This document shows positions 1 through 64,000 of a stretch of 64,000 nucleotides of DNA, one piece after another (position 1 is the first letter of the stretch; each line of letters begins with the position of its first letter). The notes beneath the pieces were generated by a model, which saw only the letters and a list, made by a program, of their open reading frames with translations, searched no databases and was not told the DNA's origin. Origin of the DNA: Basidiobolus meristosporus CBS 931.73 (Eukaryota > Fungi > Basidiobolomycota); the NCBI GenBank assembly GCA_002104905.1, contig MCFE01000196.1:70451-134450 (forward strand). The letters run 5' to 3'. A program made the translations under genes and the position numbers.

Positions 1-724
1 CTGCACTGATCCCTGTATCTAGACTGGGCACAGTCAGGCAGAAGATGCAAGAAATCAGCTGTTGCATCCTTGCAAGGCCTTGAGACCCCCCTGTTTTGTT
101 GCATACTTGCCATTGATAAGTAACACTTATGTTAAGATATTTGGAGACCTGGTATAATCTGCAATAGCACCAGAAGTAGTACTCTCAATCACAGGACAAA
201 GAAATTCAAAAGCACCTCAAGCTGCACTTTTAAGAAGGAACAATTGCAGGGAAGATTTGCAAGCATACTAACAACACTGGCTAGTTGACCCAATTGATCC
301 ACCAAGTTGCTGTATTACAACTGTGATAGTGGCTTGCCAAAGGGCAACTCAATAGCCAGTACAAAGTTCAGCTCAAAGAATCTGAAGAAACTGCCACAGA
401 CTCTGAAGGTACCATGAGGCAAGTGAGGAAATGCCTTGATTGCTCCATAGTCTCTACAGAAGGACTACATTACATCTCTGAAGAAGCAAAAACTGATTAC
501 CAATAATGGATAACTGCCAAGAAAATATATGCCCTCTTCAAAAGGGGCTCCACCATCATGTTGAATACATCTAGGACAGGCGCCAATAACACTTGCAGCA
601 TGAAGAAGCAAGACTTGCATTACTACATCTTGTAATGTTCTCCAATCCCAAAAGCAAAATTGACCCTGGAAAAACAAGTTGGTCATATATCTTTGATGAC
701 AAAGCTTCCCCTTGACCCCTGAGA

Positions 725-1492
725 TATGTGAGCACTAAAAAGAGTGCTCTCTCCTAGCCCAAGAGTATCCCCAAAAGTTCCCCCCAGAGGCCTGCCTAAA
801 GTCCACAAGTATCCTCCCTATGATACTTCAACAAGTCCTCCCCCCTATTCCTGTCCTTACCTATTCAGAACACTTACCATATCAAGAAGATACTCACACC
901 CCTATTTTTTAACAAATTATCTATCACCTAAGCCCCTCTGATTGAGATATATATGTAGCTAGTTTAGTCAAGTTGAAGGGAGCAAATTTCAGTGTAACAG
1001 ATGTGGGTTATTACTGACTGTACTTGGTGAGTGTGAGAGCTTGTAGATCAAGTCAGTACCACTTGGTTCAGATAGCTTCCAATAGAAGGTAGCAAGGTAC
1101 TAAAGACTTGTGTGTATTCTGTCCAAATCTTCATGTCCCCTTTTGGTTCAATTGGATAGATATATACATATCACTTGGGGGGCTTAGATAATAGAAAACA
1201 TGTTATAAAATAGGGATGTGAACACCTTCCTGTTATGGTAGGTGTTCTAACTAGATAAGGGCAGGGATAGGAGGGAGGATGCAGGGGGGATTTATAGAGA
1301 GGATACTGGGGGACTTTGGGTAGGACTTTGGGGAGAACTTTTGGGCAAAGAGTGGGTACTACATTTAGTACTCACAACAGACACCAGTCTTTATTACTAT
1401 GCTCCCTTCTGTCAGAAGCTATACCAAACCAAGTGGGACTGACTTGATCTACAAGCTCTCCCAAACACTAAGCATAGTCAGCAATAACCCAT
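725..1492. repeat. Split inverted repeat, order A(+) B(+) A(-) B(-), of LTR-like sequence
   Basis: ~725-999 matches the reverse complement of ~1114-1380, and ~1003-1113 matches the reverse complement of ~1381-1492 (e.g. gagagcttgtagatcaagtcagt vs actgacttgatctacaagctctc). The copies are diverged. Confidence 0.75.
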
Positions 1493-4312
1493 ACCACTAC
1501 TGACAATGATGTTATAGTTACCATCCCAAATAGTCTGACAAACAAGCTTCAGGTCATCATATCAGTTCTAAGGTCCAGAACTGAAGATTTAACCTTAAAT
1601 TTTGTGTATGGAATGCCTGTGTTATCAATAAACACAAGACAGGAGAGTAGCACTTGGTAAGGCTGTACCAGCAAAGGACTTGGGCATGGATCAACAATGC
1701 AAGACTGTTTATTCAATACCTGTGTTTATCAAGCTGAGGAATACATAAGGAGGGATAGAACTATGTATACTCTTTGGCAATATGAATGCCAAGAGATATT
1801 GGCTAATACTGATAAGGTTTTGGGGCAAGACACATCAATTGTGCCAAGATAGAAATATATCAAAGAAAAACTAGAATATCACATGCAGATATGGCAGTGT
1901 CAGCTGATTGTTTGACATGATTATGTGATATTTGTCTACCATTTATGGTATTTGACTATATAATCTCACACAGAAGCTTCCATGGAATATTCCAATTTGT
2001 AGCGCTGACTTGGAGCCTTCAAGAAGCTGCCAGAATATAGCAGGGGTTTTTACAAGGAACTGTGATTTCTCCACCAACCTGATTTGGTAGGATCATGAAT
2101 GGTCAAGGATGTTATGTGATCATGATAGCTCCTGCATGAGGTTTTAGGATAACCCAGCACCAACAAGAAGGAAGAAAATAATTTTAATAAGCAATGATTA
2201 CCAACAAAGGAGGTACTCAAGAGCCTCTGAAGGCAACATCAGCCTGTTTTGCAACTACTGCAAATGGAACAAACACACAGCAGAATAGTGACTCAAATAT
2301 TAGATAACCAGCAGAAAAACATGAATATGGAAATGCTGCAACAGTAGAAGATAGAGTATTTATATCTGTACTGAATATGACCTCAAGCAAGGATTCTCAG
2401 AAATGATGTATTGACTCTGGAACATGTCTGCACCACCCAAAACCACATTTAATAAATATCAGGAAATTGCAATTGAGAAGGTTCTCACAGGTGATAATCA
2501 TAGACAGGATGCAATTGGAAAAGGAGCCATCAAAGTAAACCTTAGAAGGAGTGAAAGAAGCTACACACTTAACCTCATAGAAGTACTCTACATTACAGAA
2601 AACTGCTAGACTTACTATCTGTAAGCAAGGACACAGCAGAAGAACTCAGTTGCAGTTTTTACAAGTCTGGATGCAGGAGCACTAATCAAGATGGTGCCTT
2701 TACTTTTTTTTGATATAGGAGATCATGACCTTTACTAGTTGACTCATATTCCACCATATCTGGAAGCCAATATAAGCTTAATTAAAAGAAGCAATACCAA
2801 TACCTTGGTACATGAGATTTGGACAAATGAGTTTTGATTATTTGCACAAAATGAACAACAATCAGCTAGCTTCCAAAGTAAAATCTTTTCCCCTGCATAT
2901 TTGGAGCTCTGTAAAGCCTGTATTCATGGGATGCAAACAAGAGAATCATTCAAGAGCTTTTGTTAATCACACCTGAGTAAAAATTCAATTGCCACCACTC
3001 TAGTCTGTGTGGACCTATGCAAAATTTATCCTTATGCAGGATGAAGTATTTAATCACTTCTATTGATGATTATACAAGATGCATATGGGTGTACTTCATG
3101 GATAGAAAGGAAAAAGCTCTGTAGGAGCTCAAGATGCTTGATGCTGAGGTGGACAGAGAAAGTGGTGAAAAAGCTGAGAAAACAGGTCCAGAAAATGTTG
3201 GACAAATGCAAAATTCATGAGCTCAAGCAAGAGACTACTGTACTATACTCCCCACAGCAAAATGGAGAGGCAGATTGTGCCATTATATCAATGATTGATA
3301 TGTCAAGATCTATGATTTATGATCCACACTTATCCTGCTAATTTTGGGTGGAATCAATTGTTGTAGCTATATATCTTAAGAACGGGAGTGACAGCACAAT
3401 ACTTTGTGATTCTACCCCATTTGAGGCATGACATGGTGTATACCAAGTGCAGAACATCTAAGAAAGCTTGAGTGTACAGCATATGCCAATAACTGCCTAG
3501 TAATCAGCCAAGATTTGGGCCAAGAGGTGTTAAATGCATACTATTGGGTTACTGCAATTAGAGTAAATCAATACAACTCTAAAGTACCAAAGCAAACAAA
3601 TCAATCAAGTCAAGGGATGTGTTGCTTGATGATATTCACAACTTTTACACAAAAACAATAGATGACAACAAAAATATTATATCAAGTCCACAAATAATAA
3701 GTGATGAATGAGAGCAAAACAATGTAAAACATTGATGGAAAATCAAGCTTGGTACTTAGGAGAGCTACTGACCAAGCCAAAAATCAATTGGAAGCTGATG
3801 GTCCATTAAGAAAAATACAAGGCTGATGGTACAACTGAAAGATAGAAAACAAGACTTGTGGCCAACAGATACTCTCAAACAAATGACTGGGCTATACTAA
3901 GATATTTGCACTGATGGCAAAGTTTAGTTCCATCAGACTCATATTGGCTATTGCAGATAATAAAAGTTCTTACTTGGTAAATGGATGGAAAAACTCTAGT
4001 TTTGAACAAAGAACTTAATGTGGATGTGAACCTGAATTAGCCTGATGGATTTGTTGGTCTGGATAACTTTCATTTGGTCTACAAGCTTAAACAATCTCCA
4101 TATGTTCTGAAACAATCAGCAGGAGCCTGGAATTGCAAGACATATGCTTATTTGGAATCTTGAATTTCTGTAGAGGTACTGCTGACCTCAGTATCTACTG
4201 TATGCCAGATCTTGCAGGTCCAATTTTATTAGCACTGTATGTGGATGATCTTACTATAGATATCAATAATCAAGAAATCTTGACAGAGACTAAATCTAGC
4301 CTATCCATGGAG

Positions 4313-7240
4313 TGTCATGATCATGTGAAATCCCTGGTCTCTGAAGTTCAAGCTAAATCAAGTTGCTGGAGAAGTCCCTATTCCTTCTAGAGAGTTCTAC
4401 TACATTCTATCAATTTCTAGAAAACTCCAAGTCAACATTACTCAATGAAACATTCAATAGAAGCTCCCCTTTGGGGTTAATGTAGCCAATTACCATGTAT
4501 GGTAATTACATGCCACAAAGCTGTTCACATGATCAGCTGACCATTGACATATCTCCATGTGATATTCTAGTCTGTACTTTGGTATAGTTTCACCTTGGCA
4601 CACTTATGGTGCCTCACCCCAGAACCCTGTCAGTATCAGCTAATATCTCTTGGCATCCATATTGCTAAAAAATATATATAGTCTTATCCCCCCCTTATGC
4701 ATTCCTCAGCTTGACTAACACAGGTCTTAAATAAACAGCCTTGCCTTGGAGATCCACCTTGCCTTGTTGATCAACACCTAAGTCCTTTCCTGGTCCTGCC
4801 TTGCCTTGCTCTACTTTCCTGCCTTGTCTCTATTTGTAATAGTTTTATCAGACTAATCTTGACTTAGCTGTGGATCTCTGCCTTCTACCCAAAGTTCATG
4901 AGAAGAACTTATAAAGGTATACCTACTGTGAGTATCACTGCAAATCTGTTGCTACTCATATCCTCTAAAGGCAAAGATACTTTATCTTGTTAAGATTATT
5001 GCCCAAAGCTGCATTTTCTTTATTACCCCGCAGGTGTAGCTTATAGTTATTGCAGTATTGGAAGCTTGAGTACAATATTCTATCAAAGAATGTTAAAGTC
5101 AGTACCTTCTGAAGTGACACTAACCTATTCAAAGTTGGGGATTGTGGCTCAATAGCTTTATTGTTGAGAAACTAGTGGCTCTATAACCCACATATTAGGT
5201 AGTAGTATCCAGTATTCCTGAACAAGCTCAAGAAACCTCTCCACCTCCTGCCATCCCAACATATTCAGTCCAGAGTACAACCTTGCAAGTGTCATGGCTG
5301 CCTTTGGCTAGCTGCAACAAGACAATTCAGATCTCAGGAACACTGTTGCTCAGCTTCAGAGCCAAAATACTCAACAGCCTATCATACTCCCTCCTACCAG
5401 GATTACAAGAGCACTTCCATTACCAGTTACCAACATAGTCAAACACCACTTGTTGCTACAGCCCAATTGGTCCCAACAGATCAAGCAAAAGTTGATTATA
5501 TCTCTAACTTGCTCACTGGAACTGCCCAGAAATGGTTCTCCCCTTTGGTGGAAACCTCTACTCAGTGACTACCATGCCTTCCTCACAGAAATAGAGCTAA
5601 CATTTGGCAACATTGACAAAGCCAGACCTGCTACCAACAAGACCAAGAACTTGAAGCAAGGAAACACATCCACATCTGCCTATGCTTCTGAATTCCAGCT
5701 ACTAGCCAGCAACTTGTGCCTTTGGGGTGATGCTGCCCTAACTTGTCAGTTTCAAGATGGACTCAATGATGAACTCAGTGACCATTACTCACACTCTCTG
5801 ACCCAAATAGCTTGGGTGAGGTTATTAATATAGCAATCCAATGTTAGAATTTCCTTTTCCAGATGAAACAAAAGTTCCAAAATACTTATCAGCCAACCTC
5901 CTTCTCAGTAGTTTAATCACCCAGTACTAAGCCTGATGATCCTATGCAAATTGACAGTGCCAAATGCAAGAAAGTTACAAAAAAGAGTAAGATCCAAACA
6001 TCAACAGGCAAAGCTCTGCCTTTACTGTGGCCAACCGGACCACTTTGCCAAGTCTTGTCCCAACAAGAAGTGCAGCTTCAAGCTCTTGCAATCATCCAGT
6101 GAACAGTCTTCTCCAGAGTTGTTGGAAAACTATAGTGCTCCGTTACAATGACAGGCTTGCAGCTGGACCCTCCAATAAAACATCATACACTACCAAGTCC
6201 ATCCAGTCCTTAAGAATGCCTGTCAACATTCATATCTCTGAATCCAGTCCTGTCCATGCCCTTGCCCTCATAGATCCTCCTGCTTCCTCCTGTTTCATTG
6301 ACCAGTCCTTTGTCCAGAAGCATAAAATCCCCAATATCTTGAAATCATGTCCTGTCCAAGTAGAAGTTATTAACGGAAGATCCCTTTCCTCTGGTGCTGT
6401 TACCCATGAGACACATCTACTCTGGCTGTCCAGTATTGTTCACCATGAGACAATAGCCTTCAACATTATTGACTCTCACCACTACCCCATAGTCCTTGGA
6501 AGCTCATGGATTAGTCACTATAACTCAACTAAGAGCCATTGCCTGGAATAGGAAACAGCTTGATTCCTTTGATTCTATTAAGAAACCCTTCTTGTGCACC
6601 CACTTCTTGCCCACCCTGACCTTGAGAGACCTTTCAACATAGAAGCCAATGCCTCTGACTTTACCCTTTGTGCCATCCTTTTGCAGTATGATGACAAGAA
6701 TGTGCTGCATCCTATTGAATTCTACTCTCAAAAATTGACTCCAGCTAAAGTAAACTATGATATCTATGACAAGGCACTACCTGAAATCATTATTGCCTTT
6801 GAGAAATAGAGACACAACCTTGATGGTGCAGCCCAAAAGATAAAGATTTTCTGTGACAACAAGAACCTTGAGTACTTTACCAACCCAAAAGCGTTGAACC
6901 AGAGACAAGCCAGAAGGTCACACTTCCTGTCTAGCTTTGACTTTGTCATCACCTATAGACCAGGTGTGTAATATCACCATGTGATGTTCTAGTCTGTTCT
7001 TTAGTATATTTCTATCTTGGCACACTTACTGTGCCTCACCCCAGAATCCCATCAGTATTAGCCAATATCTCATGGCATCCATATTGCCAAAATGTGTATA
7101 TAGTCTTATCCCCCCTTATGAAATGCTCAGTCTGATAAACACAGGTCTTGAATAAACCTGCCTTGCCTTGTAAATCCACCTTACCTTGTTGATCCACACC
7201 TAAGACCTTTCCTGATCCTGCCTTGTGTCTATTCAACACA
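4313..7240 (+). mobile_element. Internally deleted Ty3/Gypsy (Tf2/chromovirus-like) element nested in Copia RT
   Basis: TG...CA ends. 5' LTR ~4313-4841 and partial 3' LTR ~6971-7240 share ~260 bp. Contains retrotransposon gag, CLYCGQPDHFAKSC knuckle, protease (ALIDPPASSCFID), and RNase H (PFNIEANASDF...FYSQKL...NYDIYDK). No RT or integrase seen. The host Copia RT frame resumes across the insert. Confidence 0.88.
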
Positions 7241-7434
7241 CAGAGATCAAGATGTCTGATCTAGGAGAACTCAATTACTACTTAAGGATAAAGCGCTCCA
7301 TATACAGAAGTACCCAGACTATATCTCATGCTAGTCCAAGTGTACTCAGTATACACCAAGGAAGAACTAAATGGAAGGCTGTAGACTTGAAGCTATCTCA
7401 TTGGAGACAAAACTTTACTTTGTCAAGACCCAAC

Positions 7435-7649
7435 CAAATCAAGGGAGCTTAGTGCCATCTGAAAGCCAAGAGTTTCCTTACCAATCAATGTTTAGCAGTC
7501 TAATATATCTCATGCTTAGAATATATTTGGATGTTACAAGTCAAATCAAGGGAGCATAGTGCCATCTAAAAACCAAGAGTTTCCTTACTAATCAATGTTT
7601 GGCAGTCTAATATATCTCATGCTTAGAATATGTTTGGATGTTACAAGTC
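7435..7649 (+). repeat. 107-bp tandem duplication spanning a Copia/solo-LTR junction
   Basis: The unit caaatcaagggagc...ggatgttacaagtc starts at 7435 and again at 7542. Confidence 0.9.
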
Positions 7650-8007
7650 TTGATAAAAGAGTTGTAGAGGAATAGGGAGTTTAGCTAGTATTGTATTCAC
7701 TAAAACTTGAACTGATCATTATTGAGGGTCCAACAGCTCCTTATATATGTTATGCCAGAGCAATTGCTGACTAATTGTATTTCCTAATGTGGGTCGCGGC
7801 AGATGATTCATTTGATGGCATCATCATCACCCAATTATATGATATTTAATATGTCTATTTCTGTATGATCAGGATCTGCTGATTTTTCTGCTGACTAATA
7901 CTACTGATCTGATAGCTAAAACTGATATATTGATAGGCTAAACATAAAATTAACAGATTTCATTAAAAACTTATCCAACTTAAACATTCAGGCAGTATAT
8001 TGTAACA
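7639..8007. mobile_element. Solo LTR (369 bp) inserted in Copia RT
   Basis: Termini tgttaca...tgtaaca are a perfect 7-bp inverted repeat. Flanks are tgga/caga. Copia RT sequence (..CPDISYSVGVVS-like) continues on both sides. Confidence 0.8.
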
Positions 8008-8638
8008 CAGATATCTCACATTCAGTGGGAGTTGTCAGCCTACATAATCAGAGCTTTGTATCTGATCATATTACAGCAGTGAGGCAATTTTTAGATACCA
8101 AAAAGTAACATCCCACATCTGCTGAAAGTACACCTATAGGATTCTAGAAAAGGATCTTGTGGGATGTTCTGATGCTGACTGGGGACAAAATTCAGAAGAC
8201 ATCACATCATCATAGGATATTTCTTTCTTTACTATTAAGGAGCAGTTACAGGAAATTCAACAAAGCAATTGACTGTATCACTTTCTACCATTGAGGCAGA
8301 GTATATGACAGCCTGTAAAGCTACAAAAGAAGCAATGTGGCTAAGAAAGCCTTTTAAAGACTTAGACTCATGTTAATATATGCCTGGTACTTTGTTTCAA
8401 GATAATCAGGGATGTGTAAACTTATGTAGAGAATTAACTTTTTATGTTCAAACAAGGCATAGTGATATTAGACATCAGTTTATACATGAAGCTCTAGAGA
8501 ATAACTTAGTTAAGTGAGTGTACTGTCTCACAGATGACATGATTACTGACATATTTATTAAGCCATTAGCCAGAGACAAATTTCAAAATCCTAGGTCACA
8601 ATTAGGACCTGTAAGTACAAGCATTTAGTTGAGTGGAG

Positions 8639-8983
8639 TGTTGTAAAGATTTATACATCCACCTAGATATTCACCTTACTTATTCACTTAGATCATTACC
8701 TACAGATCTTATAGAATACTGACCAGACTCCTTGTTGGGATTTATTGGACTTTTTTTGACAAAATGCTAGGTAACCAGAACATAAAAATTCTCAAAGTTG
8801 TCCAAACAGCCCAAACTTTGTGCACTTGTTCTTGGACCTTCCTAAGCATATTCTGCATACTTGCAATGCCATGTCCATGTGAAAATATAATACTACTTTT
8901 ACATTCATTGAAGCATTAAGTGAAAACACCACAGTCTACTTGTGCTCCCAATTTCTTCCAATTTCTCCAAGACTCTTACAACA
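8639..8983 (+). repeat. Copia LTR (345 bp), 3' LTR of the first Copia copy
   Basis: tgttgtaa...cttacaaca preceded by a PPT. The same family recurs about 10 times in the window. Confidence 0.9.
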
Positions 8984-9029
8984 TTACCAAGTTGCAAATG
9001 GGGCATTTCAAGATAAATCAGCCCTATGA

Positions 9030-9950
9030 GATACCTTAAAATTAGAAGAACTTGCAAGGTATCACAGAGTATCAGCTGTCCAAAGTACTTCTTACTATCT
9101 TTAATTTATAATTCTATACATATGCAATAATACAAATTTAAGGACAGGATGAACTGGGTATTTTTTGTTCAAGTGGCCTTCTGAAGCAGCATCTATCCAG
9201 GGAACATTGGAAACATTGGGAGCCATATGTCAACATTGTTGGAATACTCATCCAGAAGTGGTTCACCAATACCCTATGAAAAGTTATTGTGACAATCCTG
9301 TCAAAAGGCTATCCCAGATTCCAAGTCCTGTGACTGAGAGGTATTAATTCCGTCAGGACACAATGCAAAGACTGTCAAAAGTCATTGCATCCCATAATAT
9401 CATAAAAAACTTGATCAAACATTTTCATTACAATAATACAAAGTGGCTTTTGATTGGTTCACTGCCAATTCTGTCACTTTCTGATATTGGCCACTCTATT
9501 ACCACTTACATTTGTGTTTATTGATTGGCTATTTCCTCCTTTTCCAATCCTTACTACCTGACCCAACCATTTCTCTTATATTTCCTGCATACAAATTGAT
9601 TCACTTCTGCAGAGACTTCAGTTTTACCACAATTACCAGTTTTATTGACATATACAAGCCCCTATGCCCTACACTAACACCAAGCCCAACCCCACACTCA
9701 ACAAGTAACTTCATTAGAGTCCACCACTTAATAGGTATCGCTGCTGTTACATACTGTTTCCACAACATTGGCAGGAACTCTACAGCTTTATGCCATTGTT
9801 TATTCACTGGTTCCCATATATCCTGGTCTTCAGCCAGCACTGCAAGGTCTAACTCCTCATCTTCTAGTCTTTGCAAAGAGTTCTTGCAATATTCAAGTGC
9901 ATTTTCTTGAGCACTGCTCACAAAGAACTGCAGCAACCTCTTGGTGTGCT
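9030..9950 (-). pseudogene. Heavily decayed DDE transposase relic, PIF/Harbinger (DDE_Tnp_4)-like
   Basis: Minus-strand fragments VIEWPISE and FALCPDGI resemble the DGT-x-x-PI-x-RP and x-PDGI motifs. Multiple stops and frameshifts. Confidence 0.4.
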
Positions 9951-11849
9951 TATTAATGCTCTAAGGCTCCACCAAAGGCATTGTGACCACATTTTGAGCT
10001 CTTGATGTTGCTACTCTGTCTGTCAGTAACATCTCCATTCTATCAACAACAGAGGATGTGGAGGCTGTGGTAGACAGATTGTCTTTGTTTGCAGACTTAT
10101 CTACCTCACTGGAGTGTAACTCAACTAACTGGGCTTCCCACTCTTGTGAAATCAGCTATTTTCTTGCTGGCAATTCTTCTTGGCTATGTAGGGATTCAGT
10201 CTGTTCTGGGCTTACAGCATTAATTGGCAAGAACTTCAGCTTTTTTCTTACACTTCCCTGTTCCCTTTACCTTTTCTTTTATAACTGCTAGGTATTACAC
10301 TGCTACTTTGTCTTAGTGCTTCAAGTATTCAACTACATTTTCTCCTTGTTTAAAGCTGCTCTGATGCATCTATTTTGGCCTGCCTGTCCCTTGCTGGCAC
10401 TCTGCAGGCAACATGGCACTTCTTTCTTGCTTATTTCAGACTCTCAGCCCATGCTGTGATGGGCTCCTGAGGTAGCCACTTGTTTTTATCACTGCCAGGT
10501 CCTTCACTGCTACCTTGACGGAGTGATTCTTGAGTAGAACTACGCTTTTTCCTTGGTAAATGTTGTGCTAGTGCATCTGTGTCTGCCAGATTTTCCCTTA
10601 TTGGCATTCCTCCAGCTACCTGGTGCCTCTTTGCTGCTTGTTTGGAGCATTTGGCCCAACAGGTGATGGGCTCTGGAGGAAGCTGCTGGTTATTAGCCAT
10701 TGCACCCTTGTTCTTCTGCCTTTGCTAGTGTCTGCTATTCTTGAGATACTTATTTACCATATCAATGCTGACCCAAAAACCATTTGCTTGTTTGAATCCA
10801 GGATAATGCTCCTGAAGCAAATCAAGTGCGTTCTACTTGACCTTGAGCTGCTAATGGTCAAATGGTATGCTGGCCTTAGAGTGTTGGTGCGCTAGGCCTC
10901 TAATGGCCTCTGGAATATTAGCCCACTCTCCACCAATATGCTCAATACTTTACAGATCTTCAATGTCTTTTGATTATTAGGCTTTGGTATAAACACTACA
11001 TTTTCTTCCTCCTGTGCTGTGATAGGTTTTTCTGTGGGCTTTATCATTGGGCACTGTTTCTGTGCCTCAATGACTGTACAGTGCTCCTTGGCTGCTACAT
11101 TGAAAATGGCTCAATTAGTGGCAATTTCATTCAGCTACTTAAGTTCCTTCTTTGCAGCAAAGATACTGCTTTTTTTACCTGGGGTATTAATTGCTTTACA
11201 CCTGTTATCCACTCATCCTGCTTTGGGACTATTTGCTGATTTCTCTGGGCCATTGCATCTATTCTATCAGCAACTGAACCTAGTTACCTCATTAATGCTT
11301 TGGTTTGAGCTGACAACATACTTTCTGATACAGGTGGTGGTGATGTTATGACAGCCACTGGCTTATCTTCAACTGAAGGTTCTGCTTTTGCAACATTCTC
11401 ATCTGCCTCAGCAATATGGTCAGCCTGCAGCTCTGCAGAGATTCACAATTGCCTACTTGACTGAGAGCCTGAAGAGTTTACATTATTCCCTTTGGTGGGA
11501 CACTCTCCACAGGGCCTTTTTTAGCTGTAGCCCTGCTTGTTACACTGAATGTCAAAGCTAGCTGTTGTCCAGCCATTCTTCTGCTGCTGTTGGGAGTGGG
11601 GTTTGGATGGGAACCAGTTAGCTTTGCTTTTTCTTGGTAGTATATATATGGAAGTGAGTCAAACCAGAGGGGAAATGGTGCTACATATACATGTGTATGT
11701 GGTGCCACAACTTTATTTATAATACTCACTGTGATGGGTCATCATTGAATCTGAAATTCATGTAGGTGCAATATCTCAAATACATGACTGTCTTAAGTTC
11801 ACATGAGTATTGACATAAAAGTAATATAAAAGCATAATGTTGCTGAGTG

Positions 11850-12694
11850 CCAAACTATTTGCCCCATGGACAAGTCTACTTTGATTCAACACCATAAAAG
11901 AAATGAAAAAGACCATGTGTCTATTGCAGTAAGCCTCTTGGCCATAAAGCACAAAGACAGCATAGGAAGTATTACAAGGCTTGTGGCCAGTGTTTTGCCA
12001 CACAAGTCAGATTTGACCATTCAGCAGTCACTATTGTACCAGCAATATCATGCCAGCCACTTGATACTTCTATAATGGCATCTGGCTGTACTTGTCACAT
12101 TGCACAAACTGAGTCAGGAGAGTTTTTGATGCATTTAGGCCAACCAAAGCCTTCTCAATATGGCACACAGAGTTATAGCTCTGAAGAAGCAGGCTCAAGG
12201 ATTAATTATGAGCCTATTGTCCCTAACAACAGTACTCATCATGAGCCTAGCAAAATCCCATTATACAATAAGACAACTCCCATGGAAAAATACACCAAGG
12301 ATACTTTATGGAGTCAAGTGAGCCCAGAAATCCATCTACTGGTGGATGATATGATTTTGTGGCTAGAGAAGTGGCACATTTCCCCTTATATCAGTAATGG
12401 GGGAATTGAGGATCTACTGCTAGTTCTTGCCAAAATTATCCCATGATGCAACTTATAATGACATGGCATAAATGGAAAACTGTCAAATGGCTGGCAACAA
12501 ATGACCCAGAGACCATCATGATATCAGCATGTGTTAACAGTTGCATGGCATTCACATCAGAAAATGCCACCATTGCAGGTGTTCAACTTGTGAGGAATCC
12601 ACCAATATTGGGGGAAAATATTGTTCACACTCAGGATATATTCCAGTAGTACTCCATATAAAGAAGCTAATGCAGTCCAAAAAATACTGTGAAG
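11850..12694 (+). pseudogene. Decayed CACTA/EnSpm (Tnp2-type) transposase, N-terminal part
   Basis: ACVNSCMAFT followed by C-S-T-C and YIPVVLHIKKLM matches the fungal CACTA C-x-x-S-C-M-A-F-T...C-x-x-C...YIPL pattern. Truncated by the Gypsy LTR at 12695. Confidence 0.55.
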
Positions 12695-13015
12695 TATTGT
12701 GTTGTATTATGATTAGTTTGTGGCTTGTTCTTCAATGTAGAGGCTAATCAACAATATACAACAACTTCCATTATACTAATATTGAAATAGTTTATTGGAA
12801 GTTTGATATACCAATAGAAGATATAACTTTCACTAATTTTCTCAATCTTAGGCTCAAAGTATACTGTAGGCAGTGTTTATCACTTCTACATCAATGTTCT
12901 GACCTTCTGTTGACTAATTGGCTTATTTACTTCGATAGTAACTTTTCCTTATTTGGAAGTCACTTTCCTTTTTGAGAAAATATTTCCTAATATGGAAACT
13001 CTGAACTCCCCTTTA

Positions 13016-15617
13016 TGGTTATGAATCAATAAATCTGTAATCTATAGCTGCTAAGACAGGTGGCCTTGATAATGACTCAAGCAATGTCAACATAGCATTT
13101 GCCTGTTCTTCATGCCATTCAAATTTCTGGTTTTTCTGTAATAACTGAGTCAGTGGCTTAGCAATTTGAGCATAGTTGTTGATCCAGATTCTGAATAGAC
13201 CAGTAAGTCCTAATAATTGTCTGACTTGATGAATATTCCTTGGTGGCTTCCAATTTAGTGCCAATGAAAGTTTTGCAGGATCAGGCAATCTCCCTTTTTT
13301 GGTAACAAGTTCACCTAGAATGATTGCTTTGTTGGAGCCAAACTTGCATTTGGCTCCGGATACAGTCAGACCAGAAGCTTGAAGTTTTTTCATGGCCCTT
13401 TCAGTAGTGCATATGTGATCATAAACATAACTTCTTACTTGAGGTAAGATATGCAATGTATCTTTTTCTCTGGACATATTCTTAACTGCAATGTCATCAA
13501 GAAATGGTCGGCATATTTCAGGGAAACAGTCATCCAAAACTCATATCATTGCACATTGTGGTGGTGTAGAGGTACTCCTGGGAGAAGCTACACAACTCAA
13601 GGTGTGTGAGATGTCTGATGGGTGCAATAACCTCTGTGTCTAAACTACTGATGTCTTTGTCAATATGTCACTATGGTTAAAGCTCCTGCTTCTCTAGCTT
13701 CCTAGGTGCTCCAAGTGTCTCCAAAGGCCTCTGTGAGTCTTGTGCACAACCCTGAAAAGCTTCTTGATGGCAGGTCTGAGTTGTACTGTTGAAGGCAGGT
13801 GCAGTGATCAACTGCTAATCAATAAGGTAGAAGTGTTACTGATATAAGGGATGATTTATTGATGAGGGATTGCTTTCCCTTAAATACTTTTCCTGATTGC
13901 CAAGTGATTACTAATGACAAGGTTCTAGAAGATTCTAGGCATCAGTGGAATTCTTGATGACATCACTATGAGCTAAAAATATGCCAAGAATGTCCTGGAA
14001 GGTTCTAAAGGGCACAGCACATCCAACCAATCATGAATCAGTAGTCTGAAACCTGTGCAACATAGAAATACCATATATGGTATTGGAATGGTAGGGATGG
14101 TAACACAGACCTAGGTCATGTGTCACAGGTACTGACATGGGTACTTGCCGTATGTAGATACATACACTGATCACAAAGCTGAATAACATCTGGGATAACT
14201 AATGCTAATAACTAATCAGGGTAAACATCATATGGGGATAATACTGTTAATATGGGCAAAAGAAGAATGGGATAATACTGATAAGATAATATATGGATAA
14301 GTATATCATAATGACTATATGATTAAACTTGTCTGTGGGAGGTATGTTTACCCTACCACAACATTGAGAATTTTGGACAGAGTTTGTCCATCCTTGAGAA
14401 ATTCTTGTCATCCTTATGAGTCCTATTGGTGTATCCATAGCCGTGAAATTTCTTGAGGTAGGATCCAGAAGTATTTGGTCATATCCTGAATAAAGATCCA
14501 ATGTTGTAATCAGAGGATATCCAGTAAATGACTCAATATACTCATGTTGTATTAGTGGTTGCATAGCATCTTTGATGGTGACCTTATTCAAATGCTGTAT
14601 GTCTTGTATAAACCATAGACTTCCATTTTTCTTCAATGGTGTAAACCAGGGATTGCAATAGGGTCCATAGCTATATTCAATGACTCCACTTTGAAATCTT
14701 GATTGTAGCATTTCAATTACTTTGTTCAGTAATCTTGAGGGAATAGGATATGATCTCAGTGCCCATGGTGTATGTTCAACGGTATGGATCTTAACCGGTG
14801 GAAATAGCTCTGTGGATAGACATCCTCTTTGTGCATCATTAAATGCAAAGACATTGTCATAGCATTGTAGCATAGTCAAGAGACTTTTCTCCTCAGTGGA
14901 AAGAGTAGTCCCAATAGCCAACTCCTTGAGCTTCTCTTCTGTGAGTCTGATTTTGTCATATTTGTGCAAAGGCTCCATTTGAGGATTGTCATGGGCAGAT
15001 GGTGAGATTCCAGTAGATACTGGCTTTGCTTTCAATGCAACTGGCTTATACTTGGTATTTGTCTTACTTGTGGTACATGGAATGAAGTGTTGATCATAAA
15101 ACAGAATATCCTTATGAACCTGTATGTTTTGTACTGGAATGGAGTCTGCATTTCTTGGATTATTCTTTTCTGCTGCACAAAAGGTTGCCCTTCTTTTTCA
15201 ATTGTCAGATGTGATTGTCAGCCATAAGCTTCCATCAGGTCTATTATCAGCTTGTAGAAGAGATTTTGACTCATATGGTTGTCCCAACAATACCTCAAAA
15301 GTGGGTCTATTGGCAACAATGAAAAAGGGAGAAGTAACCCTGATTCCTCCAATTTCAGTTGGTACAGAGTGACAAAGTCCAAGCATCTTCTCAGTTGCAC
15401 CTGTAGCAGTTCTCATATTCCAGTCAACTTCTGTCAATGGCAATTTGACTTTTTCAAAAGTCATAGTGGTGATAGCATTGATTTCTGATCCAGTATCAAA
15501 AACATATTCCACTTCAACATTGTTGATTGTAGCAGCATAGCTTCCTGTTGTAATAGAGTAAAAGGCTTTTTCCACTTCAAATTGTAGTTGTTCACTTGAT
15601 GGCGTAGTTGATGACTG
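13016..15617 (-). pseudogene. Gypsy pol (protease, RT, RT-RNaseH connection), split by an 804-bp insertion
   Basis: ORFs 15575-15198, 15035-14361 and 13537-13019. Removing 13557-14360 plus one ACAT restores VQNSQCAMI*VLDDCFPEICRPFLDD in frame. Confidence 0.85.
13557..14360. mobile_element. 804-bp solo-LTR-like element with 4-bp TSD (ACAT)
   Basis: Ends TGTGGTGG...CTACCACA; ACAT at 13553-13556 and 14361-14364. Homologous to 22381-23183. Confidence 0.88.
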
Positions 15618-17014
15618 TTATTGATAATTCTTCAGGATATCTTTGTTCATAGGCTTAACCATTTCTGGTAGTAGTTGACTGCAATTGTTGATGGCAGTGA
15701 ACATTTCCTGATTTGTAAGTTGTGGAAATGGAGATTTCCAGAATTTGTCAATAACTTTCTGTGTAATTGCAGTAGTGTCATACTTAGATTGAGATTGCAA
15801 GTGTTCTTTTTGGATTTTTGATGTTTCTGGCTGTACTGGGATTTCAACAATTGGCTGATTTCTTTTGTTGGTACACACTTTTTTAGGATTGGTCTCTGTA
15901 GAAGCATTCTTTCTCTTAACAATAAGGCTATTAAGCTCTTCAACTTCCTCTTTTTCCATTAGATATTCTTGGACCTGCCCTGATGGAACTGATATTGTGA
16001 GTACGTAACTTTCATTGCTTGGAATTTCTGCAGTCTTTTGGATTTGTATGAAATTTGATGTCTTGGTGCTTTTACTTGATTCTTCTTGAGCAAGTACATA
16101 GGACCTCATTCCACTATATCCTCTGTTGATAGGCAAGGGGTTTCCAGCAATATCACAGATCTTCCCATAACAATCAATCATAACCTTATGACTGTCAATA
16201 TCAATATTCAATATTTGACAACCATAACGGCTATGCTCAGCAGATTCACAGTACACACAATATTTGGTTTGCTGTGGATAATTACTGGTTGTTTTGGGAT
16301 TTTCTGGTCTTGCCTTGTTGATGCTTGATGATGCTACACTTTGAGAGTCCAACTTAAGCATCAGTTTTCCTAATGCATCAATTAATTCATTAACCTGATC
16401 ACTTTGTGGGCTACTTGTACAATGAAGAATTTGTTTAGCTGGAGCGGAAATCTTCATTTGAATATGAATGGAATCCATGACTTGTCTCCCTGATTGATAG
16501 TTTAACACCATTTGTTTAACATTGTCGTAGGAGCTTGTAGCCTGAACTTGGTGGCTAATGGCATTACGTATCACAGGAGTTATATTCATCAGAAAATAGC
16601 TTCTTTGATAAAATCTTGGAATTCCAATAGCTGCTTCAACATGCCTTCCTTTTGACTCATACTTTTGAATGTACTTCTGCAAGGGTTGGGTCTTGTCATA
16701 AGGCATTTCTAGCTCATTTGGTGTAACAAACTGTGCTTTCTTTTGGTACTCAGCTAAAATAGCTTGTTGAGCAGTGTCCCAGTTATAGTTAGCGCCAACA
16801 GATATCTTAAATGGATCCAAACTTTGTAAGAGTCTTGATACCTCAACTTCACAGAGAAAGGGAAATAACTGGATTTTGTTCTTGTGTGATAGCTCAAATG
16901 CTGCAGCTATACGTTAAACTCTTCTAGAAACTCAGTAACACTCTCAGGAGAGAATGTTACTGGAATGGCACCTTTAAAAGTGGCTATTAACACTGGGAGT
17001 GGTGTATTGGTCAT
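15618..17014 (-). pseudogene. Gypsy gag (about 465 codons, one frameshift near 16915)
   Basis: ATG at 17014 (MTNTPLPVL...). A one-base loss occurs at gagtttaacgtatag. The 400-aa open frame 16820-15618 carries a CxxC-x4-H-x4-C zinc motif. Confidence 0.8.
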
Positions 17015-17399
17015 TCTTGTAACATTTCTTGATGCTTGTATAGTGAAAGGTTCACACTACCCAGGTCCTCCACCAAATTCTTGTTATGTTGTATTATGAT
17101 TAGTTTGAGGCTTGATCTACAATGTAGAGGCTAATCAACAATATACAACAACTTCCATTATACTAATACTGAAATAGTTTATTGGGAGTTTGATATACCA
17201 ATAGAAGATATAACTTTCACTAATTTTCTCAATCTTAGGCTCAAAGTATACTGTAGGCAGTGTTTATCACTTCTACATCAATGTTCTGACCTTCTGTTGA
17301 CTAATTGGCTTATTTACTTTGATAGTAACTTTTCCTTATTTGGAAGTCACTTCCTTTTTTGAGAAAATATTTCCTAATATGGAAACTCTGAACTCCCCT

Positions 17400-17660
17400 T
17401 TAACCTAAAGGGGTGTGCTGTAGAAGTCTCTAAAGGGGTATTTAGACCTAAAGGGGTGTCTAAAGGGGTGTCTTTAGAGTAAAGGGGCTTCTTGTAGTGG
17501 TCTCTAAAGTGGACTTTGCACTAAAGGGGTGCCTAAAGGAGCTTCTTTAGAGTAAAGGGGTTTCATAAGGGGTCTCTAAAGGGGTCTCTAAAGGGGTCCT
17601 TAGACTAAGTCGGTGTCTAAAGGGTTGTCTTTAGAGTAAAGGGGTTTCTTAGAGGGAACT
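17400..17660 (+). repeat. G-rich degenerate tandem array (ctaaaggggt-type, ~12-bp units) inside the Gypsy LTR
   Basis: More than 10 copies of taaagggg-like units. The array is much shorter in the LTR copy at ~23440-23535. Confidence 0.85.
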
Positions 17661-18309
17661 TTTCCAACAGAAAAGTGGTAGTTTCTTGTAGAACTTAGAA
17701 TGGAATCTTGTGAGCTTTGCAGTCTCTTTACTGATGTAGTACCAATCAAAATCAGAATACTCAATAGTGCAAGTGATGAAGGGGAAGTCTTATAACCTTT
17801 AAACTTGTAATTGTAGTGTGGAGATTCTGGAAAGAGAGGCTCTCCTTTTATTTTTCAGCTGGGGAAGTCATATTTATGAATATTTTGAAGGATCAAAGTT
17901 TTTGCGCAATTGTGCAAGCAATACATGTGATACAAAGCTAAAATTTGCAGTGGTGCAGATTGGACATAGGCGCAGCACCTGTGAATAAATCACGTGACTT
18001 GATTGGCTGGTTCAAAAGTTACATGCAATCAAAGTCACCCTAGTAATCCTAGCAATAAGGCATAGTATATATAATAATTGGACTCTTTTGGTCATAATTC
18101 CTTAAGTACTGCTTCAAATGAGCTGTTATTTGAAATATGTGTTGGCTACTATGTGTTCTGTATGACATAATATTCTTGGGTGGATTGCTTGCCAGGGTCT
18201 GGAGCATTTGTCCTTCAAAGTTGGAAATTCTTGATCTTTCACTTGTGTGTTACAATAGCAAAAAGCAAGATAAAGAAATGAGTGAATATTGATTCAGAGA
18301 TATTGTAGT

Positions 18310-20330
18310 AATGGAATACTTTCCATTACCACAGAATGTACAGAAATCCACATGTAATTGCAGCAAAGTTGGCAAGCTATAATCCATTGGCCAGCATATG
18401 GAATTAATTGGAGACCAGAGATACTTAAGACAGTGGGTATTTAATGGAGCAAAAGCTTTCCACTGGGAGCAATGTATTTGCTTTCAACAATATTCCTATA
18501 CTGATGATATACTATTTGGTAAATTGGTATGGTAACATTATACAGCACTATCTATAGGCTGCCAACACTGCTGTGATAATGCTATCAGAGGCTCACAAAG
18601 ATGCTGTCATAACACCATCAAATATTTTGCTATATAAGGCAGTTGGATGTACTGGCTAGTTATATCCACTCAAATAGTTTTAAAGTGCATTAAGGCAGCA
18701 AAAATGCCATGCCACCCTTGGCAAAGCACCAAACAAACACCTTTATACTTTATCAACTTTATTTGGCTGTAAAATTAGCAAAATGCTGTTGTGATCCTAT
18801 CACAAGATTGTGTAGATGGTGATTAATTGCAAGCTGCTGGTATTGTAGCAGTCTCCTGACAGAATCTTGATGACTGATCCAGATTGGATCCACCTGCAAG
18901 ACCAAATTATTTTTCACAGGGTAATGCCAATTTGGCCAGTCTACAGCATTTATGCAAGGAGCTTGTGACAAGGTTTGAGCAGCGATACTTCAAGCATAAA
19001 GTTGCACACATAGATCATTCCCTATCCCATCTTGCTTAGTGTGTGGAGAATAAAGTGCAAGACTTCATCTTTTTGGATCTTCCTACAGAGCAGATTTCTG
19101 GGGAGATAATAAGATGAGTCAACTTACAAGTAATACCATATCCCAATCTCATCAAGAATAGACCCTTCAAGTCAATCATGGATGTGATGAGCTGGCACAT
19201 GGAGGACAGCCAGGAAGAGCTTGAAGATATTGAGGACTGATGCCCACAAGGATACACCTATGCCTTAGGCATTACAAAGCTAAGTAGTCCAATAAGTGGG
19301 TAGCTAATTAAGCAAGGCAAGGTTGAGTTGGGCACAACAAGCATTAGGACAACTTTGCCAAAGTATGCTGGGTTTCTACTGGATACAAACCAGCTTCTAC
19401 ATTGCTCAATATGGAACTTACGCAAATGAAAATCTTGGCACACCTATAAGAGGCTCTGAAATCCTGCCAGGGAGAAGGAATATATTTGGTAAATACTTAA
19501 AGGTATCTTACAGATATTCCTGAGGTACAAATAGCAAAGGCGGTGGCAACTAAGCATATGCTTGCAAGATGTATATGTTACCAGCAATTCAGGGTATATT
19601 GCAGCTTTGTGAGTATTACACTGAAAAGCCATGAAGTTGAGGTGATAGAGGCATGTCAATTGCAGTTGTTGTGCTCATATGTAGAGATTAGTAGGCAAGA
19701 GGCCATATTTTATTTGATTCCAACTCCTTCTGGAATACCCATGGTAGCAGTGGGTAAACAAAGAAAGCAGGGTGGTTTTATGGTGGAGTTTACAAGTGGC
19801 ATAAGGGGAGGTGAGAAGCAAACTATAATTTGGTAAACTGGTACCATAGCATTATGTAGGGTTAAGAATAGGTCAATATACAGCTGCAATAATGCCAAAA
19901 GTGGTCCATATTGATATCATTGCAACTCCATTAAGTTTATATTGGTATAAGCCATTTGCTTGTTTTGGCTGGTCAGGTCCACAAAAATAAATGCATTCCA
20001 TACTAAGACCATAGAAATTCTTTGAAAGTCCCACCAGCTGTGGATTTTGGGAGCAATGATAGGTGCACTAGAAGATTGCAGCACTGCCTCAGGAGCAGTG
20101 CTCAGGAAAACTCACTTGATTATTAGAAGGGTTTATTGCAAATTCTAGCAGATGAGATTCTAGATAATGCAGAGAAAGCTGAAGGCCAGAACATATAGAG
20201 GTTTGTGGATAAACAGTAGTATAAAGTCATTGGGCTCCTTCTGAGGCTTTCACAGATAACTAGTCATCTGGGCTCTATACAATCCGTTGGCAGTTTCCAA
20301 GAAATCAGCTGAATGATGATGCATTATTAA
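18310..20330 (-). pseudogene. Decayed CACTA/EnSpm (Tnp2-type) transposase, second copy
   Basis: Minus-strand relics AIDMPLSPQLHGFS (DxPA-x-x-K-x-x-GF-like), LMPLVNS and C-x-EPR. Many stops. Confidence 0.45.
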
Positions 20331-20376
20331 TTTATCTTATGCTCCTAACTACACCCAAACTGCTCTGACTTAATCC

Positions 20377-20725
20377 TGTTGTAAAAATTTGTATTTCCAC
20401 CTAAATATTCACCTAACTTAGTCACTTAGATCATCACCTTCAAATCCTAGAGAATACTGACCAAATTCCTTGTCGGCATTTATCAGAATATTTTCACCAA
20501 AATACAAGGTACCCAGAACATGAAAATTCTCAAAGTTGTCCAAACAGCCCCAAACTTTGCACACATGCTCTTGGGACCTTCCTTAACCTATTCTACATGT
20601 TTGTAATGCCAAGACCATGTAAAAGTATAAATTTCTACTTTTACATTCAATAAATCATTAAGTGAAAACCACTTAATCTACTTGTCCTCCCAATCACTTC
20701 CAATATCTCCAAGACTCTTACAACA
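20377..20725 (+). mobile_element. Copia solo LTR with 5-bp TSD AATCC
   Basis: aatcc-TGTTGTAA...CTTACAACA-aatcc. Confidence 0.92.
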
Positions 20726-21506
20726 AATCCAGCTTCATGGCATTTACAAGTTTGACTTGATTGTAACAGTATAAATAATGCTGACTGAACCTTTTGGTAC
20801 AGTGTGTGTCTCAGCAAGATTAAGATTTTACCTCAACAAAGTCAAGAATGCAACATTTCTGCTCTAGTTTCTACCCAAGCTTAGAATACTTAACACTCCA
20901 AAGAACATCAAGCCAAACCTGCATAGCAAACCCAGCTATATCCAAGACCTGTATTAGACTGAATTATTTTGCTGATATCTCCACCACTTCTGACAACTCT
21001 AAGATTGTGCATTTGATTGTCCCTTTGGTTCAGTTAAGCCATTGAAAAGCTTTATTGCACTTCTGGCATGGATAAAACACTCAAGTTATCCATTACTTTG
21101 CAAATGATTACAGAAACAAGGTTGTCTATATTAGGCATGTATGCAAAGCAGTACCTGTGACTCTTGACTTACATCATGCCACCATCCCCACCACTGGTAC
21201 ATCTTATATGGCTTCTCCATGTTACACAGATTTCATAGTACTGATCCCTAATTATATGGGTATGCTGTGCCTATTAAAGCTTTCAGTACCTTGTTAGAGT
21301 ATTGTTAGCTGATTGTTATGCTCTTGGGATTTCCACTTATCTCCAGTGTGTTTCTAGAGTGACTTTGTTAGATATCACTTTGCCAGTGAGAACTGTAGGC
21401 AAGGGAGACACTCCTACAACAAGAAATTTGCACCTAGAAAACTGTACTAACAGCTATCTTACTTTGGTGGCAGTGCTTGTGCGGTATACTCAGAATAGAC
21501 ATCTTT

Positions 21507-21983
21507 TGTTGCAAGTGTCTTGGAGATATTGGAAGTCATTAGGAGGACAATTAGACTCTGTGGTTTTCACCTATTGATTTATTGAATGTAAGAGTAGCAT
21601 TTATACTTTTGCTTGATTTTGGCATACCAAGCACATAGATAGGTTAAGGAAGATCCCAAGAGCATGTGTGCAAAGTTTGGGGCTGCTGGGACAACATTGA
21701 GAATTTTCATGTTCTTGGCACCTGGTATTTTGAGGAAAATACTCCAAGTAAATCCCAACAAGGAATTTGGTCAGTATTCTCTAGGATTTGAAGGTAATGA
21801 TCTAAGTTGCTAATTAGGTGACTATTTAGGTGGAATTACAAGCTCTTACTACACTCCCACTCAGCTAAATGTTCATAATGACTAGTCCTAATCTTGACCT
21901 AACATATTCAAGCTTGTCTCTAGCTAATGGCTTGGTATATATGTCTACAATCATTTGATCTAAAGGACAGTGAGCTAAACTAA
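21507..21983 (-). mobile_element. Copia 3' end fragment (RNase H C-terminus, PPT, 3' LTR 21507-21853)
   Basis: Minus strand reads DQMIVDIYTKPLARDKLEYVRSRLGL, then agctgagtgggag PPT and the LTR. Confidence 0.85.
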
Positions 21984-22038
21984 CTACAATATCTCTAAAC
22001 CAATATTGCACTCATTTCTTTATTTTGCTTTTTGCTAT

Positions 22039-23847
22039 TGTAACACACAAGTGAAAGATCAAGAATTTCCAACTTTGAAGGACAAATGCTCCAGACCCTG
22101 GCAAGCAATCCACCCAAGAATATTATGGCATACAGAACATGTAGTAGCCAACACATGCTTCAAGTTTCAGCTCATTTGAAGCAGTACTTAAGGAGTTATG
22201 ACCAAAAGAGTTCAATTATTATATATACTATGCTTATTGCTAGGATTACTATGGTGACTTTGATCACGTGTAACTTTTGAACCAGCCAATCAAATCACGT
22301 GATTTATTCACAGGTGCTGCGCCTATGTCCAATCTGCACCACTGCAAATTTTAGCTTTGTATCACGTGTATTGATTGCGCTGTGGTGGTGTATAGGTCCA
22401 AGGGAGAGATACGTCCAACACTTCTCAAGTGTTTTGTGTGTGGGGTATTCACTGGGAGCAATAATCTCTGGCAACAGCTTGCTAGGAATACTTGGGTTCT
22501 GTCTCTAATCTAATGTGAAGGGGAATAAAGCCACAAGCTTGTCAAGGGAAAACTATTGAGCTACAATCCCCAACTTAGTTGGTGTCTTATGGTCTGGGGT
22601 TGGAAGTGCAGGTAGCAGCAGGTAGCAGTGATCACACTAATCAACAAGTTGGTATATTGATAAAAGGGATGATGATTTATCGTTGAGGGATAGCCTCCCT
22701 TATACACTTTTCTCACTGGCTAAGTGATTACTAAGCATGGTATTCCAGAAGGTTCCAGATATCAATAGAAATATTAATGGCATCAGTATGACCTAAGAAT
22801 GTTCTGAGTAGGTGCCAGAAGGTTCTAAGAGGCACAGCACCTCCAACCAATCATGAATCAGTACTCTGAAACCTGTGTAACATAGGGATACCATATATGG
22901 TATGGAAATGGTAGGGATGGTGTCACAGGTTGATCATGTGTCACGGGTACTAGCATGGGTACCTGCCTAATATAGAAGCCCTTATAGCTAGTAATCTTAT
23001 ATAAAGTAAGGGGTAACTTATGCAATAAGGTAGGCAAGTGAGATAGTCAACTGGCTTATGGGATAGTACTGATTGGGTAAGACAAATGAGATAAAACTAA
23101 AATAAGTGTAGTAGAGATATAGGGAAGTAGAAAATGTGGGAATGAGCACATCTGTCAGTGGGTGTCACTGTCACCCTACTACAGCGCAATTGCCCAAAAA
23201 CTTTGATCCTTCAGAATTTTCATATATATGACTTCCCCAGCTGAAAAATAAAGAGAGAGCCTCTCTTTCCAGAATCTCCACACTACAATTACAAGTTTAA
23301 AGTTTATAAGACTTCCCCTGCATCACTTGCACTGTTGAGTATTCTGACTTTAATTAGTACTACATCAGTAAAGAGACTGCAAAGCTTACAAGAATCCAAT
23401 TTAAGTTCTACAAGCAACTACCACTTTTCTGTTGGAAAAGTCCCCTCTAAGAAACCCCTTTACTCTAAAGACACTCCTGTAGTCTAAAGACCCCTTTAGT
23501 GACTTCTACAACACACCCCTGTAGGTTAAGGGGGAGTTCAGAATTTCCATATTAGGAAATATTTTCTCAGAGAGGAAAGTGACTTCCAAATAAGGAAAAG
23601 TTATTATAAAAGTAAATAAGCCCATTAGTTGACAGAAGGTCAGAACACTGCTGTAGAAGTGATAAACACTGCCTATAGTATATTTTGAGCCTATGATTGA
23701 GGAAATTAGTGAAAGTTATATCTTCTATCAGTATATCAAACTCCCAATAAACTACTTCAGTATTAGCATACTGGAAGTTGTTGTATATTGTGGATTAGCC
23801 TCTACATTGCAGAACAAGCCCCAAACCAATCCTGATACAAGATAACA
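22039..23847 (+). mobile_element. Gypsy solo LTR (same family as 17082-18254, opposite orientation) with a nested 803-bp element
   Basis: Reverse complement of 17082-18254 once 22381-23183 is removed. Ends are tgtaaca...gataaca. Confidence 0.88.
22381..23183. mobile_element. 803-bp solo-LTR-like element with 4-bp TSD (GCGC)
   Basis: Ends TGTGGTGG...CTACTACA; GCGC at 22377-22380 and 23184-23187. The empty site is visible in the 17082-18254 LTR copy. Confidence 0.88.
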
Positions 23848-24137
23848 GAACTTGGTCAGTATTCATTAGGGTTTGAATGCAACAATCTAATTGGCCAAGC
23901 TAGGAGGATATTTAGGTGGAATCACAAATCTTACCACAGATTTTGGTCCCAAATGATGCTGAATGCAGCACCTACTTTTGCTTAGACATCCAAGTTAGCA
24001 ATTGTGACTTGACAGGTTTTCTTAAAAAGCTTAAGTCTTTATTCTTTTTCACATTAGAGTGGTAGGAAAACCTAAAAGTATGTATCAAGCTTTTGTCCAG
24101 GGTTATAGCACCAAGATAACATAGTATATGCCTATAC

Positions 24138-27100
24138 TGTTGCAATATTCTGAGGAGTATTAGACCCAATGCAGAGAGGTAGAGGACTTACATGTTACTC
24201 ACTTGTGGATTTACTGATCAAAAGTATGGTATTTATACTTTTGACAAATTAGAGCACACATATATGTATAGGTTGTTAAGGAAGGTCCCAAGAATATGTG
24301 CACAAAGCTTGGGGGCTTTTGGACAACTCTGAGAAAGATCATAATCTGGATACCTGTTAATTTGGTGAAAATTTTCCAAGGAAATCCCAACAAGAAATTT
24401 GGCCAGGACAGAATGCTAGTCAAAGAATAAGATATATATGACTTAGTTAGCATGAATATTTAGCTGACACTCAATAATCACAACACTCCCACTCAAAAAA
24501 ATATTTGTAAGTAATAAATGCATATTGAAAGTGTGCAATCTGTAATAAGCATATAAAATTTAATTATGTTGCATACTGGACTAATAAAGTATCCAACAAT
24601 ATATGAACTTGTGCTCAACTTAATTGAACAAGCTACTTGTAAACCAATGTGCATATCTACTCAATAGTATGCCTATAAATCTGATTGATATGATTGTAGT
24701 ACTAATAATTAACTTTGATCAGTAGTATGGGCTTGAATAATGAGGTGAGTCTAATTGTCAGAATGGAATAATGATATATAGTCTTTTAGCTGACTGATGC
24801 TTTATATTTGAGCAAAATGGACCTACTTTTGGTGAAGTTAAGGTTTTGTCATTATTGGTGGATCTGGAGTTTCCTTATTTTGGGGCAAAAGTATAGTGTA
24901 TTCAGACAAGATCACTGCATGTCCATTAGGCTCAGGGACAGCTACTTCCATCATTTTGACATTATAAGAGGTAAAAGAAATGACCTATATTGGACCAAGT
25001 TAAGGTTTTGTCATTTACGCCTGATCCCAATTATCCTCATTTCCTGGCACTGCAGCATGTACAATATGGCTAAGATAAATTTTTGCTCAACTCAGAGCTG
25101 AGATGGCCTGCCCACACTTGAACCACATCTTTTTGGTGATTCAGATTTACAAAAATGGTCTAGAGTGGTCATCTTTGTCTTCCTTAAATTGCTATAACTA
25201 TCTTTGGACTTATTAATTCATTTACAGTAGATTCAAAGTCTATTTGCCTCTTGATATACACTGCTTGGTTTCAGAAAGTGCCATTGGTTGTTTGGTAGCT
25301 ATCTTCAGAGTTCTTCTACTGATTTGGATTAGCAAAGCTGCTTTTGTCTTATTGGAATAAATTTGTAGAGTAGAGACTGTTATAAGAGTGTTGGAGATAT
25401 TGGAAGTGATTGGAAGAACAAGTAGATCATGGTGTTTTCACTTAATGTTTTATTGAATGTACAAGTAGTATTTATACTTTTACATGGTCTTGACATAACA
25501 AACATGTATAATAGGTCAAAGAAGGTCCCAAAAACATGTGTGCAAAGTTTGGGGCTGTATGGACAAGTTTGAGAATTTTCAAGTTCTGGGTACCTGGTAT
25601 TTTTGGTAAAAATATTCTAAGTCCCAACAAGGCATTTGGTCAGTGTTCTCTAGGTTTGAAGGTAATGGTCTTAGTGATCAAGTTAGGTGAATATTTGGGT
25701 GGAATTACAAATTTTTGCAACACTCCCACTCAGCTAAATGTTCATACTGACTAGTCCCAATCTTGACCTAACATATTCACACTTGTCTCTAGCTAATGGT
25801 TTGGTAAATATGTCTGCAATCATTTCATCTGAAGGACAGTAAACTAAGCTAACCAAGCTATTCTCTATAGCTTCATGTATGAAATGATGTCTAATATCTA
25901 TGCACTTATTTCTAGCATGAAAAGTTGGATCTCTACCTAATAGTATACATTCTTGATTATCTTGAAATTAAGTAATAGGCATTTTTTGACATAGGCCCAA
26001 ATCTGTAAAAAGCTTTCTTAACCACATTGCTTCTTTTGTAACCTCACAGGCTGCCATATACTCTGCCTTGGTGGTAGAAAGTGCTGCGGTTGGTTGCTTT
26101 CTTGAATTCCATGAAATTGCTCCTCAACAGTAAAGAAAGGTGCATCCTGTGGTTGATCTTCTGTCATTCAAATTTTGTCCCCAATCAGCATCAGAGTATC
26201 CCACAAGGTCCTGCTCTGTATCCTTATAAGTGTATCTTAAGCAGATATCAGCAGCTCCTTCTAGGTATATAAAAGTCCACTTAACTGCTGCAATATGATC
26301 CAATCCATAGTTCTGATTATGTTGGCTGACAACTCCCACTGAATATGAGATATCTGGACATGTTCCAAGCATGATATACATCAGACTACCAAACATAGAT
26401 TGATAAGGAAAGTTAGGGCTTTCAGATGGCTCCAAGCTCTCTTGATTTGGTTGAGTTTTGACAGAGTTAAGGTTTGTCTCCATTGGGGTGCCAGTTTATA
26501 GTCATCCATTTGGTACCTCTTTAGTATATCTTGAATATACTTGGATTGGCTTAGGGTAATAGCCTGGGTACTTTTGTCTATGGAGAACTTAATCCCTAAG
26601 TAGTAACTGAGTTCTCTTAGATTGGACATCTTGAACCCCTTAGATAGGCTGGATTTAGTCTCTTCCAATGTTAATAGATTATTGGTGGCTATAATAAGAT
26701 CATCCACATATAGAGCTCATAGAGCTGGATTTGCTCTATCTGGCTTATAGTATATACTATAGTCAGCATTACTCCTTTGAAACTCAAAGATTCCAGATAA
26801 GAATCTATCTTGCAACTCCAGGCTCTTGGTGATTGTTTAAGACTATATAGAGGCTTTTAAGCTTGCAGACCAAATGGGACTTATTTTGGTCAACAAACCC
26901 ATCAGGCAGGTCCATATACATGTCCTCATCAAGTTCTCCGTTCAAAAATGCAGCTTTTACATCCATTTGATGAATAAAGAACTTATATTTGGCTGCAATA
27001 GCCAATATTAATCTGATGGAATTAAACTTGGCTACCGGTGCAAAGGTCTCAGTATAGTCAACCTTATTTGTTTGAGAATATTCTTTGGTCACAAGTCTTG

Positions 27101-30100
27101 CTTTGTATCTTTCAATCAAACCATCAGCCTTGTATTTTGTCTTAAAGATCCATCTGCATCCAATTGATTTTTCGTTGATTGGTAATTTAACTAAGCTTCA
27201 GGTATGATTTTCCATCCTGGACTGATATTCATCAGTCATTGCAGATCTCTGGGCATTTAATACTGGAATGATCACTTCTGGGATATTCCTGAGCCATGAT
27301 TCAGGCCAAACCACAGTTTTAGAGTCCTCTGGAGGGAAAAAATGCTCATTGTTTTGCTCTGATTCAGTCCTGACAATTGGTGGGCCTGAGATCAGATTTT
27401 TGTCATCATTAGATGTCATTTTTGAGAAAATCTTGAATCTTCATCAAACAACACATCCCTGGACTTGATCAGCTTCTTTGCTTTAGTATTGTAGAGTCTG
27501 TATGCCATACTCTCATTGCAATAGCCCACAAATATGCAATTTACACTTTTTGGCTCAAATTTTGACTGATTTCTGGGCAGTTTCTTGGCATATGCTGTAC
27601 ACCCAAATATTTTTAGATGTTGTGCACTTGGTCTGTATCCATACCATGCTTCAAATGGAGTAGAATCATGAGGTATTCTGTTATAACTCCTATTTTTAAG
27701 GTATACAGCAGTGGCAAATGATTCCATCCTAAACTCATAGGATAATTTTTGATCATAGATCATAGATCTTGCCATATAAATTATTGATTGGTTAGTATGT
27801 TCTGCTACTTGATTTTGCTGTGGGGAGTATGATACAGTAGTCTCTTGCTTTATCCCATGAATCTTGCAGAAGTGGATGAAGAGTTTTGAGGTATTTTCTC
27901 CACCATTGTCAGAGAGTATATTCTTGATTTTTTCACTAGTTTCTCTCTCCACCAGAGCTTCAAACTCTCTGAGCTTAGACAGAGCTTCTTCCTTTCTCTC
28001 CATGAAGTAGACCCATGTGTATCTTGTATAATTATCAATAAAAGTGATCAACTACTTCATCCTGCCTAGGATAAATTTTGCATAGGTCCACACAGATCTG
28101 AGTGAACTGGATCTGATTTTTTCTTAGTATTGATTAACCCAAAGCTCTTGAGTGGTTGTCTGGCTTGTTTCCCTATATACAGGCTTAACAGTGCTCCAAA
28201 TTAGCTGGGGGATCAATTTTCACTCCAGAAATTAGCTGATCTTGGATCATTTTGCACAAATAATCAAAATTGATGTGCCCAAATCTCCTATGCCAAAGCA
28301 TTGGTGTTTCTTCATTTAAGTTACTTACATTGGCTTTCAAATATGATGGAATATCAGTCAACTTGTATTGATTCTGATCTCTGATACCCGCAGCAATATG
28401 GGCACCATTTTGATCAGTGATCTTGCATCCAGAATTGTCAAAGCTGAAGCTGAGTCCTTTTGCAGTGGCCTTGCTTACAGATAGTAGGTTCTTGGCTATT
28501 TCTGGTACATAGAGTACTTCTTTATAGGTCAGTGTATGGCTTCCTTCACTGCTTCTTAGATTTACTTGAATAGTTCCTTCTCCCGCTGCATCAAGTGTTC
28601 TATTGTCACCCATGAAAACATTCTTAATTGGAGTTTCTTAATATTGGGTAAAAAGTTCTAGTTGGTGTGTAAAGTGTTGAGATGCTCCAGAGTCAATATA
28701 CCACATCTGAGAGTCCTTGCTGGTGGTCATATTTAGTGCAGATATGAATAGTTGATCTTCAGTTGTTGCAGTATTTTCATATTCAGGCTTCTTTTGCTGA
28801 TTATCTCTCTTTTTGAGAAACCAGTCTGATGTGTGTTCTTTCCTTTTGCAGTAGTTACAAAACAGGTTGCTGTTGCCTTTGTAGGATCTTGGGTACCTTC
28901 TTTGATGGTTATCATTGCTTATTAAGGCATTTTCTTCTTCCTTCTTATTGGCACTTGATTTTCTTGATTCTTCATCCAGGAGCCTTGCATATACTTAATT
29001 TAAGATCAAATCTTCAGTTCTGGACTCTAGGGCTGATACAAGGCCCTGAAAATTGTCTGTCAGGCTATCCAGGATGGTAACTATCACATCCTCATCAGTA
29101 GTTGGTACACCCACAGATTCCATTTCATCTACCAGCAGGGTATTTCTGTTAATTAGATTTTTCATTTCTTCTCCTGGCAGCATCTTTGTAGTAAAGAATT
29201 TTTGTCTCAGATACATTTTATTAGCAGCTGAGCATGACTGGTTGGTGTCTCCTAATGCCTTCCAGGCATTCTTTGTTGTTTTTGCTCTTGAGCATTGAAT
29301 TAGCAATTTCTCCTTAACATTAAGGCAAATGCAGTTAAAGGCACTTTGTTCTTTCTTCTGGTACTTTAAGGCTTCCTCTCCCATGTTTTTAGGAGGGCAT
29401 TCTTTTCCCATGACAATATCCCAAAGGCCTCTTTCTTTTAGCAGCATCTTCATCCTCACCTTTCATACCTGGTAGTTAGATACATCCAACTTTTCAGCAG
29501 AGGGAAAAATTCCAGTAATAGCAGTAGTAGACCTTGCATAGAGTGACAGCTTGGGGCTCATAGCCTGTTGTAAGAGTCTTGGAGATATTGGAAGTGATTG
29601 GAAGAACAAGTAGATTATGTAGTTTTTACTTAGTGATTTATTGAATGTAAATGTAGTAGTTATACTCTTACATGAACTTGGAATAGCAAACATGTAGAAT
29701 AGGCTAAGGAAGGTCCCAAGAGCATGTGTGCAAAGTTTGGGGCTGTTTGGACAACTTTGAGAATTTTCATGTCTTGAGTACCTGGTATTATTAGTGAAAG
29801 TATTCTAAGTAAGTCCCAACAAGGAATTTGGTCTGTATTCTCTAGGTTTTGAAGGTAATGATCTAAGTGACAAAGTTGGGTGAATATTTAGGTGGAATTA
29901 CAAGTTTTTACAACAGAGACTGTTGTTTTTCCAGAGTGAGATTCTCTTCAACAGGGCTTTGATTTTCCTTGCTTGCCTAATAGTTATTTTCAATGCTGAG
30001 CTTGGTTTGCAAGGCTAACTGACCTTATTAGTGTCTTCAGAGTCCATAAAAACTATCTGGTTTATCCTTGCATTCTTTTCTTTCAGCTACATACAGAGCA

Positions 30101-31980
30101 GACATCAAGACTTCTGCTTTAAATAATCTGCTCCAATATTTACTACAATACCTGAGAGATCCTGTTGAGATTTCAAGGCTCTTCTGGGGTTTGTGGCTTG
30201 AGCACTTTGTACAAGAGGCTCCCTGGAGCATATTTGCATTGCCAGATAGTCCAAATATAGCCTACATAGGCTTTTGCTCCATTTGTAAAGCACCCTATTA
30301 TAAGGTAGTAGTATTTTCCCATTTTTCTTCTTTTTCTCTCTCTGCTGATGACCAGGGAAAGTTCACTTTGTGGGATGGTTCTGGACTTTCTTATAGATGT
30401 AACCACAGTGTGTTTGAGCATAGAAGTCCTTGTGACATAATTGGTCCAGAATAATTGACTATTTGAGAGTGATATAAGCAAAATTGGCATCCACTCAGAT
30501 CAATCATGTACTTTGAATAGAGTTGACCAAATTTAATCAAACCAGCTGCACTTAAAAGCTAGTTTCATCAATACTTTGGTATTAGACTCCAATAAATCAG
30601 CTTTTGAGTTGCAGAGCTTGGAAGTAACTTGATCAATTACAATTCTTCTGATCCAATTCAGAGAATCAAATGTCACCAGGTGTTTTCTCCCACTGTAATA
30701 AGTGACATATATATAACAAGTATAAAGTACTATGTTATCTTCTCAGTGTCTCTTAGTTGTATACTTGCCAACTGTTGCTTGGTTGTATACTCCAATCAGG
30801 CTTGCAATTAATTGATTCACTTGTTTTGGCTGGTGGTAGAGTTTCCTTGAGTTGATTTTGCTAAATTTGTATAATATTTTCTCCCACTGTTTTGAGGCTG
30901 AAACAGAGTGAAAGCATGTCTAACAGCTCCATATTTAGATTCTGGTACATTGGTTTCAGTATTGAGAAACTTGATACAATTATAGCATTCTTCCAATGGA
31001 TTGTGTAGCACATATCCATACTCCAGGTGGATATATATTTATGATATATCAATAGGATCCTAACAATTGAGGGAGCTTGTTTCTGAGATCTTCTCCCATT
31101 AATAGGTAACTTAAAATGGTGGTTAACAGCTCCAGTATTTGCATTCTGAGCCTTATTTTGAGTGGCAACAGAGATGGTAAAATCCTCCTCCAGCAATCAT
31201 TCAATAATGATCCATTTTCTTTTCTTGCAATTCACAATATCATCCTATCCAGAAGCTTGTCTAATAGTCAGTTGAGATCATATGAACACATATAGCAATA
31301 CACTTCATTGTATATCTGGACCTTCATTTGCTGGAATTACGCAATTTTCTTCTTTAGTGGTAGAGCACCAATGTACCCTATATCTTGATATACATTCATG
31401 CCAGCTTGATAGACTTACCTTCATAACTAGCTTGCGTAGTTACTGAATGAGTCTTTTGAAGGCAAGGCCTTCTTCTCCACAGCAATATTCTTGCAAACAT
31501 AGTTCTTATAGCAGCAGTAGTCACTGATGACTTTAGCAGTGTAATATTGCAGAAAGTCTTTTGCCAGACTAGCAGAAAAGGATCCAAGGCAAAGTAGACA
31601 CCAGGTGGACAGCAAGCTTGGGGCTTACAACCTGTTGCAGTATTATGAGCAGTATTAGAAGTGATGTGGAGAACTAGAGTATTTACATGTTATTCACTTG
31701 TATATTTATTGATCAAAAGTATGGTGTTTATACTTTTGACAAAATAGAGCACAGAAATGTGTGTAGTTTGCTAAGAAAGATGCCAGGAATATGTATGCAA
31801 GGTAAGGGGGCTTTTGGATAACTCTGAGAAAGATCATAATCTGGGTATCTGATAATTTGGTGCAAATATTCTGAATAAATCCCAACAAGAAACTTGGTCA
31901 GGACTGAATGCTGGTCAAAGAATAAGATCTATGTGACTAAGTTAGCATGAATATTTAGGTGACACTTAATAATTACAACA
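24138..31980 (-). mobile_element. Outer LTR element: Copia-type 348-bp LTR pair, PBS and PPT, with an interior not recognisable as gag-pol
   Basis: LTRs at 24138-24485 and 31633-31980 are both 348 bp and share a subfamily distinct from the inner Copia. PBS-like ggttgtaagccc at 31621-31632; PPT at 24486-24494; TSD tatac/tatcc. Confidence 0.8.
25378..29915 (-). mobile_element. Full-length decayed Ty1/Copia retrotransposon (4538 bp), TSD GAGAC
   Basis: LTRs 25378-25722 and 29566-29915; PBS ggctatgagccc. Contains gag (UBN2-like), protease WYIDSGASQH, LWHRRFGH, integrase (FIDNYTRYTW...PQQNQVAE), RT (ERYKARLV, QMDVKAAFLNG, YVDDL) and RNase H (GYSDADWG). GAGAC flanks both ends. Confidence 0.95.
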
Positions 31981-31999
31981 TATCCTTGAGAGGTGTTAG

Positions 32000-34890
32000 A
32001 AATGCTTCTCCTTTGGACTTGTACAACACCACACCAAACCAATTTGCTCAGATCTATAGCTCTAATTATGTTAGCTAACAACTCCAAGGCAATATGATAT
32101 ATCATGACAAGTTCCTAGTATGATGAATATCAGACCACCAATCAATGTATTGCCAAGACAAGCCTTAACTTTCTGATGGTACCAAGTTCTCATCATTTGG
32201 TAAAGTTCTAATCTAGTCAAGGTTTGTCTCTATTATGGTAGCTGCCTGTTTACAGTCTTTCATTTGGTACTTCTTAAGTCACCAGTGCAAAGAGTTCAGT
32301 GAAGTCTAGTCCTACTGTTTGAGGGTATCCTGGTACTACAGGTCTTACTTTGTATCTTTCATTTGTACCAGTGAACATGTATTTTGTCTTCTAAGAGTAA
32401 TCTGCATCCATTTGACTTGTGTTTGATCAGTAATCTCATCAAGTCCCAAAACTGATTCTGCAGCAGTACCTCTTGTTCTTCAGTTATTGCAGCTATTCAA
32501 CACTGCATCTGAGGACTATTTAGGGTCTCCTTGCAGTGTTGGGCTTTAGAGAATGGACTGAATAGCCCTAATGAAGTGTGTACTCTGATTGATGCAGAAA
32601 TTTTGGGCCATTGCTAATCAGGCTGAATCTACTGCCTTGCCATACTGAGGCTGTCCCTTCTGCACTTCTTGTGAGCACTGATTCCAGCTGGACCACAGTT
32701 TTCAGGTTGTCTGGAGTGAGAAACAGTGCATTTCTTTGCACCAACTCAATCCTGACTGTTGGTAGTCCTGATTAAGAACTTTTATCATCATAAGATATTG
32801 TTTTTGTTCAGAGATATGAGTTTTTCTCCAAAAGAATATCCCTAGATTTGATTAATTTTGTTGCCATGGTATTGTAGAGTCAGCTTGCCCTACTTTCACT
32901 GCACTAGCCCAAAACTATGATTTTCACTTTTTGGCTCATATTTTGACAGATTTCCAGGAAGTTATTTAATAGTAGACTTTGCAATCTAATATTGCTGAGA
33001 GTGTTGTATATAATTTAGATTCATACCATGTATCAAGTGTAATATTTGCACCTTTATATTTGTCTAACTTGGTCACTTGGATCATTCCCTACAAGTCTCA
33101 GAAAATCTGGACCATATTACTTGTTGGGACTCACTGGGAATATTTTCACCAAAACATCAGTCATCTAGAACATGAGATTTCTCAAAGTTGCCCAAACAGC
33201 CCCAAACTTTGCCCATATGCTCTTGTGACCTTCTTACATACTTTCTGCATGCTTGTTTTGCCAAGAGCATATAAAAGTACAGATACTACAATTATATTCA
33301 ATAAACCATTAAGTGAAAGCCATAAAGTCTACTTGTTCACCCAATCACTTTAATATCTCCAGTGCTCTTACAACAGAATGGGGTAGAACTGCAAAGTACT
33401 CAGCTACAACTCCTGTCTTTAAGATATGTAGAAGCAGCCACCAATTCCACCCCAAATCAAGGGAGCAAAGTAATCATGGATCATCAATTGCCATGCTAAT
33501 TGTAGTATGTTGGCATAATCAGACATTCTATGTTGCAGTGTGGAGTATTGTGTAGTAGTCTCTTGCTTTATCCTATGAGTCTTGTAGTAGTGTGTGAAGA
33601 GTGTTAGGTATAGTCTGCACCATTGTCAGAGTGTACTTTTTAAATTTTTTTGCCAGTCTTGCACTTCACTCCAGCTTTCCACTCCCTGAACTTACGTATA
33701 GATTCTTCATTTCTCTCCATAAAGTAGACCCATGTGTATCTTGTATAATCATGAAAATTGTGATAAATACCTCATAGCATATCTTCTTGATTTTCACATC
33801 AGTTTCTCTCTCCACAATGGCTTTGAGATTCCAGTGCTTAGACAGAGCTTCTTCCTTTCTTTCTGTGAAGTAGGCCCATGTGAACCTTGTAAAATCATCC
33901 AGCTTGGTGCATGTCCTTTCCTTTTTTAGCAGCCACAAATAAGGTTGCTGTTGCCTTCAGAGGGCCTGGGTACCTACATTGGTGGTTATCATTGCTTATT
34001 AATGTGCCCTCTTTTTCCTTTTTGTTGGCACTTAGTTTTCCAAACTCCTGATCCAGGAGCCTTTGATATATGTGATTTAAGATCAGATCATCAGTTCTGG
34101 ACTCTAGAGCTAGTATAAGGCACAGAAACCACTCTGGTAGGCTATTCACAAGGCTTGGGGTACTGTCTTATCTTCATCCTTAGTGCTTATCAACACCAAT
34201 TTCATCTTGTGAACTAACAGAGGAGTTCTGATGATCAGATTTTTTGATTTCTGCTCCTGTGAGTAGCACTGTGGTAAAGATTTTGGTTTAATATAGACTT
34301 TCCTGACAGCTGAGCATGGCTGGTAGGTGTCTCCTAACACCTTCCAGGTGCTCTTTGTTGCTTTTGCACTTGAGCATTTCATTGGCAATTTGTCTTCAAC
34401 TTTGAGGTAAAAGAAGTTGAAGGCACTTGGATTTAACTTCTTGTACCATAGGTCCTCTTCTCCAACTCCTCTGGAAGAGTATTCTTCTCCTACAATAATA
34501 TCCCTAAGGCCCCTTTCCTGTGTCCTAGATACATCTTCTAATCAGCTGAGCATAGCTGCTAAGTGACTTCTAATATTTTCCTGGCATTTTCTGTTGTTGT
34601 GGCTCTCAAGTATGGAGTTAGCAGCTTGTCTGTGACATCAAACTTACTGCAGCTCAAGGCATAAGCAAACACATATATTTTTTGGTACTCAATAGTACTA
34701 TTGAGTGTCAAATTGCTACCTATACCTGAACATGGTCCTGGCAAAACAAGCATGCAGTGTTTGTCTAGACAGGTCTGAGAGTATGTGTGTAAAGCTTGAG
34801 GCTCCTGGAGCAACTTTGAGATTTTTTGTGTCCTGGGTCCCTGATATCTTGGAGAAATATGCTAGGCAAGTCCTGTTTAGGAACATGGGC
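32000..34890 (-). mobile_element. Highly decayed Copia copy (diverged LTR ~34630-34890, gag, integrase, start of RT) with a nested opposite-strand LTR ~33030-33375
   Basis: Homologous to 27000-29500 (ALESRTDDLILN, DDFTRFTWAYF). The nested LTR ends in cttacaaca at 33375. Confidence 0.8.
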
Positions 34891-37312
34891 AGGGTTCTCA
34901 GCAAGAGGGGAGGGGAACCCACCTCAAGTATAAGGTAGGTCTAGGTACACCAAGGCATTGGAGTTCAAGGTAAAAGTAAGGGGTTTGGAGATCAATGCTG
35001 GGGACTGCCACTGCATCTGGGGGTTCCCCTGTCCATTTCACTGGATCCCTTGAGATACTAGCAACAAGGAGGTAAGTAAGTACAGGTCTAACAACCAGTT
35101 GTGAGCATCGCCACTCTGTAACCTGTTTCTCAGCCACAACTGACAGGCCTGTTGACAGCCAAGTAGAGATGTCTGAGTAGATGGGCCCCAAAGGAGGTGA
35201 GTCCCAAAGGAGCAACAACCAAACCCAAGACCGCGTTGAAGAAGAAGCTCCGCCAGGGATATGGCCCACCTAGACGGGGCAGGAATCTGAACATGAGAAG
35301 CTCAGGTAGGACGGTCGATTGCCGACCGGTTGGACCAAATACGGGGACTTGCTGATCCCACCCGTTTCCAATCCTGTAAGGGGGGCGCCATGGTGACCTG
35401 ATGGGGATCCATCCAAGGGTACGATCAGCCTCGGTGAATCTGGCTTCATGACCGACCGACCAACCAACCAACCAATCTTATCTAGATCGCCATCGGGTCA
35501 GATGCGTCACGAAGGGACAACCATCCATCCCACCAAGGGCCGCTCGGTACTCCAAGAATCTAACGGATCCAAGCGGCTCTTCTGTATCTTCGACTCGGAT
35601 TAATCGGATGGCTTTCCCTGGTTTGGGACTCGAGCCTAATCGTCAGGCACCACACCCATCAATGGGCTATCAGATAGCACTCGATCTGACAGGTGACCGA
35701 TCCTCAGCTAACCATTCAACTTGATCTCCTGGCCAATGGTCGTGAAACGGCAAGAATCATCGTCGACATGTCCTATCGGTGGCTGCACCTACCTTCAATC
35801 CCCATCATTCCCCAACCTCCCCCCCCCAAATGGGAGCAAGAACCTTTCTCCCACTGCGTTTCCTGCGTCCTCCCAAGCATACCACAGTTCTGATCCACCT
35901 TGCGCCACCGTCTTCCTTGAGATGGTAGCGAGCGGAACTTCTATCCGGGAAACTTGAGTGGTTTGGGCGCCACAGTCGAGGATTGGGGAGGCAACTCCCG
36001 ACACGGGGAATCCCACATGGCCGGCCCACCTAGAAGGGGGGATCGCAGATCGAGGATTTCATTTACTGGATCTACCCACCCAACCCGAGATAGTGGGCGA
36101 AGATGCTTTCCTGGTGTGAGCCCAGCTGTACCTGCCTGAGGGGGGCTGGAATCATCTCATCCCATTCCATTCCCCGGGGCAGCTAAGTGTCTCCCTGGCT
36201 CTACCGACCCCAGTTGACTGTTGGTTCATTCAGGTATGATCTCGCCCGTCTCCAGGACTCGCCTTCCCCCCCTCATGGTGTTGACAGTAAGAAGGTATGT
36301 TGTTTATACCGCCATCTCACGAAACCCATTCGAAGACAAGCGACTGCAGAGGGACATCAAATCTTCAAGGAAGATATGGATGGGGGGAAGAATCCCGGGC
36401 GGCCTGGCCTAGATGATCGAAGGAGTACCCTAGAGGTAACATCCAACGGAAACCCATCGCACGGGCTTCGGGCAGGGGGCGAGGGGGATGGGGGAGGGGG
36501 GAGGATGGGGATAGGGATGGATGGTGGATGCAATCATATCCCTGTGCGGGCATCATTTCGCCATTTCAATCGAAACCTCGATCCGGACTAGCGCACATGC
36601 CAGCCATAGCCCACCCTGATCTGGGCCGAAGCAATTAATTAATAGTTCCATGATTGGAAAGCAGGGGGAAGCAGGGAACGCCAGCTAGCGAAAGCTGGGG
36701 TCCGGGTGGTGTCGGATTGGATGAGGAGGGAGAGGGAGAGGGAGAGGGAGAGGGAGAGGAAGAGGAAATGGAAGAGGAAGAGGAAGTGGAAGTGGGAGGC
36801 CCATGATGCGTTCACGCAGGATTCCCTACCGCTGATGGCACCCGTCAGAGTACCATTTGCGAGGGGCATCTCTTAGTCAAAGGGGTCCACGTCCGGAAAG
36901 GCCACTGTGCCGGGATTCGTCCGCGCAGCACCGTGCCCGACCAGAACGGGTGGCCCTTCTGGTATGTACCAATATGGGTTGCTCCCTCCACCTGGGTATG
37001 CCGTCCTCGCATCCTGATCTCCAACGGAAACCCCGACCCACTTGGATCATGACCAGATTGATTAGGTTTATATTCATTCAAGATGTACAGTGGTCGTGGG
37101 ATAGGGATACAAAAAATCTCGCCAACAGTGAATCCATACATTGATCAACTAGGCGTTGGGCTTCAAGGGATATCGTTGGGTGGGTGAGGGTGAGGGTGAG
37201 GGTAACTGCAGCCATAGCAATAGCTGAGTGTGGATATTGGTGTGTGGGTGGAAGTATACACGTGGGTGGGATGGTTTGGCTGTCTGGGCCATCCGGCCAT
37301 CGACCGTCCACA

Positions 37313-38372
37313 TTAACTGGATTCCCAAGTGTAGTGGAAGGAACGTTGGTGATCGGGACATTGGAAAACGGAGGCGATACCGCAATCACCCCACATGTAG
37401 GAGATCATTTCGCACTCGGCCAGCTGTAGCAGGCAGTGCATGGGATGTCCACACCCGTCCACCTTGCATCTCGGATAATCCTCTGCCTGTATCCAGTATG
37501 GCCAACCGAACACTTTGAAGGACCCAGGCTTAGGGTGTAACCGGTACTCGCATATCTCGTCCAGCCTAGGGTCATCACTTTCTAGGCCTAAGTACCTGAG
37601 TGCCTCCTCCGACCCTTCTATCTCGTAGATGTGAGGGATTTCGTGGCACTGGTCCCAGTCCAGAATCGCACACTCCTTTAGGATGGTGAGATCCGGATGG
37701 CTCGTGGGTGGGTGGATGGACGATAGGTACAAGGTTGTTTGGGTCCCCTCGGCCGGATGTCCCGCGCAAGGGATATGGTCTAGCTGGGAGAAGAGGTCTT
37801 TGGTATTTACAAGTCGGGCCAGGTACGTGTTCTGATCCAGAGAGACTTCTTGCCTACAGGTGGGGATCACGAGGAAGTCCCAAAACGTTAGCTCACTCTG
37901 TGCCCTCTGCTGGGGAAGTGGCGAAACCCACTTACTCGTCACAAGGGAGACACACGAAGAGTTGAAACAGCCCTTCGCCACCCGTTTTCTCCACATAAAG
38001 CGGATGCTGGGAAACCTTCTCCAGGCTCAGCTGTATGATGAATGTCACTACGGTGGGGGGGGGGACGAGTGATGGTAACGATTGATCAGGACATGGGTGT
38101 GATGAAAGGGTAGGGAAATTGCATGATTGCTTGGCGCTGATGGTGCGTCGAATTCACTTACTTGGTTTCCCACATTCCCCACAGGCAGGCCAATCCACCT
38201 CGCCTTGATAGAAAAAGGGTCGAATCCCTCCTACTTTGGACTCTGTACTCTCGAAGGCGCGCTCGTCGCTGGACTCGTCATGTAGGTGATAGAGCGCGGG
38301 GACAAAACAAGGCCTGGAGAACAGCGCGATGAATGAGTTGGGTACCTGATAAGCCATGATGGCGCTATCCAA
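37313..38372 (-). CDS. DUF1963/YwqG-like protein, 3 exons, 287 aa
   Basis: Exons 38372-38162, 38047-37936 and 37853-37313 join in frame (864 nt) with GT-AG introns. Motifs: SKVGG...WPACGECGKPMTFIIQL; KVFGWPYWIQ...C...C..PM..LLQL...YMWGDCGIASVFQC. Confidence 0.8.
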
Positions 38373-38899
38373 AGGGGGGGGAGAGGGAGTAATGGAAAGA
38401 CAACAACTCTGGACAGATTCAGTGCGGGCCTTAATATATATGATCTGAAACCCCCTTCACGGCCATCACTTATTATGATAGTGGTTGATGAGAACCATAG
38501 ATCAACAATCCCTTGGTTAGCTTGTTATCCATTCAAGACGGTTTCCCCAAATTTGGCATGGGATTAGATGAATCCGAAACTGGGTTGCAATCGAGCGGCA
38601 ATCATTCAGAACATCCAAGCTGTCTGTATGAACCGACCTCCTACTGAGCAAAGCGTCGCATGACAATTCCACCATCCGACGGATCAGTATATTTTCAAAT
38701 GAGCCCGTATTCAACCGGTTTCGCACCATCTCTTCAAAGTATTCAGGGGAAGCATCCGATCTTGGATGGCTGTGGTGGTGGTTTGCTCCTTGAATGTAGG
38801 GAAAGCGGTCACTCTAGTCGATATGATGGGGTGTCACCTGATGCTAAGGATGTTCGAGAGCAACCCACCATGTTGGTGGATGTCCGTCACCGCCAAGGC

Positions 38900-40380
38900 C
38901 GCCTGGCATCCAGATGACAATATGCTGATCGTACGATGCTCACAGTTTGCCACTGCGGCGTACGGATGATAGGCCGGCACCGTCATGTCGAATGTATCCG
39001 ATATCACGGTCCATCAGACATCACCAAACCCAAACATCGTTGATTAACTGGGAAGTCCTATCTCTTCAGCAAGCTGCGTGACCGATGAGGACATCCCTAT
39101 AATCATTCAACCATCTAAATCCAATTTAATATGCCGCTGTATCTCCGTTCCAGGTGAATCAATCGCCCAGTCCCCACACCTTTGATTGGGTCAGCTTTAT
39201 CGGAGGCTGTCTCTTCACCTCCTTCCCGCCACCTATTGGATGAATCTCGATCGAGTTCTGGCTTTTGCTGGATTGGGAAAGTCGATTGACTTGGTGGTGG
39301 TTGGCTGGGAGATCAAGGAATCTCGATGCTACCATTTCGATCACCTATTCTGTATGTATTGCAAGGCAAGCATACTTTCCGCTGCTGACGGCATCGAAGT
39401 AGATAGCGGCGGGAAGCAGAGGCGGCAAATTCCCCTTTGGTAGCGCCTACCTATGGATGCTGTGTGGGAGCTCATGAGACACCGAACACCTGTCGATCTC
39501 GAGAAACGCATGCGGTGTCTTTGCAGTGTCTCACCTAGGTCTTGATACATCAATTCTCTCGTATGCCTTGGGACTGGAGTGGCACGATTGATCCCTACCA
39601 CATGTCAGCTAACGAGCGATGACCACCGGATTTACATCACATTAAGACCAGATCGAGCGGTGCGCGGGGAATGGCGAATGGCGAATAGCAGGCGTCTGTT
39701 CGTCTGGACGTTTCATTTCTTCAACCACATCACCACAGCATGCTCAGGCTGATTGATTGATTCACCTCCCATTGATCTCCATGGTGATTTGTTTTTGAGA
39801 CCATCCATCTCACTTGAATCATTCAATTTTAGAAGGTGGTGTAGATGAGGGTTGTTTTGAATACTGGATTCCAACCCACCACCTTCCCACCATTGTCCAC
39901 CAAACCTCCTTGAAAGAGGGGCATCAACGTTGCTCAGCCCATCACGCTATTGATGAACCATGCCTTGTGTCCATCCTTCATGCTGGCCACCTTGGATATA
40001 CGTAATGCTGAGGAATGGATGAGTCCGACGGCGACAGTCATCTCATGTGCAACACCCTGGTGCCCCCGGAGTGGCCGGATGGAGGCTGGAGCCAAGGCCG
40101 GCCATCAGAGATACCATCAGTCAATCCATACACAGCTGTCAACCGCTGGCTCAAAGTTTAGACGAATTTCGAGGGCACTTGCGAGGGGCTCCCTCGACCA
40201 GCATACCCGCCGATTGCGCCCGGCAGACCATAAGTAGAGCTGTCGCCAGACTCGGTTGTGCCGGCAATGGACTGCCACCACACACCGGGAAACGCTGGCC
40301 GCGTAGCGTGAGCCTCCGCCAGGCCATGGGAGACTTCCCGCGAAATCCACATCAAATAGATTTGCGTTGACCAGCATCTG
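38900..40380 (-). CDS. Possible F-box/WD40-like gene; model unresolved, possibly frameshifted
   Basis: Fragments AASVSR...HNRVWRQLYL (F-box-like), LRGHQG and GDRNGSIEI(L)DL (WD-like). I could not build a clean spliced model. Confidence 0.3.
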
Positions 40381-41300
40381 GAATTGTGCAGCAGGGGGGC
40401 TGCCGGATAAGGAAAAAAAGGGATAGGGATTTGTTGAGAGTAAATCCAGGCCAGACTGATATTGTTTAGAATAGCGGGCAGTATAAAATCGGGCACCTCA
40501 CTATGTTTGATGAGTCGGTGTAGGCCACTAGCGCTGTGTCTCCAAACTTTGATCAGTTTCAAGGAATGAGCTTGATTCTTGTCACACGAACTATGTCTTA
40601 TCAGTGTGCGCCAAAGCTGATGGATATTGAGGGACATGACGCTCATCCTTTATGTAAGCATCAAAGTTCTCAACCACCCAGCACTAGCCACAGGTGCACT
40701 TCCCTTCGCCCAGCAGCATCACCTACATCTAGCCGACCCCCAATCAGCCAACCAGCCCACTCGCGCCGTATCCGACACGGTCGCGTCCACCCAGGCTCAC
40801 CGTCTCAGTGGATCAGATTCCCGTCGATTAGGTCGCTTGGGAATATCCACGGCCACGGTAAAGATGGCGAAAAACTGGTTTACGCTTCGGCCACGATGAG
40901 CCCATTACCTAATTGACATTTGTAAGCGGTTTCCCTAACTGACTCATGCCAGATAACGCACGCAGAGTGAAACCGATTGTCAAGGAAATGCCAACCGATA
41001 GAGGATTCTGCGGATGCCGTAATTTCATTCTAATCAAGTCCGATGAGCAGTCATCAGCCCAGCATGGCCAAGGGATGGCTTGTTTATCTGGGTGCAAATA
41101 GAGCATAGGAGCGGGGATGGGGATGGGGATGAGGATGAGGATACGGCTAGATCGATTACATTAATGTTGGATGAGTGGTCGTAAAGGTTCATATTAGGAT
41201 TCGGGCTACAGCCATGGTCTGATTCATTCGCTGCGGGGATAGACATACAGATTATATAATACATAATACGGGTGGTGAGCCTGTGCAGTACGAAGTATAG

Positions 41301-43097
41301 TTAAGAGGGGAAGGAAATCATTGGGAAATGGTAAAGAAGAAAGACCCATAGAACACACCCTATCACCCCAAACCCTGATAAAGGTTAACCTAAGGAACTG
41401 ATCGGTGCCTTAAACAAGGACGACGTACCTGTTAGAAAGATCGAGGTGGACCCTAGATCCTGAGTGTTCTCGAGACTGTTTAACATCATCTGGACAGAGG
41501 TCAGCTAAAGGAACGAGGGGTGAGCGATGGGTTGCATCCAGGAGGTTCGAGAAATCTCACTTTGGCTTGGTTGTTGCCCAACGTCTGCTCCCCCTTACGT
41601 AGGCGTATCTGGGAGCTCTCGGTGTTGGAGAGCAGCTTTTCGGCACTGTGCTCCACCTGCTCCAGTAGCTCGTTGTCCTTCTGAAGCGTCTCCCACTGAT
41701 CCATCAACTTTTGCAACTCCTAGCGGCTGCTTAGCACGGTTTGCCACATTTAGGCTTCGCATGTGCGACCTACCTTCTCTTTCGCGGCCAGTTCATCTAG
41801 CTTACCTAATGCGTGATCTAGCTCCTTAACCTTGTCCTGAACAATGTCCTAATGCGGATAGGATAGGTGAGTCGACGGTTTGCGAAGGGGCTCATTGAAG
41901 AAACATACTTGTAGGTTGCTGATGTAGCTCCCGTATTTCAGGCACCTGGTGGAAATCTCCGCCGTAGTGTCTACGAAGGACCTAGCTCTGGATCGACAAG
42001 GGGGTTGTGGTAAACAAAGCATACGCAGGGCTCGGGCAGGGTAAACAACCACCCACCTATTGTTCGGCGAGATCCCATCGTGCTGTAGCGAGTAGAGCTT
42101 CTCCAGTAAGCCAGGGCCTTGGAAGAGGCTTAGCAAAATCAGCCAGGAAAGATGCAGCACCACCTACCATCAGGGTTCAGCATTCGATCGGTCACGATAG
42201 GATTCAGCTTCGCCTCCAACTCGAACTTGATCCGATTCACAAACTCCCGCTTGCTATGGCTGGACATGGCCTCCAGCAGGAACTGGCTCTTCCGTGAAGT
42301 CAACTGAAAGATTTCTACCACAGAGCAGTTGAGTGGGCCGAACAGTGGAAAAGAATACCACCCTGACGTTTACCTCTTCCCGGGGACGTTTGAAGAAACA
42401 CGTCTGCCACGCTGACATACTCGACATCCTCGAACACCTCAAACTCCAACGATTCCTCTAGGAAATTGTCTTGATTGGCCTCCAGTAACCTCTCGTGGAC
42501 ATGCAATAGCCGTGTCTGCTCTTCAGCATCGATCACTCGAAACCATATGTTCTTCCCAATCACCTTGAATAGTACCAACCGAAAAGGGGTGAAGTCCACC
42601 CCAAGGTCGCTGAACATGTGGTATTTTTGGGCAGGCAGAAATCTCTGGGGGATTCGTGGCGGGAGTGGTGGTGGCGCGGCTGTTGGTTGAGAGGTGGGGG
42701 TGGAGGTGGAGCTTTGAAAGTAGGCGGGTTTGAAAAACCTCAACTTCCTCGAGTCGGAGGACTTCTTCGTTTTGGGCGAAATGGTGTCTTGACTCTGCCA
42801 GTTGGAATATGTTGGCGACGACAAGGGAGAGCCGAGGGTATCTGCATGGAGATTGGCAAAGGCGTTAGTGGAGTGGAAGGATTTCCGGGGGGGGGCTTTG
42901 GCTTCTCTGAACTCTACACCCGTACCATCACTGTCGTCCACATCTTCTCTTGGAAAGTCATAGTCCAACTTCTCGACCTTCTGCAACTTCAAGAACGGGT
43001 GGAAAGAGAAACGCTTGTACGTTCGGTGGCTCTTTTTGGAGGACTTCGTTGCATTCGAGGAGGCGGGACTCCGTTTGGGTGCCTCGGTAGCATTCAT
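41301..43097 (-). CDS. Multi-exon hypothetical protein with a C-terminal coiled coil and possible tail anchor
   Basis: Large first exon (ORF 43145-42315; first ATG at 43097), then a chain of short GT-AG introns with ctaac/ctgac branch sites. Coiled-coil exon ELQKLMDQWETLQKDNELLEQ. The 3' end is ambiguous. Confidence 0.6.
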
Positions 43098-43342
43098 GAC
43101 GAGAGCGTGTGCTGGAGAGGAGGGGCACTGGCTCAATATGTACACTTCAATACATTAGGGTACAATCGGACCAGAATTGGAAGTAAATTAAAGTGGACGT
43201 GTACCAACAACAAATCGGACATGCGGGATGATTATTGAGTGCATGCCCAGTCAGGAAGGGGAATTCTGGGCCTCGTTGAGCATCCGAGCAGATATATCAG
43301 CAGTAACAGGGTTGAACAATCAAATTCAGCTTGCATATTGCC

Positions 43343-43470
43343 ACCATCAATCACATTCTGCATAGCCACCAGCATATCCATCAGCATCGCCCATCAATCA
43401 CATTCTGCATATCCACCAGCATATCCACCAGCACCGCCCATCAATCTTATTTTGCATAGCCACCATCAAT
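43343..43470. repeat. Intergenic minisatellite, ~47-bp unit, about 3 copies
   Basis: Repeated ccatcaatcacattctgcata(g/t)ccaccagcatatcca. Confidence 0.7.
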
Positions 43471-43694
43471 CCTGTTTAGGGCATCTTGTGTGAACCACGG
43501 ATTTTATTAGATCCTTCTAAGCATGGTAGATAGGAAAGAAGTCGCAAATTTACAGATCAATGGTGGCGGTGTCATGTTGTGAACAGGAGAGAGAGGCAAG
43601 GAGGATTAGAGACTAGGGAATAGGGAATAAATAGTCGGCCACTTCAGTCAACATTGAATTTGACGACCACTGAGGTTTGAGGCTAGGGAAGGTG

Positions 43695-43768
43695 GTGTGG
43701 GTGTGGGTGTGGGTGTGGGTACGGGAGCGGAAGTGAGTGTGAGTGTGAGTGTGGGCGTGGGCGTGGCG
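43695..43768. repeat. (GTGTGG)n/(GTGTGA)n hexamer microsatellite immediately 3' of the GID4 stop
   Basis: Direct reading of the sequence. Confidence 0.85.
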
Positions 43769-43769
43769 G

Positions 43770-45039
43770 TCAGGCAAATGTGTAGCTGCTGAAAGTGACG
43801 CCACAGCCATCGAGCTTCGGCTTGAGGATCAGGCGCTGGTAGGGTGTGGAGCTAGGGTCGAAATAGAACCCTGATGCAGATTGGGTGGAGGTTAGGGGGA
43901 TGCGGGTGGAACAAGACCAAATGGATAGCTACCAACCCTCGATCAGTCCATCGGACCTACGTAGACACACGTAGTAGAACCCAGCAATTGTTAGCCCACT
44001 GTCCTGCGCGGAAACATTCACGAAAAACCTCTCTGCATGATAGATGGTTGAGTCAGCTCTGTCACGAATCAGCGCGGCGCCCGGTCACAAACCTTTCCAC
44101 CTCATGAAGACGTATTTGCGGTGGATCTCCGCCAACGAATTCACCGAGTTCGCTCCAAGAGTGATGCTACAACCATGTGACTAGAAGCACTTCGTTACCA
44201 ACACAAATCTGGCCACTTACTCCGTAGAATCGATCCCTTTGAAGGCTTTGAACATCCGCCAATGCTGCAGATCGATGTCTCGATTAGCCTGCCACTTGTC
44301 GGTCCACAGGTTGTGATTAGTGAAGTCGACGATCTGGTGTGCGTGGGATTAGTGACTAGAGCAAGATGCGACGCGGGTCTCAGCGAAACATACCTCGCCA
44401 TCCCAGTAGGTGAGGACAGTTGCGGTGGTTGCCGGTACATTCAGAGCTTCCATCAACCCCACGATGGTGCCGTTCTTGTGGTTCACTGCGTTGATGGTCT
44501 AGGCCAAAATGAGAATCAGGTTCAGCAAAGAATATCCGCCTACGTACCACTTTCACCTCCCACTCCTCTCTGCCTGAGCTCTGTGTACGGTGGTTGATCA
44601 GATTCTGGGTGCCAAGGAACACTCTACCCGGTCGGAGGTAGCTGTTCTCCTGGAGAGTCAACTCCACCAAAGGCTTGCCAAGCGCATATGCCTGGAACGG
44701 AGATAGCTTTGTCTGGCGGGCTGAACGTAGGTATTCGGCCAGGTTGGATATCCGGATGGTAGGCTCGTCGCTGTCCTCTAAACAGGAGTCGTCGGACATC
44801 TCCTCCAACTCGATTCTCAACTCGTCTTCTAGCTCGCTCTCTTCGTCAGATTGCTCAACAAGCTCAACTAAATCAGTCTCCATGTTGTCTTCATTCTCTT
44901 CTTCTTCCTCTTCCTCTTCGTCGTCTTCGTTATCGTCAGAGATATCCTCTGCAAGATAATATCTCCCCAAAGCAAGGGGCGGGAAAGACGGCGTACGGTG
45001 CAGATCAGAGCCTTCGGCACCCAAATGATCAGAGGGCAT
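43770..45039 (-). CDS. GID4: GID/CTLH E3 ligase substrate receptor Gid4/Vid24 homolog with acidic N-terminus
   Basis: Spliced motifs LRPGRVFLGTQ, WEVKVTI, GLMEALNVP, TYWDGEIVDFTNH, KYVFMRWKERFF, LTIAGFYYVC, YFDPSSTPYQRL; TGA at 43770-43772. Confidence 0.88.
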
Positions 45040-45730
45040 ATGTGTAGATAGTTTTGGATAAGGATGTTGTTTGTCTGTTAGGACGAAGTAGAGAGATTAG
45101 CCAGTGTTCCCTTGGAGTAGAAAATCCATCACTTACTTTGGAGGGAACTTCACTGAAATACAAGGATGAAGAAAAAGGTGGAGTATTTTTAGCTATATAC
45201 ACACTCACTGCAATATTTAACCTACCTAAGAAGCTGTGGAGGAATTAACAATACAACCAAAGGGAAAGTGGGATAGGGACATCAAATAGGATACGCTCGG
45301 AATAGTACTAATTGGCTTTCCTATAATCATGCAATTTCACAAACTCCAGCTATTTCACCAACCGCGGTGGCTGATTGACCAGAAATTACATTGATTGAAA
45401 GAAGGCCGATTTTATTGTTGCATCTAGTGACTCAAGGCCAGGGTTAGGCAATAAGTGGTTTATCGTCCTGCTTGTTGGTCTCCTTTTGGCGGGTGTACAA
45501 CGCAAATGACTTCTACACCATCTACTGCAACCTCAATCAACACTCAAACCACTCTGAAGTAACACCATGATCTCTGGTCTCCTTTTATTGGCCACAAAAT
45601 AAGCGAGGTCTGTTCCAGGAATAGAATATCCGGGAATCTCTGGTGAGCGAATCCCATTGGCATACGAACCGGTATGTAGGAACGCTCCATTTACCAAAAA
45701 CACCACTAGTCTCTACCTCGTCAATACGAA

Positions 45731-46241
45731 ATGAAAAAGTACTCCAACGCTGATCCACGCCGTCCCGAGGCTGTTGTGCCTTTTGTGCAGCCCAAAGTAG
45801 ATGAAGAGGCCGAGAGAGATGCTTACGGACTTATCGCCACCGTGTTTGGTAAAGAATTCGATTCGTGTTGCTCCGGAGGTAGATCTCGTCACTAATCGTA
45901 GCCTTCTATCTTCTCTCCAAACCTAGCCACCATGGGGATCATGTTCAAGGTACTTCCAATTTACTTCGATTGACATCACATCGTGACGGACCCTCAAGTA
46001 TATCTTGTCTTTCTAGCATCACTGGGGTTCTTGGTGGGGCCTGATATTCTCGATTATCAGCTGGGTTAACGAGAAGCAAACCACCAAAGCATTTAGACAA
46101 ACGTACACCAGTATGTTGTAAGTAAATTCTTGCTAGACCTGAACCCCCCCCCTCTACGCGAGTACTGACCGGTGTTCCTATAGATTCTCGGTTCTCGGCT
46201 TGGTGATCAACTACATGCAAACCTTCTACTTGCGCCGATAG
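45731..46241 (+). CDS. WDR83OS: Asterix/PAT10 (UPF0139, WDR83OS) small ER membrane chaperone subunit, 4 exons
   Basis: MKKYSNADPRRP...DAYGLIATVF | ATMGIMFK | HHWGSWWGLIFSIISWVN...TYTSML | FSVLGLVINYMQ. The DPRRP motif and hydrophobic pattern fit Asterix. Missed by the ORF track. Confidence 0.85.
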
Positions 46242-46599
46242 GCTCGCCTCGCGAGAAACTCCATTTTGATCCAATGTATCTTGGTTCATCAGTCGACTGC
46301 ACGATTGATGTATTGCTTAATAAATAACCTTGGCATATTGCCTCACTGACTTGGATATACGCTTGATATATGAAGATGCCGTAGTCAATGCGAGGCACTC
46401 AGATGATTATGCATCGACGCTTTCGGTATCAGATGATTCATACATTTGTTGTTCCTACTCTATACCATGTATCCAATGAATCGACGGGCCCCAAGGTTGG
46501 TAACTTTATTCCCAGAAACAGTAGACATTGTATAATTAGCTCCTCAACACTTACCTCCCGTATAAATAGCCCAACGGCGACCACCGTATCCTCAAAGCA

Positions 46600-47087
46600 A
46601 TGGCGTTCTATATCAAAACCTTCTGTCTGGCTCTACTAGCGAGCTGCGTCTCCTCAGGTTGGACTTGTCAAACAGGAAGTGCACATCCACTTTACTAACC
46701 GTCTGCCTCGTAGATATGATTTACTTCGTAACCCCGACTGGAAACTCGACCTTAACCCCAGGCCAGATGCTGAGCATCAACGTTGTTGTACGTCGGTTGG
46801 ACCTGGCACTGATTAATGAGCTAACATTGGACCTCATCGACTCCAGCGACAACAACGTTGTGTGGAGACACTATGTTCCCAGCACGAACTGGAACCCTGC
46901 CACTGGTGCCACTGGCGAATGGAAAGACAGCTGGGCGTGGACGATCCCGACGGATTTCAAACGTGGTGACTACCATCTGCGGGCTTACTCGGACGCTAAA
47001 TACAACAGCATGGGCGAGACTGGCAGCATTCTACGGGAAGCTACTGCCCATTTCAAAGTTGCTAACTATACGGAGATGCTGTTCTAA
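46600..47087 (+). CDS. Small secreted protein with a predicted Ig-like beta-sandwich (Kre9/Knh1 N-terminal-like), 2 exons
   Basis: TATAAAT at 46561. Signal peptide MAFYIKTFCLALLASCVSS; intron 46658-46713 in phase. Motifs FVTPT..ST..PG and W-x-W-T-I-P...G-x-Y-x-L-R. Confidence 0.75.
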
Positions 47088-47350
47088 CCACCGTCGCCGT
47101 CACCATCACCATCACCACCCCACCAGTACTACCACCATATAATTCAATAAACAAGCCAACTATATATGCTTATATTGCTGATAATGGCAACTGAGTATGC
47201 TTTTATTGTTGATAATGATTGGGACGAATGTGTGGGCGGTTGAGTGAGCGAACAAAGGAGTTACGTCAAACAAGTTCTGTGGATTTATTCAAGATCGAAG
47301 GATAGCGTGAACTAACGGAGCAGAGTACTGTAGTGGCATCAAACCGACAC

Positions 47351-47792
47351 TCACGCCTTCGCCTCCTCCTCTTTCTCGACAATATTGAGACGTATAACCT
47401 TATTATCCGCAACATTGTCGCCGGAAGATTTGGTGGATTGCGCGTGCTGCTCTCTCAAACGTTGACGTCTGGCCTCGGCGACGATGACCTTGGCCCTGGC
47501 AATCTAGCAATCAAAGGAAACATTAGGACCCGGGCTTTTAGTGGCGAAACTACTGCGCTGTCACGTAGGGGGGGGAAGGGTACCTCTTTGGTGTGATGAA
47601 GGCATTCAAGATAATCCTCTTGCTGCAGAATGCACTCTTCGGGCTTGTCGGACATGACATAACATTTGGAAAACTCTTGCCACAGATTGAAGCATCTGTT
47701 GCGACCTGCACGCAAAAGACGATGAGTTCAGCAGGGCCAAGACAACAGACATTCATATGCTTACCGCCGTTGAAACCGAAACCTGAGGCCAT
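47351..47792 (-). CDS. NDUFS5: Complex I accessory subunit NDUFS5 (twin CX9C), 3 exons
   Basis: MASGFGFNGG | RNRCFNLWQEFSKCY...EECILQQEDYLECLHHTKE | IARAKVI... Confidence 0.9.
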
Positions 47793-48223
47793 GTTCAATA
47801 AACTAAGCAAAAAGAGAAGGGTTTAACGAAAAGGAACCGCTTCGGAAATATACAGTACACTACCCACTTCGACTGAAAACTGGGGCAAACTAGTCTAGCG
47901 AGAGTTTGAGTATCAAACGGAAAAGTCTCGCCAATTTGGGTAGTAAAACGAGCTACCCCACCAACCCAACATTTCCTAGATTTGGGCCCCCACTTGATTT
48001 CGTATGCCCTCCTTTCCGAGGAATCTTGTCTAAGTCGTGGTTAAGTCGGCCGGTAAACGACAAAAAAAACGGGGATTTTTTCTGCTAGTCGGTGGGCAGC
48101 AGTAGTAGGGTTGGTGATTAAAAAAATCCACCCATCCATCCAAAGCCTCCTTCCCCTCCAACATACATCTGGCAGTGTGAGCAAGGTAAGCATCTATTTC
48201 GGCCCAACCCCTCATCCATCAGA

Positions 48224-48622
48224 ATGGTCTCCTCCGTCAACAAGATCACAATCGTCAAGAAGCGCACCAAGCACTTCAAGCGCCATCAGTCCGACCGCTA
48301 CAAGACCGTCAAGGAGTCATGGAGAAAGCCCAAGGGTATCGATAACCGCGTTCGTCGCAGATTCAAGGGCCAGATCCCCATGCCCAAGATCGGCTACGGC
48401 TCCAACCAGAAAACCCGCCACCTGATGCCCAACGGCTTCAAGAAGTTCGTCGTCGCTAGCCCCAGGGAGCTCGAGGTGTTGCTGATGCAGAACCGCACCT
48501 ACGCCGCTGAAATCGCCCACAACGTCTCCTCCAAAAACCGCATCGCCATCGTGGAGCGTGCACAGCAGTTGAATGTGAAGGTCACCAACGCCAACGCTCG
48601 TCTTCGCACCCAGGAGAATTAG
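48224..48622 (+). CDS. RPL32: 60S ribosomal protein L32 (eL32)
   Basis: [15 protein letters not shown]...[18 protein letters not shown] probable 5'-UTR intron (gtaagc...catcag) lies just before the ATG. Confidence 0.98.
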
Positions 48623-48858
48623 AGTATCCGACTTGTATCAATTCTGACCTATGTTCATTTCTAAATAAATCCCCGTTAATCATCAAGTGTGTCCCCGTGT
48701 TTCGATACATCGCGCAACACAGCCATTCAATTCCTTGATTGCGTCAATTCCCTGACGTAAGCCATGAGATCTATAGAATACGTCTACTGACCAGTCTTGT
48801 GGCCATTTCCCCTAATAAGCTTATACCCACCGCACTCCAGGAATATCAGTCAGTGAAT

Positions 48859-50482
<1,624 letters not shown>

Positions 50483-50832
50483 TTTCAAGAATACCTTCCG
50501 CCATTCATATACTTAATATTATCTACGCTCTGACTTGGTTAGGTAGTAATCATTTGGTCATGTAAAAACTGTAGTCATCAATAAAAACACTAAGAGTATT
50601 CATCATTGTGCCCTATTGACATTTTATGATCATTGTATCCGGTAACAGTACCAGTTATTACTAATGACAAACCCCGACGCCTCACAACACATGATCCATA
50701 AATATAGAAATCGGTAAAATAGATTGTTTGTTTTTAAAATATTACATATTTATTAATTCACCACGATGAAGTAATCTAGAAATACTTAAAGTATTACCTA
50801 ACATGCATTTCTACAAACTAAATGTGAGGAAT

Positions 50833-52230
50833 TTATTTGTGCTCAACGGAGACAACCTTGCCAAGCATGACAGCGGTGTTACCATCGAGGAAAGCGATAC
50901 GGGAGAGACCCTCGCAGTTCTTGAAGCTATCGACGATAAGGGGTTGGATAGGTTCGAAGACAACCTCAGCAGCCTCGGAGGCCTTGAGGGAGTGAGGAGA
51001 CTCGAGCTTCTTACGGCCGGTTTCCTTACCGATCTTCCACTTGAGCTCGGTGATCTTACAGGCGGCACGACCGCAACGGACGAAACCGATGGGGGAGTAT
51101 CCGGGCTTGACCTCTCCTGGGATATCGAGGGTTTGGATTTGAGCAGTGAAGTTCTTGACGGGGCGGAGGGTGTTGTCAGTCTTGTAGACCATGACATCAC
51201 CAGCACGGGGCATGTTACCCTTGTCAAGACCCTTGATGTTCATACCAACGTTGTCACCAGTTTGAGCGAACTCAACACGCTTGTGGTGCATTTCGACGGT
51301 GAAGACCTTACCGGTACAGGGGTTACCAGCGGTGTGGGTGGGAAGGAAGACAACTTCGGTGTTGGGGGTGACGGTACCTTGCTCGACACGTCCGGCAACG
51401 ACATCTCCGACACCCTTGATCTTGTAGATACCGGAAACGGGGAGACGCATGGGGGCATCAGCGTTACGGGAAGGAAGGACGACCATGTCGTTCAAGGCAG
51501 TGAGGAGAGTCTCGACGTGGATCTTGTCACCGTTTTGGTTGACAACATCTTGACCCTTCCACCAGGCCATCTTCTCGGACTTCTTCAACAAGTTGTCACC
51601 TTGCCATCCGGAGATGGGGAGGATGGGAACGGATTGTTCGACGAACTCCTTCTTCCATCCAACCTTGATAAGCATGTTGCGCATTTCATCGCGAATTTCG
51701 TTGTAACGGTCTTCCTTGTAACCAGCGGTATCGGAATCCATCTTGTTAACACCAATGATGAGTTGCTTGACACCGAGAAGGTTGAGGAGACGAGCGTGCT
51801 GGCGGGTTTGGCCTTGGATATCTCCAGCCTTGTGGTCACCCTTTTGGATGGCGGTGGTGAAGTTACCATCGGCGGGAACCATGAGAAGGGCAACATCAGC
51901 TTGAGCGGCACCGGAAATCATGTTCTTGATGAAATCTCTGTGTCCGGGGGCATCAATGATGGTGTAATGCCACTTCTCGGTGAAGAACTCCTTGGTGGTG
52001 CAGGAGATGGTGACACCACGTTCACGTTCATCCTTTTGACGATCCATATAGAAAGCAAAAGCGAAGGAAGATTTACCGAGACGCTCGGCTTCTTGCTTCA
52101 ACTTCTCCATTTCACGCTCGGGGATACCGCCGAGTTCGAAGAGAAGACGACCAGTGGTGGTAGACTTACCGGAATCGACGTGACCGCAGATAACGATGGA
52201 AAGATGGTTCTTGTTGTCGGTAGCAGACAT
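50833..52230 (-). CDS. EFL: Elongation factor-like GTPase EFL (not canonical EF-1alpha)
   Basis: 465-aa ORF with HLSIVICGHVDSGKSTTTGRLLFELGGIPERE, SFAFAFYMDRQKDERERGVTI and GQTRQHARLLNLLG, which are EFL-type signatures. Probable 5'-UTR intron 52288-52242. Confidence 0.93.
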   Translation of the reverse strand: MSATDNKNHLSIVICGHVDSGKSTTTGRLLFELGGIPEREMEKLKQEAERLGKSSFAFAFYMDRQKDERERGVTISCTTKEFFTEKWHYTIIDAPGHRDFIKNMISGAAQADVALLMVPADGNFTTAIQKGDHKAGDIQGQTRQHARLLNLLGVKQLIIGVNKMDSDTAGYKEDRYNEIRDEMRNMLIKVGWKKEFVEQSVPILPISGWQGDNLLKKSEKMAWWKGQDVVNQNGDKIHVETLLTALNDMVVLPSRNADAPMRLPVSGIYKIKGVGDVVAGRVEQGTVTPNTEVVFLPTHTAGNPCTGKVFTVEMHHKRVEFAQTGDNVGMNIKGLDKGNMPRAGDVMVYKTDNTLRPVKNFTAQIQTLDIPGEVKPGYSPIGFVRCGRAACKITELKWKIGKETGRKKLESPHSLKASEAAEVVFEPIQPLIVDSFKNCEGLSRIAFLDGNTAVMLGKVVSVEHK

Positions 52231-52321
52231 ATTGATGGTTACTTGGATAGATTAGCTGTCAAGTTGACGAGGAGGAAATGGAACGTACCACATCTCTTTT
52301 AAATGACAGCCAAACGAGCGG

Positions 52322-52331
52322 TGAAAATTTT
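52322..52331. promoter_or_regulatory. RRPE-like motif TGAAAATTTT upstream of EFL
   Basis: tgaaaatttttttttca about 90 bp upstream of the EFL ATG. Several CCAAT-like boxes lie further upstream. Confidence 0.4.
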
Positions 52332-53090
52332 TTTTTCATGCTGGGGCTTATGTAGGTCCCCTGATTATTGAGAATTCCAGAAGTTCATCAATCCCATCAA
52401 AAACATGGATATTTTCTCACCACTTTCTCGGGGTTTAATTGGCGAGATCTCTATGATTGATAGGTCGACGTTGGAGCGCAGCACAAATCATTCGAGAAAG
52501 ATCCCGAAAGGTCTACTTTTCGATTTATTTTCCATCAATGAGGCTGAGAAAAGAGTTAGGTTAGCCGCTTTTGAACCAATCAGCCGAGTCCCCAGAAAAA
52601 ACTTGATCGAAAATCTACTATCAGATAAGCAGCCTACTGATTGGGCAAATACAGGATTCTCGAATCAGATGACGCGGATGATTGGTTGGATGGTTTGGCA
52701 AATAGTAGTCTCATATTATGTATTATGTGTCACTCTGGTGGGACATCAGATCGCTATAAAGGCTGGGAATTGGGTTCGGATCAGGCATGGAGTTCAGCTC
52801 AGGAGAAGCAGGGTTAGGGTTGCGACCAATTCTAAGTAATACGCAATTTTATTCTATCGAGTGGTAGAGACGGCTTATATTACAAGGGTTGCGCGCGTAA
52901 TCACCAGTTACGGTGGGAAATGTTAACTTAAGCTAGAGTACATCGAATTAATTGGTCGCTTAGATATGTGGAGGGTGGGGTGTGCGGTGTATAGAGTAAG
53001 GTGGCAAAGTGGGTGAAAGGCCAGGCCAGGTCAGTTCAGGGAACATGGGCAGGCTCTATGGTCTGCAAATCCCGTTCTTTGGATTTGTCT

Positions 53091-54022
53091 CTATTCGTCT
53101 ACGATGGGAAGTCCCAGGATGATTCCATCATTGGGGTTGGTAGACGGCGGTCCGGACAATTTTTCTAGATAAGCAGATGCGCGCGGGGCGGGGTGAGCCT
53201 CCTCAATGGTTAAATTGGTGTCGTGCAAGAGCGGCCTTGCCATATTTGATTGTTTGCTCGGAGTACCCACGCAGGGCAGGGTTGCGTACTTGGGGTGACT
53301 GTTTCGATACATCTTCGAGTCACGCACCATCACCTCAAGCATGGTCATGGTGAAATCCACAGGGCCCGTCTTGTAGCCATGATGCAGCATGCAGCTTCGT
53401 GTCTCAAATTGGTTTCGAATCTGGCTCAGCACCACTCGCTGAGTAGGGCCCTCCGGGTAAGTCAGCGTTGCATACCGAAGCAAAAACTGAAGGCAGTACC
53501 GGTCGTTCCACCGGAGTCTGGTCGCTATGTTTCTGCAGAGCTGGATGACCATGAACGGCTCCCAGGCGCTGGTAAAGTGCTGGATGAAGCCTGCCGTGTT
53601 GGATGAGCTCTCGCCAACCACCAGAGTGGCCACCAAATCTACCACCAAAGGCATCCGCCAATCATGGCTCAGCTCTGAGACCAGCGACACGAATTTGGGA
53701 TGGCCAACCCCCCAATGGTAGAACAGCTTAATTAAAAGCTCTGCTGATTTCTGAACGCTCCACTCTTGAACTATCCATCTAATGGCCCGTGTGATGGCGC
53801 CGGAGTTGCTATCCTCGAACTCCACAATGAACTTGCGAAGATAGAACACCACGCAGTCAATGTTGGCTTCATTGCGAATCCATATCTCAAACTGGGTCCC
53901 GTATTGCTGATCCATAGCTGTGTTTGTAGTTATATGGTTAGAGGAGGCTGCAGGCACCCGTAGGCTCAGTTGGAAAGCTTACCACGAATAGTTTCACCAA
54001 CATCAATGTCCAGCACTTGCAT
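53091..54022 (-). CDS. Hypothetical alpha-helical protein, 2 exons
   Basis: Exon 54022-53983 (MQVLDIDVGETIR) splices in phase via gtaagc...ctaac...acag to the long ORF ending at 53091. Confidence 0.7.
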
Positions 54023-55101
54023 GTCTGTTAACAATGTGAGCCAAATGTATACGCGGTGCTCTTGGGGGTCTGTTCATACGTACCATCAGAGCTTAAAGAA
54101 AGTTTAGGCGCAGGGAGGGAATGCTTAAACATTTTCGGAAGTGCGTTGCGAGATAACGTAGAGAGGCAAGGTGGAGAAGATGTGTCTACTGTGTTCGTTA
54201 AAGCGAACTGACCAGACCAAGGCAGAGAAAGAGAAAATTTCGGGAATTGAGCTGGACCGACAAATGGTCGGGTGAGGAGGAATGGTAACGTTTATAGTAT
54301 CTCAGATGCTGGGCTTCTAGCCGATCCGCACCCTACACCCTATACTGTGCACACTGCACCCTTATTTTCATTTGGATTAGCCCGTCTACAATGGATGCCG
54401 ATTTGAAAACTCTTCAACACGGATCCAGGGTGTCCCCTCGATGTTGTGAGCATTCTAACTCCGAAACCGGAAGATGTCCAGGAAATAAGATTACCGATTG
54501 GGATGAGTTCCGCACAATTCTCAGCAATAAGCCGTCTAGGTAGAATGCATGCGTCAGAAACCTTATCGGCATGGGTGGTGATTTTCCGTTACAAACGATG
54601 CGTTCCTCGAGGCATGCAAGTGTGTTTCTAGGCAGCGGATCTTAAATCAATGGACATCCAATTGTCCCTACATTTCCAGCCAATCCTCTGACGCTGTGGG
54701 CCCATATTCCCTCCATGTTGCTTGGCCTTGTTTATGAGTCCGGTGTAGCCCCGGGACTAGTAGCTGTCGCATGTAACATACCGCCACTGATAATTAGCCG
54801 CCAGCTCTCACCCTCATTCTCACCCTCACCTCATCCTCACACACCACAAAATATCCGAATGCGCAAAGCTACCGCGCTGTTGGCTCATCCCAGTGACACC
54901 GACACCAGGTGTTTTGTCGCTGGCGTTTGCCTGATCGGTATTTTTACGACATCGCACCACGTGACTGCGGGTGGCAGCAAGATATCGACATTTGTAGTGG
55001 TAGGCTTGTGCTTTCCGTAATAAGCCACACTGAAACCCGAATGTCTAAGGTGGTGACAAACAATCTTTAATGGCTTTACAATGTACATAGGGGTTCTAAT
55101 A

Positions 55102-57103
55102 TCATTCGGATCCCACTCCACCGGCTTTTAAGCCCAGTGTTAAAATGGCAAAGATTCCTTCGCCAAGAACAAACCCGGACGCCACCACAATCGAGAGTAC
55201 CTGGATCAACCGAGGCGAGGTGCTCCAGTGACTCACCAGCTCAGTCACCAGTGCGCCCATGACCCTTGGTAGAGTGTAGTTGGGCGGGTTGTATATTCCG
55301 ATGGCAAATGCAATACCTGAGGGTAAATAGCGCAGGAGCCGGGACCGCGGGTACCTAGCCTCCAGTATGGGCGGGATCGAAAAAACCACTCCGAAGAAGA
55401 CGGCAAACAGGGAGGACATTGGGGGGAAGTGGATGCCCGTTGACAAGCCGAGACATGTCCAGCCACACCATGGCGGTTGGTGCTTGGAAGATTGGGCCAG
55501 GGATGGTATAAACACTGGTGTATAATTGGTAGGCACAAACCGCAACGAACACCGACACAAAAGACCCTATCAGCTGTCCGAAGAACTGCGCTCGTGGCGA
55601 AGCATGTAGCAAATGACCGGTCTTCATATCTGAGGTAACGTTAGCATCGGCAACACAATGGACTTACCCTTGGCACTTACTAACCTTGCATCATGTCGCC
55701 AGCTTGCTGTGCCCCGGCCTCGGCAATCCCGCCTGCGACAATATTGGCAGCGATCCCTCCAGGAATCACTCCTGCGAATATCACCTGGGACACCTTTCCA
55801 ATTCCACTAACGGGGTTCAAGTCAGTCTCCCCTAACGCCCGCACGGCCAAAACACTCAGCAGACACGCCAACATCACCGATAAAAGGGTCGCGTACACCG
55901 GGATATCAAACAGAATCGTGACAATCACCACACACAATACCGAAGAAAAGCACAGCCCGCCATACATCACCCAGGATGGAACAAGTTGATCGGGTGGGCA
56001 AGGCTCTTCACGTTCGTAGCTTCTAGAAGGCCGACTGCAATGCTGCTGCACCTCCTTGACAACGATCACCCCAAGGCTGACCAAGCTCTCCGAGATCATT
56101 ACCGCTAGAGATATCCACAGAATCCACCCACGCGCGCCAGTCTGCGCGTCGTCGACCGGCCCCTGGGCCCAGCCATGGTAGTAGCTTAGCGGAGACAAAA
56201 GCCCCCAGCCCACTATCGCTCCGAATAGCATGGCTAACGTGGTAGGTAGGCCCATGATGATCCCTTGGCCCATGTATGAAAGCGCTGTTGCCAACTGGTG
56301 AGTGTACTGCCATGATGTTAAACCTCATTGGGCACTTACATGGTGTCAGAAACCAATTCCAACTCTTGGCGGTTTGCCCAAACACCGGCAGTTGCGATAA
56401 GATCGGGACGAAATGGCTTGACAGCGTGTATGCACCGGAAAGGGCAAACGACCACAACAAACATTTCCATTGTGTGCGCCAGCTCACATCCTCCACCGAT
56501 AGGGATTTTTTGTGCAGAAGGCTGATCATTTGCGCAGTTGCCGTGCCTGATGGGAAACGAAGTTTTTCCTTGATGATCTAAGTAAATGCTGGTTATTGTC
56601 GGCCGTGGATCCATTTCCATGGTGAGATAGCATACCACTTGTTTGCGAAGAGGAATGGAGAAGAAAACTCCGAAAAACGCAACACCCAGCCCCCAAAGGA
56701 TCAACTGCGCGCTGCTTAGCACTACGGGTCCTCCCTCTTTTTCTGTCAACAGTGTGAGCGCCGGTATAATCCCCACAAACCCTAAACCCTCTCGAGGTTA
56801 GAGATATATTACGCAAGGGTTGGGGCGGAATAATATAATACCTCCGGCTAACGGCATGGTGGCAGTAGCCACAGCTGTTGTCTGTAGGACCACGTTTTCT
56901 GCCACCCCAAAGGGTACGCTCAGCCATCGCTGAAGGAGCTTGAAAACCACAAAGCCAAGTAGCGAGGATTGTAGAGACATCATCGAGATCCAACCAGTTT
57001 GTAGCCCGAAATACATGTTACTGAAGCAGAGTGCTGAACCGACAAGGAGCCCCGTAAATACTGCTCGAAACTTTAGAATGGAGGCCAGCAGGGTAGTCAG
57101 CAT
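55102..57103 (-). CDS. OPT/YSL-family oligopeptide transporter, multi-exon, with an apparent +1 frameshift at 55421-55426
   Basis: Motifs RAVFTGLLVG..LCFSNMYFGLQTGW, ENVVLQT, LRFPSGTATA, ETDLNPVSGIGK, DMKTGHLL.ASPRAQF, SGFVLGEG. Confidence 0.9.
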
Positions 57104-57820
57104 TTCCTTGTTTCTGGACTTAAATATAACAGCTAGTCAAATAGGCCAGCTTACCGTAAAGTGTGGTAGGGCAGAATCTAGGTTTGCTGAATCAATCAAC
57201 GTGAAAGTGGCTCTTGGGTCGGCTTCATCTTGAGAATTCAACCGTAGAAAAGTACAACTGCATTAGTACAAAGAACAACGAACTGGCGAGTTAGTAACAA
57301 GGGAGAAGTATGCACCTTGAAAAGGTGCATTGGAAGGAGTATCACCAAAGTCGGTCTCTTCCCGCTGGAGCGGTTGGTACCCAGCTGCCAGCATATTGGC
57401 TGTTGAGTTTAGGAGAATGTTCGCATTATGGCATAACTATAACTGTGAATTAAATCAACATGTCTACCAATCCGCACAAAGCATTTTCCCATTTTTACAA
57501 GTATGATCCCAGACGCCGATCTAGAGAACCAGACTTATCCTATATATGCATGTATTACGTTTGATTATTGTTGCTAATCCATATTTCTGAAATGTTTCAA
57601 GCTTAATGCAGGTTGAGTTTCTACTGATTTTAAATGGCCTCCAGTACTGTCCACAAAAACTTTCTGTTAGGGTACTCATGCCTCATAACCTTATTGGTGT
57701 GTTATGCTGCATGATTCTAGGGCGCATTATTGGATGTGATTTGGTATACTAAAAAAATTGTACAATATCCACTTATTGCTTATTGAGCTCCAATAAAGTA
57801 TGTTCACTTTTAGTGAAGCT

Positions 57821-57900
57821 TTGTAAGACTAATGATAGGGATGCTAAGTGACTGGGAGTACAAGTAGAGTATGTGGTTTTCACCTAATGACTTATTCAGG
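57821..57900 (-). repeat. Short Copia LTR fragment
   Basis: ttgtaagact...aagtgactgggagtacaagtagagtatgtggttttcacctaatg aligns to the LTR end at 29566. Confidence 0.65.
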
Positions 57901-60231
57901 ATACAACTTGCATATATATGAATTATGCCAACACCCAAAGGTGTAAGAATGGATGGCATCTGATGGTTATGTTGGGATAGAGTAATCCCAAATATTGGCA
58001 GTTCTAATTCTAATGGCTCCTGTGCTTATTCCTAGACATACTTGGGAGACTGGGACAAGGCACTACTTCAACAGAGTAAATGAGATAAATATGCTATTTG
58101 TATGATGATCACCTTAGTAGCGGAAGATACTGATATCTTAACATGAGACAAATAACGTGAATGTTTCTTATTGCTTTGCAAGCCTTGAAAGTACCGCTTT
58201 GACCGCTTCAATTCTTATGATTGACTGCAATATATGGACATTCATAGGGCAATTGGAATACTGTAGCCATCGATGCCGAATCCATTAATAGAGAAATACG
58301 TGGAGTCACCCGCCCTTCACAGACAATTCAGCTTGGTGTGTTCGGGTCATTGGTATGATTATCCTGTCAAAAACTAGAATTCATCGGATGCTGATCATAG
58401 TCACGTTGTTGTTGCAATAAAGCCGATCAGCAGGATGCCAACTCAAGGTAGGGTTGCCTTCCGCCAAACCTTCACCGTTCATGAAAATGGTCATTAAATA
58501 TGGGAGAATATCATTGATGAATATAGCGAATATCCTTTGACACTCACCCAAGTATCTGTACTAAATGTTATAAACTTAACCAATGGTAGAGCTTTTTGCT
58601 CCATTAATTGGCGTCAAGGAACCACTGGTTGTAAGGATGTTCCGTTGTTGATGTATAATGCTGTAGTCTAAGAATGATGTAGAATGCTGGAGTTCTGGTT
58701 ACCTTGCCACTTTATAGAAGTTCCATGCAACTGTGCAATTAGCTCAAGTTTAGCAAGAACCCAGATATTCGGTACGCCAGCATTCCTATAATGGAATATG
58801 GGGTTTGATCCGATTAAAAAAGCCTAAATATTCATGCGTTCGATGCTCATAGCCCATATAGGCTAATTTATCCAACCCACCGTTCCATTCATCCCAATTA
58901 TACTACGGATCGTATTCGGACGATATATATAATGTATCGAATCACAAGGGTACTCAAGCAGTGAATATTGTAGTGCATATACTGCCAATCAGTCCAATCG
59001 ACCAGTTGGCGCCAAACATTATAGTATAGAAATAGTCGGCTGAAGTGTAAGTAAATGCAAACGCAATGGTATCAACTACGGATACAGTTGCCCAGGAGAT
59101 GGCTTCACTCAATACTTATCGATATCCAACATTCCCTAGTAATGCCGAGTGGTATAAGTTTGGTGCAACCCCGCACGGGTGCAACCCCACACGTAAACCA
59201 ACTTGTGTGTGATAATCATGGTGAAGCATTTTGAGAGTTGTGATCGACTAGAAAGCTTGATAACAATGTGTGTAGCTTGAGACGCTCCGGATACGTGAAG
59301 CGCGTAAAATTGGTATGCAGAGTAATACGTTATTGATTAGAGGAAACAGTAAGCCTTACATGGGTGAAATTATTAATACTCAAGAGATAGACTGGCAGAT
59401 TGCTTTGATATAATGAAGAATTGGGAGTAGTACCTATTGCTAGCCAACAAATATTTTAGGCTATTATACTGTAATATGCCTTATAATAAGTTCATATAAA
59501 TAACTTTGGCAAAAATTCATACAACCAGAAATGTTGATTAGGGGGTGGAGGAGTACGAAATGTGTAAAATGAGGGGAGTACGAAACGTGTAAAATGAGGC
59601 TTGATATAGCTTTAGGTAAAGAGCGGAAGTCCACCCAAGCACCTCAGACTCATTATGAGCCAGAATACTGCACAGGTCCCTATCAGAGGCTTTCAAGGGA
59701 CATCCCCAAACAGCCATACATACATCCCTATCCCTAACCTAAAGAAAATCACGGCTCGGTCTAAGCAAAAAGGTAAGTAAAGCAGTACTCATTGAAATTC
59801 TTACTAGCATATGGAATGAAGACAATCAATATCATCAGAAAAGGCTACAACCATTGCAGAGCATACACTATCTCAAGAATTGGTATGATATGATCGTTAC
59901 AATGTACCAGAACTCTCCCGCTCTCTCTCTATATGCTTAATATGGATTCAGCTATAGTAAGCGTCATGTGAGGATGCCAGCACTAGCTGTCCCATCTAAA
60001 TCAGCTTGATCAAACAATCCTCAGTTCGATTAAATCCATTTTAGAGGTTGGTTTTCTTATGTTGTACTATGCTATAGCAACAAATGTACCATGTGGAAGG
60101 AAAGCTTAGAATACGGGAAACCAAATGAACCAAAAATTTCCCATAGCACAGCATCACAATTGCATGGATGTAATACTTTTCAGGTACTGAACCTGCTGGA
60201 GAGCTTCCAAGTTCCCAGAAACTTTGGCAAG

Positions 60232-60239
60232 TATAAAAG
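60232..60239 (+). promoter_or_regulatory. TATA box of the small peptide gene
   Basis: TATAAAAG about 70 bp upstream of the ATG at 60303. Confidence 0.55.
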
Positions 60240-60302
60240 ATCAGCATTGATTAGTTTCAAGTCCATCAAATTGGTGTCTTCTCTCCAGCTGTCTTTTGAA
60301 AG

Positions 60303-60470
60303 ATGAACCTATCTGTTGCTACTCTTCTCTTGACTTTCGTTGCTCTGGCCACCTTGACTACTGAGGCTACTCCAGTTCCTGGCGGTGATACTATTGAACC
60401 TCTTGCTTGCTGCGTCGAATGGTGTGTTGATCAAAATAGATGCTGCCGTTGGAATGCTTGCCTCCCATGA
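60303..60470 (+). CDS. 55-aa secreted cysteine-rich peptide precursor
   Basis: MNLSVATLLLTFVALATLTTEATPVPGGDTIEPLACCVEWCVDQNRCCRWNACLP*: signal peptide, short pro-region, six Cys. Upstream TATA, downstream AATAAA (~60496), and T/C-ending codon bias. Below the 60-aa cutoff of the ORF track. Confidence 0.75.
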   Translation: MNLSVATLLLTFVALATLTTEATPVPGGDTIEPLACCVEWCVDQNRCCRWNACLP

Positions 60471-62955
60471 ATCAAGCTGCTTAGTCTGCTGAATGAATAA
60501 ACGGATCTATGTGGCAGCGGTCCCATTTAGTGGTATTCTCCAAAGTGTGATGTTTGTTGACCCTAATTACTGGTAAAACCCAAATCAACCGGTATCTATG
60601 CTGTAAATCCCGCGCATAAAAGTTACACTAAGTGGAAACAAGGTGAGAAGCCATGCAATGAAAAGCAATAACGGCATAAGCGATAAGAGTATTACTTCAA
60701 TACAAATGCTTGAGGTATTTGGACTGTAGTACCTACTCACCGGGTGTTTGACCAGTATGATGCGTGTTAGCCTTGTGATTGGTTGGTTAGATGTCGTAGT
60801 TGTTGGAATCAATGCCAAGATGAAGTACTGCTTGGGTCCAATTGGGGAGAAGTAAAGCCCAGAGTCAGTAAAAAACAAGTTTGAAGGCTAGCTAGTAAAC
60901 AGGTGTATACATGTGTGAATACGCAATATGGTTTGGGGATTGGTGGAACTCTAGTACTCCATCCTTCTGTTCCATAATTGATGCAAAATAGCCATGAATT
61001 GCAATGCTATTGGAGGATTATCGCTCGTAATGCTTTGAATCAATGTAAAGTGATTTCTGACATGAGAACAGATACATACTTATATGAATTTGTATTTGTT
61101 TGACAACAATCCTGGCCCTGGGTTCAATAATTTGAGGCGGTTGCCGATCAAATTGATTGGGATTGATTGAGTAAGCATTCACATCCAAATTAACTTCACC
61201 ATGTCACTTACATCTCACTCATCATTCTGGCTGAGAGTCATGTATAGGCCTTCACTGTATATTTCCATATCATCTATCTATATGGGTTTGGCAGGAGTAG
61301 CGTGTACAGCAGCAATATATATGTATGCAGGTGCTGCAGTAAAGAGCCTTTCTACTTTTCAGCACTATATTCAAGCATTGTTCTAGCCCTGATCTTTTTC
61401 AGTGTTATGGAAATTTGTTGGCATCTACAGGGTACTCCTTAAGTTCTGATTGGACAAATATACAAAGGGTAACTGAGCATAAGTTTACATAATAAAGGAG
61501 GAATTCCAGGATAAACTAATAACATCAAGAATTATGATTGTACAAAGTAAGTGGTACGTAAGCTTGGGTGTTGTGGAAAAACTACTGAAGGAGTGATTTT
61601 GTAACCAAGTATTTGTTCTTTTTGTGGGACTTGATTATGGATATTTAATAGGCATGGAATACTTTTGTAAAGTCAATATTATGAATAAACTAAAGAATTC
61701 CTGGGTAAGATATACTACATGTTTATCAAAGATTTCTGATTTGCATCAACAGAATACAGTATACTATTACATACAACATACAGGCTTTTATACGCACTCT
61801 TTCTAGGCAAAGTTTGATGGCTAGCAGATATTTTTTTTAAAGGCTATGCGCATTAATGGCTGCATTTGGGGTGCAATACTATCACAAGAGCATATTATAA
61901 GTATATGCATGCCATAGAAAAATATTTTGGAAATTTCTGATAGGGACTTGGTTGAGTTTTGAACTCCGACTTTTGGGTACGATGTTGAGTGCTGCAAAAG
62001 ATAGGGGATCATCGTAAGCATAATATTCAGAACATTTAATAATAAAAGTCCAAATTAGAAGCCAAAAGATGGTTTTGCGGATTAGTATCTAATTGTAGCT
62101 GCTTTGTGTACTCTTTTGCACACTAAGTTGCACTTTCATTCCGGAATACAAGTTCACACTTACATCATGTATTGTTTTCTGTTGCTTACGAAATACCAAA
62201 GTTAAAATCTGATAAACAAGTGAGCGTTCCGCTGGGCTACGCATTATTAGCAATCAAACATTCCATATACACAGGCAATGTGAACATTCTCCCACCTTTG
62301 CTTTATCCCAAACCCTGATTGTTACAAATATTTCAAAATATCTCGCGTTTTGCCTTTAACAGAATAGTGTCTATCCAAGTTGGCAGACATTGTTAATGTC
62401 GTACGTACATTAGATTTGTGCCTTGCCAGAGATCATAAGTCATTCATATCATATATGTTTTCGACTATATTGTGGTTTTATATGATGGAGATAGATGCTG
62501 ATATGCATTGTACGCATTTCAATTCATATCTAGCACAAGCTCCACACAAATGGGTATCGATATAAAACAACTTGGGCTTGACATTGTCATGGACAGCTAC
62601 ACTTCAATATTCATGCACCTTTGCCTAATTTGAGGAGTTACCAACTCATTCTCACGTTACAATAAAGAAAAATCTTGATTTCCTTAGAATTGGTTTCTTA
62701 GGCTTTTTGACCCAACAGGCTCAAGAAGCAGGGCCATTGAGAAAGGTAGAGGGCGATGCATCATTCTGGTCACAACGAGAGAGCCTGCTTCCGTTACACT
62801 GCAGAATGAAAAATTCTTTTGGGCATTGTAAGCATTCATGAACCAAGTATATATAAGAAGCTACCCCTCACAATTCAAGGTATAACATCTCACTTGGAGT
62901 AATAATCGTCTCCCCCCCAGATAAATATCTTGCAACATCAAATCACCTGTCAATT

Positions 62956-63535
62956 ATGTACAAAATGAACCCAGGAAGTCGCTACAAAATGACGCAAATT
63001 ACCCATGCCGATGGTGCCTCACAACATGTCCTCATTGTAGGAGGTGGAGTCTCTGGCCTTAAGAAGTTCCGGATGTAAAGTAACTGTTATAGCGAAACAA
63101 TATGCCCGACCTGGAGCTCATGGTAACGAAATTGTCTCTGAGATAGCTGGTGCATTGTGGGAGTGGACTCCGGCAGTTTGCGACTCTCATGTGAAGGATA
63201 CTGAGGAACAACTTGAAGCCCTTAAAATATGGAGCCAAGTATCATACATCCGATTCAAGGATATAGCTGATAGATATGGCGCCAAAGAGACCGGTATCCG
63301 TAAGCGTAAGTCATACTATCTATTCGATCGCAAGCTTGGACCAGATCCAAAGAGTATGCCAGGGTTTCAACGATAATCTTCCACATCTGGTTGAGTAGTA
63401 CAAGATCAACACGCACTTATTGGAGAAAGGCTACAACATTCTTGATGGGCATGAGCACCTTTCTTTTGTAGTTAATCCCGAAAATTATCTCCACTGGTTG
63501 ACAAGATTGGTCAAACCAGAAAGGATGCCTATTAT
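62956..63535 (+). pseudogene. D-amino-acid oxidase-like FAD oxidoreductase pseudogene
   Basis: HVLIVGGGVSGL (GxGxxG), a frame change, then KVTVIAK...IVSEIAGALWEW.PAVC...SYIRF and DGHEHLSFVVNPENYLHWL. At least two frameshifts or stops, and truncated at the 3' end. Confidence 0.75.
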
Positions 63536-63856
63536 AACTACAATACAGACTGCGCAGTTAATTTAGTTTAATGTATATAAATGCTAGTTTACATGGGGTT
63601 TTGATACTGGCACAATTTTCTGTGATCAGAGATGTAACAAACATGGTGGCTGTATAGGATTTGTTGTTGCCTGGGTTATTTCTAATTTGTCAAGTTAAAC
63701 TAGTCCTAACCAATATTGGAAAATTCAGGCATCCAACTATGCACATACCTGTAGGAATCAAGCCAGTAAGCCTATCAATTTCAACATGCAAAGTAAAGCT
63801 TTTGCTATATCAAAAGATAGAGGTAGGATGATGAAAGTCACCAGGTAGTAAAGTCT

Positions 63857-63925
63857 ATTGTAAGAATTTTGGAGTTATTAGAAGCAATTGGGAGAACAAG
63901 TAGATTATATGGTCTTCACTTAATG
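63857..63925 (-). repeat. Short Copia LTR fragment
   Basis: ttgtaagaattttggagttattagaagcaattgggagaacaagtagatt aligns to the LTR end at 29566. Confidence 0.65.
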
Positions 63926-64000
63926 GAAGCCAACATAAGTCACTTGAATGAAGAAACACCAATGCTTTGGCACAGGAGATTTTGACACATCAATTTTGAT

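What the first reader, a model, noticed from the sequence alone, without database searches (positions are those of the whole stretch)
60303..60470. Hidden 55-aa secreted six-cysteine peptide gene (CC-x3-C-x5-CC-x4-C)
Seen: a clean intronless ORF with a hydrophobic signal peptide ending near TEA, a short acidic/Pro pro-segment, and a ~21-aa core ACCVEWCVDQNRCCRWNACLP built from two CC-x(1-2)-W half-repeats. It has its own TATA box and poly(A) signal, and sits isolated in an AT-rich accessory region with LTR debris. Known: signal-pro-Cys-core architecture is typical of disulfide-rich toxins, defensins and effectors, and such genes are routinely missed by annotation. Inference: a candidate undescribed fungal toxin, antimicrobial or effector peptide family. 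I do not recognise the Cys spacing as a named family.
Basis: partly seen in the sequence, partly recalled or inferred. Interest (0 to 1): 0.75.

Follow-up and report, generated by a model that had tools for sequence, protein, structure and literature searches.

The report
Conserved tiny secreted six-cysteine fungal peptide
A very small gene missed in this Basidiobolus (frog- and lizard-gut fungus) genome is real, because a sister species keeps it with all six cysteines; it encodes an exported mini-peptide with a cysteine pattern matching no named family, and its job is untested.

Summary
**Observation.** The ORF is exactly as described: window 60303-60470 (+), 55 aa, with a hydrophobic N-terminus and a C-terminal core of CC-x3-C-x5-CC-x4-C. 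That pattern occurs once in the window.

**Real gene.** A read of 1.84 billion proteins found one true relative, a 62-aa hypothetical protein of Basidiobolus ranarum (KAK9759584.1).
- It is 65% identical, with the same six cysteines and spacing.
- Similarity between the species starts at the TATA box, runs through the coding sequence, and recurs at AATAAA. Further out the flanks are about 42% and 52-56% identical.
- Five of six Cys codons carry synonymous swaps, and changes by codon position are 12/10/22.
- A neutral simulation keeps the frame and all six Cys in 5.5e-4 of runs.

**Annotation.** The peptide is absent from the public protein collection that holds this genome's RPL32, so it is probably unannotated here.

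**Family.** There is no match in Pfam, NCBIfam, PDB sequences or Rfam. The framework is unnamed; the closest described one is the mirror-image C-CC-C-CC of plant beta-ginkgotides.

**Reading.** It is most likely a secreted three-disulfide, protease-resistant ligand, neutral to acidic and so not a classic cationic antimicrobial. Function, processing and disulfide pairing are inferred only.

**Scan history.** The scan had not noted this peptide before, though it noted other hidden small-peptide genes in this genome.

The parts
60232..60239 (+). TATA box (TATAAAAG), 64-71 nt upstream of the ATG
   Evidence: Read. It lies in a 12-nt block (AGTATAAAAGAT) identical in the B. ranarum locus L001, while sequence further upstream is only 42% identical.
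60240..60302 (+). Predicted transcription start region and short 5' leader, with no upstream ATG and the context AAAG-ATG-A
   Evidence: The stretch from the TATA box to the ATG is 67% identical between the species, and the start context is conserved.
60303..60368 (+). Codons 1-22: predicted ER signal peptide (uncharged hydrophobic residues 3-20, T-x-E-A before the likely cut)
   Evidence: Hydropathy and the -3/-1 rule. This is the most conserved DNA segment, 83% identical. It is the only part that AlphaFold models with some confidence, as a helix. SignalP was not available.
60369..60404 (+). Codons 23-34: acidic, Pro-rich linker (x-P-V-P ... D-T-x-x-P-L). It may be a pro-segment or an N-terminal tail.
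   Evidence: it is 12 residues here and 19 in B. ranarum, through an in-frame 21-nt indel. Both ends are conserved and there is no dibasic site.
60405..60467 (+). Codons 35-55: six-cysteine core A-CC-x3-C-x5-CC-x4-C-x-P
   Evidence: All six Cys plus A35, E39, an aromatic at 40, D43, R46, W50, A52 and P55 are kept in B. ranarum. Five of six Cys codons have synonymous TGC/TGT swaps. P(all six Cys kept | 24 of 63 sites changed) = 3e-4.
60468..60470 (+). Stop codon TGA
   Evidence: The stop is at the same position in B. ranarum.
60496..60501 (+). Poly(A) signal AATAAA, 26 nt after the stop
   Evidence: GAATAAA is also present in L001, after a 36-nt insertion.

Best explanation
Window 60232-60501 (+) is a complete, intronless, very small protein-coding gene of Basidiobolus. 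It is unannotated here and annotated as a hypothetical protein in B. ranarum.

How it most likely works:
- The 55-aa product enters the ER through a cleavable signal peptide of about 22 residues.
- The remaining 33 residues (40 in B. ranarum) are exported.
- Their last 21 residues fold into a compact module held by three disulfides: six Cys within 18 residues, ending in a conserved C-terminal Pro.
- The most likely role is a protease-resistant extracellular ligand that acts on another organism or cell, by binding a specific target rather than by lysing membranes. That would be a toxin-like, antagonistic or signal peptide suited to the protease-rich gut and litter habitats of this fungus.

Shown: the gene is real, the frame and the Cys are under constraint, and the promoter and poly(A) elements are conserved.

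Inferred: secretion, disulfide formation, possible trimming of the linker, and the ligand function.
For: - Orthologue: the only true hit among 1.84 billion proteins is P0002, a 62-aa B. ranarum protein. E = 1.4e-11, 65% identity, full-length match, same Cys spacing.
- Extent of DNA similarity: it begins at the TATA box and runs through the CDS. Segment identities are upstream 42%, leader 67%, signal 83%, linker 75%, core 62% and 3' side 52-56%, where GAATAAA recurs.
- Coding signature: differences by codon position are 12/10/22, Nei-Gojobori dN/dS is about 0.35, the indel is 21 nt, and five of six Cys codons changed synonymously.
- Neutral simulation: P = 5.5e-4 for keeping both the frame and the six Cys.
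- Other strand: the antisense frames are nearly open, but the substitution pattern and the signal orientation fit the + frame.
- Secretion: the signal-like N-terminus is present in both species.
- Charge: the post-signal peptide has net charge -2 here and -3 in B. ranarum; the core has 0 and -1.
- Not an RNA gene: no Rfam match.
Against: - No transcript or peptide evidence could be consulted.
- Only two sequences exist, so selection estimates are crude, and synonymous sites in the core are saturated.
- No signal-peptide predictor was available. The n-region here has no basic residue.
- AlphaFold models are poor (mean pLDDT 55 and 58), so the fold and the disulfide pairing are unknown.
- Nothing ties the peptide to a target.
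- Codon use (T-ending) differs from the C-ending bias of the RPL32 gene in the same window, so high expression is not indicated.
Confidence: 0.6

Rival explanations
1. It is an endogenous signal, such as a pheromone, quorum or developmental peptide sensed by Basidiobolus itself, and not an agent directed at other organisms.
For: The design is the same. Eight of the fifteen non-Cys core positions are conserved or similar between the species, which suits a ligand with a conserved receptor. It is single-copy in the window and in L001. Earlier notes of this scan report other small secreted peptide-precursor genes in this genome, which I did not check.
Against: No receptor or processing gene is linked to it. 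The neighbouring OPT transporter gene is about 3 kb away, divergent, and not specific evidence. Known fungal peptide pheromones are not three-disulfide peptides (my own knowledge).
Confidence: 0.2
2. It is a secreted metal-binding or redox peptide, or the precursor of a further modified peptide (RiPP), in which the cysteines serve chemistry other than simple disulfides.
For: Paired CC motifs occur in metal-binding peptides (my own knowledge). The conserved N-terminal part could serve as a recognition leader.
Against: - An ER signal implies an oxidising folding compartment.
- There are no Kex2 (KR) sites and no repeated cores.
- None of the larger ORFs tested at 35-64 kb matched a RiPP-tailoring family in Pfam. 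What matched was an OPT transporter, an eEF1A-type GTPase, RPL32 and DUF1963.
- No NCBIfam match to bacterial Cys-rich precursor families.
Confidence: 0.1
3. It is a chance ORF, or a conserved non-coding element that happens to be open.
For: The ORF is short, it is unannotated in this genome, there is no transcript evidence, and the antisense frames have few stops.
Against: - The frame, the start, the stop and six Cys are conserved at 26% nucleotide divergence, P = 5.5e-4.
- Substitutions are enriched at the third codon position.
- The indel is in frame.
- TATA and AATAAA are conserved in the sense orientation.
- There is no Rfam match.
Confidence: 0.05
4. It is a functional mimic of gut peptide hormones or heat-stable enterotoxins (the guanylin/ST type), acting on a host intestinal receptor.
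For: Resemblance only. It is a tiny three-disulfide peptide with two CC pairs and a CC-x-x-N-A-C stretch here (S-A-C in B. ranarum), and its producer lives in vertebrate guts (PMC9391592).
Against: The Cys order differs: CC-C-CC-C against CC-CC-C-C for ST (from my own knowledge). No Pfam family matched even at E = 10. The Asn of N-A-C is not conserved in B. ranarum.
Confidence: 0.05

Closest known systems
Basidiobolus ranarum hypothetical protein K7432_017268 (KAK9759584.1, UniRef100_A0ABR2WDM1), 62 aa
   Same: It is the orthologue. It is 65% identical over its full length, with the same signal, the same six Cys and spacing, and the same C-terminal Pro. It has the same TATA box and AATAAA signal, and it also sits in AT-rich, ORF-poor DNA.
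   Different: It has a 7-residue insertion in the linker, and 9 of the 15 non-Cys core residues differ (Y for W at the first aromatic). It is annotated in GenBank, whereas the window's copy is not in the public protein collection.
beta-Ginkgotides of Ginkgo biloba (Wong et al. 2017, PMC5522442)
   Same: These are also 'hyperdisulfide-constrained' peptides. They have six Cys in a 16-residue core with two CC pairs and only three loops (37.5% Cys, against 33% in an 18-residue core here). They are made from a precursor with a signal peptide and resist heat and proteases.
   Different: The framework is the mirror image: C-x2-CC-x6-C-x2-CC against CC-x3-C-x5-CC-x4-C. There is no sequence similarity. 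They are known only from gymnosperms and have a four-domain precursor. Their pairing is known (I-IV, II-VI, III-V), whereas here it is unknown.
Conotoxin framework III (CC-C-C-CC, M superfamily) and similar venom mini-peptides
   Same: They share the size class, three disulfides, a signal-linker-core precursor, and the pattern of a well-conserved signal with a more variable core around fixed Cys (signal 83% against core 62% DNA identity).
   Different: The Cys order differs. The only PDB-sequence hit to a conotoxin is not significant (E = 3.6 and 9.1). There is no basic processing site before the core. The producer is a fungus, not a mollusc.
Heat-stable enterotoxin ST / guanylin peptides
   Same: They are tiny gut-stable peptides with two CC pairs and three disulfides (ST).
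   Different: The Cys order is CC-CC-C-C in ST (my own knowledge), there is no Pfam match, and there is no conserved N-P-A motif.
Orphan small secreted proteins of zygomycete fungi (Chang et al. 2022, PMC9391592)
   Same: This is the general class: secreted, under 300 aa, lineage-restricted and without a Pfam domain. That study counts 47,494 such proteins in 132 genomes, in 3,144 orthologous groups, of which over two-thirds have no Pfam similarity.
   Different: This peptide is far smaller than typical members, it has an unusually dense Cys core, and it is missing from this genome's gene list.

Membership tests
Fungal small secreted cysteine-rich proteins (generic class) | N-terminal signal peptide, under 300 aa, several Cys, no enzyme domain | tested here: met
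   Hydrophobic residues 3-20 with -3/-1 cleavage sites in both species (heuristic only). 55 aa with 6 Cys. No Pfam domain.
Heat-stable enterotoxin ST / guanylin | Cys order CC-CC-C-C (ST) and a match to the Pfam enterotoxin or guanylin models | tested here: not met
   The order here is CC-C-CC-C. No Pfam family matched at E up to 10.
Conotoxin framework III / M superfamily | Cys order CC-C-C-CC and the superfamily signal sequence | tested here: not met
   The order differs. Mu-conotoxin CnIIIC scores only E = 3.6 and 9.1. No conotoxin appeared among the hits of the whole-library search.
beta-Ginkgotides | Cys spacing C-x2-CC-x6-C-x2-CC | tested here: not met
   The order is the mirror image and the loop lengths differ.
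beta-Ginkgotides | Disulfide pairing I-IV, II-VI, III-V | not testable with these tools
   The AlphaFold models are too poor to read a pairing from (pLDDT 55 and 58).
Cysteine-stabilised alpha-beta fungal defensins | C-x3-C on a helix paired with C-x-C on a strand, and a cationic mature peptide | tested here: not met
   The core has no C-x-C motif. Net charge is 0 to -3.
Knottins (inhibitor cystine knot) | Six Cys, usually C-C-CC-C-C, with knotted I-IV, II-V, III-VI pairing | tested here: inconclusive
   The usual spacing is not met. Pairing cannot be determined here.
Kex2-processed fungal RiPP precursors (dikaritin type) | Repeated cores flanked by KR sites, with neighbouring DUF3328 or oxidase genes | tested here: not met
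   There is a single core and no KR site. Among the larger ORFs tested at 35-64 kb, Pfam matched only OPT, an eEF1A-type GTPase, RPL32 and DUF1963.

The most novel reading that the evidence does not exclude
This may be the founding member of a Basidiobolus-specific class of conotoxin-sized, hyper-disulfide peptides. It would have a new fold (framework CC-C-CC-C, the mirror of the plant beta-ginkgotides). The fungus would release it in the vertebrate gut or onto insects as a protease-proof ligand for a specific host or microbial receptor or channel.
Probability: 0.25. Interest if true: 0.7.

Novelty: new variant of a known kind. Interest (0 to 1): 0.42.

Why it matters
Peptides of about 20 residues locked by three disulfides are prized as stable drug scaffolds and as probes of receptors and channels. 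They are known mainly from animal venoms, bacteria and plants, and hardly at all from early-diverging fungi.

A conserved example with an unnamed cysteine framework, made by a gut-dwelling and occasionally pathogenic fungus, offers three things:
- a cheap peptide that can be synthesised and tested for new fold chemistry;
- a possible handle on how Basidiobolus deals with gut bacteria, insects or the host;
- a reminder that gene lists of such fungi omit very short secreted-peptide genes.

Orphan small secreted proteins are very common in zygomycete genomes, so without a function this remains a modest finding.

Tried and rejected
- **Word-index protein search, single peptide:** no candidates. 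With the two-sequence profile it returned only P0002, out of 2 candidates. So no annotated paralogue shares even the signal peptide.
- **P0001 from the whole-library search:** a 1457-aa translated tandem repeat whose score is the sum of 17 short matches. Rejected as an artefact.
- **Metagenome scan:** none of 236 pattern matches encodes a relative.
- **Prokaryote genome scan:** one 15-residue match in an alphaproteobacterial MAG lies out of frame and antisense inside a 497-aa GTPase gene that I take for der/EngA. Rejected as chance.
- **Family and structure libraries:** Pfam, NCBIfam, PDB sequences (single sequence and profile) and Rfam gave nothing significant.
- **ESM Atlas:** the best feature score was 0.75, below any useful level.
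- **AlphaFold:** both the whole precursor and the post-signal part gave low-confidence models. I therefore ran no fold search, since matches to such models are meaningless.
- **Paralogues:** tblastn of both peptides against the window and L001 found none.
- **Highly expressed gene idea:** rejected. RPL32 in the same window prefers C-ending codons, while the peptide gene prefers T-ending ones.
- **Inside an LTR element:** the window shows nothing for it. Only short LTR fragments flank a unique 6-kb stretch with much higher CpG content than the transposon sea.
- **The 21-nt insertion in B. ranarum:** it contains GTAAGT...TAG but is far too short to be an intron.
- **The look-up of encoding contigs:** it worked for P0002 but was closed. 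So I could not list the genes called around the peptide in this genome's own public record. Non-annotation rests on the exact-sequence look-ups.
- **Literature:** every hit for 'CC-C-CC-C' that I opened was part of a longer framework, apart from one inconsistent wording in the beta-ginkgotide paper.

Full report
**1.

- The + strand carries an ORF from ATG 60303 to TGA 60468-60470. It is 55 codons long, with an in-frame stop two codons before the ATG.
- The product has an uncharged hydrophobic stretch at residues 3-20. A short Pro-rich, acidic linker follows, and then a 21-residue end with six Cys arranged CC-x3-C-x5-CC-x4-C.
- A six-frame regular-expression scan finds this pattern, and a much looser version of it, only here in the 64-kb window.
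- TATAAAAG lies at 60232-60239 with no ATG between it and the start codon. AATAAA lies at 60496-60501.
- The ORF's third codon positions are 51% T. That is the highest value among 131 ORFs of 40 codons or more in the AT-rich parts of the window.

**2. Setting**

- Earlier notes of this scan name the genome as Basidiobolus meristosporus. My own evidence agrees with the genus, because the only relative of the peptide is from B. ranarum.
- Bases 1-34 kb are a transposon sea with CpG almost erased (o/e 0.01-0.16).
- Bases 35-57 kb are gene-rich at about 50% GC. They hold a DUF1963-domain ORF, RPL32e, an eEF1A-type GTPase and a multi-exon OPT oligopeptide transporter.
- The peptide gene lies in the next block, 57-64 kb, at 36-41% GC. 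Only two short LTR-family fragments occur there, at 57846-57918 and from 63847 to the window end. The 6 kb between them is unique in the window and keeps a CpG o/e of 0.4-0.7.
- So 'AT-rich with LTR debris' is right, but nothing in the window places the gene inside a recognisable element.
- The OPT gene starts about 3 kb upstream on the other strand. I see no reason to link the two.

**3. Is it a gene?**

- The word-index protein search found nothing, and the exact sequence is not in the 15-billion-protein collection.
- That collection does hold the exact product of the RPL32 gene of this window, from NCBI, UniRef and EukProt. This genome's public annotation is therefore represented, and the peptide gene is most likely unannotated in it.
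- The claim then rested on the presence or absence of relatives, so I ran the whole-library HMMER search. It gave two hits.
  - P0001 is a translated tandem repeat that scores by adding 17 short matches. It is an artefact.
  - P0002 is a 62-aa protein of B. ranarum, KAK9759584.1, named 'hypothetical protein K7432_017268'. It lies on a 2,271-bp contig.
- P0002 aligns end to end at 65% identity. All six Cys are in the same spacing, and a 7-residue insertion sits in the linker.

**4. The DNA comparison is the strongest evidence**

| Segment (window coordinates) | Identity to B. ranarum |
|---|---|
| Upstream of the TATA box (60130-60226) | 42% |
| TATA box to ATG (60227-60302) | 67% |
| Signal-peptide codons (60303-60368) | 83% |
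| Linker (60369-60404) | 75% |
| Cys core (60405-60467) | 62% |
| 3' side (60471-60600) | 52-56% |

- blastn between the B. ranarum contig and the whole window aligns only 60230-60476, from the TATA box to just past the stop.
- A fine alignment shows a 12-nt block around the TATA box that is identical. The start context is conserved, the stop is in the same place, and GAATAAA appears again after a 36-nt insertion.
- Within the CDS, differences fall 12, 10 and 22 on codon positions 1, 2 and 3.
- The single indel is 21 nt.
- Nei-Gojobori dN/dS is about 0.35.
- Five of the six Cys codons differ by a synonymous TGC/TGT swap.
- I ran a neutral simulation at the observed divergence, 44 of 168 sites. 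The start, the stop, an open frame and all six Cys survive together in 5.5e-4 of runs. For the core alone, all six Cys survive in 3e-4 of runs.
- The two antisense frames have few stops in both species. The third-position excess, the in-frame start and stop, and the orientation of TATA and AATAAA all fit the + frame.
- No Rfam family matches.
- In B. ranarum the gene also stands alone in AT-rich, ORF-poor DNA.
- I put the probability that this is a real protein-coding gene at about 0.9.

**5. What the product looks like**

- Both orthologues have a hydrophobic maximum at residues 5-16. Their first internal charge is at E21. They share a T-x-E-A site that fits the -3/-1 rule, followed by x-P-V-P.
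- No signal-peptide predictor was available, so secretion is an inference. It is a strong one.
- After the cut, 33 residues remain here and 40 in B. ranarum.
- The linker has no dibasic site, so nothing shows that it is removed. Its conserved ends could mark trimming sites or belong to the folded peptide. These are x-P-V-P, a motif of the kind that dipeptidyl aminopeptidases trim in other secreted peptides (my own knowledge), and D-T-x-x-P-L-A just before the first CC.
- In the core, the six Cys plus Ala35, Glu39, an aromatic at 40, Asp43, Arg46, Trp50, Ala52 and the C-terminal Pro55 are kept. The other positions differ.
- Net charge is 0 or -1 for the core and -2 or -3 for the whole exported part. 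This does not suit a cationic, membrane-lytic antimicrobial.
- Six Cys in 18 residues (33%) puts the peptide in the 'hyperdisulfide-constrained' class described for beta-ginkgotides.
- AlphaFold gave only low-confidence models (pLDDT 55 and 58). The fold and the pairing remain open, and I made no fold search on them.

**6. Most likely mechanism**

- Shown: a conserved small gene whose frame and Cys are under constraint.
- Inferred:
  - co-translational entry into the ER, signal cleavage near residue 22, and formation of three disulfides;
  - export of a compact peptide with a C-terminal Pro, a design that resists proteases;
  - action as a specific extracellular ligand.
- The signal-peptide DNA is better conserved than the core, around fixed Cys. 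That pattern is familiar from venom and defence peptide families. With two sequences it is only suggestive.
- The habitat gives such a stable peptide an obvious use. The habitat is herptile gut, insect carriage and litter (PMC9391592; PMC10964425, listed). That is ecology, not evidence.
- The rivals are an endogenous signal peptide, a metal-binding or further modified peptide, a gut-hormone or enterotoxin mimic, and a chance ORF. They are weighed in their own sections.

**7. Comparison with what is known**

- No Pfam, NCBIfam or PDB-sequence match is significant. The Atlas search gave only a 0.75 lead.
- In the papers I could search, every occurrence of 'CC-C-CC-C' that I opened was part of a longer framework: conotoxin XVII, D-superfamily patterns and spider WAP-like toxins. 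The one exception is a wording in the beta-ginkgotide paper, whose abstract and figures give C-CC-C-CC.
- The closest described framework is therefore the mirror image, in gymnosperm peptides with no sequence similarity.
- Conotoxin framework III, the ST enterotoxins, CS-alpha-beta defensins, typical knottins and Kex2-type RiPP precursors each fail a defining feature (see the membership table).
- The peptide fits only the generic class of orphan small secreted cysteine-rich proteins. That class is very large in zygomycetes.

**8. Verdict**

- It is a new family-level variant of a known kind (secreted disulfide-rich mini-peptides) with an unnamed Cys framework.
- One member is already deposited as a hypothetical protein. 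This copy is apparently unannotated.
- Function is untested, only two members are known, and orphan secreted proteins are common. I therefore score interest at about 0.4.
- The scan had not recorded this peptide before: the look-up by sequence was blank. It has recorded other hidden small secreted peptide genes in the same genome.

Noticed in passing
window 50833-52230 (-): A 465-codon single ORF encodes an eEF1A-type translation GTPase (the GTP_EFTU domain, domains 2 and 3, and the eEF1A C-terminal domain). The 499-codon ORF on the opposite strand (50803-52302) is its antisense shadow and has no family match. I did not determine whether this is canonical EF-1alpha or the EF-like paralogue.
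   Followed up: partly
window 48224-48622 (+): An intronless ribosomal protein L32e gene (Pfam E = 4e-52). Its exact product is in the public collection. It has a strong C-ending codon bias (C3 55%), in contrast with the T-ending bias of the peptide gene.
   Followed up: partly
window about 55100-57100 (-): A multi-exon OPT oligopeptide transporter gene. Four ORF pieces match PF03169 from profile position 4 to 620. It is divergently oriented, about 3 kb from the peptide gene. No functional link is shown.
   Followed up: partly
window 1-34900 against 35000-57000 and 57000-64000: There are three compositional states. The first is a transposon sea with CpG o/e 0.01-0.16. The second is a gene-rich block with GC about 50% and CpG o/e 0.6-0.97. 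The third is an AT-rich block (GC 36-41%) that keeps CpG o/e 0.4-0.7, except at the LTR fragments (57801-58000 and 63601-64000, with zero CpG). AT-richness and CpG erasure are therefore separable here.
   Followed up: partly
window 37313-37996 (-): A 227-codon ORF with a DUF1963 domain match (E = 1.2e-5, just above the gathering score).
   Followed up: no
window 63044-63376 (+): A 110-codon ORF in the AT-rich block with no Pfam or PDB-sequence match. It may be an exon of an unrecognised gene, or noise.
   Followed up: partly
P0001: A 1457-aa 'protein' in the public library is a translated tandem repeat with a unit of roughly 60 residues. It reaches E = 2e-23 against a 55-aa query by summing 17 short matches. 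This is a reminder that repeat ORFs can top such searches.
   Followed up: yes
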